NCBI GenBank assembly: GCA_034520945.1
Contig: JAXHNB010000005.1
Location: 608,001-672,000 of the forward strand
Direction: 5' to 3'
DNA from: Trueperaceae bacterium
GTDB taxonomy: Bacteria > Deinococcota > Deinococci > Deinococcales > Trueperaceae
Length of the DNA stretch: 64,000 nt
The position numbers were made by a program, and so were the translations under genes. Numbering within the stretch: position 1 is the first letter of the stretch; each line of letters starts with the position of its first letter. The notes under the pieces were generated by a model. The model saw only the letters and a program-made list of their open reading frames with translations. It was not told the origin of the DNA and did no database searches. Of the stretch, positions 1 to 64,000 are shown in pieces.

Positions 1-410
1 ATCCGCTTCTTCCCGCGCCAGGGGATCCGTGTGTGGGGCGCGCGCACCGTGGCGGATTCCGCCAGCGAGTGGCGCTACCTGAACGTGCGGCGCCTGTTCA
101 ACATGGTCGAGGAGTCCATCGCCAACTCCACCCGCTGGGTGGTGTTCGAACCGAACGACCGCACGTTGTGGAAATCGATCACGCGCGACATCGGCGCGTT
201 CCTGACGATGCTGTGGCGGGACGGCGCCCTCGCGGGCGCGTCGCCGGAGGAGGCGTTCTTCGTGAAGTGCGACGACGAGACCAACCCCCAAGAGGTGATC
301 GACGCCGGGCAGGTCGTCACCGTCATCGGCATCGCGCCGGTCAAGCCGGCCGAGTTCGTGATCTTCCGCATCGGCCAGAGCGCGGGCGAACCGAAATCGC
401 TTCGGCGTGA
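1..410 (+). CDS. Phage tail sheath family protein, C-terminal part (eCIS Afp2/3/4-like); 5'-truncated, probable frameshift ~385
   Basis: GIRVWGART...WRYLNVRRLF..IEESI...WVVFEPND..LW..I...FFVKCDDETNP...IGIAPVKPAEFVIFRIGQ is the typical sheath C-terminal domain. The nearest stop (TGA 408-410) is in an adjacent frame, followed by an RBS and ATG 444. Confidence 0.93.
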   Translation, partial: PLLPAPGDPCVGRAHRGGFRQRVALPERAAPVQHGRGVHRQLHPLGGVRTERPHVVEIDHARHRRVPDDAVAGRRPRGRVAGGGVLREVRRRDQPPRGDRRRAGRHRHRHRAGQAGRVRDLPHRPERGRTEIASA

Positions 411-443
411 GCGCCTGACTGCCTGGGGAAGAGGGAAACCGAC

Positions 444-907
444 ATGCCCAGACGAAGCCACCGCCGAAGCGCGCCAGAGTGGACGGATCGATCCGTACCG
501 CGCGTACAACTTCAAGCTCGAGATCCAGGGCGTGACGCGCGGGCACTTCACCGAGTGCGCCGGCCTGAAGATGCGCGTCCACCCCATCCGCTACCGCGAG
601 GGCGGCCTCGCCCAGGCGACCCGGGCGTTGCCCGGCGCCGTCGACTACGGCGAGGTGACCCTCCGCTACGGCCTGACGCAATCCACCGACCTGTGGGACT
701 GGTTCATGACCGCGGTCCGCGGTCGCGTCGAGCGCCGCAACGTGTCCGTTCTGATGCTGTCGCCCGACGGCGTCGACGAGGTGCTGCGCTGGAACCTGGT
801 GGACGCCTGGCCCTGCCAGTGGGAGGGTGCCCCGTTGGACGCGCATGGGCCGCGAAGCGGCGATCGAAACGCTGAACCTCGTCTTCGAGTCGTTGGACCG
901 GAGCTAG
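444..907 (+). CDS. Phage tail tube protein (T4 gp19-like, eCIS Afp1/5-like); frameshifts near 448 and 845
   Basis: DPYRAYNFKLEI.G...GHFTECAGL.....IRYREGG.....LPG.VDYGEVTLRYGLT.S.DLWDW......G.VERRNVSV......EVLRWNLVDAWPCQWEG..LDA, continuing in the next frame as MGREAAIETLNLVFESLDRS* (TAG 905-907). Confidence 0.92.
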
Positions 908-910
908 GCG

Positions 911-1991
911 GTGCGGGCGCGCCACTCGGTCCTGAGGTGGCTGTACGCGGCCTTGGCGTCGCTGCGGTCGTTGCTGGGCCGCGTCCTGCGACGCTTGGAG
1001 CAGGAACTGATGGAGCCGCCGCCGGTCGTGTTCGAGCCGGGCGAGGACCCGGCGACCCCGCATCGTCCGCAGGGGCCGCCCTCCCGGCCGCCCGAGCATT
1101 GGCTGCGCACGGTCCGCGAGCGCGCGCCCTACCTGCTGCGCGACGACGCGGGGGCACGGGGCTCGACCCGCAGCAGCGCACGTCCGTCCGCGACGAAGCC
1201 GCCGGATGGCCGCCACCACCGACCGCACCGTCCGCACAGCGCCGCACGGACGGTGCCGAACCGCCCGGGGCGACGCCCGGCGACACGACGCGTCCTGCAC
1301 GCCCGTGGGGCGACGACCTGTACCGCCGGCGGCACTTCCGGCCCGTACCGGCACCCGGGACGGCGCAACCGTCGGACCCGTCCCGGCAGGGTGAGGCGCC
1401 GCCGCCCGACAGCGCGGACGGGCCCAGCGACGCGGGCGCACCCGCCGACCATGCCGGCACCCACGTGCAGGACGCGCAGTCCAATCGCCCGTGGCACGTG
1501 GACCACCTGGACGCGCCGGAAGCACCGGTGGACGCGCAACGCATGGCGACCGACGCTACCTCCGCGTCGTCGGAGCCGCACCCGGACGCAGCGGACGCGA
1601 CGCCGCGCGGGACGGGTGCGTACCGGCGCCTCGAGCCGCTACAGGACGCCACCTCCGGTCCGAACGACGAAGAGGCCGCCGCCGAACACGAGGTCCACTC
1701 GGACGCACGGACCGCAATCCCGTGGGACGCGACCGTGTGGGCGATGGACGACGCAGACTCGCTGGCGCGGCCCGACCACGGGTGGCTCGACGCTCCAGCG
1801 GGGGGCCGGCGGGTGCAGCCGGAACCGTATGCGCACGCCATCGTCCACCCCATGGCGGACCCGTGGCCGCCCCTCCCACCGTCCGCGCCCGCAGTCGAAG
1901 CGACCGAACCGGTCGTGCGCCGCACCTGGGACCCGCGCGCCGGCAGCAGCGCGTGGCCCGCGAGCAGGAGGGACGCACATGGAACGGGTGA
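911..1991 (+). CDS. CIS-associated hypothetical Pro/Ala/Asp-rich protein (reconstructed across frameshifts)
   Basis: Helical N-terminus with PPEHWL..VRERAP.LL, a long low-complexity middle, and a C-terminus DPWPPLPP...RRQQRVAREQEGRTWNG* overlapping the next start. Confidence 0.5.
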
Positions 1992-2746
1992 CGTTCCTCG
2001 TCGAGGCGACCGGGCAGCGCCTGGGGTGCCTCTTGAACCCCGCCACCTTGACGCTGACGCGGCGTGCGGGCGTGCGGTCACGCAGCGGCGCGGCAGGCGC
2101 CATCGCCAGCCGCGGCCTCAGCGACGATCCGCTCATCGACGTCGGGGGCGGCGTGACCGAACTCGAATTGGATCTCCTCTTCGACGTCGGCGTGGCCGGA
2201 TCGACCGTCGTCAGCCTCGACGTTCGCGACCTGACCCGGCCGCTGTGGGACCTGGCCGAGACCCACGCCCGCCTGGAAGGCGGCCGGCCGCCGGTGGTGC
2301 AGTTCTTCTGGGGCGAACGCGAGGGGTTTCCCGGCGTGGTGCTGGCGGTGGCGGAACGGTTGGAACGCTTCGACGCCGAGGGCGTGGCGGGCCGGTCCTG
2401 GCTGCGGATGCGCCTCCGCCGCATGGCGCACCCAGGCGGTCCGCGCGACCGCAGCGGCACCGACCCGCTGGACGGCATCCGCACCGCCACCCGCGACGGG
2501 GCGGGCGGCGACGGAACCGTGGTGATGGGACCGCTGGCCGGCGGCGCAGCAGGCGCGGGCAATGAGGGAGAGCGACCCGTCGCGGGCGTCAGCCGACTCG
2601 ACGCCGTCGCCGCGCTGCACTTCGGCGACGCCACCCTGTGGCGATGGATCGCGGAGGCCAACGCCCTCGACGACCCGGCCCGCGTCGACCCCGACACGCG
2701 CCTGCGCCTTCCCTCCCTGCGGCCGGGGGGCGAGGAGCGACCGTGA
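1979..2746 (+). CDS. CIS tube-initiator / Afp7-like protein with C-terminal LysM-like motif
   Basis: ATG 1979 after AGGAGG. MERVTF...CLLNP.TL...GGG.TELELDLLFD...PPVVQFFWG....GVV..VAERLERFDAEG...RSWLRMRL and C-terminal RLDAVAA.HFGD..LWR.IAEAN.LDDP......LRLP. Confidence 0.8.
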   Translation: MERVTFLVEATGQRLGCLLNPATLTLTRRAGVRSRSGAAGAIASRGLSDDPLIDVGGGVTELELDLLFDVGVAGSTVVSLDVRDLTRPLWDLAETHARLEGGRPPVVQFFWGEREGFPGVVLAVAERLERFDAEGVAGRSWLRMRLRRMAHPGGPRDRSGTDPLDGIRTATRDGAGGDGTVVMGPLAGGAAGAGNEGERPVAGVSRLDAVAALHFGDATLWRWIAEANALDDPARVDPDTRLRLPSLRPGGEERP

Positions 2747-4227
2747 GCGTCCCCGCAGCGCTTCCCCGCGCCGAGATACGGCTGGCCGGCCGGCCGCTGG
2801 AGGACGAGGCGGCGGCAACGGTGAGCGGCCTGCGGATCCGGCAGGTGCTGAATGTGCCCACCCTGTGCGAAATCACCCTTACCGACCCGCCCGCCCACCT
2901 CATGGACGACCCGCGGCTGCAGCCCGATCAGGGCGTGCGGGTGGGCTTCGCGCAGGACGGCGCACCGGCGTTCGACGGCCGGCTGGTCGCCGTCGAGCAC
3001 GCCTTCCACGGCGCGGCCGGCCGGCGGATGCACCTCCGGGCGTACGACCGGCTCCACCAGCTCCGCCGCAGCCGCCACCTGCGGGTCCTTGCCGAGCCGA
3101 CCCTGCACGCGTTGGCACAGGCCCTGGCCGGACCCGCCGGCCTGCGGGTCGAAGGCGGCGAGGACGCGGAGCTGCCGAGCCAGTCGATTCAGCACCGGCA
3201 GTCCGACCTGCAGTTCCTCGTCGATCACGCGGGACGCTGCGGCTACTACCTGGCGTGCGAGGGCGACACGCTGCGCCTGATCCGCCTGGACGCCGCCGCG
3301 CCGCCGCTCGAGCTGGACCGGGACGCGGGCCGCTGGGAGGCGCGCTTCGAGCGGACCGTCGACGGCGACGCCGCCGCGACGGAAACCGCCGGGTGGGACG
3401 CCGGTACGCTGGAACGCCGTGCAGGACGGTGGACGCCGAACGCCATCGGCCGACGGGGCGCCGACGCTGTGGCGGACCAACCGGGTGCTGCGCAGCGGCC
3501 GTGAACAGACCCAGGACGCCCGCGCCGAGATGGAACGGCGCGACGCCGGCCGGCTGGTGATCTGGGCCACCGGCCCGGGCGACGCCCGAATCCGGCCCGG
3601 CCAGGCGGTGCGGCTGCACGGCTTCGGCGCGGCGCTGCACGAGGCGCAGGCCGTCACGGACGCCGAGCACACCCTGGACGAGCGGGCGGGCTACCTCACC
3701 GAGTTCAGCACCGACCCGCCGCGCCTCCAGGTTCCGCCCGAACCGATGGAGGTCACCGTCGCGCGCGTCGTCGACAGCGACGACCCTGTCGGCACCGGCC
3801 GCGTCCGCGTGGCGTTGGAGGCGTTCGGCGACGTCACCACCGGCTGGTTGCCGGTGATGATCGCCGGCGCCGGGGCGGACAAGGGGTTGACGATCTATCC
3901 CGAGGCGGACGACGTGGTGCTGGTGCTGCTGTGCGGGACCGATCCCTCCGCCGGCATCGTGCTGGGCGGCCTGTACGGGACCCGCCCCAGCGCCGACGCC
4001 GACATCGCCGGTCGCCGCCCGCGGCCGTACGCGCTGCGCACCCCGGCGGCCAGCGGCTGCGCCTGGACGACCACGGCCAGCTGGTGCGCCTGGAGAACGC
4101 CGACGGCAGCTACCTGGAGATGAGCGCAGACGAGGTGGTGCTGCACGCCGCCCGTGACCTCCGCATCGAAGCGCCGGGCCGCACCCTCACCCTCGGGGCC
4201 GACGCGATCGACATGAGGAGTCGCTAG
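2743..4227 (+). CDS. VgrG-like spike/hub protein (late-control D plus gp5 OB-fold; Afp8-like); frameshifts ~3470 and ~4045
   Basis: GpD-like features (FDGRLVAVEH, AYDRLHQLRR, Q..QSDLQFL, GDARIRPGQ.V) followed by the OB-fold signature ARVVD.DDP...GRVRV......TGWL.V...GAG..KG...YPE..D.VLV......GIVLGGLY; ends TAG 4225-4227. Confidence 0.85.
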
Positions 4228-4567
4228 GTGAAGCTGTTGAGCGAGGACGCCCGCCTGGCGTGCCGCCACCGCGGCGTGATCATTGTGCCGCCTTCCCAGG
4301 GGCTGGTCACCGTGAACGGACGCCGCGTGCTGGTCGAGGACGACCCGGTCGGCCAGCGCATCGCGGGGTGCCCCAACGCCGGACCGACGATCAAGCCGTG
4401 CACCACCACCCTGAAGGTGCAGGACGGCTACGCCGCACTGCTGCGCATCGACGGGCGTCGCGCCTGCCTGGACGCCGTCACCGGCCTCACGGACGGCACG
4501 CCGCCCGGTACCGTCGCCTACCTGGTCGATACACCTGGCCAGGGCTGGGTCGAGGTGCAGGCGATGA
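4228..4567 (+). CDS. PAAR-like/DUF4280-like spike tip protein (reads in-frame into the next gene in this assembly)
   Basis: About 112 aa with CRH, GCP and KPC metal-ligand-like motifs plus V.VNGR.VLV and IDGRRACL; lies directly after the spike gene. Confidence 0.6.
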
Positions 4568-5040
4568 CCGCGCCGCCCGATCGGGCCTGGCGCTTCGTCC
4601 ACCCAGCGGTGGACGTGCCCGCCAGCATCGCGGAACGGACGCCCGGCCTGCACGTCGATGCGACCGGCGGCATCGACGTGGTCGAGGGGGACGCCTGCGT
4701 GCGCCAGTCGATCCTCCTGCTCCTGTCCACCGCCCGCGGCGAGCGGGTCATGCGGCCTGACTACGGCTGCGACCTGAACCGGTTGGCCTTCGCCCCCAAC
4801 GACGCCACCACCGCCGGCCTGGCCATCCACTACGTTCGCAGCGCCGTGGCGCGGTGGGAGCCGCGCGCGCGGGTGCTGCGCGTCGATGCCGGCCGCCGCC
4901 TCTTTCACGGTCCCGGCCTCGGCGCGGTGGACGATCCCGAAGCCCGCCTGGACGTGGTGCTGGACTACCAGGTGCGGGACAGCGGCCACGCCGACCGCCT
5001 GGCGCTGAGCCTGGACTTGGCGGAAGGATCGATCGCGTGA
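4564..5040 (+). CDS. gp25/GPW family baseplate wedge protein (Afp9-like)
   Basis: VRQSILLLLST.RGERVMRPDYGCDL..LAFAPND.TTAGLAIHYVR.AV.RWEPR is the gp25 family signature. Confidence 0.9.
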   Translation: MTAPPDRAWRFVHPAVDVPASIAERTPGLHVDATGGIDVVEGDACVRQSILLLLSTARGERVMRPDYGCDLNRLAFAPNDATTAGLAIHYVRSAVARWEPRARVLRVDAGRRLFHGPGLGAVDDPEARLDVVLDYQVRDSGHADRLALSLDLAEGSIA

Positions 5041-7611
5041 GCCTGCGCCCCCCGGACCTCGACGACCGCGACTTCCAGGCGCTGATGCGCGAGGCGCTGG
5101 CCCGCATCCAGGACGCGAGCCCGCGCTGGACCGACCACTCGCCCAGCGATCCCGGCATCGTGCTGTTGGACGCCTTCGCCTACCTGACCGAGATGATGAT
5201 CTACCGCCTGAACCGGGTGCCGGAGAAGGCGTACGTCGAGTTCCTCCGCCTGATGGGCGTGACGCTGCGCCCGCCGGCGGCGGCCAAGGTCCGGTTGCGG
5301 CTGACGGGGGACGCCGAGGGGACGGACGCGCGGACGGTGCCGCGCGGCACCCGCGTCACGATCGGCCAGGGACTGGACCAACGGGACGCACCGGTGTTCG
5401 TCACCACCGAGGACGCTACCGTGGCGCCCGGTGCGACGGCGCAGGTCACGGCCCTGCACGCCGAGACGGTCGCGGCGGAACGGGTGGGGACCGGTACCGG
5501 CCGGCCGGGCCTGAGCCTCACGCTGTCGCGCCCGCCCATCGTGGCGCCCAGCGGCGACGGGGCCGACCTGGTGATCGGCGTCGAGGCTGGCGAGGAGGAG
5601 GCAGGCGGCGACGCGGGGCGCGCGCCCGCCATTCGGCACGACGACCGCACCTACCGAGTCTGGCGGGAGGTCGTCAGCTTCGCGGAAGCCCACGAGGACC
5701 GCTTCGTCTACCTGGCCGACCGCGCGTCGGGCCGCATTACCTTCGCCCCCGCCGTGCACGAGAGCGAGGCGGGCCGCACCGTCGCAGGCGAAGCGACCGC
5801 CTTGGCGGAGGTCGTGCCGGCCGGCCGCGAGGTGCGGGCCTGGTACCGCCGCGGCGGGGGCCGCGACGGCAACGTGCGCGCCGGCGCGCTGATGGCCTTC
5901 GTGGACGACGTGCCCGGGGTGGCGGTCACCAACCCCGAAGCGGCCACCGGCGGGCGCGACGCGAGATCGTTGCCCAACGCGCTGCAGCGCGGTCCCCAAG
6001 CGCTTCACGCGCTGGAGCAGGCCGTCACTGCGGGACTTCGAACGAATCGCCCAGCGCGCCGGCGCGGTGCGACGCGCCAAGGCGTTCGCGGAGGCCGCCC
6101 TGTGGCGACACGGCGTGCCCGGCACCGTCCACCTGGTGCTGGTGCCCGACCTCGACCCGGGGCGCACCGCCCAAAGCGGCGCGACGCTGGACGCCCTGAC
6201 GGCCGCCCAGACCGGGCAGGCCCTCAGTGACGTGCAGAACGACGTCGACGCCCGCAGGCCGCTCGGCACGCGCTGCCGGGTGGCGTGGGCCCGCTACAAG
6301 CCGCTCCGGATCGGCGCGCGGGTGGTGGTGTTCGCGGAGGAGGACGCCGCTGCGGTCGGCACGCGCCTGGCGGGGCGCTTGAACGAACTGCTGGACCCGC
6401 TGCGCGCCCGGGACTTCGGCGAGCCCATGCGGGCGTCCGACGTCTACGACGTGCTGCTGCGCGAGCCGGGCGTTCGCTACGCCGACCACGTGCACCTCGA
6501 GGTGGACAGCGCCCCCGACGCCGAGGTGCACGCCGTCGCGACCGACCGTTTCCAGCCCGGCACCTGGTACGCCGGCGCCGGCGGCGCGACCTACCGGACG
6601 CTGGACGACGCCGACGGTTGGGAGCGCGTGCGGGTGGACGAGGCGTTCACGGTGGCCGGCGTCTTCCCGCACCCGTCGCGGCCGGGCATGGTGGCGGTGC
6701 TGCTGCAGGACGAACCGCAGGGCCGCTGGCGGCTGGCGGTGAGCGATGACTGCGGCGAGTCGTGGCGCAGCAACGAGGCCGAACTCAGCTTCCGCGTCTA
6801 CGACGTCGCCTGGCTGGACCGGACCGGCGACGCGGTGCTCCTTCTCGCGACGCGCCAGGGACTGTTCCAGCTTCCGCTGTCCGACACGTCGTTGACGCCG
6901 GTTCAGGTGCCCGTCGATCCGGACAAGACCGACCGCGGCTTCTACGCTGTCGCCGTGTCGGCCGGCGTGCGTGGCCGCACGTTCGTGGCGGTCGCTGCGG
7001 ACCAGTTGGGCGGGGTATTCCTGTCCGATCAGGGCGGCGGGGACGGCACCTTCCGGGCGTTCGGCCTGGACGGGACGGACGTGCGCGTCCTGCAGATGCA
7101 CGCCGACGGGCCCCGCCTGTACCTGTGGGCCGGCGCCGCCGCGGTCGGGGGCGAGCCGGGCGACGGCTGCTTCCGCGGCGCGAGCTGCGCCTCGGTGAGG
7201 ACGCCCCTTCCCAGTGGCGGCAGTACCGCCAGGGCTGGCGCGGCGGCAGTTGCTACCAACTGGCCGTCGCCGGCGGGGCGCTGTACGCCGCCACGCACGC
7301 AGGGGGCGCGCTGCGGCTGGACGCCGGCAGCCGGGAGGCCGCCTGGGAGGGGCCGCCCCTGGACTGCGGGCTGCCGCTCCGCGACGCCGAACGGTTGCTG
7401 CACCCGGTCCGCGCCGTCGCCGCGCGGGGCGGCGACGCCCCCCGCCTGCTGGCGGGCGGGCACGCCGGCGTCCACCGCAGCACGGATCAGGGCCGGACCT
7501 GGCAGCCCGTGTCGCGACGAACCTACGCGGACAAGGTGACGGTGCCGCCGGCGTGGCTGTTCTGCCCCGGCGCCGCACAAGGTCGAGGTGGTGCGCGACG
7601 ATGAAGTCTGA
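5037..7611 (+). CDS. Baseplate J-like assembly protein (Afp11-like) with inserted Asp-box beta-propeller; frameshifts ~6030, ~7180, ~7570
   Basis: PDLDDRDFQ.L..EA..RI....P.WTDHSPSDPGIVLLDAFAYLTE.MIYRLNRVPEKAY..FL.L.G; YRRGGG..GNV; VTNPEAATGGRD; AVTA.DFE. Asp-box-like motifs SDDCGESW and STDQGRTW. Ends PHKVEVVRDDEV* (TGA 7609-7611). Confidence 0.88.
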
Positions 7612-8179
7612 GCGCATCCTCGCGTTGCTGCCGCAGGCGTTCCAGTCCTCCGCCTGGAGGGGTCCCCGCTGCTGGGCCTCCTGGCGGCCATGGAGGGGAT
7701 GCACGCACCAAGCGAAGCCGTTCTGGACGACCTGGACGGCTACTTCGACCCGCGGCGCGCCCGCCTGCGCTCGGCGGCCTACCTGGCGTCCTGGCTTGAT
7801 CTCGACCGCATCGTGCGCGCCGCGGGGCCGCACGGCCGGAGCGCCGCCGTGGCACTGCCGACCGGACGCCTGCGCGAACTGACCGCCGCTGCCGCCGACC
7901 TGTCGCGTTGGCGGGGTACCGCCTACGGCCTGGCGCGCTTCCTGGAGGTCGCGACCGGCGTGCCCGGCTTCGAGGTGGACGACCACGTGCGCGACGCTTA
8001 CGGCGACGTTCGACCGTTCGACGTCGAGGTGCGTGTGCCGGCCGGCGCCGCCGGCCAGCGGGCCGCTGATCGAGACCATCGTCGCCTCGGAGAAGCCCGC
8101 CTACGCGACGAGCACCCTGCGCCTTTTGGAGGGCGAAGGCAGAGGCGACCCCGCGGGTGACGGGGAGCGACCGCCATGA
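7601..8179 (+). CDS. Phage tail protein I-like baseplate protein; frameshifted
   Basis: LLP..FQ...LDDLDGYFDP......YLASWL...RLREL...A..L.RWRGT..GL..FLEVATG...PFDVEV...IETIVASEKPAY; stop TGA 8177-8179 overlaps ATG 8176. Confidence 0.8.
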
Positions 8180-10100
8180 GGACCCCGCTGAGCGTCACGG
8201 TCACGCCGGCCTCGCTCACGCTTTCGCGTGTCGGGCCGCGGATCGAGGCGGACGAGACCACCTTCACCGTCACCAACACGGGCGCGCGACGCGTGACCGC
8301 CCGGGCGGCGCTGGAGCCGCTGGGCGGGGCCGAGCCGGGCTGGCTGTCGCTGCGGGGCGAGGCGCAGCACGACTTCGCACCCAACGCGACGCACGCGTTC
8401 ACGGTGCGGGTGGCGCCACCCCCGGACGCCCCGGCGGGCCGGCACGCCTTCCGCCTGAACGTCGTCGACGTGCACCATTCGGACGAGGGCGAGGTGGAGG
8501 GCCCGGAGGTGGCGTTCGAGGTTCCCCCCGCCCCGACGGAGGACGGGCCGACGATGCCGCCGATGGCTGTGGATGGCGATCGCGGCGGTCGTGCTGCTCG
8601 GCGGTGCGGCGGCGCTCGCCGTCGCGTTCTGGCCGTTCGGGTCGGTCAACGAGGCGCCGAGCCTGGCCGACGTCGAGAACGTCGCGCACCCTGCAGGGCG
8701 AAGCGGCCGAGGTGTCCCTCGCCATCCGCGACGAAGATCCGGGCACCGTCGCCGTCGCGGTCCGCTCCAGCGACGACACCCTCGTGGCGGCGGACGACCT
8801 CGAGGTGGCCGGCGAGGGCGCGGACCGCCTGCTGCGCGTCACCCCCGGCGCGGTTCGGGGTGGGGCGCGCCGTCCTCACCGCGATCGGTGGCGCGGACGC
8901 CGAGGGCCTGGAGGGCAGCACCTCGTTCGAGGTCGAGGTGCGCCGGCCGTTCGACGTCCAACTGCCGGCGCTGAGCGCCAGCGACGGCAGCGAGGGGTCG
9001 TTCTACGGGACGTCGGTCGCGCTGGACGGCGATCACGCCGTCGTCGGTGCCTCGTTCGACGGCGGCGTCGCGGAGGCGGCGGGAGCCGCCTACCTGTACC
9101 GGCTGGACGACGGCGTCTGGACCGAGTGGAGAAGCTCACCGCGAGCGATGCAGACGAGCTGGACCACTTCGGCATGAGCGTTGCGCTGGACGGCGATCAC
9201 GCCATGATCGCAGCCCGCTTCGACGCAGCGGTGCCGCCGACGACGCGCGGTGCCGACTCGACGCCTTCCAGCGGCAGGGCGACACCTGGCGCGAGGTCGC
9301 CAAGCTCACCGCCCGCGACGCCGAGGAGGACACGCTGTTCGGCTACCGACGTGGCCCTGGACGGGGATCGGGTCCTGATCGGCGCCCTCGACGCACGCAG
9401 GCCGGCGATGACGCCGGCTCGGCCTACCTCTTCGAGCGCGATGGCGACGGTGGCGGCAGGCGCAGAAGCTCACCGCCAGCGATGCCGCAGCCGGCGACCG
9501 CTTCGGGTCGGACGTGGCGCTGGACGGCGACATTGCGCTCATCGGCGCCCTCAGCCACGACGGGGCTGCCGAAGATGCGGGTGCGGCGTACGCGTTCCAG
9601 CGCCAGGGCGACGCCTTTCGCGAGGTCGCCAAGCTCACCGCCGACGAGGCGCGCGAGACGCGTCGTTCGGTGGGCCGGTCGCGCTGGACGGCGACACGGC
9701 GCTCATCGCCGCCTCGGGCGAAGAGCGCGAGGGCGAGGGGACGGGCGCCGCGTACGTCTTCGAGAGGAACGGCGACGCATGGCGCGAAGTCGCGAAGCTC
9801 ACCGCGCGCGACGCCCGCGCCGGGCATTTCTTCGGCAACTCCGTGGCGCTCGACGGCGACTACGCCCTCGGTGAACGGCGGCGCGTTCCTCGCGGAGGAT
9901 CCGGGCTCCTCGGTGTACGTCTACCGGCGCGACGACGACACCTGGCGGGCGCTCCGCCAACTCACGGCGCGCGAGGTCGGCGCCGGCGGCATTTCGGGAT
10001 AGCCATCGCGCTCGACGGTCCACGGCTCCTGCTGAGCGCGCCGTCCGACGACATGGGTGGAGACGAGGCGGTGGGAGCGGTGTATGCGTTCCAGGACTAG
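8176..10100 (+). CDS. Single-pass membrane protein, paralogue 1: shared Ig-like N-module + TM + Ig-like domain + seven FG-GAP repeats; many frameshifts
   Basis: N-module (FTVTN.G...WL.L.GE...DF..N.THAFTVRVAPP..AP.GRH.FRLNVVDVH..DEGEVEGPEV.FEV), TM AIAAVVLLGGAAALAVAFWPFG, then repeats KLTA.DA...FG..VALDGD.A.IGA; ends VGAVYAFQD* 10100. Confidence 0.75.
8965..10097 (+). repeat. Seven FG-GAP (integrin-alpha-type) repeats, ~165 bp period
   Basis: Repeat units begin near 8970, 9130, 9300, 9465, 9630, 9795 and 9960; most contain AAGCTCACCGC and GCGCTGGACGGCGA-like words. Confidence 0.85.
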
Positions 10101-10130
10101 ACATTCATGCCCCTTCACGGAGGTGGCCTG

Positions 10131-11253
10131 ATGGCTGCTTCGTTCGCGATCACGGCGTCGCCGGCGTCGTTGGCGTTGTCGCGTGGGAGGGACGGCAAGG
10201 TCGTGCCGCAGGAGGTCACGTTCGCGGTGACGAATGCCGGGGTTCGCGTACGGTGACGGGCCGGGCTGTGGTGGAGCCACTGGGTTCCGGTGGCGTCGGG
10301 CTGGTTGGAGGTGTTGGGGGAGCGGGAGCGGGATTTCGAGGCGAACGGGACGCCATACCTTTTCCGTGCGGGTGGCGCCGCCGGCGGGCGCGCCTCCTGG
10401 GCGGCACCGGTTTCGTTTGAACATGGTGGACGTGCACCATCCGGACGAGGGCGAGGTGGAGGGGCCGGAGGTGGGGTTCGAAGGTGCCGCCGGCCCCGGC
10501 GGAGGACGGTGCCGTCGTTGCCGCGCTGGCTGTGGATGCGCCATCGCGGTGCTGGTGGTGGCAGGCGGCGTGATCGCGGCCGTCCTGGTGCTGGGCAACG
10601 ACCCGCCCGACGCCGACGCCGGCGGCGATCGTGAGGTCGAGGTGGGAACGACCGTCACGCTCGACGGCAGCACGTCCAGCGATCCGGACGGGGACGCGGT
10701 GGCGTTCTCATGGGCGTTGGAACGGCGACCCGACGGCAGCGGCTGCGGCCCTCGCGGACGCGCGACACGCCCTCGCCAAGCTTCACGCCGGACGTCGCCG
10801 GCACGTACGTGGCGGCCTTGACGGTGTCCGACGGGTCGCGCCCGGCCAGCGATAGCATGAGCGTCACGGCGCGCGAACCGCCCAACGAACCCCGGGCCTG
10901 TCGCCCATTGCCCAGCAGCGTACAGAGGAGGGGGCGCCGCTCGAGGTCGCGTTCGAGGTCGCCGACGAAACCCCGAGAACGATGACGATCGAGGCGTCGG
11001 CCAGCGACCCGGCCCTGCTGCCCGCTGGCAGCGTCGAGGTCCTCGGCGACGGTGCCGAGCGGTCGCTGCGCATCACGCCACCGGCAGGCGCAGCCGGAAG
11101 CACGGAAATCACCGTGGTGGCGCGGGACGCAGCTGGATTGGAGGACAGCGTCACGTTCGTGCTTGAGGTCACGCCGCGGCCCCTTTCCCGGGAATCTGGG
11201 ACGACGCCCCGCGGGACGACGCCCTCTGGGGACCACGACCACGCCGCTCGTAA
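10131..11253 (+). CDS. Single-pass membrane protein, paralogue 2: shared N-module + TM + PKD-like domain + Ig-like domain + Trp/Asp tail; frameshifted
   Basis: GGAGG then ATG 10131 MAASFAITASPASLALSRG; TM AIAVLVVAGGVIAAVLVLG; PKD-like NDPPDADAGGD..V.VG.TVTLDGS.SSDPDGD...FSW...FTPDVAGTY...LTVSDG; probable end GIWDDAPRDDALWGPRPRRS* (TAA 11251-11253). Confidence 0.7.
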
Positions 11254-11268
11254 AGCAAGGAGGCCCGA

Positions 11269-12260
11269 GTGAACCCGAACACCCGCAAGGTTCTACGCCT
11301 GATCGTCCCGGTCGCCGTTCTCGGCATCTGGGCGTTCGCCATCGACCTTCCGCATCTGTTCTCACCGGAAACGACGATCAGCTCCAGCGAAGTCAACGAG
11401 AACTTCCAGGTGCTGGCCGGCGCGATCACGACCTTCGAAGACGCCATCGCGATCGACGACGATGGGAACGTCGGCATCGGCACCGGCAGCTCCGGCTTCC
11501 AGCTCGACGTGGTGGGCGGGATGCTCGCCACCGACGACGACCGTGCCATCATCGGCCGCCAGGGCACCAGATCCTGCGCTGGAACGTACGGTGTCGGCGG
11601 ATGCGCGACCACGGGGAACGGTGTCGTCGGTCGCGCCGGTGGCGGCATTGGCGTGCTCGGCGTCAGCGACACGCGCGGCGTGGTCGGCACCCAAGGGGAG
11701 ACGTCGTGCGCCGGCAGCTACGCCGTGGGCGGGTGCGGCACCACGGAGCGACGGCATCTACGGCCGGAGCCGCGACGGACGTGCAGGCGTGTTCGATGGA
11801 ACGGTGCAAATCAACGGCAACCTCAGCGTGTCGGGCACCAAGAGCTTCCGCATCGACCATCCTCTCGATCCCGACAACCGGTACCTGCACCACTTCGCTG
11901 TCGAATCCAACGAGGTGCTGAACGTCTACAGCGGCACCACGAGCCTGGATGCGGACGGCACGGCCGTCGTGCGATGCTCGGACTACTTCGAAGCGCTGAA
12001 CACGGACGTTCGTTACTGAGCTCGCCCATCGGCAGGCCATGCCGAACTTGCACGTGTCGGAGAAGTTCTCGCAAGGGCGCTTCGCCGTAGCCGAGGGACA
12101 GCCCGGTGCGGACGTCTCTTGGCAAGTCACGGCGGTCCGCAACGACGCAGGCCTGCGGGGCGGCAGGCTGCCCGTGGAGTTGGACAAGCCCGTCTCAGAA
12201 CGCGGCAGCTCCGAGGTGGACGGCCGTGGTACGGAGCCTGTCGCGAGGCGCGCGCCGTGA
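11269..12260 (+). CDS. Secreted fibre-like protein with Gly-rich beta repeats and C-terminal intramolecular-chaperone-like domain; frameshifts ~11745, ~12015-12040
   Basis: AAGGAGG RBS; signal-peptide-like N-terminus ending AFA; FSPETTISSSEVNENF; GNVGIGT; GV.G repeats; KSFRIDHPLDP.NRYL.H..VES.E..NVYSG...LD..G.A...DYFEALN...VSWQVTAVRND. Confidence 0.65.
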
Positions 12261-12291
12261 GGCCGTCGCCCGGCCGACGAGGTACGGCCTG

Positions 12292-13460
12292 ATGGCGGCT
12301 TCGTTCGCGGTCACGGCGTCGCCGGCGTCGTTGGCGTTGTCGCGTGGGAAGGGCGGCGCGGTCGTGGCGCAGGAGGTCACGTTCGCGGTGACGACGATAC
12401 GGGCCGCGCGACGGTGACCGGGTCGGGCCGCGGTGGAGCCGCTCGGTTCGGTGGGGGTCGGCGTGGTTGGAGGTGTTGGGGATCGGGAGCGGGATTTCGA
12501 GGCCAACGGCACGCACACCTTCACCGTGCGGGTCGCGCCGCCCGCGGACGCGCACGCCGGGCGGGCATCGTTTTCGCTTGAACGTGGTGGACGTGCATCG
12601 TCCCGACGAGGGCGAAGTGGAGGGACCCGAGGTGGATTCGAGGTGCCGCCGGCCCTTGTCGACGACGGGCCGGCGGTGCCGCGCTGGCTGTGGATCGCCA
12701 TCGCGGCGGTGGTGTTGGTCGGGGGTGCGGCGGCGCTGGCCGTGGCGTTCTGGCCGTTCGGTCCGAGCGAACGCGAGGTGCCCGGTCTGGCTGGCATGAC
12801 CGTCGCCGAGGCGACGGAGACGGCCGAAGGGGCCGGCTTCACGCTCGAGGTCGCCGACGCGCCGCGCCCCAGCGACGAGGTCGGGGCCGGCAGGGTCGCC
12901 GCGCAAGAGCCGGAGGCGGAGACGCTGGCCGAGCCGGGCAGCCCGGTCGTCGTGACGCTGGCTGGCGTACCGGACGTCGTGGGCATGGAGCGCGCCGACG
13001 CCGAACGCGCCCTGCGGGATGCGGGCCTCGCCGTGACGGTGGCGGGCCTGAGGGTCACCGGCTCGCACGCGCCGCGGCCGGGTCGTCTCGCGACCCGGGC
13101 CCGTCCGACGACGTCGAGCCCGGCGCGGAGGTCACCCTTCGTCGTCGAGGGGGTCGATGTGCCCCCATGGTGGGCGAGCACATCGACGACGCGCTCCGCA
13201 CGCTGGAGGGACCGGGCTGTCGTTCGAGCTGAACTCGGACTTCCGGAGCCGCCGTCCGGCCGGGACCGTCACCAGGCAGTCGATCGATGGCGGCGCAGCC
13301 GTGGATCCGGGAACCACCGTCTCGCTCTCCGTGGCAGCCACCTTCGGTGGCGGGTACCTGGAGGAGATCGACCCGGCCCTTCTCCGCCGCTTGAACGTTC
13401 CCCTTGGTCCCGGCAATGGACCGATTCCGCCGTTCGACTTCGAGCCTGGTCACGCGCTGA
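12292..13460 (+). CDS. Single-pass membrane protein, paralogue 3: shared N-module + TM + about three PASTA domains; frameshifted, end approximate
   Basis: MAASFAVTASPASLALSRG; PRWLWIAIAAVVLVGGAAALAVAFWPFG; PASTA units VPGLAGMTVAEA...EGAGF...G.VAAQEP, VPDVVGM..ADA..AL.DAGL and VGEHIDDA...L...G...GTV.RQS...G..V..GTTV.L.VA. Confidence 0.72.
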
Positions 13461-13484
13461 ACCCTGGCCGCGAGGAGGAACGCC

Positions 13485-13885
13485 ATGTCCCTGAATTCTT
13501 CCAAGATGTCGCGCACCTTCTCGGCGTGATCGCCGGATTCGCCGCCGGCGCGGTGGCCCTCGTCGACCTCATCGTGGTACCGGACAGTTCGCGTATGGCG
13601 TCTGGGCCGGCGGCGCTTCCTGGCGGGGCGCCGCACGCTGGCGGTGATCGCGGGAGCGCCGGCCAGTCCGCCGCGGCGGGCGCGAGCCCTGCCGGAGGTG
13701 GGCGCCGAGTACACCCGCGTCCCGCGGACTGGGTCACCTACATCGTCATGGCGCCCTTCGTTCGTCGGCATCGTCGTGACGTTCTTGGCCCCGCCGTGGG
13801 GGTAGCGCCCCCCGCCCGGCGGGTCACGAGATCCCGGCGCACCGGTTCCGGGCTGGGCGCGGGCGCGACGCCGCAGTGCCGGTGA
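13485..13885 (+). CDS. Small hypothetical membrane protein (frameshifted, boundaries approximate)
   Basis: GAGGAGG RBS before ATG 13485; hydrophobic segments LLGVIAGFAAGAVALVDLIVV and WVTYIVMAPFV. Confidence 0.4.
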
Positions 13886-14389
13886 AGCCGCTCCACCTGC
13901 TGATCCTCGTCGCCGGTGGTCGCGATCATGGCGTACCTGCTCACGCTGGCGATCGGGTCGCGGACCCGCAGCGACGAGGGGCCCCAGGGGCGCAACGGCG
14001 CACCTTCGACGTCGACGCGTCCTACCCGTTGCTCGGCAGCCTCGGCCGCTGGTTCAGCCCCGAGATGGAGCTTTCCGCAGGCGGCTCGGGTACGACCTGA
14101 GCGGTGGTCAGCGGGTGGAGCTTCCGCTGCCCGCGGAGGAACGACGCTACCGCCGCCTGGAACCTCGCGGCGACCGAGCCGCCGGCGCCCAGCGCGACCG
14201 CGTTGACGATCACCTACGCCCCGAGAACCAGCGGCAACGAGGACTACCCCGACGAACTCACCGAGACCAGCTCCTGGCCGGAAGACGCACGAGACCTGCC
14301 CGACGCGACCTTCCTGGTGTTGGACGGCGGGGGGACGCTCACCGTCGTGAACCGGTCGACCCGGCCCGCGGCGGATCGAGGTGCGGTGA
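13882..14389 (+). CDS. Small hypothetical membrane-anchored/exported protein (frameshifted, approximate)
   Basis: MKPLHLLILVA/VVAIMAYLLTLAIGS N-terminal anchor; downstream coding-like segment LTITYAP...DATFLVLDGGGTLTVVN. Confidence 0.4.
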
Positions 14390-14416
14390 GGCGGCACACC
14401 GCGGCCGGTACGCGCC

Positions 14417-15128
14417 TCAGGCCCGGTCCAACCGCAACGCCTTCAGCACCGGCACCACCGAGCCGAACAGCAGCACCACGCACCAGACCGCCGCCAGGAT
14501 GCCTACCACGATGGCCGCCACCGCGTCGGTGATGGCGACGAGGAAGCCCGGCACGATCGCGTGCAGGAAGCTCACCACGATGTTGGCCAGCAGCGCGCTC
14601 AGCACCAGCGCCACCAGCCCCTTGTTCTGCACCATCCGCTGGTGCGCCAGCAGCGGCAGGCCGTGTAGCCGAGTACCGGGCGAGGACCAGACCCAGCGTC
14701 GTGGCCGCGGTCCCCGTGGGGAAGCTCGGCGTAGCGCGCGAAGTACACCGCCGTGCCGAACGGCGCCGCGGCCAGGAGCATCACCATCAGGATCAGCAGC
14801 CCCAGCGCCGTCAGGATCATGACGATCGCCCCGAGCAGCATCAGCAACGAGGCCAGCAGCGTCACCACGCCCTGGACGCGCCCGTGCACGCGTTCGGGCA
14901 CGATCAGCGAGGCCAGCATCAACGACAACGTGAGCAGCACCAGCCCGTCCACCAGCGCCATGTACGCGATGCCGCGCCCACGGTGCGCACGTCGCCGTCG
15001 GCCCAGGTCGGAACGATAGCGGGCAACCACGTGGATGCGCCCACCTCGATCAGGATCACGAAGACGGCCAGCACCACGGCCGCCACGAAGAACGGCCGGC
15101 GCAGCCTGTCCGCCACCTGCGTCGTCAC
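14417..15128 (-). CDS. Hypothetical polytopic membrane protein (about 6 TM), frameshifts ~14980 and ~14720-14640
   Basis: Three ORF fragments (14919-15128, 14599-15030, 14417-14635) join into a continuous hydrophobic protein with motifs GRGIAYMALVDG, GRVQGVVTL, PFGTAVYFARY, QNKGLV; TAGCTT -10 lies 6 nt before GTG 15128. Confidence 0.7.
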
Positions 15129-15154
15129 GTACGCAAGCTACCGCGGATGGCGGC

Positions 15155-15574
15155 TCACTTGTCCAGCGGGACGAGCGCGCTCGCGCACGCCCATCGGGGC
15201 GACGTGGGCGACGCGCATTGGCGTGCCTGAGCGCCCTTCGCCCGCACCGGCGTGAACACGTTCAGCGTCTCCGTCGGCCCGGGCGCGTCCTCGGGCACGT
15301 ACGCGGCGTGCGCGATGCCGCCCGGGATCGACAGCACCTCGCCCGCCGCCAGGTGCGTCTCGCCGTCGTCGAACACGAACACCAGCGCGCCGGCCTGCAC
15401 CAGGGTGAGCTGCTCGGCGGGGTGGGCGTGTCGCGGAAACGTCGTGCCCGGCTCGTAGCGGTACGCGATCAGCTCCAGGCGCTCGCCGGTCATGCGGCGG
15501 CGGGTCACGCCGCTGCGGGGTGTCTCGCCCGGCAGTTCGTCCAGGCGGACCTTCCGGGGCCGCGGTGCGTTCAC
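15155..15574 (-). CDS. Cupin domain protein (C-terminus uncertain)
   Basis: GTG 15574 overlaps the upstream stop; cupin motifs FPRHAHPAEQLTLVQAG and GEVLSIPGGIAH. Confidence 0.85.
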   Translation of the reverse strand: MNAPRPRKVRLDELPGETPRSGVTRRRMTGERLELIAYRYEPGTTFPRHAHPAEQLTLVQAGALVFVFDDGETHLAAGEVLSIPGGIAHAAYVPEDAPGPTETLNVFTPVRAKGAQARQCASPTSPRWACASALVPLDK

Positions 15575-16927
15575 GCCGCCACCTCGCCCGTCACGCGCTC
15601 CAGCGCCGCCGCCATGCCCTGCACGAGCACCTCCACCTCGTCCTCCGTGATCACGAACGGCGGCGCCAGCAGTGCGTGATCGCCACGCCGGCCGTCCACG
15701 TGCCCGCCGCCCTGATAGACGTACACGCCTTCGTCCAGGCAGGCGCGGGCGAAGCGGCCGCGCACGTCGGCTTCGGCCGGGAACGGCGTCATGCCGTCTC
15801 GTTCCGCGACGAACTCGACGCCCAGCAACAGTCCGCGGCCACGGATGTGACCGACGTGCGGGTGGTCGCCGAGGGTCTCCTGCAGGCGGCGTTTCAGGAG
15901 GGCGCCCAGCTCGGTGACGCGGGGGAGGAGCCCCTCGCGTTCGATTACGTCGATGACGTGACTGCCGACGGCGCAGCTCAGCGGGTTGCCGGCGAAGGTG
16001 TGGCCGTGCGGGAAGCCGCCCGGCGCGCGGCGCACCGCCTGGTCGTGCGCGTCGGGCACCAGCACCGCGCCGAGGGGCGCGTAGCCGGCGGAGAGGCCCT
16101 TGGCGGTGGTGATCATGTCCGGCGTCACGCCGGTGTGCTGCATCGCCCACCAGGCGGCCGGAGCGGCCGTTGCCGCTCATCACCTCGTCCGCGATGAACA
16201 GCACGTCGTGCCGGTCGCAGATCTCGCGGATGCGGGGCCAGTACCGCTCCGGCGGGTGCCGGCCGGGGGCGGAGGAGCCGACGACCGGTTCGGCGATGAA
16301 CGCCGCCACGTTCTCGGGCCCGACGTCCTGCAGACGCGTCTCCAGGTCGCTGGCGCACTCGACGTTGCAGCTGCTCGGTTCCTTGCCGAAGGGGCAGCGC
16401 GCGCACGAGGTCGGCGCGATCATCGGTTGCGCCTGCATCATCGGCGCGAACGGGTCGCGCCGTTGCGGGTGGCCCGACACGGACAGGGCGCCGAGGGTGG
16501 CGCCGTGGTAGCTGGTGCGGCGCGTCACCACCAGCGTCTTGTGCTCGAACCCGCGGGCGCGCTGCACCTGGCGGGCCAACTTGAGCGCCGTCTCGGTCGC
16601 CTCGCTGCCGCCGGAGGTGAACAGCACGCGGTCCAGGCCGGCGGGGGCGCGGGCGGCCAGGCGTTCGGCCAGCGCTTCGGCTTCGGGGGTGACGAACTTG
16701 CTGGGGTGCGCGAACGCCAGCCGGGACGCCTGCTGGGCCATCAGCGCCGCGATGTCCTGGCGGCCGTGCCCCAGCGAGGCGACGGCGGCGCCGGCGGCGG
16801 CGTCCAGGTAGCGGCGGCCGTGCTCATCGATCAGCCAGGTGCCCTCGCCGCGCACGATCCGGATGGGCGCGTGGGCGGGGTCGCGCAGGAACAGGGGGGA
16901 GGCGCGGGTGTCGGTCGGGGTCGTCAT
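15571..16927 (-). CDS. Class III (PLP) aminotransferase; one frameshift ~16150
   Basis: [63 protein letters not shown], then in the next frame [36 protein letters not shown]. Confidence 0.92.
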
Positions 16928-16952
16928 CGGGGTGCTCGGCGGGGCGTGCGGC

Positions 16953-18479
16953 TCAGGCCGCGGCGTCGCGGCGGCGGCCGGCCATCATCAGGCCCAGCGT
17001 TTCGGCGTCGGCCTCGGTGGCGGGCAGCTCGCCCATGAGGGTGCCTTCGAAGATGACGGCGATGCGGTCGCTGAGGGAGAGGATCTCGTTCAGGTCGGCG
17101 CTGACCAGCAGCACCGCCAGGCCCAGGTCGCGGGCGCGGACGATCTGGCGGTGGATGAACTCGATCGCGCCGATGTCCACTCCTCGCGTCGGTTGCGCCA
17201 GGATCAGCACCTTGGGGTCGCGTTCGAGCTCGCGCGCCACGATCAGCTTCTGCGCGTTGCCGCCCGAGTACGCCTGCGCCATCACGGTGGTCGAGCGGGG
17301 CCGCACGTCGTAGTCCTCGATGATGCGGCCGGCGTGATCTTGAATCGCCTTCAGGTTCAGGAATCCCTGCCGCGTGGCGAACGGCGGGTGGTGATGGTCG
17401 CCCAGCACCGCGTTCATCGCGGCGGAGTACGACGCCACCAGGCCGCGGGCGTTGCGGTCCTCGGGCACGTGGCTCATGCCGGCCGTCCGTCGCGCTCGGC
17501 CGGAGGTGTGCGTCACGTCCTCTCCCATCATGCGGATTTGGCCGCCGTCCGGCTGGCGCAGGCCGGTGATGCACTCCACCAGCTCGGTCTGGCCGTTCCC
17601 TTCGATGCCGGCGATGCCGAGGATCTCGCCGGCGCGGACCTGCAGGGACACGCCGCCGAGCACGTCGCGGGGCTTGACGGGGTGCGCCAGGCGCAAATCG
17701 CGGACCTCCAGGCGGACGTCCTTCGGGTCCGGCGGTTCCTTCTCGACCCGCAGCAGCACCTCGCGCCCCACCATCATGTTGGCCAGTTTCGGCGTGTCGG
17801 TCTCCTGCTTGCGGACGGTGCCGATCATCTGCCCGTCCCGCATCACGCTCATGCGGTCGCAGACCTCCATCACCTCGTCCAGCTTGTGGCTGATGAACAC
17901 CAGCGCGTTGCCGTCCGCGACGTACTCCTTCAGGAACTGGAACAACCCGCGGGTCTCCTGCGGCGTCAGCACCGCGGTCGGCTCGTCCATGATCAGGATC
18001 TTGGCGTCGCGGTACAGGGTCTTGAGGATCTCGACCTGTTGCTGGCGGCCGAGGGGCAGCTCGCCGACGGGCTGGTCGGGGTCGATGTCGAAGCCGAAAC
18101 GTTCGATCAGTTCCCGCGTGCGGGCGCGGGCGCGGGCGTAGTCGATCCGCGCGGCGCTGCCCGGTTCGCTGCCCAGCACCAGGTTCTCGGTGACGCTGAG
18201 CGGCTCCACCAGCATGAAGTGCTGGTGCACCATGCCGATGCCGCGGCGGATGGCGTCGCGCGCGTCGTGCATCACGGCCGGCTGGCCGTCGATGGCGATC
18301 TCGCCCTCGTCCGGGGGTTGCAGGCCGTAGAGGATCTTCATCAGCGTGGACTTGCCGGCGCCGTTCTCGCCGATCAGGCCGTGAACCTCGCCCCACGCGA
18401 CGCCAAAGTCCACCGCGTCGTTGGCCAGCACCAGCGGGAACCGCTTGGTGATTCCGCTCATCCGTACCGCGTCCGGCAT
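16953..18479 (-). CDS. Sugar/nucleoside-type ABC transporter ATP-binding protein (two NBDs)
   Basis: [61 protein letters not shown]. Confidence 0.93.
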
Positions 18480-18646
18480 GGCGCGAGGATAGCACGGGGG
18501 GTCCGTGGAACGCGGCCTGGCGCGGGTTTCCCCGGCCGGCGGGGCGTGGCGTGGACGACGTCCCCACCGCGTCCCGCCGTGCTAGCGTAGTGGTGCATGG
18601 AAGGGTGGCGTAGCCTTCCAGGCAGGCAACAGGTGCTGGGACCCGT

Positions 18647-19003
18647 GGGGGCGATACGGCTTCGACGGGGCTCGACCAAGGCACCGGTCGCGCGTCGCGG
18701 ATGCAGTTGGCCGCGTCAACAAGCTGCACTGCCAATAACTGGCAACCAGAACTACGCTCTGGCTGCGTAACCCGTAGTCAGCGTCGCCTAGAAACCCCGT
18801 CGGTGGTTCGCTAGGTCCGACGTCCTGAAACCGACTGGCCCAACGGCCGTGGCGCCGGCCCGAGGGTAAGATTTTAGGCGCCTAAGCGCGCGGTTTCGCG
18901 GGTCTCCAGCCTGCCTCGCGCCGACAATCGATCGGAGACTACACGCGTAGAAGCCGGGCCAAGGGGGCCTCGGACGCGGGTTCGACTCCCGCCGCCTCCA
19001 CCA
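18647..19003 (+). ncRNA. ssrA: tmRNA; tag peptide (A)GNQNYALAA encoded at 18741-18770
   Basis: 5' GGGGGCGATACGGCTTCGAC; resume context ATAACT-GGC AAC CAG AAC TAC GCT CTG GCT GCG TAA; 3' T-arm GGACGCGGGTTCGACTCCCGCCGCCTCCACCA. Confidence 0.97.
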
Positions 19004-19006
19004 GCC

Positions 19007-19042
19007 GAACCGACCGGGCCACCCGCCCGGTCGGTTCCTTGT
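19007..19042 (+). terminator. Hairpin terminator after ssrA, probably shared with convergent vapC
   Basis: GAACCGACCGGGC-CACCC-GCCCGGTCGGTTC stem followed by CTTGT. Confidence 0.7.
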
Positions 19043-19122
19043 GTCGTTTCGCGAGGCGGAGGCGCGCTGCCGCGTGCGCACGCACGTGCGGAGCGTCCAA
19101 ACGCCCGCACCCCCGACCGCGA

Positions 19123-19515
19123 TCAGTCGCCCATCCCCACCACCCGCACCGGCACGCCCAGGTCCAAGTTCGCCCACGCCCGGTTCGTCGTCACCGCCGT
19201 GCCGCCGCGCACCTCCGCGCTGGCCAGGCAGGCCCGCGCGCCGAACGGCAGCGCCGCCCCGCCCGCCCGCTCGGCCAAGCGCCCCGCCGCGGCGCCCTCG
19301 TCGGGTGTGAACGGCGCCACCTCGAGTCCCAGCAGCAGCAGCTCGTCCAGCAACGTTTCGGTCTCCGCGCCCTGCGCCACCGAGCGGCGCACCACCTCCG
19401 CGAAGTTGACGCTGTTCAGCACCGCGCCGGCCAGGGGCACCTCGTCGTCGTCCACCTCGCCCTGCAGGAACGCCATCAGCGCCGAGGCGTCCAGCACCAC
19501 GGGGCCGCGGATCAC
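19123..19515 (-). CDS. vapC: PIN-domain toxin (VapC family)
   Basis: VVLDASALMAFL..E, SVNFAEV, LPFGARACLA, AVTTNRAW. Two normally acidic PIN positions read A and N here, so activity may be altered. Confidence 0.85.
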   Translation of the reverse strand: MIRGPVVLDASALMAFLQGEVDDDEVPLAGAVLNSVNFAEVVRRSVAQGAETETLLDELLLLGLEVAPFTPDEGAAAGRLAERAGGAALPFGARACLASAEVRGGTAVTTNRAWANLDLGVPVRVVGMGD

Positions 19516-19817
19516 CCCGGTCCGTCCTCGCGGGACGTTTCCTCGGCCCCGGCCCCGTCGTGCGTCGCCTCCTCGCGCCGGTCCGCCAGCAGCGCCTCCG
19601 CCTGCGAGGCGTCGGCGTCCTGGTAGCGCGCCCGCAGGCGCGCCAAAAGCGAGGCGCGCGCCTCGATCACCAGCCGGCCGTCCTCCAGCCAGGCGATCGC
19701 CTCCCCGGGTGCGTCCAGCCCCAGCTCGTCGCGGAACGGCTTCGGGATCAGCGCGCGGCCCTGCGCGTCCAAGCGGACGCGGAGCCGGCGCGGCGCGTCG
19801 GGCGTGCGGGCAGCCAT
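19512..19817 (-). CDS. vapB: AbrB/MazE/SpoVT-family antitoxin
   Basis: VRLDAQGRALIPKPFRDELGL..PGE.....EDGRLVIE; overlaps the toxin start. Confidence 0.85.
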   Translation of the reverse strand: MAARTPDAPRRLRVRLDAQGRALIPKPFRDELGLDAPGEAIAWLEDGRLVIEARASLLARLRARYQDADASQAEALLADRREEATHDGAGAEETSREDGPG

Positions 19818-20006
19818 GCCTCAGCCTAGCACCTGCCTGGCGCGATCTGGCACGCGGGCACGTCGTGCCAGATCCCGTCCGGCGGGCAGCGCGGCCGACA
19901 TCACCAAAACGCCGTCCCCGACGAGCGAAGCGGTGGTCGTGCCGCGCGCCGCGTGCTACACTCCTGGCAATTCACACCTGCCGCCAAGGCAACGAAGGAG
20001 GACGAC

Positions 20007-21107
<1,101 letters not shown>

Positions 21108-21276
21108 CGCGCCCTCCCGGCGCGCACGGGCCCCGGCGACCGTACGCCGGGGCCCTGTTCGTGGGCGCCCCGCGGGCCGCCCACGACCCCGCCGCCCCGA
21201 CCGGCGCATACGACCCGCCCCGCCCCGTCGGCAACGACGCCGAGCCCCCGCCGGCGCCTCGGCTATGCTGAGCCGC

Positions 21277-23238
21277 ATGGTCCTCGCGGCGCTCCGGCAG
21301 GTCGACAAGCACTACGGCGAGCAGACCGTGTTGGGCGGCGCCACGCTCGAGATGCGCGGCGGCGACCGCATCGCCCTGATCGGCCGCAACGGCGCCGGCA
21401 AGAGCACCATCCTCCGCCTCCTGGACGGACGCGAACGGCCCGACGCCGGCGAGGCGTGGACCCGCGACGACGCCGTCGTGTCTCTCCTCACCCAGGACCC
21501 CGAGTTCCCGCCCGGCCACACCGTCCGCGAGGTGTGCGAGGCTGCGTTTCAGGACCTGGACGAGATGGAGGCCCGCCTGCAGGCGCTCGAGGCGGACGGC
21601 CTGGACGACCCCGACACCTTCGCGCGCTGGGAGGTGCAGCACGCCACCTTCGAACGGCGCGGCGGCTACAGGCGCCGCGCCCGCCGCGACATGGTGCTGC
21701 ACGCCCTGGCGTTCACGGGACGAGAGCACGAGGACGCCGGCCGCCTCAGCGGCGGCGAAAAGACCCGCCTGGCGCTGGCCCGCCTGCTGATGCGCCAACC
21801 CGACGTGCTGCTGCTGGACGAGCCCACCAACCACCTCGACGTCGAGATGCGCACCTGGCTGGAGAGCTACCTGGCGCACTACCCCGGCGCCGCCCTGATC
21901 GTCAGTCACGACCGCGCCTTCCTGGACGGCGCCTGCGACCAGACCGCCGAGGTCGGCCGCGGCCGCCTGCACGTCCGCCCCGGCAACCCCACCCGCTACC
22001 GCCAGGAACGCGCCGAGCAGGAACGGATCGAGGCCCGCACCCGCCACAACCAACACAAGGAGGAGGCCCGCCTGGAGGGCGCCGCTGCGAAGATGCGCAA
22101 GTGGGCGGGACAGAACGCCAAGCTGATGCGGCGCGCCAAATCGATGGAGACCCGGCTGGAACGCCACCGCCAGGGCATGCTGGACGACGCCGAACGCCCC
22201 GGCCGCACCGTCCGCTTCACCTTCCCCTGTGACCCGCGCGGCACCACCGTGCTGCAAGCCCACCACCTCTCCAAACGCTTCGGCGCCGAGGCGCTGTTCC
22301 AGGACGTCGCCGTCACCGTCCGCAACGGCGAACGCATCGCCGTCACCGGCCCCAACGGGGCGGGGAAGACCACCTTCCTGCGCGTCCTGCTGGGCGAACT
22401 GCCCAGCGACGACCCCCGCGCCCGCATCGACTACGGCACGCACGTGCGCGTCGGGTACTACGACCAGGAGCTCCGCGGCGTCGACCCCGAGTTCACCCTG
22501 ATCGAGGAGCTGATCCGCCTGGTCGGCGACCGCGAAGGGCACGACCTGCTCGGCAAGTTCATGTTCCCCTTCGGCGCGCAGTACAAGAAGGTCCGCGACC
22601 TCTCCGGCGGCGAGCGCGCGCGCCTGGCGCTGCTGAAGCTCACCCTCGGCCAGCACGACGTGCTGGTCCTCGACGAGCCCACCAACCACCTGGACGTCGA
22701 GATGATCGAAGCGCTCGAAGCCGCCCTGGACGTTTTCGAAGGCACCCTGCTGCTGGTCAGCCACGACCGCCGCTTCGTCTCCTCGCTGGCGACCCGCGTG
22801 TGGGAGATCCAGGACGGGCAGTTCGAGGACTACGAGGGCGACTGGTCGTTCTACGAGCGCAAGGCGCAGGAGCGGCGGACCGCCCTGCAAGAGGCGCAGG
22901 ACGCCTCCACCCCGCCGCCCGAGGCCGAGGCGCCCGCCCGGCACCAGACCCGCGCGGCCCGCGCGGCCGACGCCGCCGTCGACGCCCGCTTCCGCGACCT
23001 GAGCCCCTGGAAGCTGGAACGCGAGTTGGCGCAGCTGGAGGACCGCGTCGCAACGCTGGAATCCGAGCTGGCCGAGCTGCAGGGCCGCCTGGCCGATCCC
23101 GCCATGCACATTGGCGAGCACCTGGCGGAGTTGGGCCGCGCCCACGCCCGCACCGAGTCGGACCTGCTGGCCGCCATGGAGGCGTGGGAGGCGGCCGGCA
23201 AGGCGCTGGAGACCAAGCGCGCCGCCCGCGGGCAGTGA
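21277..23238 (+). CDS. ABC-F family ATP-binding protein (Uup/YheS-like)
   Basis: Two NBDs ([44 protein letters not shown]), no TM segments, C-terminal coiled coil. Confidence 0.93.
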   Translation: MVLAALRQVDKHYGEQTVLGGATLEMRGGDRIALIGRNGAGKSTILRLLDGRERPDAGEAWTRDDAVVSLLTQDPEFPPGHTVREVCEAAFQDLDEMEARLQALEADGLDDPDTFARWEVQHATFERRGGYRRRARRDMVLHALAFTGREHEDAGRLSGGEKTRLALARLLMRQPDVLLLDEPTNHLDVEMRTWLESYLAHYPGAALIVSHDRAFLDGACDQTAEVGRGRLHVRPGNPTRYRQERAEQERIEARTRHNQHKEEARLEGAAAKMRKWAGQNAKLMRRAKSMETRLERHRQGMLDDAERPGRTVRFTFPCDPRGTTVLQAHHLSKRFGAEALFQDVAVTVRNGERIAVTGPNGAGKTTFLRVLLGELPSDDPRARIDYGTHVRVGYYDQELRGVDPEFTLIEELIRLVGDREGHDLLGKFMFPFGAQYKKVRDLSGGERARLALLKLTLGQHDVLVLDEPTNHLDVEMIEALEAALDVFEGTLLLVSHDRRFVSSLATRVWEIQDGQFEDYEGDWSFYERKAQERRTALQEAQDASTPPPEAEAPARHQTRAARAADAAVDARFRDLSPWKLERELAQLEDRVATLESELAELQGRLADPAMHIGEHLAELGRAHARTESDLLAAMEAWEAAGKALETKRAARGQ

Positions 23239-23293
23239 ACGGCCCGGTGGTACACTCGCTGCCACCGACCGATTTCCGTGCCGAGGAGGCCCC

Positions 23294-24052
23294 ATGCAAC
23301 GAGTCCGTTACCGAAGCTTCGACGGCGTCCACTGGGGCGAGGTGGAGGGCGGCCGCGTGCACCAGCTCACCGCCATGCTGGGCCGCCGTAGCGGCGCGGT
23401 CGTGCCCCTCACCGACGTGTCGCTGGTGGCGCCCTGCGACCCGCGCACCATCGTGTGCGTCGGCAAGAACTACGCCAGCCACGTCACCGAAATGGGCGGG
23501 GACGCCAGCGACCTACCCAGTGATCCGGGCCTGTTCCTGAAAGGCCTCAACGCCCTGGCCGGCCCCGGCGATCCCGTCCCCTACCCGCACTGGACGCAGA
23601 ACCTGCACTACGAGGGCGAGCTGGCCGTGGTCATCGCCCGCACCATGCGCAACGTCAGCGCCGCCGACGCGCTGGAGCACGTGCTGGGCTACACCTGCGC
23701 GCTGGACGTCACCGCCCGCGACAAGCAACGCAGCGACCTGCAGTGGGTGCGCGCCAAGAGCGCCGACGGGTTCTGCCCCGTCGGGCCGTGGATCGAGACC
23801 GACCTCGACCCCACCGACGTGCGCGTCCGCACGGTCATCAACGGCGAGACCCGGCAGGACGGGCACACACGCGACCTGATCTTCCCCGTCGCCGAGGTGC
23901 TGTCGTACGTCAGCGGCTTCATGACGCTCGTCCCCGGCGACCTGGTCCTTACCGGCACGCCTGAGGGGGTCGGCCCCCTCCGCGTCGGCGACGAGGTCCG
24001 GGTGCACGTCGGCGGCGTCGGCGACCTGACCGCTCTGGTCGAGGCGGCGTGA
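23294..24052 (+). CDS. Fumarylacetoacetate hydrolase family protein
   Basis: IVCVGKNYASH, LHYEGELAVVI, DVTARD.Q, RAKSADGFCPVGP, GDLVLTGTPEGVG. Confidence 0.93.
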   Translation: MQRVRYRSFDGVHWGEVEGGRVHQLTAMLGRRSGAVVPLTDVSLVAPCDPRTIVCVGKNYASHVTEMGGDASDLPSDPGLFLKGLNALAGPGDPVPYPHWTQNLHYEGELAVVIARTMRNVSAADALEHVLGYTCALDVTARDKQRSDLQWVRAKSADGFCPVGPWIETDLDPTDVRVRTVINGETRQDGHTRDLIFPVAEVLSYVSGFMTLVPGDLVLTGTPEGVGPLRVGDEVRVHVGGVGDLTALVEAA

Positions 24053-25017
24053 ACGACGTCCGAATCGGGCCGCCCGACCCCGCCCCGCCTCAGGATTTGG
24101 GCGGCGGTACCTGGCTGCTGGATACGGGCCTGGGCGGCATGCCCCGCACCATCGGCGTGTTCCTGCAGCACCTCCCCGACGGCCGCGCCGCGCTGATCGA
24201 GGCCGGCTCCGGCGCCACCGCCCAGGCGCTCCAGGCCCAACTGCAGGACCTCGGCGTCGGCCCGCGCGACCTGGCCGCGCTCATTGTCACGCACGTGCAC
24301 CTGGACCACGCCGCCGCCGCCGGGACGCTGTCCGCCTGGGCCGACGCGCCCGTCTACGTCCACCCGAGCGGCCTGCGCCACCTGCACGATCCCGCCAAGC
24401 TGTGGGCCAGCGCCGCACGCCTCTACGGTGACGCCATGGACGCCCTGTGGGGCCCCATGCAGCCCGTGCCCGAAGCGCGCTTGCAAGCGCTGGAGGACGG
24501 CCAGGAATTGACGCTGGGCGGCCGCAGCTACCGCGCGGTGCACACCCCCGGGCACGCCCGGCATCACCTGTCCCTGCTCGGGCCCGACGGCGAGGCGTAC
24601 GCCGGCGACGCGGCCGGCATCCAACTGCCCGGCAGCCCGCTCATCCGCCCGGCGCTGCCCCCACCCGACGTGGACCTGGAGGCGGCCGAGGCGTCGTGTC
24701 GCCGCCTGGCCGACGCGCGTCCCGCCCGGCTGCTGCTCACGCACTTCGGGCCGGTGGACGATCCGCAGGCGCACCTCGCGGCCGTGCCGGAACGCAACCG
24801 CGCCTGGGCGGAGGAGGTGCGCCGCGGCCTGGACGCCGGCGAGGACGAGGACGCCCTGATCCGCCGCATGGAGGCGCTGGAGGAGGCCGAGATGGACGAG
24901 GCCGGCCTCACCGGCCCGTCCGACACGCCCGTGCGCGCGCACCTGAAGGCCTCCAGCGACGCGCGCATGACGGTGATGGGGTTGGTGCGGTACTGGCGCA
25001 CCCGAACCCGCGACTGA
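24049..25017 (+). CDS. MBL-fold metallo-hydrolase
   Basis: THVHLDHA, HTPGHARHH, AGDAAG, THFG motifs. Confidence 0.9.
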   Translation: MNDVRIGPPDPAPPQDLGGGTWLLDTGLGGMPRTIGVFLQHLPDGRAALIEAGSGATAQALQAQLQDLGVGPRDLAALIVTHVHLDHAAAAGTLSAWADAPVYVHPSGLRHLHDPAKLWASAARLYGDAMDALWGPMQPVPEARLQALEDGQELTLGGRSYRAVHTPGHARHHLSLLGPDGEAYAGDAAGIQLPGSPLIRPALPPPDVDLEAAEASCRRLADARPARLLLTHFGPVDDPQAHLAAVPERNRAWAEEVRRGLDAGEDEDALIRRMEALEEAEMDEAGLTGPSDTPVRAHLKASSDARMTVMGLVRYWRTRTRD

Positions 25018-25089
25018 GCGCGCGCCCGCACGCGCCTGGGCGGGACGTACGCCTCGCACGCCCGTCGCCCGGTACGGTACGCTCACAGC

Positions 25090-25812
25090 ATGGACCACCC
25101 CGCCGTCGCCCGCCGTAGGGCGCCCCTCGCGCTCGTGCTGGCCGTCGCGACGCTCCTGTGGAGCGCCTGCGCGCCGGCGGCCGACGAAGAGGGCGAGGCC
25201 GAAGCGCGCACCGACCCCACTGGCCCCGTCTCGTACGTGCCGACCGCGACCGGCGCCACCTGGAGCTACCTGCCCAACGGCGCGCCGCTGTCAGATCCGC
25301 GCGTGAACGTCACCATCGAGGGACCGACTGTGTTGGACGGCGACGTGGTGACCACCTGGCGGCAGGTCGGGCGCGGCTTCGACGTGCGCTACTTCCGCGA
25401 GCACACGGGTGAGGGCACCTTCCTGTTCCGCGAGGAGCGGCCCGGCACCATCATCACCTTCGACCCGCCCATCCGGGAACTCCCGCCAGGGCCGCTGCGC
25501 GTCGGCGCCACCTGGTCGGGCGACACCACCGCCACCCTCCGCTTCCCCGAAGCCGAGGAGGCCCAGAGCCGGGAGCAGCTGGAGGTGCAGTGGGTGTACA
25601 CGGTGGTCGATCGCCGCACCGTCAACGTGGTGGCCGGCGAGTTCGAAGCGTTCGTGCTCAACTTCACCAGCCGCAGCGTGAACGAGGACGGCGAGGTCGT
25701 CGACGAACTCACGCAAGAGACCTGGTTCTCCCCGTACCTGGGCGAGGTACGGACCGAGAACGGCTTCGTGCTGGTCGAATCCAACCTGCAGGGTCTGCCC
25801 CGGGCCGAATGA
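25090..25812 (+). CDS. Hypothetical lipoprotein
   Basis: Signal peptide with lipobox-like WSAC; beta-rich body ending ETWFSPYLGEVR. Confidence 0.7.
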   Translation: MDHPAVARRRAPLALVLAVATLLWSACAPAADEEGEAEARTDPTGPVSYVPTATGATWSYLPNGAPLSDPRVNVTIEGPTVLDGDVVTTWRQVGRGFDVRYFREHTGEGTFLFREERPGTIITFDPPIRELPPGPLRVGATWSGDTTATLRFPEAEEAQSREQLEVQWVYTVVDRRTVNVVAGEFEAFVLNFTSRSVNEDGEVVDELTQETWFSPYLGEVRTENGFVLVESNLQGLPRAE

Positions 25813-25889
25813 CGCGGTCCGACGCGCACGCGCCGCGCGGGGAACGCGGCGAGCGCGGCGGGCTGCAGGGGCAGGGAGGGAACCACGAC

Positions 25890-27824
25890 ATGGCACTCCT
25901 CGACGACATCCACACCCCCGCGGACCTGAAACGCCTCCCGCGCGAGAAGCTCCCGCAGGTCGCGGACGAGCTCCGCGCCGAGATCATCGCGATCTGCGCC
26001 CGCACCGGCGGGCACCTGGCGTCCAGCCTCGGCGCGGTCGAACTGACCGTCGCGATGCACTGGCTGTTCGACTCCACCTACGATCGCTTCGTGTGGGACG
26101 TGGGCCACCAGACGTACGGCCACAAGATCCTCACCGGCCGCCGCGATCGCCTGGACACCATCCGCAAGGACGGCGGGCTGGCCGGCTTCACCAGCGTCAG
26201 CGAGTCCCCCCACGACGCGCTCACCGTCGGGCACGCCTCCACCAGCCTGGCCGCCTCCCTCGGCATGGCGCTGGCCCGCGACGCCCGCGGGGAGGACTAC
26301 CGCGTCCTGTCCGTCATCGGCGACGGCGCCCTGACCGGCGGCATGGCGCTGGCGGCCCTGAACCAGATCGGGCACGTCAAACCCAAGATGACCGTCATCC
26401 TGAACGACAACGAAATGTCGATCAGCGAGAACGTCGGCGCGCTGAACCACTACATGCGCCAACTCCAGGTCCAACCCTGGGTGCAGCGCGCCGAAGTGAA
26501 GAGCAAGAAGGCCCTCTCCGACGTGTGGGAGCCGCTGGCGACCCTCGGCAGCCGCGCCAAGTCCGCCGCCCGCCGCTTCCTGGACCCCGCCAGCAACAAC
26601 CCGTTTCACGCCATGGGGCTCCGCTACGTCGGGCCGATCGACGGCCACGACGTGCTCCAGGTCCTGTACTACCTGGAACGCATCCGCGAGCTGGACGGCC
26701 CCACCATGCTCCACGTGCTGACCACCAAGGGCAAGGGCTACCAGGTGGCCGAGTCCGACCCGATCACCTGGCACGGCGCGTCGAAGTTCGATCCTGAGGC
26801 GCCCGTCCACGCCGGCAAGCCGTACCAGTGGTCCAACGCCTTCGGCGACGCCGCCATCCAACTGGCCGACCACGATGATCGCATCTGGGTGGTCACCCCC
26901 GCCATGCGCGAAGGCTCCGGCCTGGTGACCTACAGCCAACGCCACCCGGACCGCTACCTCGACGTCGGCATCGCCGAGGACGTCGCCGTCACCACCGCCG
27001 CCGGCCTCGCCCTGCGGGGCGAAAAGCCGATCGTGGCGATCTACTCCACCTTCCTGCAACGCGGCTACGACCAGGTGATCCACGACGTGTCGATCGAGAA
27101 CCTCGACGTGATCTTCGCCATCGACCGCGCCGGCCTGGTCGGCGGCGACGGCGCCACCCACCAGGGCGTGTACGACCTGGCCTACCTCCGCGCCCTCCCC
27201 AACCTGCAGATCGGCATGCCCCGCGACGCACGGCAGATGCGCGGCATGCTCAAGACCGCCCTGGCGGACGGCGGACCCAAGGCGGTCCGTTGGCCCCGCG
27301 GCCAGGTCGAGGCACCCCCCGACGCCGGCGTGGACGGCTGGGAGCCGGTCCCCTGGGGCCGCGGCGAAGTGCTGAAGGAGGGCCGCGACCTGTGGCTGGT
27401 GGGCCTCGGCCCCACCCTCGACTACGCGCTGGAGGCCGCCAATGAGGACCCACGCGTCGGCGTGGTCGACGCCCGTTTCGTCAAGCCGCTGGACGAGGCG
27501 CTGCTGCTGCGCCTGGCACGAACTGGCGCGCGCCTGGTCACCATCGAGGACCACGCCCTCCCGGGCGGTTTCGGCACCGCCGTCGCCGAACTGCTGAGCG
27601 ATCACGGCGTGCCGGCCCCCCTCACCCGCCTCGGCATTCCCGACGTGATCGTGCCGCACGGCTCGCCCGCCAAGCAGCACGAGGCACTCGGGTACGGCCC
27701 AGGCGCGCTGCGCCGGCGCATCCGGGCATGGCTGGACGAAGGCGAGTCCATTTCCAAGGAGGAGGAGACGGACACGGCGCGAGGCGGCACCTCCGGTGTC
27801 GCGGCGGCGGCCCGCAGCAGCTGA
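25890..27824 (+). CDS. dxs: 1-deoxy-D-xylulose-5-phosphate synthase
   Basis: GGHLASSLGAVELT, WDVGHQTYGHKILTGR, GDGALTGGMA, LNDNEMSISENVG, YSTFLQRGYDQ, DRAGLVGGDGATHQG. Confidence 0.98.
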   Translation: MALLDDIHTPADLKRLPREKLPQVADELRAEIIAICARTGGHLASSLGAVELTVAMHWLFDSTYDRFVWDVGHQTYGHKILTGRRDRLDTIRKDGGLAGFTSVSESPHDALTVGHASTSLAASLGMALARDARGEDYRVLSVIGDGALTGGMALAALNQIGHVKPKMTVILNDNEMSISENVGALNHYMRQLQVQPWVQRAEVKSKKALSDVWEPLATLGSRAKSAARRFLDPASNNPFHAMGLRYVGPIDGHDVLQVLYYLERIRELDGPTMLHVLTTKGKGYQVAESDPITWHGASKFDPEAPVHAGKPYQWSNAFGDAAIQLADHDDRIWVVTPAMREGSGLVTYSQRHPDRYLDVGIAEDVAVTTAAGLALRGEKPIVAIYSTFLQRGYDQVIHDVSIENLDVIFAIDRAGLVGGDGATHQGVYDLAYLRALPNLQIGMPRDARQMRGMLKTALADGGPKAVRWPRGQVEAPPDAGVDGWEPVPWGRGEVLKEGRDLWLVGLGPTLDYALEAANEDPRVGVVDARFVKPLDEALLLRLARTGARLVTIEDHALPGGFGTAVAELLSDHGVPAPLTRLGIPDVIVPHGSPAKQHEALGYGPGALRRRIRAWLDEGESISKEEETDTARGGTSGVAAAARSS

Positions 27825-27935
27825 GCCTGGCCCGGCCAGCGTCCCGCAGTGTCCGGCAGCGTCCGGCAGCGTTCGGCCGCGTGCCGGCGCATCGCGGCCG
27901 CGCCCGCACGGCCGGCGGGGCCGCCGCCTAGCGCG

Positions 27936-27964
27936 TTGACAACCCCCAGGCGGTCGGGTATCCT
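27936..27964 (+). promoter_or_regulatory. Sigma70-type promoter of the tRNA operon
   Basis: TTGACA (27936-27941), 17 bp spacer, TATCCT (27959-27964). Confidence 0.85.
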
Positions 27965-28000
27965 CCCTCTTGCCCGCGCAGGATTGCGCGTCGCTGACGT

Positions 28001-28076
28001 GGAGCCGTAGTGTAGCGGTTAGCATATCTGCCTGTCACGCAGAAGGTCGCGGGTTCGAATCCCGTCGGCTCCGCCA
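28001..28076 (+). tRNA. tRNA-Asp(GTC)
   Basis: Acceptor GGAGCCG/CGGCTCC, anticodon arm TCTGC-CTGTCAC-GCAGA, GGTTCGAATCC, encoded CCA. Confidence 0.97.
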
Positions 28077-28114
28077 GCACCGGTCAGGGCGCCCCCAGGG
28101 GCGCCCGCCCGTGA

Positions 28115-28190
28115 GGCCAGGTAGCTCAGTCGGTAGAGCATGCGACTGAAAATCGCAGTGTCGGCGGTTCGATTCCGTCCCTGGCCACCA
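28115..28190 (+). tRNA. tRNA-Phe(GAA)
   Basis: GGCCAGG/CCTGGCC acceptor, TGCGA-CTGAAAA-TCGCA anticodon arm, encoded CCA. Confidence 0.97.
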
Positions 28191-28216
28191 TTCACGTGTC
28201 GTCACTCCCGCGCCGC

Positions 28217-28291
28217 GCCAACGTAGCTCAGCGGTAGAGCAGTCGATTCGTAATCGACAGGTCGTCGGTTCAAATCCGACCGTTGGCTCCA
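28217..28291 (+). tRNA. tRNA-Thr(CGT)
   Basis: GCCAACG/CGTTGGC acceptor, GTCGA-TTCGTAA-TCGAC anticodon arm, encoded CCA. Confidence 0.96.
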
Positions 28292-28295
28292 GTCT

Positions 28296-28320
28296 CGAAC
28301 CCCGTCGCCGGCGGGGTTCG
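28296..28320 (+). terminator. Hairpin after the tRNA operon
   Basis: CGAACCCCGTC-GCC-GGCGGGGTTCG stem-loop; weak U tract. Confidence 0.55.
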
Positions 28321-28751
28321 CTCGTCCGTGCCGTGGCGCGGGCCGGCCTCGGGCCCCATGCGAACGTCGTGGCGACCTCCTGCGTCGAGCCCCCTGTGGC
28401 GCGACCCCTTCACGTTCCGGCTGCCTGGACGACCGCGCCTGATTTCGGTCCGAAATGTGCCACCTCCGGCGCACCTGTTCACAGGCCGTCGTCGATGCCG
28501 AAGCAGCAGAGGGTCGTGCTGCACGTACGAACGGCGGTCGCGGTGCTCCCCCCACGGTGTATGCACCGTATGACGCATACGCGCGGTTTCCGTAGGGACG
28601 CCGACAACGCCCCCCCAACCCCCGTTCAGGAGGGGGCGAATGAAATAACCGACGGTTCGCGAGCCCGGCCCGGCCTATGCTTCGGACATCTCGGAACCGG
28701 CCCCCGCCGCACCACGGTCGACCGGGGCGTGAGCGGGGGAATCGACGAGGA

Positions 28752-29318
28752 ATGCGACTCTACTTCATTCGACACGGGGAACCCGACTACACCAGCCTGG
28801 GATCGCCCGGGCTGGGCACCCGCGCGCACGACCTGGCGCCGCTCACGCCGATCGGCCGCGTGCAGATCGACACCATCGCCCGCGACTACCGCCTGCAGGA
28901 GGTGGACGCGGTGCTGTCGTCGAGCTACGCCCGCTCGCTGGAGTCGGCGGCGCTGCTGGCGCGCTCGGTGGGGAAGCCGTTCTTCGTGGAGGTCGACCTG
29001 CACGAGTGGCGGGCGCACGCCGATCCGGCCCGCGAGCTCGATCCCGAACTGCTGCGCCGCGCCGGCGAGCGGCTGAAGTTCGGCGAGGACCCCGGCGAAG
29101 GGCCGTGGGAGACGCTGGACGAGGTGCGGGCGCGGGCGCTGAACGTGCTGCGCCGCTACCGCCGCTTCGCCGCGCTTGCGGTCGTGACGCACGCCGTGGT
29201 GATCGCCAGCGTGGTGGGCCGGCCGCGTCCGGTCGACCACGCCGAGATCGTGCCGTTCGACCTCGACCCCGATGCGCCGCCGCCGGTGCGCCGGACCGGA
29301 TCGCCGAAGGTGGGGTGA
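28752..29318 (+). CDS. Histidine phosphatase (phosphoglycerate mutase-like) family protein
   Basis: MRLYFIRHGEPDY, LTPIG..Q, SS.Y.RS.ESA, LHEW, VVTHAVVI. Confidence 0.88.
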   Translation: MRLYFIRHGEPDYTSLGSPGLGTRAHDLAPLTPIGRVQIDTIARDYRLQEVDAVLSSSYARSLESAALLARSVGKPFFVEVDLHEWRAHADPARELDPELLRRAGERLKFGEDPGEGPWETLDEVRARALNVLRRYRRFAALAVVTHAVVIASVVGRPRPVDHAEIVPFDLDPDAPPPVRRTGSPKVG

Positions 29319-29394
29319 AGGGTGGGGTGAGCCGGACCCGGCGCACCCGCGCGCCCGAGCCGGCGCACCCGCACCCGCGCGCCCGACCCGCGCG

Positions 29395-30108
29395 TCAGCG
29401 AACGCCGTGCAGGATCTCTTCGAGCCCGTCGAGGTCGCGGAGCAGGATTTCGCGGGGGAAGGTCGTGATCACGCCCTCGCTCTCCAGGGTCTTCAGGGCG
29501 CGGGTGACGGTCTCGCGGCTGGTGCCGGCCATGTTGGCCAACTCCTGGTGCGTGAGGCGGACGCGCGGGCCGTCGGCGGCCAGCTCGACCACGCCGCCGC
29601 GGAGGAGCCGCAGCAGCACGTAGGCGACGCGGCCCTGCGCGTCCTGGTAGGACAGCACCTGTGCTTCGTCGTCCATGCCGCGCAGGCGGCGCGCCAGGGT
29701 GGCGTTGACGTTCAGGGCGATGCTGGGGTTGTCGTGCATCAGGCGGTGGAAGTCGTCCCCGAACAACAGGAGCACCTCAACGGCGGTGGCGGCCGCCGCG
29801 GTGGCGCTGCGAGCGGTGTCGCCCAGGAGCGCCATCTCGCCGAAGAACTCCGGCGGGCGCAGCAGGGCGAGGGTCTTCTCGTGCCCGGCCAGGTCCACCT
29901 TGGACAGTTTGGCGGTGCCGCGGCGCAGCAGGTACACGGCCTCGCCCTCGTCCCCTTCGCGGAACAGCAACTCGCCCGGCGGGTAGGCGCGACGCTGCAC
30001 CGCGTCGGCGGCGATCTCCAGCGCGCGGGCCGGCGCGTTCGCGAACAGGGGGACGGTGGCGAGAAAGGAGACCAACGCCTCGTGGGAACGCTTCGCGTCA
30101 TCCGTCAT
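29395..30108 (-). CDS. Crp/Fnr family transcriptional regulator
   Basis: cNMP domain (LFREGD, FFGEMALL...RSATA) and HTH LTHQELANMAGTSRETVTRAL. Confidence 0.95.
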   Translation of the reverse strand: MTDDAKRSHEALVSFLATVPLFANAPARALEIAADAVQRRAYPPGELLFREGDEGEAVYLLRRGTAKLSKVDLAGHEKTLALLRPPEFFGEMALLGDTARSATAAAATAVEVLLLFGDDFHRLMHDNPSIALNVNATLARRLRGMDDEAQVLSYQDAQGRVAYVLLRLLRGGVVELAADGPRVRLTHQELANMAGTSRETVTRALKTLESEGVITTFPREILLRDLDGLEEILHGVR

Positions 30109-30148
30109 CCGCGGGTGAGCCTACCACGCGGCTGCTAGCATTCGCTTC

Positions 30149-30826
30149 GTGACCGCCGTCCTGCGCTGCTCCTCGCTCCACCGAACCTTTCCCACCCCGG
30201 CCGGGCCGTTGCCGGTGCTGCAGGGGGTGGACCTCGCGGTGGCGCCGGGGCAGGTGGTCGCCATCCTGGGGCCTTCGGGCAGTGGAAAGACGACGCTGCT
30301 GCACCTGTTGGCGGGCCTGGACCGGCCCACCGGCGGCGAGGTGTGGTGGGGCGACCTGGCCGTGCACGCGCACGCGCCGAAGGCGTTGGCGCGCGAACGG
30401 ATGGCCCGCGTGGGGTTGGTGTTCCAGGACCCGCACCTGCTGCCGGAGCTGGACGCGCTTTCCAACGTGACCTTGCCGGGCCGCATTCGCGGCGCGGCGG
30501 ACGCGGCGCACGGGCGGGCGTTGCTGGACGCGGTCGGCATGGCCCAGCGCGCGGGGGCGCGGCCCGCGACGCTGTCGGGGGGCGAGCGGCAGCGGGTGGC
30601 GGTGGCGCGCGCGCTGTACGCCGACCCGCCGCTGATCCTGGCGGACGAGCCGACGGGCAGCCTGGACCGCGCGACCGCCCGCACCGTGTTCGCGTTGTTG
30701 GTGCGCCTGGCGCGGGAGCGGGGCCGCGCGGTGGTGATGGTCACGCACGACGAGGGGTTGGTGGAGGAGGTCGACGCGCGCTGGCACCTCGAGGGCGGCC
30801 GCTTGGCCGGGGCCGCGTCGGCGTAG
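30149..30826 (+). CDS. LolD-like ABC ATP-binding protein
   Basis: GPSGSGKTTLL, LSGGERQRVAVARAL, ADEPTGSLD, VTHD. Confidence 0.9.
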   Translation: MTAVLRCSSLHRTFPTPAGPLPVLQGVDLAVAPGQVVAILGPSGSGKTTLLHLLAGLDRPTGGEVWWGDLAVHAHAPKALARERMARVGLVFQDPHLLPELDALSNVTLPGRIRGAADAAHGRALLDAVGMAQRAGARPATLSGGERQRVAVARALYADPPLILADEPTGSLDRATARTVFALLVRLARERGRAVVMVTHDEGLVEEVDARWHLEGGRLAGAASA

Positions 30827-30936
30827 CCCTGACCCTGCCGTGGCTGCGTGCTACACTTCGTAGCGACGCAGGAAATCCGTTTGCACGTGGGATTCGCTTA
30901 TGTGGACGGACCTGCAGCTACGCTCTAGGAGGTTTC

Positions 30937-32505
30937 ATGAAGAGAATCACACTCGCGTTGGCGGCCCTGTTGGTGTTCGGGTTCGCCGCTGCGCAAACCC
31001 TCGTGTACGGGCTGTCCGGGTTCCCCTCCAGCCTCGATTCGGTGGATTCCCAGGACGGCAACTCGCTGGTCGTCAGCGGCCAGATCACCGAGACGCTGAT
31101 CGGGTTCGCATCCGGGTCGACCGACCTCGAGCCGAAGCTGGCCACCTCGTGGTCCTCCAACGAGGACGGCAGCGTGTGGACGTTCGAACTGCGCGAAGGG
31201 GTGACCTTCCATGACGGCACGGCGTTCGACGCCGAGGCCGTGAAGTTCAACTTCGACCGCTGGAACCTCGTGGACCACGAGTACAGCCACCGCGACGAAG
31301 GCAAGACCTACGTGCCGTGGGGTTGGGTCTTCGGCGGCCCGCGCTCCGAAGGCGGCATTCTCGACGAGGTCGTGGTCGTGGATGATCACACGGTCGAGTT
31401 CCGCATGGCGCAGCCCACCCCGTTCCTCCCGGCGCAGCTGGCCGCGATCTACTTCCAGATCGATAGCCCGGCGGCCGTGAGAGAGCACGGCGCGGACTAC
31501 GGCACGCCCGGCGTCGGCAGCGTCGGCACCGGCCCGTTCGTGTTCGAGGAGTGGCGTGAAGGCGAGCAGGTTCGCCTGTCCCGCAACAACGAGTACTGGG
31601 GCGGCCCGGCCGAGCTCGAAGAGGTCGTGTTCCGCGGCATCAGCGAACCGACCGCCCGTCTGGCCGAACTGCAGGCCGGCGCGATCGACCTCGCCGTGCT
31701 GCTGTCCTCCGACGACCTGAACGCCGTTCAGAACGACGACTCGCTCGAGACCGCCATCGCGGACGCCGAGTTGAACGTCGGCTATCTGGCGTTCCACCAG
31801 TCCAACAGCCCCATGGACGACGTGCGGGTCCGGAAGGCCATCGCGCACGCCATCGACCGTGAAGCGATCGTGGATGCGTTCTACCAGGGTCTCGGCGTCG
31901 TCGCGGACGATCACCTGCCGCCCGCCCTGTTCGGGCACGGCGAGCCGTGGCCGTACGAGTACGACCCCGAGCGCGCCCAGGAACTCCTGGCCGAAGCGGG
32001 CTACCCCGACGGCTTCGAGACCGAGTTGTGGTACATGCCGGTGAGCCGGCCGTACTACCCCGCGCCGCAGCCGATCGCCGAGACGATGGCCTCCTACCTG
32101 GCCGACGTCGGCATCGACGCGCAGCCGATGACGGAGGACTGGACGACCTACCTGGCGGACTACAAAGAGGGAGAGTTCCCGATGTACATGCTGGGTTGGA
32201 ACGCCGACTACGCCGACCCGGACAACTTCCTGATGACCTTCTTCGGGCCGGCCGGCACGCAGGACCAGCTGGCGTGGAACGCGCCCGACGTCGTCGAGAT
32301 GCTGCAGTCGGCGCGGCAGACCGCCGATCACGAGGAGCGCGCGGACCTTTACGCCAGCGTGGTGAACCGCGTGGCGGAAGACGCCGCCTCGATCCCGATG
32401 GCGCACAACCGCTCGCTCAGTGCGCACCGTGACACCATCGACGGTTGGGTGCCGAGCCCGCTCGGCTACTCCTCCGTCTCGCTCCACTCCGTCACCAAGG
32501 AGTGA
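30937..32505 (+). CDS. Peptide ABC transporter substrate-binding protein (DppA-like)
   Basis: AGGAGG RBS; signal peptide ending AAA-Q; WTFELREGVTFHDGTAFDAEAVKFNFDR, GTGPF, MPVSRPYYP. Confidence 0.93.
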   Translation: MKRITLALAALLVFGFAAAQTLVYGLSGFPSSLDSVDSQDGNSLVVSGQITETLIGFASGSTDLEPKLATSWSSNEDGSVWTFELREGVTFHDGTAFDAEAVKFNFDRWNLVDHEYSHRDEGKTYVPWGWVFGGPRSEGGILDEVVVVDDHTVEFRMAQPTPFLPAQLAAIYFQIDSPAAVREHGADYGTPGVGSVGTGPFVFEEWREGEQVRLSRNNEYWGGPAELEEVVFRGISEPTARLAELQAGAIDLAVLLSSDDLNAVQNDDSLETAIADAELNVGYLAFHQSNSPMDDVRVRKAIAHAIDREAIVDAFYQGLGVVADDHLPPALFGHGEPWPYEYDPERAQELLAEAGYPDGFETELWYMPVSRPYYPAPQPIAETMASYLADVGIDAQPMTEDWTTYLADYKEGEFPMYMLGWNADYADPDNFLMTFFGPAGTQDQLAWNAPDVVEMLQSARQTADHEERADLYASVVNRVAEDAASIPMAHNRSLSAHRDTIDGWVPSPLGYSSVSLHSVTKE

Positions 32506-32511
32506 AGGCTT

Positions 32512-32537
32512 GGGAGGCGCGCTTCGGCGCGCCTCCC
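32512..32537 (+). terminator. Intercistronic perfect hairpin after the binding-protein gene
   Basis: GGGAGGCGCGC-TTCG-GCGCGCCTCCC, an 11 bp stem with cUUCGg loop. Confidence 0.7.
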
Positions 32538-32641
32538 TATCTGACGCACGCGTCGGACGTTCCGGGTTCGTTCGGCCTCTATTTGCGCGACCTGACACGC
32601 CGCCCCGTCCGTCCGGGGGTGGCCCCACCGGGAGGACGTAC

Positions 32642-33694
32642 GTGACGGCCTATTTTTTCCGCCGCCTGTTCGGGCTGATCCCCGTGCTGTTCGGCGTATC
32701 GCTGCTCCTGTTCGCGATCACCCGCTTCATTCCCGGCGACCCGGCCGTGGCCCTCCTCGGGCAACGCGCCAGCCCGGAGGCCCTGCAGCAACTCCGGCAG
32801 GACCTCGGGCTGAACCAGCCGATGTTGTTCAACCTCGAGCGGGCACGCGAGGAGGGCATCGGCGGGTTGTTCGATTCGCAGTACTTCTTGTACATGGGCC
32901 GGCTTCTGCAAGGGGATCTGGGACGCTCGGTGTTCAGCCGCATCCCCGTCGCGCAGAGCCTCTCCGTACGGTTTCCCGCCACGATCGAGTTGACGCTGTT
33001 CGCGATGGGGTTCGCGATCCTGGTGGGCGTGCCGGCCGGGGTGTGGGCAGCGTTGCACCGCGGCAAGGTGCAGGACACCATCGTGATGACCATCGCGCTG
33101 TCCGGCGTGTCGTTCCCGGTGTTCTGGTTGGCGATCATCCTGATCTACCTGTTCGCCGTGGTGCTGGGCTGGTTGCCGCCCTCGGGGCGATTATCGGTCG
33201 GAACCGATTTGGATCCCGTGACCGGCTTGTACGTGCTGGACTCGATCTTGCGCGGCAACTGGCCTGCGCTGCGTGACGCGGCGCGCCACCTGCTGTTGCC
33301 CGCCGTGGCGCTGGGGACGATTCCGCTGGCGATCACGGTGCGCATGACCCGATCCTCCATGCTGGAGGTGCTCAGCCAGGACTACGTCCGTACCGCCCGC
33401 AGCAAGGGCGTCGCCGAACGCTCCGTCGTGAACAAGCACGCGCTCCGCAACGCGCTGCTGCCGGTCGTGACGGTGATCGGGCTGTCGTTCGGCACGCTGC
33501 TCTCGGGCGCCATCCTGACCGAGACGGTGTTCAGCTGGCCCGGCATCGGCCGCTGGGTGTACGACGCCATCTCGGCGCGGGATTACCCGATCATTCAGGG
33601 CGGGATCCTGTTCATCGCCTTCGTCTTCGTCATCGTGAACCTGTTGGTCGATCTGTCGTACGCCCTGATCGATCCGCGGATCCAGTACAGCTAG
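32642..33694 (+). CDS. Peptide ABC transporter permease (DppB-like)
   Basis: IPGDPA, GDLGRS, RMTRSSMLEVL.QDYVRTARSKG, ETVFSWPGIG, DPRI. Confidence 0.95.
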   Translation: MTAYFFRRLFGLIPVLFGVSLLLFAITRFIPGDPAVALLGQRASPEALQQLRQDLGLNQPMLFNLERAREEGIGGLFDSQYFLYMGRLLQGDLGRSVFSRIPVAQSLSVRFPATIELTLFAMGFAILVGVPAGVWAALHRGKVQDTIVMTIALSGVSFPVFWLAIILIYLFAVVLGWLPPSGRLSVGTDLDPVTGLYVLDSILRGNWPALRDAARHLLLPAVALGTIPLAITVRMTRSSMLEVLSQDYVRTARSKGVAERSVVNKHALRNALLPVVTVIGLSFGTLLSGAILTETVFSWPGIGRWVYDAISARDYPIIQGGILFIAFVFVIVNLLVDLSYALIDPRIQYS

Positions 33695-33702
33695 GGGAAC
33701 GC

Positions 33703-34596
33703 ATGTCGAGCGACAGCGGATACAACGAGGCACAGGCCGCGATGGGGCCCGCCAAGTCGTCCCTGGCGGACGGGCTGCGGCAGTTCTTTCGCCACACCAC
33801 CGGCGTTGCTGGCCTGGCCATCATCACCTTCTTCATCGTGGCGTCCCTGGTCGCGCCCATCCTGGCGCCCTACGACGCCTCGCGCGACCGGGACCTTCGC
33901 GCGCGCCTGTCACCGCCGTCCGCCGAGCACATCTTCGGCACCGACGAGCTGGGGCGCGACCTGTTCGTGCGCGTGTGGCACGGCGGGCGCATCAGCCTGC
34001 GCGTCGGCCTGGCCGCTGTGGCGCTGGCCGTGACCGCGGGGACGCTGCTGGGGTTGCTGGCCGGCTACGTCGGCGGGTGGGTGGACACCCTGGTGGTGTG
34101 GTCGATCGACATCCTGCTGGCGTTCCCCGGCATCCTGTTGGCGATCGCCATCGTGGCCACGCTCGGTCCCAGCCTCACCAATGCGCTCATCGCGATCAGC
34201 ATCACGCAGATCCCCATCTACACGCGCATCGTGCGCTCGGTGGTGTTGTCGCTCCGGGAGTCGGAGTACGTCTCGGCGGCCACGGCGCTCGGATCGGGCG
34301 GGTTCCGCGTGGTGTTCCGCCACATCCTGCCCAACTCGCTGAGCCCCCTGATCGTGCAACTCACGCTGTCCATCGGGGTGGCCATCCTGGACGTGGCGGC
34401 GCTCGGGTTCCTCGGGCTGGGTGCGCAACCGCCCGCGCCGGAGTGGGGCCTGATGATCCGCGACGGCTTCTCGCAGTTCCTGCGTGCGCCCTGGATGTCG
34501 ATCTTCCCCGGCATCGCGATCTTCTTTTCGGTGGTGGGCTTCAACCTGTTGGGCGACGCGGTACGCGACGTGCTGGACCCACGCCTGTCCGAGTAG
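33703..34596 (+). CDS. Peptide ABC transporter permease (DppC-like)
   Basis: HIFGTDELGRD, RHILPNSLSP, LGFLGLGAQPPAPEWG, FNLLGDAVRDVLDPR. Confidence 0.95.
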   Translation: MSSDSGYNEAQAAMGPAKSSLADGLRQFFRHTTGVAGLAIITFFIVASLVAPILAPYDASRDRDLRARLSPPSAEHIFGTDELGRDLFVRVWHGGRISLRVGLAAVALAVTAGTLLGLLAGYVGGWVDTLVVWSIDILLAFPGILLAIAIVATLGPSLTNALIAISITQIPIYTRIVRSVVLSLRESEYVSAATALGSGGFRVVFRHILPNSLSPLIVQLTLSIGVAILDVAALGFLGLGAQPPAPEWGLMIRDGFSQFLRAPWMSIFPGIAIFFSVVGFNLLGDAVRDVLDPRLSE

Positions 34597-34608
34597 GGAC
34601 GGCCGGCC

Positions 34609-35256
34609 TCAGCGATCGCTCCTTGGAGGGCCCGCGCCGTCACGGCGCGGGCCCTCGTCGGGGCCGGGGCCGTCCAGCCGCTCCGCCGCCTCCTCGCCCG
34701 CCCAGCGCACCAGCAGGCGACGCAGGGTGGGCCGCATCCGGTTCACGGCCCACAGGGCCGGGGCGACGAACAGCGCGACCAGAAGCAGCGCCAGGTCGTT
34801 GACCAGCAGCACGTCGCCGAACCAGGACGCCGCCAGCAGCCACGGCAGGCGCGCCACCATGGCGGTAGCCCACAACGCCCGCGTCGACAACGTCGACATG
34901 CCCGACGCCATCACCACCAGGTCGAGGTTGAGGAACAAAAACACCACGAACCACATCAGCAGCGAGCGGATGCCCAGCAGGACCTCCCACTCGTGCCAGG
35001 TGTCCGCCGGCACCAGCCGTTTCACCACCGGCATGCCGATGTTTCGCGCCAGGCCCAAAGCGACGGCTGCCCCCACGCCCATGCCGACCAGACCGTACAC
35101 GACCGCGGGGACGACCCCGAACGCCGAACCGCCCAACGCCGCGACCAGCGGCGTGGGGATGATGGGCAGCAGCGCGGCCAGCACGAACCCGGCCATGTAC
35201 CACAGCGGCGCCAGCCACCCCTGCGCGGTGATGAGCACGCTCAGGCTCTCGACCAT
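34609..35256 (-). CDS. TVP38/VTT (DedA-superfamily) membrane protein
   Basis: Hydrophobic; LLPIIPTP..AALGG.AFG pattern; TACGCT -10 lies 7 nt before ATG. Confidence 0.75.
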   Translation of the reverse strand: MVESLSVLITAQGWLAPLWYMAGFVLAALLPIIPTPLVAALGGSAFGVVPAVVYGLVGMGVGAAVALGLARNIGMPVVKRLVPADTWHEWEVLLGIRSLLMWFVVFLFLNLDLVVMASGMSTLSTRALWATAMVARLPWLLAASWFGDVLLVNDLALLLVALFVAPALWAVNRMRPTLRRLLVRWAGEEAAERLDGPGPDEGPRRDGAGPPRSDR

Positions 35257-35348
35257 GCGGCCAAGCGTACCCCCCAGGGGTGACGCACGCGCGTGACCGC
35301 CCGGCGCTCGTCGAACCCGTGTGCGCACCCGCGGGTATGCTGGCCGCC

Positions 35349-36314
35349 ATGGACGCCCCCCTGTTCCTGGTGCCCGAGTTGGTGCGGCGCTTGTGGGGCG
35401 GCGACACGCTGCCGGCGCTGCTGGGCGTGACGCCGCCGCCCGGGGACGAGCCGGTCGCCGAAGCGTGGTTGGCGTACGCCGGCAGCGTGGTGGCAGGCGG
35501 GCCGCACGCCGGCGACACGTTGCAGGCGCTGGCCGAGGCGCATGGCGCGCAGCTGTTGGGCGCCGCCGCGGTGGCGCGCAGCGGGGCGCGGGTGCCGTTG
35601 CTGGCCAAGCTGCTGGACGCCGGGCTGGAACTGTCGGTGCAGGTTCACCCGGGCGACGCGTACGCGCTACGGCACCACCGTGAGAGCGGCCATGTCGGCA
35701 AGACCGAGTCATGGCTGGTGCTGCACGCCGAGCCGGACGCGGAGATCGTGTGGGGCCTGGCGCGTCCCGCCGGCGTGGAGGAGGTGCGCGCCGCGATTCG
35801 CGACGGCACGCTCGACGAGCTGCTGCGCCGGGTGCCGGTCCGCCCCGGCGACGCGGTGCACAATCCCGCCGGCACCGTGCACGCCGTCGGGGCGGGGTCG
35901 ATGATCTACGAGCTGCAGCAGGCCTCGGACCTCACCTACCGGTTGTGGGATCACGGCCGGGTGGGCGCCGACGGCCGCCCGCGCGAGCTGCACCTGGCGC
36001 ACGGCCTGGCGGTGGCGGACCTGTCCGCCGGCGGCTCGCCTCACCCCTCGCCCGCGTACCGGCCGGACGGCTGGATCACGCGTGCGACCTGCCCGTACTA
36101 CCGGCTGGACGAAACGCATGTGCGCAGCCGCTTGGCGGCCGAAACCGACGGCGAGGCGATGCACGTCCTCACGGTGCTGGACGGCACACCGGTGCTGGCG
36201 TGGAGCGGCGGGCGGGCGACGCTGTCCGCCGGACGGACCGCGGTGCTGCCGGCGGCGTTGGGCGCGTACGCCCTCGAAGGCAGCGGACACGTCGTGCGGG
36301 GGGTACCGCGGTAG
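35349..36314 (+). CDS. manA: Type I mannose-6-phosphate isomerase
   Basis: LWGG, AEAW, PLLAKLLDA...LSVQVHP.D.YA, GKTESW, PAGTVHA, ELQQASDLTYRLWD. Confidence 0.9.
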   Translation: MDAPLFLVPELVRRLWGGDTLPALLGVTPPPGDEPVAEAWLAYAGSVVAGGPHAGDTLQALAEAHGAQLLGAAAVARSGARVPLLAKLLDAGLELSVQVHPGDAYALRHHRESGHVGKTESWLVLHAEPDAEIVWGLARPAGVEEVRAAIRDGTLDELLRRVPVRPGDAVHNPAGTVHAVGAGSMIYELQQASDLTYRLWDHGRVGADGRPRELHLAHGLAVADLSAGGSPHPSPAYRPDGWITRATCPYYRLDETHVRSRLAAETDGEAMHVLTVLDGTPVLAWSGGRATLSAGRTAVLPAALGAYALEGSGHVVRGVPR

Positions 36315-36324
36315 CCTGGGCGGC

Positions 36325-38142
36325 GTGACGCGTCAGGAACGACCCCCCAACGCCGAGCCGGGCGCCGAGGCGGGCACGGGCGGCGCGCGCCCCGAGGTGG
36401 CGTTGGCGGCGCTGTGGCGGCTGATGCGGCCGTACCGCCGGCGCTTGGCGGGGTTGGCGCTGCTGATCGCCGTGTCCTCCGGCGTGACGCAATTGGCGCC
36501 GCAGTTCGTGCGGTACGTGTTCGACGTGGTGATCCCGCGCGGCGAAGCGCGGCTGTTCCTGCTGACCGGCGCGGCGATGGCGGTGTTCTACGTCGTTTCG
36601 GAGGGGCTGAAGTACGCCGGCATGCTGCTCAGCTTCGCGTTCACGCAACGCATCGTGAACGAGACCCGCCGCGCGGCGTACGGGCGCCTGTTGGCGCTGC
36701 CGTTGTCGCGCTTCACGCGGGAGCGGTCCGGCAGCCTGGTGTCGCGGGTGGTGAACGACGTCAACGCGCTCGAGGCCATGATCCAGGCCGGCGCCAGCCG
36801 CATCATCGGGCACGCCTTCTCGATCCTGGTGGTGCTGGTGATCTTGTTCGTGATGGACTGGCGCCTGGCGCTGGTGTCGGTGGTCATCGTGGCGCTGATG
36901 GGCTACTTCACGGTGCGGTTCCAGGAGCCGCTGCGCCGCCTGGCGCGGCGGATCCGCGGCCGGGTGGGCGAGATGAGCGCTGTCGCCAGCGAGGCGGTGC
37001 AGAACGTGGCGGTCGTGAAGTCGTTCGGTGCCGAGGCGCCCGAGTTCGAACGGTTCCGGGTCGAGTCCGACGCCTACCGGGACCTGAACCTGGCACGCCG
37101 CCGCGAGGTGGGCCTGATGCAGGGCGCGATCGGCCTCAGCAGCGAACTGGGCGTGGCGGCGATGGTGCTGGCCGGCGGCTGGCTGATCGTGCAGAGCGCC
37201 GACGGGTCGGGCGGCCTGACGCTGGGGACGCTGACGGCGTTCGTGCTGTACCTGAACAACCTGATCAACCCCGTGCGCTTCCTGCTGAACTTCAACAACC
37301 AGTTGCAGGCCGGCGTGGCGGCGCTGGAACGGATCGACGCGCTGCTGGCGGAGACGCCGGAACCGTACACGCGCGGGGAGGCGTTCACGCCCGGCGACGT
37401 GACGTTTCGCGGCGTGACGTTCCGCTACCCAGGCACCGAGCAGGCGGCGCTACAGGGGCTGGACCTGCACGTGCAGCGCGGCAGCACCGCGGCGTTGGTG
37501 GGGCCGTCCGGGGCGGGGAAGAGCACCGTGACGCGGCTGCTGTCGCGCCTGTACGAGCCGCAGGACGGCCAGATCCTGGTGGGGGACCGCCCGCTCCAGG
37601 ACACGTCGCTGGCGTCGGTGCGGCGGGCGGTGGCGGTGGTGCCGCAGGAACCGACTTTGTTTTCCGGCACGGTGGCCGAGAACGTCCGGTACGGGCGGCC
37701 GGAGGCGACGCGGGCGGAGATCGAGGACGCCACGCGGCTGGCCAACGCCGAGGCGTTCGTGCGCGGCCTGCCCCGCGGGTTCGACACCGAGATCGGCGAG
37801 CGGGGCGTCAAGCTTTCGGGTGGGCAGAAGCAGCGCATCGCGATCGCCCGGGCGTTGCTGAAGGGCGCCGAGATCCTGGTGCTGGACGAGGCGACCAGCA
37901 GCCTGGACAGCGAGTCGGAGGCGTTGATTCAGGACGCCTTGGACGGCGTGCTGGGCCGACGCGAGGCGCTCACCACCCTGGTGATCGCGCATCGCCTGTC
38001 GACGGTGCAGCACGCCGACCGCATCCACGTGCTGGAGGGCGGTCGGATGGTCGAGGCGGGGACCCACCACGAGCTGTTGGCACGGGGCGGGCTGTACGCG
38101 CACCTGCACGCGCTGCAGGCCGGCCAGAAGGAGGTGGCGTGA
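36325..38142 (+). CDS. ABC exporter, fused permease/ATP-binding (MsbA/MdlB-like)
   Basis: Six-TM region followed by GPSGAGKST, GERGVKLSGGQKQRIAIARA, DEATSSLD, IAHRLST. Confidence 0.93.
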   Translation: MTRQERPPNAEPGAEAGTGGARPEVALAALWRLMRPYRRRLAGLALLIAVSSGVTQLAPQFVRYVFDVVIPRGEARLFLLTGAAMAVFYVVSEGLKYAGMLLSFAFTQRIVNETRRAAYGRLLALPLSRFTRERSGSLVSRVVNDVNALEAMIQAGASRIIGHAFSILVVLVILFVMDWRLALVSVVIVALMGYFTVRFQEPLRRLARRIRGRVGEMSAVASEAVQNVAVVKSFGAEAPEFERFRVESDAYRDLNLARRREVGLMQGAIGLSSELGVAAMVLAGGWLIVQSADGSGGLTLGTLTAFVLYLNNLINPVRFLLNFNNQLQAGVAALERIDALLAETPEPYTRGEAFTPGDVTFRGVTFRYPGTEQAALQGLDLHVQRGSTAALVGPSGAGKSTVTRLLSRLYEPQDGQILVGDRPLQDTSLASVRRAVAVVPQEPTLFSGTVAENVRYGRPEATRAEIEDATRLANAEAFVRGLPRGFDTEIGERGVKLSGGQKQRIAIARALLKGAEILVLDEATSSLDSESEALIQDALDGVLGRREALTTLVIAHRLSTVQHADRIHVLEGGRMVEAGTHHELLARGGLYAHLHALQAGQKEVA

Positions 38143-38957
38143 GCAGGCGCCGCCGGACCGGCACGTCGTCGCGGCGGCGCGCGTCTCGCGCCAAGGGCCG
38201 CCCCGCTTGGCGCACGCCGCTGCGGACGGCGGCCCTGGTGGCGTTGGCGTTCGGGGCGGGGTGGTTGACCCACGTGGCGTGGCCGGCGCCGTTGCGCCCC
38301 TCGGCGGACGCGGCGGTGGAGGGGGTGGCGCCGGTCTCGGTCCGGATCGACCGCTTCGACCAGGCGGGCGGCGGGATCGAGGTGGCGCCGGCGGATGGGG
38401 GCGCGGACACGCTGTTGGTCGTGTACACCGGCGCGCGGGTGCGGCCGCACGCCTACACCTGGATCGGGGCGGCCCTGGCGCCGGTGGGGGTGCGTACGCT
38501 GATCCCGACCTTTCCGTTGGACCTGGCGGTGTTGGACCGGGACCGAGCGGCGACGCTGGTGCGGCGCATGGGGCAGGACGAAGCGCGCGTGATGCTGGCG
38601 GGGCACTCGCTGGGGGGTGCCATGGCGGCGGCGCACCTGGAGGCCGCGCCGGACACGGCCGACGCGCTGGTGTTGATGGGCGCCTATCCCGGCCGGGGCG
38701 TGGACCTGTCGACGCGGGACCTGCCGGTGCTGGCGCTGGCGGCCGAGCGGGACGGGCTGGCGACGCTGCAGGAGGTGCAAGGCGGCATGGCGCGGCTGCC
38801 GGATCGCGCCGGCATCGAGGTCATCGACGGTGCGGTGCACGCCTTCTTCGGCCGGTACGGCATGCAGCGGGGGGACGGTACCCCCACCGTGCCGCGGGCG
38901 GTGGCGGAGGCCGAGATCGCCGGCGCGCTGGAGGCCTTCGTCGGCGGGATGCGCTGA
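38139..38957 (+). CDS. Membrane-anchored alpha/beta hydrolase
   Basis: GHSLGGAMA nucleophile elbow, AERDGLAT, GAVHAFFGRYG.Q.GDG. Confidence 0.85.
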   Translation: MSRRRRTGTSSRRRASRAKGRPAWRTPLRTAALVALAFGAGWLTHVAWPAPLRPSADAAVEGVAPVSVRIDRFDQAGGGIEVAPADGGADTLLVVYTGARVRPHAYTWIGAALAPVGVRTLIPTFPLDLAVLDRDRAATLVRRMGQDEARVMLAGHSLGGAMAAAHLEAAPDTADALVLMGAYPGRGVDLSTRDLPVLALAAERDGLATLQEVQGGMARLPDRAGIEVIDGAVHAFFGRYGMQRGDGTPTVPRAVAEAEIAGALEAFVGGMR

Positions 38958-38987
38958 GCGCCGCCCGCGGCACGCGGTGGCGCGGCG

Positions 38988-39641
38988 TCAGCCGTCCGGC
39001 AGGTACTTGGCCCAGATCGGGTCCACCTGCTGGATCAGGCCGTAGGCGCTGCTGAACACGAAGCGGGGCGCGGCCGGGCGCCTCGCCAGCGTCATGCCGG
39101 CCTCTTCGGGGGTGCGGTCGCGCTTGCGGGCGTTGCAGCCGCGGCAACAGGCCACCACGTTCTCCCAGGCGGTGGCCCCTCCGCGGCTGCGGGGCACCAC
39201 GTGGTCCAGGGTGAGGTCGCTGGCGTGGCGGCCGCAGTACTGGCAGCGGTGGTCGTCGCGGCGGAACAGGTTGCGGCGGTTGAACGCCACCTTCTGGTGG
39301 TGGGGCCGTCGCACGTAGCGGCGCAGCCGCACCACGCTCGGCACCGGCACGGCGCGGCTGGGGGTGCGCAGGACCGACGAGGCGTCCTCCACCCGCGTGG
39401 CCACCTCCATCATCAGCAGCTGCACCGCGCGCTTGACGGAACAGACGTGCAACGGTTCGAAGCTGGCGTTCAGGATCAGGACCCGGGCCGAGGTGGGGTC
39501 GGTGAGGGGCTCGAGGCCCAACAGGTCCGCCAGTTCGGCCTCCTCGTTGACGCCGTCCTGGCTTGGTTCTGCCTGGCTCGGATCGGCCGGGGTCGGGCCG
39601 GGTCCAGGGTCGTCCTTGCGCGTGTCCGGGGCCGCGCCCAC
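38988..39641 (-). CDS. HNH endonuclease family protein
   Basis: VLILNASFEPL, RRNLFRRD...CQYCG...LTLDHVVPRSRGG..WENVVACC..CN..K. Confidence 0.92.
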   Translation of the reverse strand: MGAAPDTRKDDPGPGPTPADPSQAEPSQDGVNEEAELADLLGLEPLTDPTSARVLILNASFEPLHVCSVKRAVQLLMMEVATRVEDASSVLRTPSRAVPVPSVVRLRRYVRRPHHQKVAFNRRNLFRRDDHRCQYCGRHASDLTLDHVVPRSRGGATAWENVVACCRGCNARKRDRTPEEAGMTLARRPAAPRFVFSSAYGLIQQVDPIWAKYLPDG

Positions 39642-39699
39642 CTCCTTTCGCCAGCGTTCGGCCCTTAGCGTACCGAACCGGTCGGACGGGCGGAAGGCC

Positions 39700-40767
39700 T
39701 CAGGCGTCCACGGTGCGCGCGGAGGCCGCGGCGTGCCGCGCGCGGGCCAGCGCGATCAGCTGCACGATCAGGTCCGGGTAGGACAGGCCGGCGGCCTGGA
39801 ACAGCTTGGGGTACATCGAGTGGCGCGTGAAGCCGGGCATGGTGTTGATTTCGTTGACGAGCACCTCGCCGTCGGGGCGGAGGAAGAAGTCGACCCGCGC
39901 CAACCCTGCGGCGCCGACCAACCTGAACGCCTGCACTGCCCATGCCTGCACGGCGTTGGCGGTGGCGGGGTCCAGCGGGGCGGGCACCCGCAGCTCCGTC
40001 GCGCCGTCCTGGTACTTGTGCGCGTAGTCGTAGAAGGCGCCCTTGGGCACGCGGATCTCGCCGGGCGGGCTGGCCTGGGGCGCCTCGTTGCCGAGCACGG
40101 CCACCTCCAACTCCCGGCCGTCCGTAACGCCGGCCTCGACGATGGCGCGGTCGTCCCAGCGGAACGCCTCGTGCAACGCGTCCGCCTGTCCGGCGGTGTC
40201 GTCGGCTCGGCCGATGCCGACCGAGGAGCCCAGGGCGGCGGGCTTGACGAAGCGTGGCCAGGGGAGGTGCGCCAGGGCGGGGCTGGCGGCGTCCGGGTCG
40301 TCGCGCCAGTCTGCGCGGTGGACCTCCGCCCAGGCGACCTGCGGCACGCCGGCGCTGGCGAAGATGCGCTTCATGGTGGGTTTGTCCATGCCGGCGGCGC
40401 TGCCCAGCACGCCGGAGCCGACGAAGGGGACGTCCAGGACGCTCAGGAGTCCCTGGATGGTGCCGTCCTCGCCGTTGGGGCCGTGGAGGAGGGGGAAGAC
40501 GACGTCCACCTCGCCGTCCGCCAGTGACGCCAGGCCGCGGACCGGGTCGGGGGCGGCGTCGGGATCGGGCGCGTCGCTGCGTCCGGCCTGCAGGGCGTGG
40601 CGGCTGGCCGCTTCGCTCAGCAGGCGCCCGTCGCGGGCGATGACGCGGGGGAGGAGGTCGAGGCGGTCCTCCGCCGCGGCCAGCACGCTGGCGGCGGAGG
40701 CGAGGGACACCTCGTGCTCGCCGGAGCGGCCGCCGCACAACAGCAGGACCCGGCCGCCTGCGCTCAT
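39700..40767 (-). CDS. ddl: D-alanine--D-alanine ligase
   Basis: GGRSGEHEVSL.SA, LHGPNGEDGTIQG, GSSVGI, FYDYAHKY, NEINTMPGFT..SMYP. Confidence 0.96.
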   Translation of the reverse strand: MSAGGRVLLLCGGRSGEHEVSLASAASVLAAAEDRLDLLPRVIARDGRLLSEAASRHALQAGRSDAPDPDAAPDPVRGLASLADGEVDVVFPLLHGPNGEDGTIQGLLSVLDVPFVGSGVLGSAAGMDKPTMKRIFASAGVPQVAWAEVHRADWRDDPDAASPALAHLPWPRFVKPAALGSSVGIGRADDTAGQADALHEAFRWDDRAIVEAGVTDGRELEVAVLGNEAPQASPPGEIRVPKGAFYDYAHKYQDGATELRVPAPLDPATANAVQAWAVQAFRLVGAAGLARVDFFLRPDGEVLVNEINTMPGFTRHSMYPKLFQAAGLSYPDLIVQLIALARARHAAASARTVDA

Positions 40768-41000
40768 CGCCGCGCGCGTCCCACGGCCCACCAGCGCGTG
40801 CGTACGGTGTGTAGGCTACACATGATGCGTCATGCTACGCCGGGGCCCGACCGGCGTCAAGCGCACGCATGCTAGCGTGGCGCTGTCTGCACGATAGAGA
40901 ACGCTCGAGGCCGCCTCGTCGTCGTACGCTCAAGCCGTCCGTCTTGCGGCAGCTACGCGGCTGCTCGCTCGCCCCCCGCCCCCGAATTCGAGGAGGACCC

Positions 41001-42509
41001 ATGCTCATCCGTACGGTGTTCTGTACCCGCCTCGGCGTGCGCGTCTGCGCCGCCGTCGCCGCCCTGGCCGTCGTCATCGGCACAGCCTCGGCGCAGACCC
41101 TTCGCGTCGGCATCGAGACCCCCGTCCAGTTGGACCCGGCCTTCGCGTCGGCCGATTCCGAGATCCTGGTCGTCTCCAACGTGTACGACTACCTGGTCGA
41201 GATCGACGCGTCCAACGACATTCAGCCCGGCCTGGCCGAATCGTGGACCGTGTCCGAGGACGGCACCACCTGGACCTTCACCCTACGAGAGGGCGTCACC
41301 TTCCACGACGGCAGCGACTTCACCGCCGAGGACGTGGTGTGGACGTTCGAACGGCTGGCCGACCCAGATGCCGACCTGCCCACCAGCGACCTGTACGCCG
41401 GCGTCACCTCCGTGGAGGCGACGGGCACGCACGAGGTCACCTTCACGCTGGAGGAGCCCAACCCCTTCTTCTTGTACGATCTGTCCGACAACCACGCCGT
41501 GATCACGCCGGCGGGGTCGAGCGACCTGGCCGAGACGTTCACCGGAACGGGTCCATTCGAAGTCACGTCGTACGCCGCTGAGGACCGCATGGTGCTGGCC
41601 GCCAACGAGGACTCCTTCGCCGGTGCGCCCGGCGTGGACGAGATCGAACTGATCTTCTTCTCCCAGCAGTCCGCCGCCGTCAACGCGCTGCGGGGCGGGC
41701 AGGTGGACGTGGTGATGCGCATGTCCACGCCGCTGTACCAGAGCCTGGAGGGCGCGCCCGGCGTGGAACGCGTCCGCGTGCCGACCAACGGCTTCGATCT
41801 GGTGCGGCTGCGCACCGATCGTGAGCCCGGCAGCGATCCCCGCGTGGTGCAGGCCCTGAAGCTGGCGGTCGACCGCGAAACGATCGTCGAGGTCGTCACC
41901 GACGGCCTGGGCGAGTTGGGCGCCGACAATCCCGTCGGCCCGCTGTACGAGGCGTACCACCTGCCCGAGCTGACGCCGCCCGCCCGCGACGTCGATCGTG
42001 CCCGTGAGCTGCTGGCCGAGGCCGGCTACGAGGACGGTTTGGAGCTGGTGCTGCACGTGCCCGACAGCGGCGACCGGCCCGACCTGGCGGTGGTGCTGAA
42101 GGAACAGCTCGACGAGGCCGGCTTCGACATCGAGGTCCGCCTGCAGCCCGAGAGCGTCTACTACGGCGACGGCGGCTGGCTGGAGGTCGACTTCGGCATC
42201 ACCGGCTGGGGCTCGCGGCCGGTGCCGCAGTTCTACTTCGACACCATGATCGCCTGCGACGCCCAATGGAACGAGGCGCACTACTGCAACGACGAGGTCG
42301 ACGCCTTGATCGAGACGGCCGGCACCACGCTGGACGAGGAGGAACGCACCGAAGCCTACGGCGAGCTGCAACGCATCCTGGCCGCCGAAGGGCCGTACGT
42401 GATCCCCTACTTCTTCCCGCAGTTCGGCGCCGTCCGCGAGGGCGTCCAGGGCTTCGACATGAAGGCGTTCCCGGGCCGCACCGACCTGGCCACCATCACC
42501 CTCGAGTGA
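41001..42509 (+). CDS. Peptide/nickel-type ABC substrate-binding protein
   Basis: GAGGAGG RBS; signal peptide; WTFTLREGVTFHDGSDFTAEDVVWTFER, GTGPF. Confidence 0.92.
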   Translation: MLIRTVFCTRLGVRVCAAVAALAVVIGTASAQTLRVGIETPVQLDPAFASADSEILVVSNVYDYLVEIDASNDIQPGLAESWTVSEDGTTWTFTLREGVTFHDGSDFTAEDVVWTFERLADPDADLPTSDLYAGVTSVEATGTHEVTFTLEEPNPFFLYDLSDNHAVITPAGSSDLAETFTGTGPFEVTSYAAEDRMVLAANEDSFAGAPGVDEIELIFFSQQSAAVNALRGGQVDVVMRMSTPLYQSLEGAPGVERVRVPTNGFDLVRLRTDREPGSDPRVVQALKLAVDRETIVEVVTDGLGELGADNPVGPLYEAYHLPELTPPARDVDRARELLAEAGYEDGLELVLHVPDSGDRPDLAVVLKEQLDEAGFDIEVRLQPESVYYGDGGWLEVDFGITGWGSRPVPQFYFDTMIACDAQWNEAHYCNDEVDALIETAGTTLDEEERTEAYGELQRILAAEGPYVIPYFFPQFGAVREGVQGFDMKAFPGRTDLATITLE

Positions 42510-43393
42510 CCCCCGGCGCGGGTACGCACGGCGTATCCGCATCCGCACGGCGCGCGCCCCTCGCGGGCGTCCGCGCCGTGCTGCGGGAGTTGTACGCCCG
42601 GCCCGCCAGCGCGACCGGCACCACGCTGGTCGCGCTGTTCGCCCTGATGGCGCTGGTCGGGCCCTACGTGGCGCCCTACGGCCCCACCGAGCAGATCCTC
42701 GCGGAGCGCTCACAGGCGCCGGGCCTCGAGCACTGGTTCGGCACCGACCGGCTGGGCCGCGACGTGTTCAGCCGAATCGTACGCGGCGCGCGCGACATCT
42801 TCGCCTTGGCCGGTGGCGGCACCGCCCTCGCCGTCCTGGCCGGCACGCTGAGTGGCCTGCTCACCAGCACGCTCGGCGGGTGGTGGGAGGAGATCACCTT
42901 CCGCGTCTACGACGCGCTGCTGGCCATCCCGGCGCTGCTGCTGGCGTTGCTGTTGCTGGGCACGCTGGGGCCGTCCCGCAACAGCGTGCTGCTGGTGATC
43001 GCGGTCGCCTACACCCCGATCGTGGCGCGCGTGGTGCGCAGCGTCGTGCTCAGCGTCAAGACGCGCGACTGGGTGGCCGCCGCCCGCATGCAGGGCGAGC
43101 CGTTGCCGTGGATCCTCAGCCGCGAGATCCTGCCCAGCGTCCTGCCCGCCCTGGCGGTCGAATCCGCGCTGCGCTTCAGCTACGCCATCTTTCTCGTCGC
43201 CTCGCTGGGGTTCCTCGGTGTCGGGGTCCAACCGCCCAACCCGGACTGGGGCCTCATGGTCAGCGAGGCCCGCGATTATGTCTACCTGACGCCGTGGTCG
43301 CTGGCGTTCCCTGCCGCCGCCATCAGTCTGCTGGTGGTCTCCGTCAACCTCGCCGCCGACGGGCTGGGCCGGGCGCTGAGGGCCGACACGTGA
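42506..43393 (+). CDS. ABC permease (OppC/DppC-like)
   Basis: HWFGTDRLGRDVFSRI, LGFLGVGVQPPNPDWG. Confidence 0.92.
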   Translation: MTPGAGTHGVSASARRAPLAGVRAVLRELYARPASATGTTLVALFALMALVGPYVAPYGPTEQILAERSQAPGLEHWFGTDRLGRDVFSRIVRGARDIFALAGGGTALAVLAGTLSGLLTSTLGGWWEEITFRVYDALLAIPALLLALLLLGTLGPSRNSVLLVIAVAYTPIVARVVRSVVLSVKTRDWVAAARMQGEPLPWILSREILPSVLPALAVESALRFSYAIFLVASLGFLGVGVQPPNPDWGLMVSEARDYVYLTPWSLAFPAAAISLLVVSVNLAADGLGRALRADT

Positions 43394-45447
43394 GTGCCGG
43401 CCTCGACGTCCGCGGCCTCACCGTGCGGTACGGAGACGCGCAGCACGGGGTCGAGGTGGTCCGCGACGTCGATTTGCGTGTCGCGCCGGGGCAGACGGTC
43501 GGCCTGGTCGGCGAGTCCGGCAGCGGCAAGAGCACCCTGGCCCTCGCGGTGCTGCGGGCGCTCCCGGGCAACGGCGCCCTCGCCGCCGGCACGATCACAC
43601 TGGGCGGGGACGACGTCCTGGCGATGGACGCGGACACGCTGCGGCGCTTCTGGGGCCGCCGCGTGGCGCTGGTGCCGCAGAACCCGCTGCCCTCCATGAA
43701 CCCGGCCCTCACCATCGGACGGCAGTTGGCCGAGGCGCTGGAGCCGGACGCGCCCCGCCACGCCGACCGCGACGCGATCAACGCCATGCTGGACCGGGTT
43801 GGCCTGCCCGACCCGCCGCGCGTGCGCGCCGCCTACCCCTTCGAGCTGTCCGGCGGGCAGCAGCAGCGCGTGATGATCGCCATGGCGCTGCTGACCCAGC
43901 CCGAGCTGCTGGTGATGGACGAGCCGACCACCAACCTGGACGTCACCACCGAGGCGGCCATCCTGAACCTGGTCCGAGACCTGGTACGCGACGTCGGCGC
44001 CGCCGTGCTGTACGTCAGCCACAGCCTCGGCGTCGTCGCGCAACTGTGCGACCGCGTCGACGTCCTCTACGCCGGTGAGCTGGTCGAGTCCGCCCCCGTG
44101 CGCGACCTGTACCGCGCGCCGCGGCACCCCTACACGTTGGGTCTGCTGGACGGCCTGCCGCGGCTGGGCCGCCGCAAGACCGACGCGCCGCTCCGGCCCA
44201 TTCCCGGCCGCATCCCCGCGCCTGAGGCGCTGCCGCCCGGCTGCGTGTTCGCGCCCCGCTGTCCCGCTGCCGAGGACGCCTGCCGCCAGGCGCGCCCCCC
44301 GCTGGAGGAGGCCGGCGAGGGACGCCGGGTCGCCTGCCGCCGGTGGCGGGAGATCGCGGACGGCGAGGCCTCCGCCCGCCAACGGCCGGGCGTCGATCCC
44401 GGCAGCCGCAAACCGTCCGGCGGCGTGGCGCTCCGCACCGAGGGCGCCGAGAAACGCTTCCCCTTGCGCCGCGGTCTGGCGGAGCGCCTGCGCGGCCGGC
44501 CCCGCAGGTCCGTGCACGCGCTGCAGGGCGTGGACGTCACCGTCCGCCGCGGTCGGACCCTCGGCCTGGTCGGCGAGTCCGGCAGCGGCAAGAGCACCCT
44601 GGCGCGGGCCGTGATCGGCCTCGGCCCCCTCAGCGAGGGGCGGATGGAGCTGCTGAACGTGCCGCTGGCGCGCCGCCTGGAACGCCGCGACGTCTCGGTG
44701 ATCCGCCAGTTGCAGATGGTGTTCCAGTCCAGCGACGAGGCGCTCAATCCGCACCGCACCGTCGGCTCGACCCTGCGGCGGCCGTTCATGCGGCTGGCCG
44801 GCCTGGCGCGCAGCGAGGCCGACCACCGCGTCGCGGCGCTGCTGGGTTCGGTGCAGCTGCCCGCCGAGTTCGCCGCCCGCACGCCGGACCAGCTGTCCGG
44901 CGGCGAGAAGCAACGCGTCGCGGTGGCGCGCGCGTTCGCGTCGGACCCGGAACTGATTTTGTTCGACGAGTCGATCTCGGGCCTGGACGTCAGCGTGCAG
45001 GCCGCGGTTCTGAACCTGCTGGCCGAACTGCAGGTCGACCGCCGCACCAGCTACCTGTTCATCAGCCACGACCTGGCGGTGGTGGCGCACCTGGCCGACG
45101 ACGTGACCGTCATGTACCTGGGGCAGGTGATGGAGTCCGGCACCACCGACGAGGTGCTGGCGCCGCCGTATCACCCCTACACCGAGGTGCTGCTGGCGTC
45201 GGTGCCGCGCGCCGACCCCGACGTGCCCAGCGACACGGTTCCCGTCCGCGGCGAGGTGCCCAGTCCGCTGGAGGCGCCCCGCGGCTGTCCGTTCGCGACG
45301 CGCTGCCCGCGCGTGCTGGGCGACGTGTGCTGGGAGGAACCGCCCCCCGAGCGGCACCCCAGCGAGGGGCACCGCATCCGCTGCCACATCCCCGTGGACG
45401 AGCTGCGCGCCGCGCAGGACGCGCAACTGAGCGAGGCCGACCGGTGA
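43390..45447 (+). CDS. Fused dual ABC ATP-binding protein (OppD-OppF-like)
   Basis: Two GESGSGKST motifs, two HPYT and two GC.F..RCP motifs. Confidence 0.93.
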   Translation: MSAGLDVRGLTVRYGDAQHGVEVVRDVDLRVAPGQTVGLVGESGSGKSTLALAVLRALPGNGALAAGTITLGGDDVLAMDADTLRRFWGRRVALVPQNPLPSMNPALTIGRQLAEALEPDAPRHADRDAINAMLDRVGLPDPPRVRAAYPFELSGGQQQRVMIAMALLTQPELLVMDEPTTNLDVTTEAAILNLVRDLVRDVGAAVLYVSHSLGVVAQLCDRVDVLYAGELVESAPVRDLYRAPRHPYTLGLLDGLPRLGRRKTDAPLRPIPGRIPAPEALPPGCVFAPRCPAAEDACRQARPPLEEAGEGRRVACRRWREIADGEASARQRPGVDPGSRKPSGGVALRTEGAEKRFPLRRGLAERLRGRPRRSVHALQGVDVTVRRGRTLGLVGESGSGKSTLARAVIGLGPLSEGRMELLNVPLARRLERRDVSVIRQLQMVFQSSDEALNPHRTVGSTLRRPFMRLAGLARSEADHRVAALLGSVQLPAEFAARTPDQLSGGEKQRVAVARAFASDPELILFDESISGLDVSVQAAVLNLLAELQVDRRTSYLFISHDLAVVAHLADDVTVMYLGQVMESGTTDEVLAPPYHPYTEVLLASVPRADPDVPSDTVPVRGEVPSPLEAPRGCPFATRCPRVLGDVCWEEPPPERHPSEGHRIRCHIPVDELRAAQDAQLSEADR

Positions 45448-46388
45448 GCGGCTACCTGCTCAGGCGCCTGGCGTTCCTGGCGCTCACGGTGTTCCTCACC
45501 TCGCTGCTGGTGTTCGCGGTCACGCAGTGGCTCCCGGGCGACCCGGCGCGCATCATCCTGGGTCGCGAGGCGGGACCGGCCGCCTTGGCCGAGCTGCGCA
45601 CCGAGCTGGGGCTGGACCGGCCCGCGCCGGTGCAGTACGCCCGCTGGTTGGGGGCGTTCCTGACGGGCGATTGGGGCGACAGCTACGCCAGCGGGCAGGC
45701 GATCCGCCCCCTGGTGCTGGATCGACTGGGAAACAGCATGCGCCTGGCCGGCCTCACGCTGCTGCTGGCGGTCCCGCTGGCCCTGGTGTTGGGGGTGATC
45801 GCGGCGATCTACGCCGAACGGTGGCCGGACACCGTGATCAGTGTCGGCAGCCTGGCGGTGGTGGGGCTCCCCGAGTTCGTGACCGGCCTGGTGCTGATCC
45901 AGGTGTTCTCGTTCCGGCTGGGGTGGTTGCCGGCCAACGCCTCGGTGTCGCCCGGCGCCGGCCTCATCGAGGTGCTGCCGCAGCTGGTGCTGCCGGCGGT
46001 GACCGCCACGCTGGTGATGCTGGCGTACGTGGCCCGGCTGACGCGCGCCAGCGTCCTCGAGGAGCTGGCCCGCCCCTACGTGCGCACCGCCCGGTTGAAG
46101 GGCGTGCACCCCCGGCAGGTGATGCTGCGCCACGTGCTACGCAACGCCCTGCTCCCGGCCATCACCGTGATCGCGATCAGCTTCGGTTGGCTGATCAGCG
46201 GCCTGATCGTGGTCGAGAACGTGTTCAACTACCCGGGCTTGGGCCGGCTGCTCACCTTCGCCATCGACCGTCGCGACCTGCCGCTGATGCAGGCGATCAC
46301 GCTGGTGGCGGTGGTGGCGTTCGCGCTGGCCAACCTGGCCGCCGACCTGGCGTACGCCGCCCTGAACCCGCGCATCCGCCTGGCCTGA
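45444..46388 (+). CDS. ABC permease (OppB/DppB-like)
   Basis: LPGDPA, YVRTARLKG, RHVLRNALLP, ENVFNYPGLG, NPRIR. Confidence 0.93.
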   Translation: MSGYLLRRLAFLALTVFLTSLLVFAVTQWLPGDPARIILGREAGPAALAELRTELGLDRPAPVQYARWLGAFLTGDWGDSYASGQAIRPLVLDRLGNSMRLAGLTLLLAVPLALVLGVIAAIYAERWPDTVISVGSLAVVGLPEFVTGLVLIQVFSFRLGWLPANASVSPGAGLIEVLPQLVLPAVTATLVMLAYVARLTRASVLEELARPYVRTARLKGVHPRQVMLRHVLRNALLPAITVIAISFGWLISGLIVVENVFNYPGLGRLLTFAIDRRDLPLMQAITLVAVVAFALANLAADLAYAALNPRIRLA

Positions 46389-46410
46389 CCCGCCCGGCCG
46401 GCCGGCCGCG

Positions 46411-48657
46411 TCAGTGCGACAGGCCGAAGCGGTCCGCCAGCCGGGCCAGCGGCGCCGGCAACCACCAGTTCAGCCGGCCCGCCAGCGTCATCACCGCGGG
46501 CACCAACGCCAACCGCACCAAGGTCGCGTCCAGCAGGATCGCCACCGCCAGGCCGACGCCGAGCGTCTTGATCAGCACCACCTCGCTGAAGAAGAACACG
46601 CTGAACACCACCAGCATCACGGTCGCCGCGCTGGTGATCACCCCGCCGGTGGTCTCGAGGGCGCTGGCGACGGCCTCGTGGTCCGACAGACCGCGTTCGT
46701 GCGCCTCGAAGATCCGGGCCACCAGAAACACCTCGTAGTCCATCGACAGGCCGAACACGATCGCGAACACGAACAGCGGCACGTTGGAGTCCACGATGCC
46801 CAGGCCCCCGTCGAGGCCCAGCAGCGGCGCGCCGACCCCCATCTGGAACACCAGCGTGATCACCCCGTACGACGCCGCCACCGTCAGCGCGTTCAGCACG
46901 ATCGACTTGATCGGGATCAGCACCGAGCGGAACGCCAGGCCCAGCAGCACCAGCGTCGCCGCGAACACCAACCCCAGCGTCAACGGGAAGCTGCTGTACA
47001 GCACGCGGCTCCAGGCGGCCTCGAACGCGGCGCTGCCGCCGATCTGCACCTCCAGGCCGTGCGACGCCGCCAGGCGCCGCGCCTCGGCCGCCAACCCGGC
47101 GCTCTCGGCCGGCGGCAGGTCACCGATCGGCACGACCTGCAGCTGTACGTAGCGCCCGTCCTGGCCGACGGTGGCGTCCACCAGCTCGGCGACGTCGCTG
47201 CTGCGGGCCAGGTCCTCGTCGATGTAGTACTGGAACAAAAACAACCGCGGCACGCCGGGCGCCGAGAACGGCGAGATCACCGAGCGCACCGGCTCCAGCG
47301 CCTCCAGGTCGCGGGTCAGGCGCGACACGCGACGCGGGGCGGACGGCCCGAAGAACCCCTCCTCGCCCATGTCCACCAGGACCGTGGTGGCGGACAGGAA
47401 CCCCCCCAGCTCCGCGTCCTCCAACGCCGTGACGGCCGTGCGCGCCTCGGTGCCGCGCGCCATGCCGCGCGGGCCGGGGTCGGCCAGCTGCATCCAAAAC
47501 GCTGGCAGCGCCAGCAGCACCAGCGCCGCCGTGCCCAGGACCGTGAACGTCCACGGCCGCGCCATGATCACCTCCGCCCGCCGCCGCCAGAACACGCGGG
47601 TCCTCGTGCCGGGCGTCCGGCGCGTCACCTTGAGCCAATCCACCCGGTGCCCCATCAACGCCAGCAGCGCGGGCAAGGCCGTCCAAGACACCAGGACGCT
47701 GGCACTCATCACGATCATGGTGCCCACGCCGACGCTGCGGACGTAGGGCAGCGGCGCGAGCAGCAACGCCGACAACGCCACCACCACCGTCAGGCCGCTG
47801 AAGGCCACCGCCTTGCCGGCGGTGGCGCCCGTCTCCTCGGCCGCGTCACGTGGGGTGCGGCCCGCCCGAAGCTCCTCGCGATAGCGGTTCACCGTCAACA
47901 GCGCGTAGTCGATCCCCGTCGCCAGGCCCAGCATGGTGACGATGCTCTGCGTGAACACCGCGAACGGGAACACCTGCCCCACCAGGAACACCCCGGCCAG
48001 CGCCACCGTGATGGTGGTCGCCGCCACCAACAACGGCAGGACCGACGCGACCAGCGCCCCGAAGGCTACGATCAGCACCAGCAGGCTGATCGGAAGCCCG
48101 AACGCCTCGCCGCGGCGCGTGTCCCGTGCGCTCACCTCCCGCAACTCCAACGTGGTGGCGGGCCCGCCGGCCATCGCCACCTCGAGCTCGGGCCTCGCCG
48201 CGGCCGCCTTGCGGATGGTCGCGACCGCCTGCCGCGCGGCGGTCCGATCCGGGCCGCCGAACGCCAGTTGCCCCAGAAAGGTGCCCTCCGCCGCGCGGGT
48301 CGGCACCAGGTCGCGGATGTCGCGCAGCGACGACACGGCGGGGAGGTGTCGCACGTCGGCGAGGAACGCGTCGAGGCGTGCCCGGTAGGCGTCGCTCTCG
48401 TCCGCGGCGCGGACGACGAGCACCACCGATACCGAATCGCCCCCCGAGAACTGGTCCGCCACGCGGGTCGCCACGCTGACCGCTTCCGTGTCGGCGCTCA
48501 GCGACGGCTCGGCGGTCAGCACCTCCCCGACGCGGGCGGCCAGCGGCAGGCTGAGCCCCAAAATCAACGCCCACAGGGCCAGCACGTAGCGCGGACGCCG
48601 CGCGGGAATGCGGGCCGCGCGCCTGAAGAAGCCGGTCGGGGGTCGTCCTGGGTTCAT
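46411..48657 (-). CDS. MMPL/RND family lipid transporter
   Basis: GLATGIDYALL.VNRYREEL, TAGKAVAFSG, FGLSMDYEVFLVARI.E, DATLVR..LVPAVM. Confidence 0.93.
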   Translation of the reverse strand: MNPGRPPTGFFRRAARIPARRPRYVLALWALILGLSLPLAARVGEVLTAEPSLSADTEAVSVATRVADQFSGGDSVSVVLVVRAADESDAYRARLDAFLADVRHLPAVSSLRDIRDLVPTRAAEGTFLGQLAFGGPDRTAARQAVATIRKAAAARPELEVAMAGGPATTLELREVSARDTRRGEAFGLPISLLVLIVAFGALVASVLPLLVAATTITVALAGVFLVGQVFPFAVFTQSIVTMLGLATGIDYALLTVNRYREELRAGRTPRDAAEETGATAGKAVAFSGLTVVVALSALLLAPLPYVRSVGVGTMIVMSASVLVSWTALPALLALMGHRVDWLKVTRRTPGTRTRVFWRRRAEVIMARPWTFTVLGTAALVLLALPAFWMQLADPGPRGMARGTEARTAVTALEDAELGGFLSATTVLVDMGEEGFFGPSAPRRVSRLTRDLEALEPVRSVISPFSAPGVPRLFLFQYYIDEDLARSSDVAELVDATVGQDGRYVQLQVVPIGDLPPAESAGLAAEARRLAASHGLEVQIGGSAAFEAAWSRVLYSSFPLTLGLVFAATLVLLGLAFRSVLIPIKSIVLNALTVAASYGVITLVFQMGVGAPLLGLDGGLGIVDSNVPLFVFAIVFGLSMDYEVFLVARIFEAHERGLSDHEAVASALETTGGVITSAATVMLVVFSVFFFSEVVLIKTLGVGLAVAILLDATLVRLALVPAVMTLAGRLNWWLPAPLARLADRFGLSH

Positions 48658-49403
48658 CACACGCCGGCGAAGCTGGCGATGCGTGCACGCGCGCCTTCCT
48701 CCCGCGCATCCACCTCGCCCGCGACACTGCCGTCGCGGAGGAACACGATCCGGTCCGCCACCAAGGCGGCGTTCGGGTCGTGCGTGACCATCACCACCGT
48801 CCAGCCCTGATCATCGACGCCGTGGCGCAACAGGTCCAGCACCTCGCCCCCGGTGGCGGTGTCCAGGTTCCCGGTCGGCTCGTCCGCCAGCAGCAGCAGC
48901 GGGTCGTTGATCAACGCCCGCGCCAGCGAGACGCGCTGCCGCTGACCGCCCGAGAGCTGCGCCGGCCGGTGCGAGAGGCGGTCCTCGATGCCCAAGCGCC
49001 GCGCCAGCTCCGGCAGGCGACGCGCCGCCTCGGCGCCGCGACCCGCCACCTCGGCGGGAAGCAGCACGTTCTCGCGCGCCGTCAGGTTCGGGATCAGCTC
49101 GAAGGTCTGGAACACGAACCCGATCCGCTGCCGGCGCAGCAGGGTGAGCTGGTCGTCGTCCATGCCGCCCACGTCGGCGCCGCCGATACGCACGGTGCCG
49201 GTGTCGGGCGGCTCCAGCAGGCCCACCAGGTACAGCAGCGTCGACTTGCCGCTGCCCGAGGGGCCCATCACCGCAATGAACTCGCCGGGCGCGACCCGAA
49301 GCGACACGTCGCGAAGGGCATGGATGCGCGCCTCGCCCATGCGGTACGACTTGGCCAGCTCGCGGGCGTCCAGGACGAGGTCGTCGGGGGTGGGGCGCGT
49401 CAT
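48657..49403 (-). CDS. LolD/MacB-type ABC ATP-binding protein
   Basis: GPSGSGKSTLL, IGFVFQ, LSGGQRQRV, ADEPTGNLD, VTHDP. Confidence 0.93.
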   Translation of the reverse strand: MTRPTPDDLVLDARELAKSYRMGEARIHALRDVSLRVAPGEFIAVMGPSGSGKSTLLYLVGLLEPPDTGTVRIGGADVGGMDDDQLTLLRRQRIGFVFQTFELIPNLTARENVLLPAEVAGRGAEAARRLPELARRLGIEDRLSHRPAQLSGGQRQRVSLARALINDPLLLLADEPTGNLDTATGGEVLDLLRHGVDDQGWTVVMVTHDPNAALVADRIVFLRDGSVAGEVDAREEGARARIASFAGV

Positions 49404-51958
49404 TCGGTACCTCTCAGCGCGACGATGGGGGCCAGCCTCCCGGCGCGGCGGGCGGGCAAAAGCGAGGCGAGAAGCCCGACCGCGGGCGAGGCGGCCAGGG
49501 CGATCCCCACCAGCCGCCACGGCACCACGGGATCGATGGCGTAGCCGGTCAGCGCCGAGGCGCCGGCCGTCACGACATCGGCCAACAGCAGACCGAACGC
49601 CACGCCGAGAATGCTACCCGTGATCACCACCACGATGCCCTCCGCCATGACGACGCGTCGGATCCCCGCGCGGGTCATGCCGAAAGTGCGCAACATCGCC
49701 AACTCGCGACCGCGCACCACGAGGTTCATGCCCAACGTGTTGGCCACCCCCAGCGCGGCGATGATCACGGCCAGCACCAGCAGCATGTGGGTCGCGACGA
49801 ACGTGCGGTTGGACAGGGCGAGAATGCGATCCTGGTACGCCTGGTTCGGGGTGACGTCCAGGTACAGCTCGGGAAAGGCCGCGCCGAGGCGCTCCGCGAC
49901 CACGCCCGCCTCGCGCCCCTCCTCGACGGTCATCACGTACAGGTCGGGCGTGCCGCCCCCGAACCGTTCCATCTGCGCGATCGAGGCGACGAACGCCTCG
50001 CCGCCGCCGGTGAAGTCGACCACCACCCCGCCGACCTCGAACGTCTGGAAGCCCTCCTCGGTGCGGAGCTCGACCTCGCTGCCCACGCCGAGGTCGAAGC
50101 GCCTGCGCATGGTGCTGGCGGCCAGCACCCCGTCCGGCGAGGTGAGCGCCTGGTAGCCGGCCCGATCATCGCCTTGGCCCTGGACGTACTGGAAGCGACC
50201 GAACCCCTCGTCGGGGTGGAACCGGTCCGTGTCGACCAGCACCAGCGCCACAGTGCGGCCCCGCGGTTGGTCCTCGGGGCGGAAGCGGACGGCGCGAAGG
50301 CCCACCCCGGACACCACGTCGATCCCCTCGACCGCGCGGGCCCGCTCGGCGAACGTCTCTGGGAACGACACCGGCGACGTCACGAACAGGTCGCCCACCA
50401 CGGTGGTCTCCACCCAATCCTCGAGCTCCTGATTGATGCCGGCGATCAGCGCGCCGACGCCCACCACCAGGCCGGTCCCGATGATCACGGTGCCGATCGC
50501 GACGCCGTTGCGGCTGGCGCTGCGCTCCGCGAACGACGCGCCCAGCCGTCCCGCCACGCCCAGCACGCGCGCCAGGAGCGGCCCCATCACCCGCAGCGCG
50601 GGCCTGAGGAGGCTCTGCGCCGCCAGCGCCGTCCCCACCGCGAACGACACCATCGCCAGCCCGGCACCGGCCAGCGCGGCGTACCCCTCCCACGGAAGGC
50701 GCGTCACGATCACGGCCAGCGCCACCAACGCCCAACCGAGACCGGTACGGGCCGGCGCGGTGGCGGTGTCCGAGCGGCGCCACGCCGCCAGTGGCGAGTA
50801 CGCCGAGGCGCTGCGGGCCGGCAGCACCCCCGCCAGCAGCGACACGGCGAAGCCGAGCAGCACCGAGGCGATGACCGACCAGGCCGGCACCACCAACGTG
50901 TGCACCTGGTAGCCGAGGCCGACCGCGTTCACGCGGGTGAGGACCCACGCCAACGCCACGCCCATGGCGATCCCGACCCCCGCCCCCAGCGCGCTGAGGA
51001 GGGCGGCCTCGACCAGCGCCAGGCGCTGCACGTCGCGCCGGCGCATGGCGATGGTGCGCAACAGGGCGTACTCGCGGGTGCGTTCCACCACGCCGGCCAT
51101 GAAGGTGGCGTACGCCATGAACCCGCCCAACGCCAACAGGGTCACCGCCAGCACCAGCATCCCGGACTGCAGGGTCTGCACGATACCGCCGGCGACCTCG
51201 CCGGTTCCGGCCGGCGACGCCACCGCGTACGACGCGTCCAGGCGGGAGGTCAGGGCCTCTTTCACCTCCCGCGTGAGGGCACCGTCCGCCAGCAGCACCT
51301 CCAGGTGCGAGATGCGACCCTCCAGGCGCATCACCTCCTGCAGCGTCTCCAGGTGGGTGATGGCGACGCGCGCGCCGTTGGTGGCGGCGTAGCCTTCCGA
51401 TGCGTCCATCAGCCCGACGATCTCGAGGTCGACCTCCCCGAAGCGGGTCGCGAACGTCATCACGTCGCCGATCGCGAGATCGCGGCCGCCTGCGAACGCG
51501 TCGGTGATCGCCAGGGTGTCTTCGCCCGCCTCGGGCCACCGGCCCGCGGACAGCGTAGCGGGAAGGGCAGCCGGACGCTCGGTGTGGCGCCCGGACACCT
51601 GAAACCCGCTGTCGACGCCCGGCACGACCGAGCGTTCGAAGTCCTCGACGTCGCGCACCGGCTCGATCCGGACGTTGAGGACCGGTTCGAACCGCGCCAC
51701 GCCCGGCGTGCCGGCCACGCGCTCCCGCAGCGGCTCCGCCTCCATCACCGCGCGGCCCTGCGCACCGGGGGTGATCAACAGCTCCGCCGGGCCGGCCGCG
51801 GCCTCCAAGCCGGCCTGCACGTTGGCGCGGACGTTGGCGCCGACCGATAGAGTCGCCAGCACGGCGGCGATGCCCAGCGCCACGCCCAGGATGGTGGCCA
51901 GGGTGCGCCAGGGATGGCGAATCAGATTGCGCGCGGCCAAACGAAGCAGGATCGGCAT
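49400..51958 (-). CDS. FtsX-like/MacB-family ABC permease (duplicated)
   Basis: RNLIRHPWRTLATILGVALGIA, ERTREYALLRTI, second repeat RGRELAMLRTFGMTR, LLPARRA. Confidence 0.9.
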   Translation of the reverse strand: MPILLRLAARNLIRHPWRTLATILGVALGIAAVLATLSVGANVRANVQAGLEAAAGPAELLITPGAQGRAVMEAEPLRERVAGTPGVARFEPVLNVRIEPVRDVEDFERSVVPGVDSGFQVSGRHTERPAALPATLSAGRWPEAGEDTLAITDAFAGGRDLAIGDVMTFATRFGEVDLEIVGLMDASEGYAATNGARVAITHLETLQEVMRLEGRISHLEVLLADGALTREVKEALTSRLDASYAVASPAGTGEVAGGIVQTLQSGMLVLAVTLLALGGFMAYATFMAGVVERTREYALLRTIAMRRRDVQRLALVEAALLSALGAGVGIAMGVALAWVLTRVNAVGLGYQVHTLVVPAWSVIASVLLGFAVSLLAGVLPARSASAYSPLAAWRRSDTATAPARTGLGWALVALAVIVTRLPWEGYAALAGAGLAMVSFAVGTALAAQSLLRPALRVMGPLLARVLGVAGRLGASFAERSASRNGVAIGTVIIGTGLVVGVGALIAGINQELEDWVETTVVGDLFVTSPVSFPETFAERARAVEGIDVVSGVGLRAVRFRPEDQPRGRTVALVLVDTDRFHPDEGFGRFQYVQGQGDDRAGYQALTSPDGVLAASTMRRRFDLGVGSEVELRTEEGFQTFEVGGVVVDFTGGGEAFVASIAQMERFGGGTPDLYVMTVEEGREAGVVAERLGAAFPELYLDVTPNQAYQDRILALSNRTFVATHMLLVLAVIIAALGVANTLGMNLVVRGRELAMLRTFGMTRAGIRRVVMAEGIVVVITGSILGVAFGLLLADVVTAGASALTGYAIDPVVPWRLVGIALAASPAVGLLASLLPARRAGRLAPIVALRGTE

Positions 51959-52050
51959 GGGATACGACTCTCCAGGCGGCGGGGCGCCGCCGACCGCACT
52001 ACTTGTACCATCGCGTCCCACGCCCCCCGTGCAGGCTAGGATGGCAGTCG

Positions 52051-53172
52051 ATGACCTTTGCGCTGGTCCTGCTCGTGCTCACCGCCTACGTGGGCGGCTT
52101 GGCCTGGTTCGCGCTGCGCTGCCCGCGCCTCCAACCGCGCGAGGCCGCCCCCGCGGACGCGGGGTGCGTGTCGGTGCTGATCCCGGCACGCAACGAGGCG
52201 CCCGCCATTGCCGGGGCCGTACGCTCGGCGCTGGACCAGGGCGCCGTGGTGGGCGAGATACTGGTGGTGGACGACGGTTCCACCGACGGCACGCCCGAGG
52301 TGGTGCGCGATCTTCATCGCCGGGAGGAACGCGTGCGGTTGCTGCAGTCGCCGCCGTTGCCGCCCGGCTGGCACGGCAAGGCGCACGCGTTGGCGCACGG
52401 CAGCGCCCAGGCCCACGGCGCCTGGTTGCTGTTCGTCGACGCCGACACGCGCGCGTCGTCGGGCGCGTTGGCGGCCAGCCTGGAAGAGGTTCGCCGTCAA
52501 AAGGCCACCTTTCTGTCGCTGTGGCCCCGCCAACGCACGGCGTCGTTCTGGGAGCGCGCCGTCCAACCGGTCGTGATCGGGATCACGGCGGTGGGCAACG
52601 CCCTCAGGCGCCTGTGGGGACCGCCGTTTCCCGTCGCGTTGTCGGCCTGGGGCGTGTTCATTCTGGTGCGTGCCGAGGCGTACCGGCGGGTGGGGGGGCA
52701 TGCCACCGTGCGCGACCGGATCCTGGAGGACAGCGAACTGTGCGACGCATTTCGCGCCGCCGGCGAGCACGCGGTGACCTTCGATGGGCACCGCCTGGTG
52801 TCGGTCCACATGTACGAGGGACTCGGCGATCTTTGGGAGGGATGGCGCAAGAACCTGTTTCCGAGCCTGGGGTCGTCCCTCATCGCCACCCTCGGGGTGG
52901 TCGCCTTCGTGCTGCTGGTCACCTGGGGCCCCGTGTTGGGCCTCGGGGCCGCCCTGCTCGGGGCGGGTCCGGCGTGGCCGTGGACGATTCCGCTGGCGCT
53001 CCAGGTGCTGGCTGCAGGGCCGTTGACCGCCCGGTTGGTGGACGCCCCGCCACTCCTGGCCGTGTCCCCGCTCGGGGGCGCTGTCTACGCCGCGATGCTG
53101 CTCGCGTCCGCGTACGCGCACGTCACGCGGCGGGGCGTGTCGTGGAAGGGCCGCAGCTACGGCGGGACGTAG
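52051..53172 (+). CDS. Membrane GT2 glycosyltransferase (lipid-acceptor type, CrtQ/HpnB-like)
   Basis: N-terminal TM; VSVLIPARNE, VDDGSTDGT, PPGWHGKAHA, FVDAD, LED, GWRKN, WKGR. Confidence 0.88.
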   Translation: MTFALVLLVLTAYVGGLAWFALRCPRLQPREAAPADAGCVSVLIPARNEAPAIAGAVRSALDQGAVVGEILVVDDGSTDGTPEVVRDLHRREERVRLLQSPPLPPGWHGKAHALAHGSAQAHGAWLLFVDADTRASSGALAASLEEVRRQKATFLSLWPRQRTASFWERAVQPVVIGITAVGNALRRLWGPPFPVALSAWGVFILVRAEAYRRVGGHATVRDRILEDSELCDAFRAAGEHAVTFDGHRLVSVHMYEGLGDLWEGWRKNLFPSLGSSLIATLGVVAFVLLVTWGPVLGLGAALLGAGPAWPWTIPLALQVLAAGPLTARLVDAPPLLAVSPLGGAVYAAMLLASAYAHVTRRGVSWKGRSYGGT

Positions 53173-53236
53173 GGGCCCGCCTCGGGTGGGGCGCTTCAGG
53201 CAGCGTGCGGCCGGGGCTCCGCGGGCCGCGACGGAC

Positions 53237-54286
53237 TCATGTCGGCGGCGGGGCCTCGTCCGGTTCGTCAGGCCCGTCGACCTCGGCCGGTTCGTCCGGG
53301 CCCGCCGGCGGGCCGCCGTGCCGCGCCCACAGGTAGCCCCCCAGGGGCGGCCCGATCAGGAACAGGGCGTAGTGGCTGATCAAGCGCCACACCACCACCG
53401 CACCGACGACGCCGCCGCGCGCGCCCTGCGCCACCAGCGCCAGCGACGCCCCGAACTCGAAGAAGCCGCTGCCGCCGGGGGTGGGCACGACCGAACCCAA
53501 CCCGGCGACCAGCACCAATGCGGCGATGACCGTCCACGGGTCGACGGGCAGCCCGAAGCCGCGCGCGGACGCCCACAACACCGCGAAGAACGCCCCCCAC
53601 GACGCGGCCACCAGCAGGTGAAACCGCGCGTGCCAGCTCCACGGGGCGCCGTGCAGCAGCCCGTGCGCCTCCAGCAGGTTCGTCAGGAAGCGTTCCACCC
53701 CTTCGCGGTGGCGCGCGAGGCGGCCGCGCAACGCCCAGCGGGACAGCGGCAGCGCCCACGCCAGGCGGAAGGCCAGCAGGTAGGCGACGGCCAGGCCGCC
53801 CACGCTGACGATGAGCCCGGCGGTGCGCAGGACGACCGGGTTCGGCAGCGTGACGCTGCGGTCCAGCACCAGCAACGCCACGGGGAGCGACCAGCCGTAG
53901 AACACCGTGTCGGCGGCGATGGCGGCGACGCCGCTCGACCAGGCCGTTCCCGACGGCACGCCCTGGCGGGTCAGCGACAGCGCAAGCGCCGGCATGCCGC
54001 CGCTCCCGCCCGGCGTCACGGTGCTGGCGAACAACCCCAGCACGTGGCAGCGCACCGCGTGCCGCAGCCGCAGCGGCGCCCCGGTGCGCCGCACCAGCAT
54101 CGCCAGGCGCATCCCCGCGAACAGGAACGATGCCAACAGGAACCCCAACGCCGCCGCCAACCACGGCAGCTCGATGCGGGAGAGGTGCTGCAGCTCCTCC
54201 ACGCCGAGCCAGGCGACCACCCCCGCCAACGCGGCGCCGCCGATCAGGAACGACGCCACCAGGGCGCGGATCACCGTCCCTGTCAC
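53237..54286 (-). CDS. Lysylphosphatidylglycerol-synthase-TM (flippase-like) membrane protein
   Basis: About 8 TM; VTPGGSGGMP, PTPGGSGFFE, VVVWRLISHY. Confidence 0.85.
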   Translation of the reverse strand: MTGTVIRALVASFLIGGAALAGVVAWLGVEELQHLSRIELPWLAAALGFLLASFLFAGMRLAMLVRRTGAPLRLRHAVRCHVLGLFASTVTPGGSGGMPALALSLTRQGVPSGTAWSSGVAAIAADTVFYGWSLPVALLVLDRSVTLPNPVVLRTAGLIVSVGGLAVAYLLAFRLAWALPLSRWALRGRLARHREGVERFLTNLLEAHGLLHGAPWSWHARFHLLVAASWGAFFAVLWASARGFGLPVDPWTVIAALVLVAGLGSVVPTPGGSGFFEFGASLALVAQGARGGVVGAVVVWRLISHYALFLIGPPLGGYLWARHGGPPAGPDEPAEVDGPDEPDEAPPPT

Positions 54287-55455
54287 GGAGATGCCTCGGC
54301 CGGGGTCAGGAACCGTCGCAGCAGCCACGACGCCACATCGGGGCCGCCGTTGCGGAGATCCAGGGCGGCGATGGCATGTCGCCAGCCGTCCAGAGCGTCG
54401 GGGTGGGCGGCGAAGCCGGCGATCAGCTCGGCCAGGGCCCGGGGCCGCCGCGCCAGGGTGCCGACGCCGGCGCGGACCACGTAGTCCGCGATCGCCTTCT
54501 CGTTGGCGGCGGCGTAGCCGGTGTGTACGACCGGCCGGCCGCTCAACAACGCCTCGAAGGTCGACGCCGGCCCCGCCTTGCCGATCAGCAGGTCGGCGGC
54601 GCAGGTGAGGCGCCGCATGTCGCTGCGGAACCCCAACGGCACCACGCGGGTCGGCCCCTCCTCCGAGGCGTCACGCGCCAGGCGGGCGCGCAGCGCCTCG
54701 TTGCGGCCGCACGCCGCCAGCACGGTGACGGGGACGCCCTGGGCGCGAAGGCGGGCCACGGTGGCGTGCAGCGGCCCGCCGATCCCCTCGCCTCCGGCCG
54801 ACCACAACACCGTGAATCGCCCGGGATCCAAGGACAACGCCCGCCGCGGCGCGGCGGCGTCCGGACAGGGCCCGTCGAACTCGGGACGCGCCACGAAGTC
54901 GAAGCGGGCGATCTTGTCCTCCGGGACGCCGTGGCGGGCCAGGTCGGCGGCGGCGCGGCGGCTGAACACCACCATGGCGTCGACGTGCGGTTCGGCCCAC
55001 AAGGCGTGGGCGTCCATCGCGTCGGGGTTCACGCCCACCACCGGGACGTTCAGGCCGTGGCGCCGCCGCGCCAACGCCAGCGCCTGCACCGTGAAGAAGT
55101 GGGTGGCCACGACCAGGTCGAAGCGGTGCGTCCGCAGGTACGCCGCGGCGTGGCGGGCGTGCGCCGCCAGCATGGCGCCCTGCACGGCGCGGCTGATGCG
55201 GGCCGGCACCACCTCGTCCAGGGCGCGCTGTCCCAGGTAGGCGGCGGCCGGTGCGCGCAGCATCCAGCGCCAGGACGCCTTGTGCCGCCGGTCCAGGCCC
55301 GTGTCGCCCACCGCGGCGGTGAAGTCCAGCACGGCGCTGTCCACGCGGCCCGGCGCTTCGCGCTCGACCCACGCCGACAGCGCCTCCGCCGAGGTTCGGT
55401 GCCCGTTCCCGACGGTGATCATGGCGAACAGGACGCGGGGTCGGCCCGCGCTCAC
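54283..55455 (-). CDS. MGDG-synthase/UgtP-like GT28 glycosyltransferase
   Basis: VGNGHRTSAEAL, DLVVATHF, HALW, GGEGIG, CGRNEAL, ADLLIGKAGPAST.EA. Confidence 0.88.
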   Translation of the reverse strand: MSAGRPRVLFAMITVGNGHRTSAEALSAWVEREAPGRVDSAVLDFTAAVGDTGLDRRHKASWRWMLRAPAAAYLGQRALDEVVPARISRAVQGAMLAAHARHAAAYLRTHRFDLVVATHFFTVQALALARRRHGLNVPVVGVNPDAMDAHALWAEPHVDAMVVFSRRAAADLARHGVPEDKIARFDFVARPEFDGPCPDAAAPRRALSLDPGRFTVLWSAGGEGIGGPLHATVARLRAQGVPVTVLAACGRNEALRARLARDASEEGPTRVVPLGFRSDMRRLTCAADLLIGKAGPASTFEALLSGRPVVHTGYAAANEKAIADYVVRAGVGTLARRPRALAELIAGFAAHPDALDGWRHAIAALDLRNGGPDVASWLLRRFLTPAEASP

Positions 55456-56438
55456 ATCCATCCCTGTTGGGCGTACCACGCGGCCGTGGCCCGCGCCCCG
55501 TCCGCCAACGCGGTGGGCGCGGTCCACCCGAACGCGTCCATGGTCGAGGCGACCTCGGTGGTGTAGCTCCGTTCCGCCAGGTCGCGTGCGCGGCGAAGGT
55601 CCAGCTCGGGGGCGGTGCCGCGCAGCCACGCCCAGGTCTCGCTGGCGTAGGCGGCGAAGCGGAACGCGACCGGCGGGAGGTGCACCGTGCGCACGGCGTC
55701 GCGGCCGACCGCGGCGGCGAGGAGCGCCGGCAGGTCGCGCCAGGCGTATGCCCGTGGTTCGGCGACCGGCCAGGGGCCGAAGCCGGTCGCATCGGACGCC
55801 AACACGCGGGCCACCAGCTCGGCGACGTCGTCGACGTAGACCGGCTGCACCCGCCCGCCGCCCGGGGGGAGCGCCAGCACGCCGCGGCGCGCCAGCGCGA
55901 ACAGGGGCAGCAGGTCGCGGTCGCCCGGGCCGTACACGGCGCTGGGCCGCAGCGACGCCGCCCAGCCCGCCGGTGCGAGCGCCTGCACCTGCCGCTCCCC
56001 CTCTAGCTTGCTGCGGGCGTAGGCGCTGCGCGGCGCGTCGCCCGGGCTGGCCCGCACGGTCGTGCCCGCGTCGCCGGCGACCGGGTCCGGGCCGCGGGCG
56101 GCCAGGCTGCCCAGGTACACGAACCGCCCGGCGCCTGCGTCCAGGGCGGCACGCGCCAGGCGGGCGCTGCCGTCCGCGTTGGCGGCGTGCAGCGCCGCCT
56201 CGCTGCGGGCGCGGGTCAGGCCGGCGGCGTGCACCACCGCGTCCACGCCGTGGCAGGCCGCCCGCAGCGCCGCCTCGTCCGACAGGTCGGCCAGGACGTG
56301 CTCGGCCGGAACCCCCGCCAGGCGCCCGGCATCGCTGCCGCGGCGCAGGGTGACGCGCAGCGCCACGCCGCCTTGTGCCAGGCGGGCCGCCACCCGCGCG
56401 CCGACGAAGCCGGTCGCGCCCGTCAGCAGCACCTTCAC
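55452..56438 (-). CDS. NAD-dependent epimerase/dehydratase (extended SDR); candidate ceramide reductase
   Basis: TGATGFVG, HAAG, YARSK catalytic motif, RPSAVYGPGD. Confidence 0.85.
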   Translation of the reverse strand: MKVLLTGATGFVGARVAARLAQGGVALRVTLRRGSDAGRLAGVPAEHVLADLSDEAALRAACHGVDAVVHAAGLTRARSEAALHAANADGSARLARAALDAGAGRFVYLGSLAARGPDPVAGDAGTTVRASPGDAPRSAYARSKLEGERQVQALAPAGWAASLRPSAVYGPGDRDLLPLFALARRGVLALPPGGGRVQPVYVDDVAELVARVLASDATGFGPWPVAEPRAYAWRDLPALLAAAVGRDAVRTVHLPPVAFRFAAYASETWAWLRGTAPELDLRRARDLAERSYTTEVASTMDAFGWTAPTALADGARATAAWYAQQGWM

Positions 56439-56466
56439 GGCCCGATCGTCCCGGCGTGCCGGCGCG

Positions 56467-57576
56467 TCACAGCGCCTTCTGGTACAGGCGGTAGGTCTTG
56501 TACACCTCGGCGCCCAGCAGCCGCAGGCCCTTGTTGATCGGCTCGTTGTCCTCCAGGATCCAGGACAGCTCCGCCTGGCGGTAGCCCGCCACCTCGCCGC
56601 GGCGCCAGATCTCGTCGATCAGCACCAGCTCCAGGCCACGATTGCGGTGGGGCGGAAGCACGCCCAGCAACGCCAGGCGGAGCTGGTAGATGATCCGTTT
56701 GCGGCGCAGCAACGGCACGATCCCGAACGGCACGATCCGCCCGTGAAAGCGGGCCAGCACCTGGTTCAGGTTCGGCAGCGCCAGGGCCATGCCGACCACC
56801 TCGCCGTCCAGTTCCAGGAACAGCACGATCCGCGGGTCCAGCACCATTTTGAGGGTGTCGGCCAGGTGCGCGAACTCGGCGTCGGTGTAGGGCACCTGGC
56901 CCCAGTTGTCCTCCCAGGCCTGGGCGTACAGGCGGTGCACCGTGGCCAGTTCATGGTCCCAGTCCTCCAAGCGCACCTGCCGCACCACTGCGCCGGTGCG
57001 CCGCCGCGCGCGTTCCGCCAACCGCACGAACCGCTCGGGGATGCCGTACTCGCTGCGCGCCTCCCAGGCGCAGAGGTCCTTCACCTTGGCGAAGCCGCGG
57101 GCTTCGACCCAGGCGGGATACGAGGGGGGGTTCCACGGCATCATCACGTACGGCGGCAGGTGATGCGCGTCCACCTGCAGCCCGGCGCTGTCGTTCAGTG
57201 ACGGGTTGGCCGGCCCCCGCAACGCCGTGCGGCCCAGCGCCCGCGCCCGGTCCTCGGCGGCGTCCAGCAAGGCGGCGGCCACCTCCTCGTCCTCGGCCTC
57301 GAAGAAGCCGAAGAAGGCGAGGTCGTCGCCGTGAATCCGGTTGTGCAGGTCGTCGTCGATGACGGCGACGCGCCCCACCGGTCGTCCCGACCGTTCGGCC
57401 AGGAACAGGTCCATGCGGGCGTGCTCGAAGAAGGGGTTGCGCGTTTCGTCCAACGTCTCGCGTTCGGCCATGCGCAGTGGCGCCACGAAACCGGGCGTGC
57501 CGCGGTGCAGGCGCACGGGCAGGTCCAAGAAGCGCGCCCGGTCGCGGCGGCCCTCGGCGCGCCGTACGGTGGTCAC
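56467..57576 (-). CDS. GNAT-fold acyltransferase resembling bacterial ceramide synthase (bCerS)
   Basis: NPFFEHA...FLA...GRPVGRVA...D..HN..H....FFGFFE, LRGP.NPSLND..GL, MMPWNP..Y, K.KDL, AW..NWG.VP.T..EF, LPNLNQ, ELSWILEDN..IN, YKTYRLY. Confidence 0.75.
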   Translation of the reverse strand: MTTVRRAEGRRDRARFLDLPVRLHRGTPGFVAPLRMAERETLDETRNPFFEHARMDLFLAERSGRPVGRVAVIDDDLHNRIHGDDLAFFGFFEAEDEEVAAALLDAAEDRARALGRTALRGPANPSLNDSAGLQVDAHHLPPYVMMPWNPPSYPAWVEARGFAKVKDLCAWEARSEYGIPERFVRLAERARRRTGAVVRQVRLEDWDHELATVHRLYAQAWEDNWGQVPYTDAEFAHLADTLKMVLDPRIVLFLELDGEVVGMALALPNLNQVLARFHGRIVPFGIVPLLRRKRIIYQLRLALLGVLPPHRNRGLELVLIDEIWRRGEVAGYRQAELSWILEDNEPINKGLRLLGAEVYKTYRLYQKAL

Positions 57577-57660
57577 GGGCGTGGTCCCGCCACGCGCGGC
57601 GACGGTCCCCCGCGGCGCTCGGCGGGCGAGGGGGCGCGCCGGGTGGGGCCGGGCCGCGGG

Positions 57661-58917
57661 TCAGACCACGCCAAGGGCGCGCCCGACCCTCTCGAAGGCT
57701 TCGAGCAGTTGGTCCAACTGTGCATCGGTGTGGTTCGCGTTCACGCTGGTGCGAATGATCGACTTGCCCTGCGGCACGCCGGGAGGCAGGGCGGGGGTGG
57801 TGAACACGCCCGCGTCCCACAGGCCGCGCCAGAACCGCATGGTGGTGTCGTCGTCCCCGATCAGGGCCGGCACGATCGGGGTGCGGCTCCCCAGCGTGTC
57901 GAACCCAAGGCCATCCAGGCCGGTGCGGAGCTTGGCGACGTTGTCCCACAGCCGGTCGCGGTGCCACGGTTCGGTCTCGATGATGTCCAGCGCCTTCAGG
58001 GCGGCCGCCATCTGCATGGCGGGCAGCGCGGCGGTGAACATGAACGGCCGGGCATGGTGCTTGACGTAGTTCACGACCTTGGCCGGGCCCGCCATGAACC
58101 CGCCGACCGATCCGAACGCCTTCGAGAAGGTGCCCACGATCAGGTCCACCTCGGCCTCGAGGCCGAAGTGTTCGGCGGTGCCGCGCCCGTGGGCGCCCAG
58201 AACGCCGGTGGCGTGCGCATCGTCCACGATGAGGCGGGCGCCGTACCTTCGCGCGACCTCGACCAGTTCGGGCAGCGGCGCCACGTGACCGCTCATCGAG
58301 AACACGCCGTCGGTGACGATGATGCGGCCGCCGGGGCGGTCGACGTCCCGCTCCAGCAGGCGAGCGAGGTCGTCGACGTCGCCGTGGTCGTACTTGCGCA
58401 ACGACCCGAAGCTCAGCCGGGCGCCGTCGTACAGGCAGGCGTGGTTCTCGCGATCGAAGTACAGCACGTCGTGTCGGCCCGCCAGCGCGGCGATGACCGC
58501 CAGCGCCCCCAGGTAGCCGGCGCTGAAGGTCAGCACCGACTCGCGCTGCAGGAACACCGCCAGGCGTTGTTCCAGCGTGTGATGCAACGACAGCGTCCCC
58601 GTCAGAAAGCGCGAGCCGGTGCAGCTGGTGCCGAACCCGTTCAGCGCGTCGCGGGCCGCGGTCTTGAGGCGCTCGTCCTGCGTCAGCCCGAGGTAGTCGT
58701 TCGAGCCGGAAATCACCATCTCGCGGCCGTCGACGACCACCGTGCCGCCCTGCTGGGACTCGATCACCTTGAAGTAGGGGTGCAGCCCCGCCCGTTCGGC
58801 CCATTCGGCGCGCGTGAACGCGAACGCCTTGGCGAACGCGTCCTCGGCGGCACGCCCATCGGCGCCGGTGCGCTCGGGATGTGCGGTCGTCGGGGAAAAC
58901 TCGCGAGCGTCAGACAA
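57661..58917 (-). CDS. PLP-dependent alpha-oxoamine synthase, serine palmitoyltransferase-like
   Basis: GGAGG then TTG 58917; PYFKVIES, GSNDYLGL, GTSCTGSRFLTGT..LH..LE, NHAC.YDG, DGVFSM.G, DDAH..GVLG..GRG, GTFSKAFGSVGGF, ARPFMFTAA. Confidence 0.85.
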   Translation of the reverse strand: MSDAREFSPTTAHPERTGADGRAAEDAFAKAFAFTRAEWAERAGLHPYFKVIESQQGGTVVVDGREMVISGSNDYLGLTQDERLKTAARDALNGFGTSCTGSRFLTGTLSLHHTLEQRLAVFLQRESVLTFSAGYLGALAVIAALAGRHDVLYFDRENHACLYDGARLSFGSLRKYDHGDVDDLARLLERDVDRPGGRIIVTDGVFSMSGHVAPLPELVEVARRYGARLIVDDAHATGVLGAHGRGTAEHFGLEAEVDLIVGTFSKAFGSVGGFMAGPAKVVNYVKHHARPFMFTAALPAMQMAAALKALDIIETEPWHRDRLWDNVAKLRTGLDGLGFDTLGSRTPIVPALIGDDDTTMRFWRGLWDAGVFTTPALPPGVPQGKSIIRTSVNANHTDAQLDQLLEAFERVGRALGVV

Positions 58918-59150
58918 GAAGGCCTCCAGCGCCGGTCGCCCCCGGCGAACGGGGCATGATAGCACGCACCCATCGACGTTCCGTGTGGGCGGATCGTCCA
59001 GGGACGCCGGCTCGGCGTGACGGGGACGCGCCCCGCCGGCGCTGCCCGGCCGTTTCCGGCACGTGCCGTGCGGCGCGGCACCCGGCCGCTGGCAGCCGGT
59101 ATAATCAAAGCAGTGAACGGATTCGATGCGATTTCGTCGAAGGGGGGACG

Positions 59151-59702
59151 ATGGAAGCTTCCGCCCAGGTGACGGCGCCTGGCGTGTCGTTGCGGCCCAC
59201 GGGGCCGGACGACACCGAGCGCGTCCACGCCCTGTACCTGTCGGTTCCCAGCTACTTCGACGTCCTGAACGCGCCCGTGCCCTCCGCCGAAGAGGTCCGG
59301 ACCGAGCTCGAGGCGGCCGCGGGCGATCCAAGGCGCCGCACCGAGCTGATCTTGTTGCACGACGACCCTTCGCCGGCCACGCCGGACCCGGACCCGCACA
59401 CCGGGGCATGGGTGGCGGGCTACCTGGATGTCACCCTCGACTACATCGAGGAGGGGGACGCCACCGTCAACCTGTTGCTGGTGCGCACCGACCTGCAGCG
59501 CCGCGGCATCGGCGCGGCCTGCATGCGGGCGTTGGAGGAGCGCCTTCAGGGGCGGGCGACCCGTGTCTTGGCCAGCGTGTACGGGAGCAACCCCGGGGCG
59601 CGGCGGTTCTGGCATCAGCTCGGCTACCGGTTCGCCATCGATGCGGCGCCGGTATTGGCGTGGTACGCCAAGCGGATCGTGCCCTCGGCGACGCCCGGCT
59701 GA
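59151..59702 (+). CDS. GNAT family N-acetyltransferase
   Basis: LLLVRTDLQRRGIG motif A and N..ARRFW..LGY; TATAAT at 59100-59105 upstream. Confidence 0.85.
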   Translation: MEASAQVTAPGVSLRPTGPDDTERVHALYLSVPSYFDVLNAPVPSAEEVRTELEAAAGDPRRRTELILLHDDPSPATPDPDPHTGAWVAGYLDVTLDYIEEGDATVNLLLVRTDLQRRGIGAACMRALEERLQGRATRVLASVYGSNPGARRFWHQLGYRFAIDAAPVLAWYAKRIVPSATPG

Positions 59703-59832
59703 GGCGGGTGCGGCGGCGCGACACGTGCCCCGGGCCGGTCGGGACGGCCGGGGGCGAGGTGATAGACTGCGCCAGACGAACCGTGCATGTGTCGGGCGCG
59801 TGCGCGCCCGTTTCCAGTGGAGGCAACCTCTG

Positions 59833-60389
59833 ATGATCAGTGTGACGGATTTGCGGGGCGGTACCAAGGTCGAGATGGACGGGGGGCTCTGGGAGTGCCT
59901 CGAGTCCCAGCACCAGAAGATCGGTCGGGGTGGGGCCAAGGTGGTCGCGAAGTTCCGCAACCTCGAGACCGGCGCCACCAAGGATCGCACCTTCAACGCA
60001 GGCGACAAGCTGCAGGACGTGTTCATCGACTACCGGCCCATGCAGTACCTGTTCCACGACGGCGACCTGTACACCTTCATGGACACGGAGACCTTCGAGC
60101 AGCCCTCCCTGAGTCGTGCGCAGCTCGGGGACGCCGCCAAGTGGCTGAAGCAGAACACCGAGGTCACGGTGGACTACCATCGCGGCAAGCCGCTCAAGGT
60201 CACCCTCCCGAACGTCGTCGAGGTCACCGTCACCGAGACGGACCCCGGCATGAAGGGCGACACCGTCTCGGGCGGCAGCAAGCCCGCCAAGGTCGAGACG
60301 GGCGCGACGGTGTCGGTGCCGCTCTTCCTGGAGCAGGGCACCGTGATCAAGGTGGATACGCGCACCGGCGAGTACCTAGGAAGGGCCTG

Positions 60390-60390
<1 letters not shown>
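59833..60390 (+). CDS. efp: Elongation factor P
   Basis: [57 protein letters not shown]. Confidence 0.97.
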
Positions 60391-60881
<491 letters not shown>

Positions 60882-60884
60882 GCC

Positions 60885-62219
60885 GTGTTCAAGAAGATTC
60901 TCATCGCCAATCGGGGCGAGATCGCGCTCCGGATCCTCCGCGCGGCGCGCGAGTTGGGCGTCCGGACGGTGGCGGCCTACTCCGAGGTGGACGTGAACAG
61001 CCTGCCGGTGCTGTTGGCGGACGAGGCGGTGTGCATCGGGCCCACCCGCGCGAGCGGGTCGTACCTCAACGTGCGCAACCTCCTGTCGGCCGCCCTGGTG
61101 ACCGGGTGCGAAGCGGTCCATCCCGGCTACGGCTTCCTGGCCGAGAACGCCGAGTTCGCCGAGAAGTGCGAGGAGCACAACCTGGTGTTCATCGGGCCGC
61201 GCCCGGAGACGATCCGCCGCATCGGCGACAAGGCCAGCGCACGGGCGTTGGCGCAGGAGGCGGGCGTGCCCCTCACGCCCGGCTCGGGCGCGCTGACCGA
61301 CGTGGAGGATGCGCGCCGCTACGCGGACGACATCGGCTACCCCGTCATCCTCAAGGCGTCCGCCGGCGGCGGGGGGCGCGGCATGCGGGTGGCGCAGAGC
61401 GGCAAGGACCTCGAGCGGCAGTTCGTCCATGCGCGCGAGGAGGCGCGCGAAGCGTTCGGGAACCCGGAGATGTACCTCGAGAAGTACCTCGAAGAGCCCA
61501 AGCACGTCGAGATCCAGGTGTTCGGGGACGGCGAAGGGAACGTGATCCATTACTTCGATCGCGACTGCTCGATCCAGCGCCGCTACCAGAAGGTCCTGGA
61601 GGAGGCGCCCAGCATCCTCGACCCGGGCTTGCGGCACGACATCGCCGAGGCGGCGGTATCGCTGGCGCGGCACATCCACTACCGCGGGGCCGGCACCTGC
61701 GAGTTTCTGGTCGACAAGCACGGCGCCTTCTTCTTCAGCGAGATGAACACGCGCATTCAGGTGGAACACCCCGCCACCGAGTTGGTGACGCGGTCCGACC
61801 TGGTGCGGGAGCAGTTCCTGGTCGCCGCCGGCGAGGGGATGTCGTGGACGCAGGACGACGTGCGCGTCGAGGGGCACGCGATCGAGGTCCGCATCAACGC
61901 GGAGGACCCTGACCGCGATTTCCGCCCGTCGGCGGGGACGGTGACGGACGTGCACTGGCCGGGCGGGCCGGGCATCCGGGTCGATTCGCACATCTACGCC
62001 GGGTACCGTGTGCCGCCGAGCTACGACAGCCTGATCGCCAAGATCCTCTCGTGGGCGCCCGATCGGGAGCGCGCCATCGCCCGCATGGAGCGCGCCTTGC
62101 GGGAGACGGTGATCGAGGGCGTGACCACGACCATTCCGTTCCACTTGCGGGTGTTGGACAATGCCTTCTACCGTAGGGGCGCGGTGTACACCAACTTCAT
62201 CGCGCGCAGGCTCACCTGA
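60885..62219 (+). CDS. accC: Acetyl-CoA carboxylase biotin carboxylase
   Basis: ILIANRGEIA, HPGYGFLAEN, GGGGRGMR, EMNTRIQVEHP, RINAEDP, YDSLIAK. Confidence 0.98.
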   Translation: MFKKILIANRGEIALRILRAARELGVRTVAAYSEVDVNSLPVLLADEAVCIGPTRASGSYLNVRNLLSAALVTGCEAVHPGYGFLAENAEFAEKCEEHNLVFIGPRPETIRRIGDKASARALAQEAGVPLTPGSGALTDVEDARRYADDIGYPVILKASAGGGGRGMRVAQSGKDLERQFVHAREEAREAFGNPEMYLEKYLEEPKHVEIQVFGDGEGNVIHYFDRDCSIQRRYQKVLEEAPSILDPGLRHDIAEAAVSLARHIHYRGAGTCEFLVDKHGAFFFSEMNTRIQVEHPATELVTRSDLVREQFLVAAGEGMSWTQDDVRVEGHAIEVRINAEDPDRDFRPSAGTVTDVHWPGGPGIRVDSHIYAGYRVPPSYDSLIAKILSWAPDRERAIARMERALRETVIEGVTTTIPFHLRVLDNAFYRRGAVYTNFIARRLT

Positions 62220-62236
62220 TGCGGGGAGAGGATGCC

Positions 62237-64000: not shown

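Follow-up and report, generated by a model that had tools for sequence, protein, structure and literature searches.

Tandem genes beside the baseplate of a Streptomyces-related contractile injection system encode candidate membrane adaptors with a constant Ig-like module and variable outer domains

In Streptomyces, firing of the cytoplasmic contractile injection system (CIS) needs CisA, the sole such factor known in this genus. CisA is predicted to bind Cis11, a binding that could not be shown, and its outer domain has been proposed as a sensor (PMC12237407, in the parts that deal with CisA). A 2026 study found Roseiflexus to be without a close cisA homologue. In the thylakoid-anchored CIS (tCIS) of Anabaena, Cis13 (All3316) binds the baseplate via its N-terminal part, the C-terminal domain of Cis11 contacts Cis13, and removal of the Cis13 helix sets the particles free (PMC8894136, in the parts that deal with Cis13).

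The window, by which we mean the whole stretch of 64,000 nucleotides analysed here from a Trueperaceae bacterium (contig JAXHNB010000005.1), carries three related genes directly after the baseplate genes of a CIS. We consider it probable that their products are interchangeable anchors or sensors in the membrane, tethering a cytoplasmic, Streptomyces-related CIS, with a shared Ig-like module docked on the propeller of baseplate protein J. The family and its architecture, synteny, co-occurrence with the propeller and predicted interface are described here in silico throughout. Judged by the sheath and J of a related locus, the CIS appears to be of the Streptomyces type (IId-like), with a predicted cytoplasmic location. 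That sheath is closest to the Streptomyces cytoplasmic CIS (8bky/9gtp, E 1.8e-90), as against ~1e-49 for PVC/AFP and 1e-45 for tCIS, and the relative's J has S. coelicolor Cis11 (9gtp) as its sole PDB sequence match. Baseplate I matches 9gtp_E weakly (E 0.068).

CisA spans the membrane once, N-in/C-out, and its gene accompanies a cytoplasmic CIS of the nearest lineage for which a structure is solved; the same bitopic topology is predicted for the adaptors described here, and the two are set apart by the published description of CisA's architecture. The first-pass annotation had credited CisA with an Ig-like domain, which is wrong: the parts of PMC12237407 that describe the protein give a largely unstructured N-terminus, with a cytoplasmic part of ~285 residues, and a solute-binding-like outer domain predicted to be a pentamer. 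The adaptors instead have a folded Ig-like module of 115-120 residues and FG-GAP, PKD/Big_9 or PASTA outer domains. Streptomyces Cis11 (652 residues) has no propeller and aligns with the N-terminal part of J alone, whereas the module is predicted to dock on the J propeller. The resemblance to Cis13, as far as the relevant parts of PMC8894136 describe it, lies in a gene adjoining cis12, in an N-terminal baseplate-binding part (baseplate binding being predicted here) and in the predicted transmembrane helix that follows it (residues 122-154 in Cis13, about 125-147 here). According to the same parts of that paper, however, Cis13 forms a trimer that has a triple alpha-helical stalk, lacks a large outer domain and was reported only from filamentous cyanobacteria; the adaptors have a single Ig-like sandwich, large variable outer domains and tandem paralogues, and occur in many phyla.

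Three-frame translation, together with a query of the 3.47 Mb genome by the first copy of the N-module, placed the module three times in the window, with starts at 8176, 10131 and 12292 (Table 1). The genome search returned five matching pieces (E 1.7e-81, 7e-25, 1.4e-18, 2e-8 and 3.8e-7), none outside the three genes. In all three translated copies, a (P/R)RWLW motif and then a hydrophobic helix follow the module. Together with the Pfam matches, these results bear out the first-pass description of three genes with a shared N-module of 115-120 residues, a single transmembrane helix and differing outer parts. Intact pieces of gene 1 match FG-GAP_2 (E 8.9e-12 and 6.2e-19), and its relative P0004 has seven FG-GAP_2 repeats. 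The stretch before the propeller has no Pfam match of its own and is probably Ig-like, judging by its similarity to the P0004 counterpart and to the Big_9 domain of gene 2. Intact pieces of gene 2 match PKD_4 (1.5e-8) and Big_9 (3.8e-6). Gene 3 matches PASTA (E 1.4e-19 and 2.2e-5); against a Pfam cut-off of 23.2 bits, two stretches score 70.2 bits and the next frame piece 24.7 bits. P0002, with three PASTA domains, aligns with gene 3 over residues 1-381 in three frames. This module-TM-PASTA type is common to relatives of the same order, which have one such gene. The three C-termini thus differ as the annotation had it: Ig-like plus FG-GAP propeller, PKD plus Big_9, and PASTA. Coupling of gene 1 to the baseplate I gene holds if the I frame read at that gene's end is the true one, since its stop (TGA, 8177-8179) then overlaps the gene 1 ATG at 8176.

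Table 1. Features of the baseplate and adaptor region, in window positions.
Feature	Position	Strand	Remarks
Baseplate J (Cis11-like)	5061..7611	+	at least 2 frameshifts; Pfam Baseplate_J; located by tblastn of the intact J of relative L024
J C-terminal third, beta-propeller extension	~6530-7600	+	predicted receiver of the N-module
Baseplate I (Tail_P2_I / Cis12-like)	7601..8179	+	two frame changes; stop overlaps gene 1 start (ATGA)
Adaptor gene 1	8176..10100	+	N-module 8176-8535; TM ~8564-8632; putative Ig-like stretch; seven-repeat FG-GAP propeller; 12 frameshifts
Adaptor gene 2	10131..11270	+	N-module 10131-10500; TM ~10525-10595; PKD_4 and Big_9 Ig-like; several frameshifts; end uncertain
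Fourth gene, unrelated to adaptors	11269..12260	+	between genes 2 and 3; two frameshifts; lower G+C (0.68)
Adaptor gene 3	12292..13460	+	N-module 12292-12660; TM ~12685-12753; PASTA repeats; several frameshifts

The first-pass annotation is silent on the gene that lies between genes 2 and 3. It has no Pfam match and was not found in the other 66 module loci. There are 140 relatives, some labelled 'trimeric autotransporter adhesin' by a source, and the intact P0151 (330 residues) matches its three frame pieces at about 90%, 71% and 89%.

The frameshifts that the annotation had reported are present in the deposited sequence: all three adaptor genes are broken, and the J of relative L024 is covered by tblastn (residues 1-814) in three frame pieces. 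Window copies so full of frameshifts could point to a decaying locus, functionally unlinked to the machine. Against this, in a frame-aware alignment an intact protein of 637 residues (P0314) matches 8176-10097 at 533 identical residues (84%) with 12 frame changes needed, and the intact relative P0151 of the fourth gene stands at roughly 70-90% identity. Moreover, short-read contigs differ by single missing or extra bases at 8683 (in two studies), 10287, 10353 and 11748, all of them frame-change sites of the window; at 10287 and 10353, both in gene 2, the base is missing from the short-read contigs. The contigs used for this check were of low depth, came from three DNA runs in two studies and spanned parts of the stretch only. 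The frameshifts are thus most likely assembly errors, since the frame is open throughout in an intact relative and the offending bases are missing from short-read contigs. Just 61% of the genome is spanned by long high-GC3 open reading frames (ORFs), and 148 gaps reach 2.5 kb or more, so that broken frames are patchy genome-wide. Pseudogene formation was rejected as the main explanation, even though rpoB is intact.

The N-module defines a large, unnamed and undescribed protein family, with 1320 representative clusters at E<=1e-3 and 470 at E<=1e-10. Among the 150 matches listed, the module almost always occupies residues ~3-120, and in relatives a K/R-FPWW motif and then a helix lie downstream. 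AlphaFold2 predicts an Ig-like sandwich of the PapD/ASH/FixG_C type (pLDDT 95), with fold matches at Foldseek E 7.5e-8 (6fvi) and VIA Z 10-12. No PDB chain, Cis13 included, matched the module by sequence (profile, E<=1; a cyanobacterial member, E<=10), and two fold searches gave generic Ig-like folds only, with no CIS component among the best rows and Cis13 absent from the best 50. Weak Pfam matches of the family are to NPCBM_assoc and FixG_C; for NPCBM_assoc (NEW3) the window copy scores 21.2 bits against a cut-off of 24.4, and 11 of 139 relatives match at E<=1e-3. The fold is shared with NEW3, CARDB, FixG_C and PapD-ASH-MSP domains, but most of those families are extracytoplasmic or eukaryotic, and no CIS is linked with any of them. 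A genome-contig search with a single window module found no relative, a metagenome scan with P0004 gave one weak locus, and the wider locus search used a narrow alignment of 7 rows. Literature searches returned no paper joining contractile injection systems with PASTA domains (the tCIS and CisA supplements, which may list related genes, lay outside their scope), none on Cis11 with a propeller in contractile injection, the CisA paper only for contractile injection membrane adaptors, and nothing relevant on Chloroflexota transmembrane or baseplate CIS or on eCIS in Acidobacteriota and Myxococcota.

Of the 66 loci fetched, 46, representing at least seven phyla, have the module gene directly after baseplate J and I; the signature occurs in Chloroflexota, Acidobacteriota, Myxococcota, Actinomycetota, Verrucomicrobiota, Cyanobacteria and others. 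In related genomes, gp25 and J lie upstream in 10 of 11 loci. Elsewhere, with CIS profiles built from orthologues of one order, the flanks of 37 of 55 loci from other phyla contain CIS genes. Outside the order, 26 of 36 CIS-linked loci hold tandem arrays of 2-5 copies with varied outer domains; such a count had been proposed in the first-pass annotation. In the remaining 18 of the 55 loci, no CIS gene lies within 10 kb, as would be expected if the proteins were ordinary envelope sensors riding along with a CIS island. Half of these orphans (9/18), however, share an assembly with another, CIS-linked copy, and of eight other assemblies checked six have J elsewhere and two have no J (one of the two being a marginal module match). 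Within the 364 related genomes, the module is present in exactly those 12 whose J is full-length (profile 4-881) and ends in a β-propeller; 51 others carry a short J (profile ~15-520) and lack the module. Co-occurrence of module and propeller is therefore 12/12 versus 0/352. Together with the conserved J-I-module order across many phyla and the invariant interface residues described below, this argues against functionally unlinked genes, whether passenger sensors or a decaying locus, the reading to which we give the lowest credence. On these counts the module appears tied to CIS rather than spread through CIS-less genomes, which had been named as a possible refutation.

In 108 of 113 module ORFs, the module is succeeded by a strongly hydrophobic stretch of 19 residues, flanked by a Trp-rich motif and, on one side, by K/R; the ORFs show no hydrophobic N-terminal stretch. 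The side before the helix has the more positive net charge (K/R 240 before vs 177 after, D/E 98 vs 154), a modest bias, and the C-terminal partners are all extracytoplasmic domain types. Because of these four features the module should be cytoplasmic and the protein bitopic, N-in/C-out. The claim of a module on the cytoplasmic side, without signal peptide, thus met no contrary sign in helix position, charge or partners. PASTA is found in 65 of 139 representatives and 43 of 113 locus ORFs. Further outer domains in the locus ORFs are PD40, Laminin_G_3, DUF11, PG_binding_1, F5/8C, PAN, Tectonin, PKD and CBM96, so that the variable parts after the helix include lectin-type and peptidoglycan-binding domains.

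A gene after baseplate I with a modular, exchangeable distal binding domain recalls the Afp13/Pvc13 tail fibres, and the receptor-binder-like C-termini could be those of tail-fibre substitutes on a released extracellular particle, the N-module attaching to the baseplate, the helix serving oligomerisation and the C-terminal domains binding targets after lysis. The adaptors differ from such fibres in their membrane-spanning helix and lack of a fibrous shaft; the stretch in 108/113 ORFs has the features expected of a membrane span, and the window genes and locus ORFs gave no match to a Pfam fibre domain. We know of no described eCIS fibre with such a hydrophobic helix. The one described fibre-like protein that has a helix, Cis13, is a membrane anchor, as given in the parts of PMC8894136 concerned with it. 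A released particle is therefore very unlikely.

Complex prediction with the N-module and J gave a score of 0.74 in each of three runs, compared with 0.00 for the best control. The runs share at least 96% of contacts, with partner pLDDT of at least 84. The proteins modelled came from relative L024, which shares 40-47% identity with the broken J and I of the window, and the alignments were our own, so that the calibration of the tool holds only roughly for this score; in that calibration the mark is reached by 116 of 157 solved complexes and by 2 of 215 mismatched pairs. Predicted contacts are limited to J residues 624-723, in a C-terminal domain for which AlphaFold2 (pLDDT 88) gives GH74/BNR-type propellers as best folds. 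The contact residues are conserved on both sides: D105 in 31/31 and P104 in 29/31 modules, G705 and S706 in 30/30 J sequences. This Pro-Asp (PD) loop occurs in 97 of 113 module ORFs and all three window copies; since the 55 loci were sampled with a pattern from the loop itself, the share of the family without it cannot be read from them. Binding to the baseplate protein encoded at 5037-7611, as first proposed, is thus favoured by the model, the predicted partner being J and not I.

The topology, the CIS link and the complex model agree in supporting a membrane-docked CIS with interchangeable adaptors: the module appears cytoplasmic, goes with CIS genes and is predicted to contact the baseplate. 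Bitopic proteins would hold the CIS against the cytoplasmic side of the cell membrane, with the invariant Pro-Asp loop of the constant module inserted into the β-propeller at the C-terminus of J, propeller and module both being apparently peculiar to this CIS lineage. The helix would form the membrane span. Wall or surface ligands would be bound by the outer domains (PASTA, FG-GAP propeller or PKD/Ig; elsewhere lectin or peptidoglycan-binding), which may, we infer, have a role in the timing or triggering of firing. Several paralogues have the same docking loop and could therefore occupy the J copies of one baseplate interchangeably; mixed paralogues would give each machine several anchoring or sensing specificities.

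The same docking could also serve outward firing as in type VI secretion, with the anchors keeping the baseplate at the membrane, outer lectin-like domains recognising a neighbouring cell or surface, and the spike crossing the producer envelope into the target instead of killing the producer. Tectonin, F5/8C, PAN, Laminin_G_3, PKD and propellers are domains of receptor-binder kinds, arrays of 2-5 variants recall tail-fibre diversification, and the anchor gene sits in the tail-fibre position after baseplate I. We nevertheless regard outward firing as unlikely: the nearest relatives with a solved structure are cytoplasmic CIS lethal to their producer, PASTA (43/113) and PG_binding_1 point to the cell's own wall, and 2-3 PASTA repeats would probably not extend past a thick wall. 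For a CIS docked in its own cell, a doubtful but attractive extension is receptor-gated injection, in which arrays of exchangeable bitopic receptors, plugged into the J propellers by the one conserved Ig module, would relay the binding of outside ligands (wall fragments, glycans, neighbour surfaces) across the membrane of the producer itself and so trigger firing, in a CIS lineage found in at least seven phyla.

This family makes the question of how a cytoplasmic CIS reaches the membrane, and what triggers its firing, testable outside Streptomyces. It offers a concrete, mutable predicted docking site, the invariant Pro-Asp loop against the baseplate propeller, along with a modular set of outer domains and a genomic signature that is clean across many phyla. 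The findings suggest that part of the CIS filed as 'extracellular' is membrane-docked, and the exchangeable outer domains could interest those re-targeting such machines. Receptor gating, if true, would invert the trigger principle of tail fibres and explain in general how cytoplasmic CIS locate the membrane and time their firing.

The window (G+C 73%) sits on contig 5 of a 10-contig, 3.47 Mb genome, and its start falls within an operon for a contractile injection system (CIS). Three-frame translation, read across frames, showed that the genes starting at 8176, 10131 and 12292 (genes 1, 2 and 3) have a β-rich N-terminal module of ~120 residues in common, followed in each case by a (P/R)RWLW motif and a hydrophobic helix. 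A search of the whole window genome found no module outside these three genes. Together with the different C-terminal domains assigned by Pfam, these results bear out the first-pass annotation, which had described three adaptors with a constant inner module and variable outer domains. It had also proposed that gene 1 is translationally coupled to the baseplate-I gene; the TGA closing the baseplate-I frame indeed shares bases with the ATG of gene 1 (ATGA). The ATG codons of genes 2 and 3 are preceded by a GGAGG-like and a GAGG-like site, respectively.

Features of the CIS operon, the adaptor genes and their neighbours (window positions)
Feature	Position	Strand	Description	Basis
Sheath C-terminus and tube	31-2565	+	844-aa frame	Pfam
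VgrG-type OB domain	3419-4123			Pfam
gp25	4228-5040			Pfam
Baseplate_J	from 4854			Pfam
Tail_P2_I	7690-8160			Pfam
Gene 1	from 8176		C-terminal FG-GAP_2 repeats	Pfam
Gene 2	from 10131		C-terminal PKD_4 + Big_9	Pfam
Interleaved gene	11269-12260	+	unrelated to adaptors; lower G+C (0.68)	
Gene 3	from 12292		C-terminal PASTA repeats	Pfam
Homologue of 223-aa protein	14429-15110	-	frameshifted	
Aminotransferase-cupin frame	15155-16927	-	class-III aminotransferase and cupin domains	

Between ~5000 and 15000, nearly every gene shows repeated frame changes on three-frame translation. Long ORFs of high GC3 span only 61% of the genome and leave 148 gaps of at least 2.5 kb, yet rpoB is intact; the broken frames are thus patchy across the assembly. 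P0314, an intact relative of gene 1 (637 aa), can be aligned to 8176-10097 with 533 of its 637 residues identical if 12 frame changes are allowed. Three public DNA runs, from two studies, yielded near-identical short contigs in which single bases are missing or added at 8683 (both studies), 10287, 10353, 11263, 11748 and 13447, and those at 8683, 10287, 10353 and 11748 coincide with frame changes in the window. Although these contigs are shallow (depth 2-5), we read the frameshifts as most likely indel errors of the assembly rather than decay. Gene calls for this genome will be unreliable within the patches of broken frames, one of which occupies about 5040-15570 of the window.

The gene interleaved between genes 2 and 3 has no Pfam match and was not found at the other 66 loci; its intact relative P0151 (330 aa) matches it by about 90%, 71% and 89% over three frame pieces. 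At the start of the window, a single frame spans a gp19-type tube domain as well as the C-terminal domain of the sheath; related loci encode the two proteins by separate genes that lie in different frames, and the fusion probably stems from a further indel error close to the boundary. Beyond the adaptors, the opposite strand carries, as it does in related loci, a gene homologous to that of a conserved 223-aa protein that has no Pfam match; in the second family of the order, the gene is followed by one for an M23 peptidase. The adjacent aminotransferase-cupin frame may be two genes fused by a frame error.

The module belongs to a large family, with 1320 clusters at E ≤ 1e-3 and 470 at E ≤ 1e-10 among 1.84 billion representatives (HMMER). 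In the 150 of the 1320 clusters that were listed, the match nearly always spans residues ~3-120 of proteins of 107-988 aa. AlphaFold2 predicts an all-β Ig-like sandwich (pLDDT 95, 29-row alignment); the best fold matches, PapD/ASH/MSP, FixG_C and similar Ig-like domains, are a generic outcome, and Pfam gave only sub-threshold matches to NPCBM_assoc/FixG_C. Source annotations call these proteins 'hypothetical', 'PASTA domain' and similar, and we found no name for the module.

In relatives, a K/R-rich linker leads from the module to an FPWW-like motif and then a helix, the last being present in 108 of 113 locus ORFs. A hydrophobic N-terminus was looked for in the module ORFs and is absent, and net charge is more positive on the N-terminal flank of the helix than on the C-terminal one (K/R, 240 vs 177; D/E, 98 vs 154). 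From these features we infer an N-in, C-out orientation. On its C-terminal side, the module is paired with extracytoplasmic binding domains, most prominently PASTA (65/139 representatives, 43/113 locus ORFs), and further PD40, Laminin_G_3, DUF11, PG_binding_1, F5/8 type C, PAN, Tectonin, PKD, CBM96 and DUF346. In module ORFs of five loci (L042, L065, L067, L075 and L087), a Gly-rich multi-helix hydrophobic C-terminus (..KKGYLA.LLG..) replaces the FPWW helix and outer domain, so that these proteins combine the same inner module with another kind of membrane part.

Among 364 genomes labelled as the same genus, family or order as the window genome, 12 contain the module, the window genome included. 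In 10 of 11 loci fetched from related genomes, the module gene is immediately preceded by the genes for gp25 and the baseplate protein J in the same orientation; the eleventh is a short contig. Each of these relatives has one module-TM-PASTA gene. When GTDB species genomes were searched with a 7-row alignment, 55 loci were obtained, from Chloroflexota, Acidobacteriota, Myxococcota, Verrucomicrobiota, Actinomycetota (Thermoleophilia, Gaiellaceae, Solirubrobacterales), a cyanobacterium, a Thiotrichaceae MAG and others. With profiles made from the order's own sheath, tube, VgrG, J and I, CIS genes were found at 37 of the 55. J, I and the module occur together at 46/66 loci, where I mostly ends just 5' of the module gene. 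Nine of the 18 loci without flanking CIS genes fall in six assemblies that have another, CIS-linked copy, and six of the eight remaining assemblies encode full-length J elsewhere. Module copies number one in 33, two in 19, three in 8, four in 2 and five in 2 of the 64 loci with a module ORF. Since 26 of 36 CIS-linked loci outside the order have tandem arrays, the array of three in the window is one instance of a common pattern.

J of the module-linked CIS lineage carries a C-terminal extension of ~350 residues, predicted by AlphaFold2 to be a β-propeller (pLDDT 88; best matches, GH74/BNR-type propellers); Pfam gave a weak Sortilin-Vps10 match. The sole sequence match of J in the PDB is Streptomyces coelicolor Cis11 (652 aa), confined to the N-terminal part. 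Of the 364 genomes, the 12 with the module, and no others, were found to encode a J that covers the entire profile (4-881). In another 51, J is shorter (profile ~15-520, E about 1e-50) and the module is missing; neither was found in the remaining 301. These J counts are lower bounds, as the first look in that search was stricter. The window J is broken twice and retains the propeller.

Because J and I of the window are broken, we modelled the intact proteins of a same-family relative, L024 (J residues 228-827, I, and module residues 1-125; 30-31-row alignments each). The complex scored 0.74 in three of three runs, against 0.00 for the best of three controls, with at least 96% of contacts common to the runs and partner pLDDT of at least 84. 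The pass mark is reached by 116/157 solved complexes and 2/215 mismatched pairs, a calibration that is only rough for our own alignments and three chains. All confident contacts are on the J propeller (624, 649, 669-674, 705-706, 722-723), and none were found between module and I in this model. On the module side they involve residues 45, 47, 65-66, 97, 99, 104-106 and 108. Residue 105 is Asp in 31/31 and 104 Pro in 29/31 aligned modules, and J 705-706 is Gly-Ser in 30/30. The PD loop occurs in 97/113 module ORFs, and all three window modules contain (S/P)DEGEVEGPEV. Our searches found no similar solved complex, making it unlikely that the score reflects model memory. The model supports binding of the module to the J propeller.

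For the sheath protein encoded at a related locus, the best match is that of the Streptomyces cytoplasmic CIS (E 1.8e-90; PVC/AFP about 1e-49, cyanobacterial tCIS 1e-45). According to the CisA study (eLife 2025, PMC12237407), CisA is bitopic, has a largely unstructured cytoplasmic part of 285 residues and is needed for contraction; its binding to Cis11 is predicted, not shown there. Its outer domain is described there as solute-binding-like, at odds with the Ig-like domain that the first-pass annotation had ascribed to it. Roseiflexus has no close cisA homologue, according to a 2026 paper. As described for the Anabaena tCIS (Nat Microbiol 2022, PMC8894136), Cis13 is encoded beside cis12, binds the baseplate through its N-terminus, crosses the thylakoid membrane with a helix (aa 122-154) and is found only in filamentous cyanobacteria. 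On these descriptions, the module family resembles CisA and Cis13 in logic, and Cis13 in gene position. It departs from Cis13 in five respects: the docking module is a folded Ig domain, J has a propeller dedicated to it, the outer domains are large and exchangeable, paralogues occur in tandem, and the phyletic range is wide; the same five features set it apart from CisA, compared by description only. We found no description of the module family in the CIS literature searched.

The proposal of a membrane-docked CIS with adaptors is supported as far as computation allows, by synteny, co-occurrence with the J propeller and the predicted complex. It is fairly likely that the module proteins act as membrane anchors or sensors that can replace one another in docking on the J propeller. 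Their outer domains may gate firing, which may kill the producer, as in Streptomyces, or push a spike outwards in the manner of type VI secretion.

Follow-up and report, generated by a model that had tools for sequence, protein, structure and literature searches.

The locus in question is a run of five co-oriented genes on the minus strand of a Trueperaceae (Deinococcota) genome, at 53237-58917 of the window (the whole stretch of 64,000 nucleotides that was analysed). They code for an alpha-oxoamine synthase (AOS), a GNAT protein, an extended SDR, a GT28/MGDG-synthase-like glycosyltransferase (GT) and an LPG_synthase_TM flippase-like protein, and the question they raise is whether they make ceramide, glycosylate it and flip it, as an earlier note on this DNA had proposed. 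The host, whose closest GNAT homologues carry names that place it in Trueperaceae, is a salt-loving relative of Deinococcus. Our results make it likely that the operon belongs to the Spt/bCerS/CerR type of bacterial ceramide synthesis, with a lipid glycosyltransferase and a flippase-like protein added to the core. The analysis shows which genes are present, the families they belong to, their phylogenetic placement, their coupling in an operon and their co-occurrence; from this we infer the chemistry of every step, the sugar, the transport and which amino acid and acyl group are used.

Gene calls and junctions

The region has a GC content of 70-77% and is full of spurious ORFs, which is why a Pfam check of each ORF matters. 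Twelve candidate ORFs across 53186-59409 were scanned, and Pfam families were found in only five of them, all on the minus strand and corresponding to the five genes described above; the remaining seven (five plus-strand shadow ORFs and two alternative minus frames) had no Pfam family match. These genes and the neighbouring transporters are as follows.

57661..58917, minus strand: Spt-like AOS, 418 aa from TTG 58917 (Aminotran_1_2, 195 bits)
56467..57576, minus strand: putative bCerS/YghO-family tandem-GNAT N-acyltransferase, 369 aa (Acetyltransf_1, 33 bits, residues 212-299 only)
55452..56438, minus strand: CerR-type extended SDR, 328 aa (Pfam Epimerase, 110 bits)
54283..55455, minus strand: putative GT28 lipid glycosyltransferase (MGDG-synthase/UgtP-like), ~390 aa (MGDG_synth, 35.0 bits; Glyco_tran_28_C, 22.8 bits)
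53237..54286 (or 54328), minus strand: stand-alone LPG_synthase_TM (MprF-flippase-like) membrane protein (LPG_synthase_TM, 105 bits)
48657..52021, minus strand: MacB-type ABC transporter, with permease at 49400-52021 (MacB_PCD and FtsX) and ATPase at 48657-49520 (Pfam)
46411..48660, minus strand: MMPL-family (RND-type lipid exporter-like) protein (Pfam MMPL, 261 bits)

The TTG start of the AOS has GGAGG a few bases upstream, the GT may start at GTG 55455 or ATG 55461, and the flippase-like protein has 349 aa from GTG 54286 or 363 aa from 54328. Gaps of 84 nt and 28 nt separate AOS from GNAT and GNAT from SDR, respectively, and start and stop codons overlap in GTGA at both the SDR/GT and the GT/flippase junctions. 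The Pfam scan and the junctions bear out the gene order previously described, and so did a search for ACP, acyl-ACP synthetase, bio and tdh genes bear out their reported absence, since none was found in 46-64 kb of the window.

Family assignment of the three core enzymes

The AOS translation carries both features by which a Bacteroidota-type Spt had been suspected, the PYF..IES N-terminus (HPYFKVIES) and GTFSK, which holds the PLP lysine and aligns with GTFSK of E. coli Spt; the two proteins are 38% identical (BLASTP, E 7e-94). Among PDB sequences the best match is the Spt of Sphingobacterium multivorum (3a2b, 8guh; a Bacteroidota-type soluble Spt), with 352 bits over AOS residues 34-411, while Thermus BioF/Kbl reaches 290 bits and cysteate-C-fatty acyltransferase is a further strong match at 255 bits. 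The best NCBIfam match is likewise the CFB-type Spt model, yet at 424.5 bits the AOS lies under its cut-off of 640, as it does under the equivalog cut-offs of the beta- and alpha-proteobacterial Spt models (391.5 against 500 and 301.5 against 670), and a BioF/Kbl-related model (397 bits) and bioF (387 bits) come near the Spt-CFB score. ALAS was the lowest-scoring of the four AOS classes in both comparisons.

In an AOS tree of 97 rows, from which ALAS, Sphingomonas Spt and Bacteroides Spt were left out, the window AOS joins E. coli Spt and GNAT-adjacent AOS from many phyla in a clade of 83 rows (SH-aLRT 98), and Kbl and BioF lie outside that clade. The phylogeny that the earlier note had called for, here without ALAS, therefore groups the synthase with Spt and apart from Kbl and BioF. 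The AOS of Trueperaceae, Rubrobacteraceae and family f5 form a clade of their own (SH-aLRT 100). A second AOS of the same genome pairs with E. coli Kbl (support 100), and the lone AOS of six GNAT-less Deinococcales genomes form a separate clade beside Kbl. Judged from its sequence, the cluster AOS belongs to none of the three taxon-specific subfamilies behind the NCBIfam Spt models, and we call it "Spt-like", after clade B in Ding et al.; homology does not tell which amino acid such an enzyme prefers.

The GNAT aligns with E. coli YghO from end to end (BLASTP, full length, 30% identity, E 3e-61, residues 1-369 against 7-380), and the GNAT family profile A2 scores E. coli yghO at 387 bits. The Fig. 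9 legend of PMC9386255 lists yghO/ECD_02850 with CC_1154 (bCerS) and ECD_02852 with CC_1164, genes that dihydroceramide formation requires, and assays of E. coli SPT are reported in the same paper. In an ST131 E. coli strain, yghO stands beside fatty acyl-AMP ligase, NAD epimerase-family, ACP and spt genes, followed by lptG/lptF, and natural fusions of AOS with GNAT and of GNAT with AMP-ligase exist. The AF2 model of the GNAT (pLDDT 93.3) finds tandem GNATs as its best fold matches and resembles the amine acylators MshD and glucosamine N-acetyltransferase, which is a resemblance only. The comparison with E. coli YghO, linked to CC_1154 through PMC9386255, supports the suggested identity of the GNAT as a member of the YghO/CC_1154 (bCerS) family.

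The SDR is 30% identical (BLASTP, E 9e-32) to the epimerase-family gene product encoded between aasR and acpR in the E. coli spt operon, with which its TGATGFVG (residues 6-13) and YARSK motifs align, in agreement with its proposed assignment as CerR; its PDB matches include NDUFA9/39-kDa subunits. With its Rossmann motif at the very N-terminus, from residue 6 on, the SDR cannot have a cleavable signal peptide and looks cytoplasmic. The E. coli homologue is built alike, whereas Caulobacter CerR was reported to be periplasmic (PMC11087976). Conservation of the SDR is weak even in the genus (35-37% identity in G007 and G005), and a different SDR together with an Rce1-like membrane protein occupies its position in most Trueperaceae examined.

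The AOS tree, the homology of GNAT and SDR, and synteny support the core of the original proposal, that Spt, bCerS and CerR homologues would together yield ceramide. In this pathway, the PLP-dependent AOS would use L-serine and a fatty acyl thioester to form a 3-keto long-chain base, and the thioester would probably be acyl-CoA, given that the cluster has neither an ACP nor an acyl-ACP synthetase of its own. The tandem-GNAT protein would N-acylate the amine, and the NAD(P)H-dependent extended SDR would reduce the 3-keto group, before or after N-acylation, to give dihydroceramide.

Glycosyltransferase, flippase-like protein and distribution of the cluster

The GT combines an MGDG_synth N-terminal domain (35.0 bits, Pfam cut-off 25) with a Glyco_tran_28_C domain (22.8 bits, cut-off 22), the same architecture as plant MGD1 and bacterial UgtP/YpfP, and it has only two PDB sequence matches, plant MGD1 (4wyi, 89 bits) and a processive DAG beta-glucosyltransferase (54 bits). 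It differs from these enzymes in scoring far below the cut-off of the NCBIfam diglucosyl-DAG synthase model (66.8 against 500) and in its proposed acceptor, ceramide, which is not the known substrate of the family. To our knowledge, the GT28 enzymes characterised so far use a diacylglycerol acceptor and not ceramide, and the bacterial enzymes characterised as ceramide glycosyltransferases come from different GT families. The flippase-like protein covers profile positions 2-302 of 302 of LPG_synthase_TM (105 bits, cut-off 33.4), a full-length likeness to the MprF flippase domain and to TIGR00374 proteins (69.3 bits, above the cut-off of 43.2), but it stands alone, without the aminoacyl-PG synthase part of MprF, and stays below the cut-off of the GlcN-PG flippase model NF053789 (62.7 against 320).

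From family membership, operon coupling and co-occurrence we infer that these two proteins glycosylate and flip ceramide. The GT28 enzyme could transfer a hexose from a UDP-sugar to the 1-hydroxyl of ceramide, a lipid resembling diacylglycerol, and the MprF-like membrane protein could then flip the product across the inner membrane to its outer leaflet. The neighbouring MacB-type ABC transporter and MMPL protein may be functionally tied to the operon and may carry the glycolipid further out. The MacB-type permease and ATPase genes also lie downstream of the flippase gene at other loci, within ~130 bp in L163 and L168 and at 1.3-1.6 kb in L161, L162 and L167, as well as near it in genome G292, and an MMPL protein gene adjoins the cluster in L158 and L167.

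The synteny survey showed the cluster to be conserved within Trueperaceae and also across phyla. Of 80 loci from many other phyla, 58 have an AOS no more than 1.5 kb from the GNAT, and in 52 of these 58 it is upstream and on the same strand; 45 of the 80 have an SDR within 3 kb, and both are present in 44. The same AOS/GNAT/SDR clustering was seen at loci of Gemmatimonadota, Zixibacteria, Acidobacteriota, Myxococcota, Bacteroidota, Planctomycetota and others. Among 41 relatives surveyed, every one of the 24 strong-GNAT genomes encodes an AOS of at least 507 bits. A cluster-type GT reaching 150 bits or more occurs in 20 of 20 Trueperaceae with AOS and GNAT (window genome included). These counts overstate independence, because the genomes are related and the genes physically linked. 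The best AOS of GNAT-less relatives is ~42% identical to the window AOS and scores below 300 bits, and GT matches do not exceed 78 bits in the five Trueperaceae that lack AOS and GNAT. The GNAT itself is present in 105 of the 128 Trueperaceae genomes and thereby in 34 of the 36 genera, with the unpublished genome G272 counted in. Rubrobacteraceae loci L013 and L015 preserve the order of all five genes, and L016 preserves the first four. No GT or flippase match was found near the GNAT at 76 loci outside Trueperaceae and Rubrobacteraceae; in family f5 AOS and GNAT are unlinked, with weak GT matches in three of four genomes, and in G017 the best GT match is 34 kb away from the GNAT.

Alternative readings and relation to known systems

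Two alternatives concern the AOS. It might be a housekeeping BioF or Kbl enzyme with unrelated neighbours, so that no sphingolipid pathway is present, and the bioF and Kbl-related model scores near that of the Spt model, as well as the match to the dual BioF/Kbl enzyme of Thermus, would agree with this. However, the AOS tree comes close to refuting it, since it is another AOS of this genome that pairs with E. coli Kbl; moreover, the cluster AOS was not found in GNAT-less relatives, and both the AOS-GNAT adjacency across phyla and the fusion proteins speak against it, which leaves this explanation with hardly any probability. A change of substrate is easier to accommodate, though we still hold it to be unlikely: with the same chemistry, an AOS using alanine, glycine, threonine or cysteate would give a 1-deoxy-, desoxymethyl- or sulfono-type sphingoid lipid. 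The scores under all three Spt cut-offs and the strong match to the cysteate enzyme point in that direction, as do the abundant 1-deoxyceramides from environmental bacteria with Spt-like genes described by Ding et al. 2024. Serine is favoured by the Spt structures as best PDB matches, ahead of the cysteate enzyme by 352 to 255 bits, by the clade shared with the assayed E. coli Spt and by the translationally coupled lipid glycosyltransferase, which fits an acceptor with a primary hydroxyl; in a 1-deoxy base the 1-OH that the GT would need is missing.

The third alternative accepts a ceramide-like lipid as the product of AOS, GNAT and SDR but assigns the GT28 and flippase-like genes to an ordinary glycosyl-diacylglycerol pathway, merely co-transcribed or co-located. 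The only structural-database relatives of the GT are DAG glycosyltransferases, the 76 GNAT loci of other groups have no GT or flippase match nearby, the distant GT of G017 would suit such a separation, and a complex mix of glycolipids was reported for T. radiovictrix (PMC3072082). Against this stand the GTGA overlaps at SDR/GT and GT/flippase, the occurrence of the cluster-type GT in every Trueperaceae genome searched that has AOS and GNAT and in none of the five without them, and the gene order kept in Rubrobacteraceae. We give this alternative about one chance in five in plain terms, a minority view that is slightly better placed than that of another amino acid.

Ceramide synthesis extended by glycosylation and flipping, the preferred reading, has close precedents in its first part. 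Ding et al. 2024 (ISME J, PMC11334938) described Spt-like genes in ~40 phyla, often beside bCerS and CerR, and the same Spt-like AOS with bCerS and CerR homologues close on the scaffold is what we find here. The novelty that the earlier note saw for Deinococcota is for this reason smaller than assumed. Our literature search found no report of sphingoid bases from any Deinococcota. Deinococcota does not occur in the main text of PMC11334938, whose phylum list sits in the supplement, and the word "glycosyltransferase" is absent from the main text of the preprint. Operons of this sort have been described from many bacterial groups, which makes the present one an ordinary case of a known type, in a group where such lipids have not been looked for. 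The set of Caulobacter crescentus and E. coli B (spt CC_1162, cerR CC_1164, cerS/bCerS CC_1154 = yghO) comprises the same three enzyme families, with E. coli versions to which the Trueperaceae proteins are homologous in full length, but includes acpR and aasR, both missing from the Trueperaceae cluster. The Trueperaceae GNAT directly follows the AOS in one operon, while in Rhodobacteria cerS is always in a separate operon (PMC11324152), and the cluster has the MacB-type ABC transporter and the MMPL protein nearby instead of LptF2/G2 paralogues.

The premise that Deinococcota lack LPS proved unsafe for Trueperaceae, since the window's genome has an LpxC/GnnA-like/FabZ/LpxA gene set and, of the 24 other Trueperaceae searched, 23 have LpxC. 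A more extended and rather speculative scenario is that Trueperaceae make an envelope glycosphingolipid from a single operon, with translational coupling of ceramide synthesis to a DAG-type GT28 enzyme and an MprF-like flippase. The conserved MacB-type ABC transporter and the MMPL protein would deliver this lipid to the outer membrane, by a route unlike the LptF2/G2 route proposed for Caulobacter and existing beside a reduced set of lipid A genes; the operon as a whole would have moved, in either direction, between diderm Deinococcota and monoderm Rubrobacteraceae.

Earlier publications cover both the three core enzymes and how widely they are distributed; no new kind of system is opened here. 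If the preferred reading is true, Deinococcota would join the sphingolipid-producing phyla through a cultured strain, Truepera radiovictrix, and bacterial glycosphingolipids could then be studied in a model that tolerates heat, salt and radiation. Also gained would be a candidate ceramide-using GT28 enzyme, as well as candidate flippase and export proteins, which in Caulobacter are still unidentified according to PMC11087976. The complete genome G292 carries the cluster, and its GNAT shares 100% identity with a protein assigned by NCBI to Truepera radiovictrix.

Operon structure and flanking genes

The five genes at window positions 53237-58917 (minus strand) are well supported as a real Spt/bCerS/CerR operon joined to a GT28 and flippase module. 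The GC content of this region lies between 70 and 77%, and because of it long shadow ORFs run in every frame. Twelve candidate ORFs from the operon region were scanned against Pfam, and family matches were obtained for five of them, all five on the minus strand. The other seven, plus-strand ORFs overlapping the operon together with two alternative minus-strand frames, had no Pfam hit in any case (0/7) and were rejected as shadow ORFs.

Genes of the operon as matched by Pfam (window coordinates)
57661-58917, minus strand: alpha-oxoamine synthase (AOS)
56467-57576, minus strand: GNAT protein, 369 aa
55452-56438, minus strand: extended SDR
54283-55455, minus strand: glycosyltransferase with MGDG_synth and GT28 C-terminal domains
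53237-54286, minus strand: LPG_synthase_TM protein (flippase-like)

The AOS and GNAT genes are separated by 84 nt and the GNAT and SDR genes by 28 nt, while the SDR/glycosyltransferase and glycosyltransferase/flippase junctions each consist of a GTGA start/stop overlap. Judging from the sequence, the AOS most likely starts at the TTG at 58917, which is preceded by GGAGG a few bases upstream. A consensus scan of 52900-59300 returned no promoter-like or terminator-like sites, a weak and, for this phylum, uninformative result. Upstream, the divergent flank carries a small GNAT-like ORF followed by efp, accB, accC and folD, with efp and accC 80-87% identical to those of same-genus genomes. Downstream lies a convergent GT2 gene and then, on the minus strand, a MacB-type ABC transporter and an MMPL protein. 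The surroundings of the operon hold no gene for ACP or acyl-ACP synthetase and no bio or tdh gene. The Pfam scan, junctions and flanks thus bear out in every detail the five-gene layout proposed in the earlier note.

Some neighbours deserve separate mention. As read by eye, the small GNAT-like ORF occupies approximately 59150-59702 (plus strand), between the operon and efp, and has a TATAAT-like box upstream of it. The minus-strand region 46411-52021 codes for a MacB-type permease (MacB_PCD and two FtsX domains), an ATPase and the MMPL protein. Several Trueperaceae genera also have a MacB-type transporter downstream of their flippase-like gene, at about 130 bp or less in loci L163 and L168 and at 1.3-2.6 kb in L161, L162, L167 and L179. 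An MMPL protein close by is shared by the window, L158 and L167. The GT2 gene (52003-53172, plus strand, convergent on the operon) has a weak match to Glyco_transf_21, the ceramide-glucosyltransferase family, but it was rejected as a conserved ceramide glucosyltransferase of the cluster since none of 15 related loci examined has such a match.

Assignment of the synthase, N-acyltransferase and reductase

Published studies present the three-enzyme ceramide pathway as established (PMC11087976, PMC11324152). The identity of the AOS within this scheme is ambiguous from HMM scores alone, as the protein falls under the cut-offs of the following four NCBIfam models: CFB-type Spt (424.5 bits, cut-off 640), BioF/Kbl-related (397), beta-proteobacterial Spt (391.5) and bioF (387). 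Against solved structures, the best match was Sphingobacterium Spt (352 bits), followed by Thermus BioF/Kbl (290), Sphingomonas Spt (272), cysteate acyltransferase (255), Kbl (~250), BioF (~200-215) and ALAS (~199 or less).

We consider that the phylogeny settles the question, and at the level of sequence it assigns the AOS to Spt. In a quick IQ-TREE search of 97 rows, which contained no ALAS and one characterised Spt (E. coli), and from which L128, L093 and L094 were omitted as duplicates and HSPs of fewer than 300 residues dropped, the window AOS shares a clade of 83 rows, supported at SH-aLRT 98, with E. coli Spt and GNAT-adjacent AOS genes. The only other AOS of the same genome pairs with E. 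coli Kbl with support of 100; the ORF upstream of it has no Pfam hit and so gives no sign of tdh linkage. The single AOS of each of six GNAT-less Deinococcales genomes falls in a separate clade beside Kbl. The tree therefore agrees with the earlier reading of the AOS as Spt-type rather than Kbl/BioF.

The GNAT protein matched nothing in NCBIfam, which has no model for the family, and a PDB sequence search with it gave no hits either. Its nearest homologues come from records named 'Trueperaceae bacterium' (75% identity), 'Deinococcota bacterium' and 'Truepera radiovictrix' (P0055, 59%), which together with the flanking efp and accC places the contig in Trueperaceae. The family comprises 1114 representative clusters at E <= 1e-30. 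An AlphaFold2 model (pLDDT 93.3) is a tandem GNAT, with best fold matches to a clavulanate tandem GNAT, a glucosamine N-acetyltransferase, MAB_4324 and the mycothiol synthase MshD, enzymes that acylate amines. Five unusually long family members were scanned for domains; one had no match, and the other four were as follows.

Domain composition of long GNAT-family members
P0189: natural AOS+GNAT fusion, complete
P0154: natural AOS+GNAT fusion, N-terminally short
P0235: fusion of GNAT with an AMP-binding acyl-activating domain (AMP-ligase)
P0122: doubled GNAT

A 12-sequence profile of the GNAT family, A2, matched yghO of E. coli K-12 over its whole length with 387 bits. The K-12 record annotates yghO as 'putative DNA-binding transcriptional regulator', and the gene, at locus L126 (3129043-3131340), is abutted by an IS5 element that occupies the site of the aasR-cerR-acpR-spt operon of other strains, so that K-12 keeps yghO without the spt operon. 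In an ST131 strain (L127), the genes divergent from yghO encode a fatty acyl-AMP ligase, an NAD epimerase-family protein, ACP and Spt, with lptG and lptF coming after them. Of 5426 complete E. coli genomes, 4757 contain yghO DNA. Padilla-Gomez et al. 2022 (PMC9386255) list 'aca: CC_1154, yghO ECD_02850' and 'epi: CC_1164, ECD_02852' as required for dihydroceramide, and also report E. coli SPT assays. All three window proteins have counterparts in this E. coli set: the GNAT is 30% identical to YghO from end to end (E 3e-61), the SDR is 30% identical to the CerR-type protein (E 9e-32) and the AOS is 38% identical to Spt (E 7e-94).

In a GNAT tree of 93 rows (L124 and L125 dropped as duplicates, HSPs of fewer than 300 residues removed), AOS-adjacent members are intermingled with those that have no AOS beside them, and no separate paralogue clade appears. 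Adjacency was surveyed in 80 GNAT loci from other phyla, including Rubrobacteraceae, Gemmatimonadota, Zixibacteria, Acidobacteriota, Myxococcota, Bacteroidota, Ignavibacteriota, Planctomycetota and Chloroflexota. An AOS lies within 1.5 kb of the GNAT in 58 of the 80, and 52 of these 58 share the window's arrangement, with the AOS upstream and co-oriented. An SDR lies within 3 kb in 45 loci and both partners are present in 44, while 22 loci have no adjacent AOS, three of them with less than 600 bp of upstream flank.

Glycosyltransferase, flippase-like and lipid-A-like genes

Only two sequences in the PDB matched the glycosyltransferase, a plant MGDG synthase (89 bits) and a processive DAG beta-glucosyltransferase (54 bits), and from these relatives the protein is predicted to be a lipid glycosyltransferase, although the known relatives use DAG. 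The flippase-like protein scored above the TIGR00374 cut-off and below that of the GlcN-PG flippase model. A cluster-type glycosyltransferase (at least 150 bits) is present in all 20 Trueperaceae genomes with AOS and GNAT, the window's own included, while five Trueperaceae genomes without the pair reach at most 78 bits and the related families f2-f4 at most 61 bits; one of four genomes of a further family, f5, has a strong match. As these are kin genomes and linked genes, the counts overstate independence. From gene coupling and co-occurrence we infer that the two proteins would glycosylate ceramide and flip it.

The premise of the earlier note that Deinococcota lack LPS is unsafe for Trueperaceae, since LpxC is present in this genome and in 23 of 24 other Trueperaceae. 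In the window's genome, a lipid-A-like gene set on another contig, C6, at ~569.6-573.9 kb (L176: 6644-10861, minus strand) codes for LpxC (187 bits), a GnnA-like GFO/IDH/MocA oxidoreductase, FabA/FabZ-like and LpxA-like proteins and a weakly LpxB-like one; WaaA was not found in this genome. LpxC also occurs in 4/4 genomes of f5, 1/4 of f3, 2/4 of f4 and 0/4 of f2, and neither of the control genomes, Thermus and Deinococcus, gave a match.

Distribution and cluster forms

Ding et al. 2024 (PMC11334938) describe Spt-like genes in about 40 phyla, frequently with bCerS and CerR as neighbours. No literature linking Deinococcota or Truepera to sphingolipid synthesis was found by title or abstract, supplementary phylum lists lying outside such a search. 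Lipidomics of a cultured strain could test the operon prediction directly.

Among 41 relatives, a GNAT match was found in 25, including 20/24 Trueperaceae, 4/4 genomes of f5 and 0/12 of f2-f4; AOS is likewise not found in those 12 genomes. All 24 relatives with a strong GNAT match also have an AOS of at least 507 bits. One genome, G011, has a distant GNAT only and no AOS at that score, and in GNAT-less genomes the best AOS shares ~42% identity with the window's and stays below 300 bits. Trueperaceae-wide, the GNAT is present in 105 of 128 genomes and 34 of 36 genera, a tally that takes in the unpublished genome G272.

The cluster comes in two forms, which coexist within one genus. The compact form (AOS-GNAT-SDR-GT-flippase) is found in the window and in genomes G006 (L003) and G008 (L007). 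In G007 and G005 (same genus), G020 and G292, an Rce1-like (CPBP) membrane protein or a size-matched ORF separates the GNAT from a different SDR, as seen at L158 (G007), L160 (G020) and L179 (G292). This SDR is 31-37% identical to that of the window; against the E. coli CerR-type gene it reaches 66 bits, the window SDR 108. When same-genus G007 is compared with the window, identity is 81% for the AOS, 73% for the GNAT and ~35% for the SDR. The complete genome G292 (3,260,398 bp), which encodes a GNAT with 100% identity to P0055 of Truepera radiovictrix, has the order AOS, GNAT, 242-aa ORF, SDR, GT28, 369-aa ORF and flippase-like gene, with a MacB-type permease further on.

The compact form also occurs in three Rubrobacteraceae/Actinomycetota loci. 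L013 and L015 have the five-gene operon in identical order, with a flippase match of ~28%, and L016 has the first four genes. Identity to the window's proteins is 66-70% for the AOS, 51-54% for the GNAT, 45-46% for the SDR and 36-40% for the glycosyltransferase. The Rubrobacteraceae sequences branch inside or beside the Trueperaceae clade in both the AOS (SH-aLRT 95) and GNAT (SH-aLRT 99) trees and their flanks have no Trueperaceae neighbour genes, which suggests that the operon may have been transferred laterally between Deinococcota and Rubrobacteraceae. A further record, L014, was grouped with L013, L015 and L016 for operon transfer.

Two individual records stood out. For locus L042 (genome G041, 'MAG: Sulfitobacter sp.'), GNAT profile matches were found in 106 of 151 genomes sampled from its class, ~80 of them very strong, and the label of the record may not fit its placement, because so many matches are unexpected for Alphaproteobacteria. 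In the Trueperaceae genome G284 (contig C8, 2887-3987), the GNAT match is broken by 10 stop codons and is probably a pseudogene.
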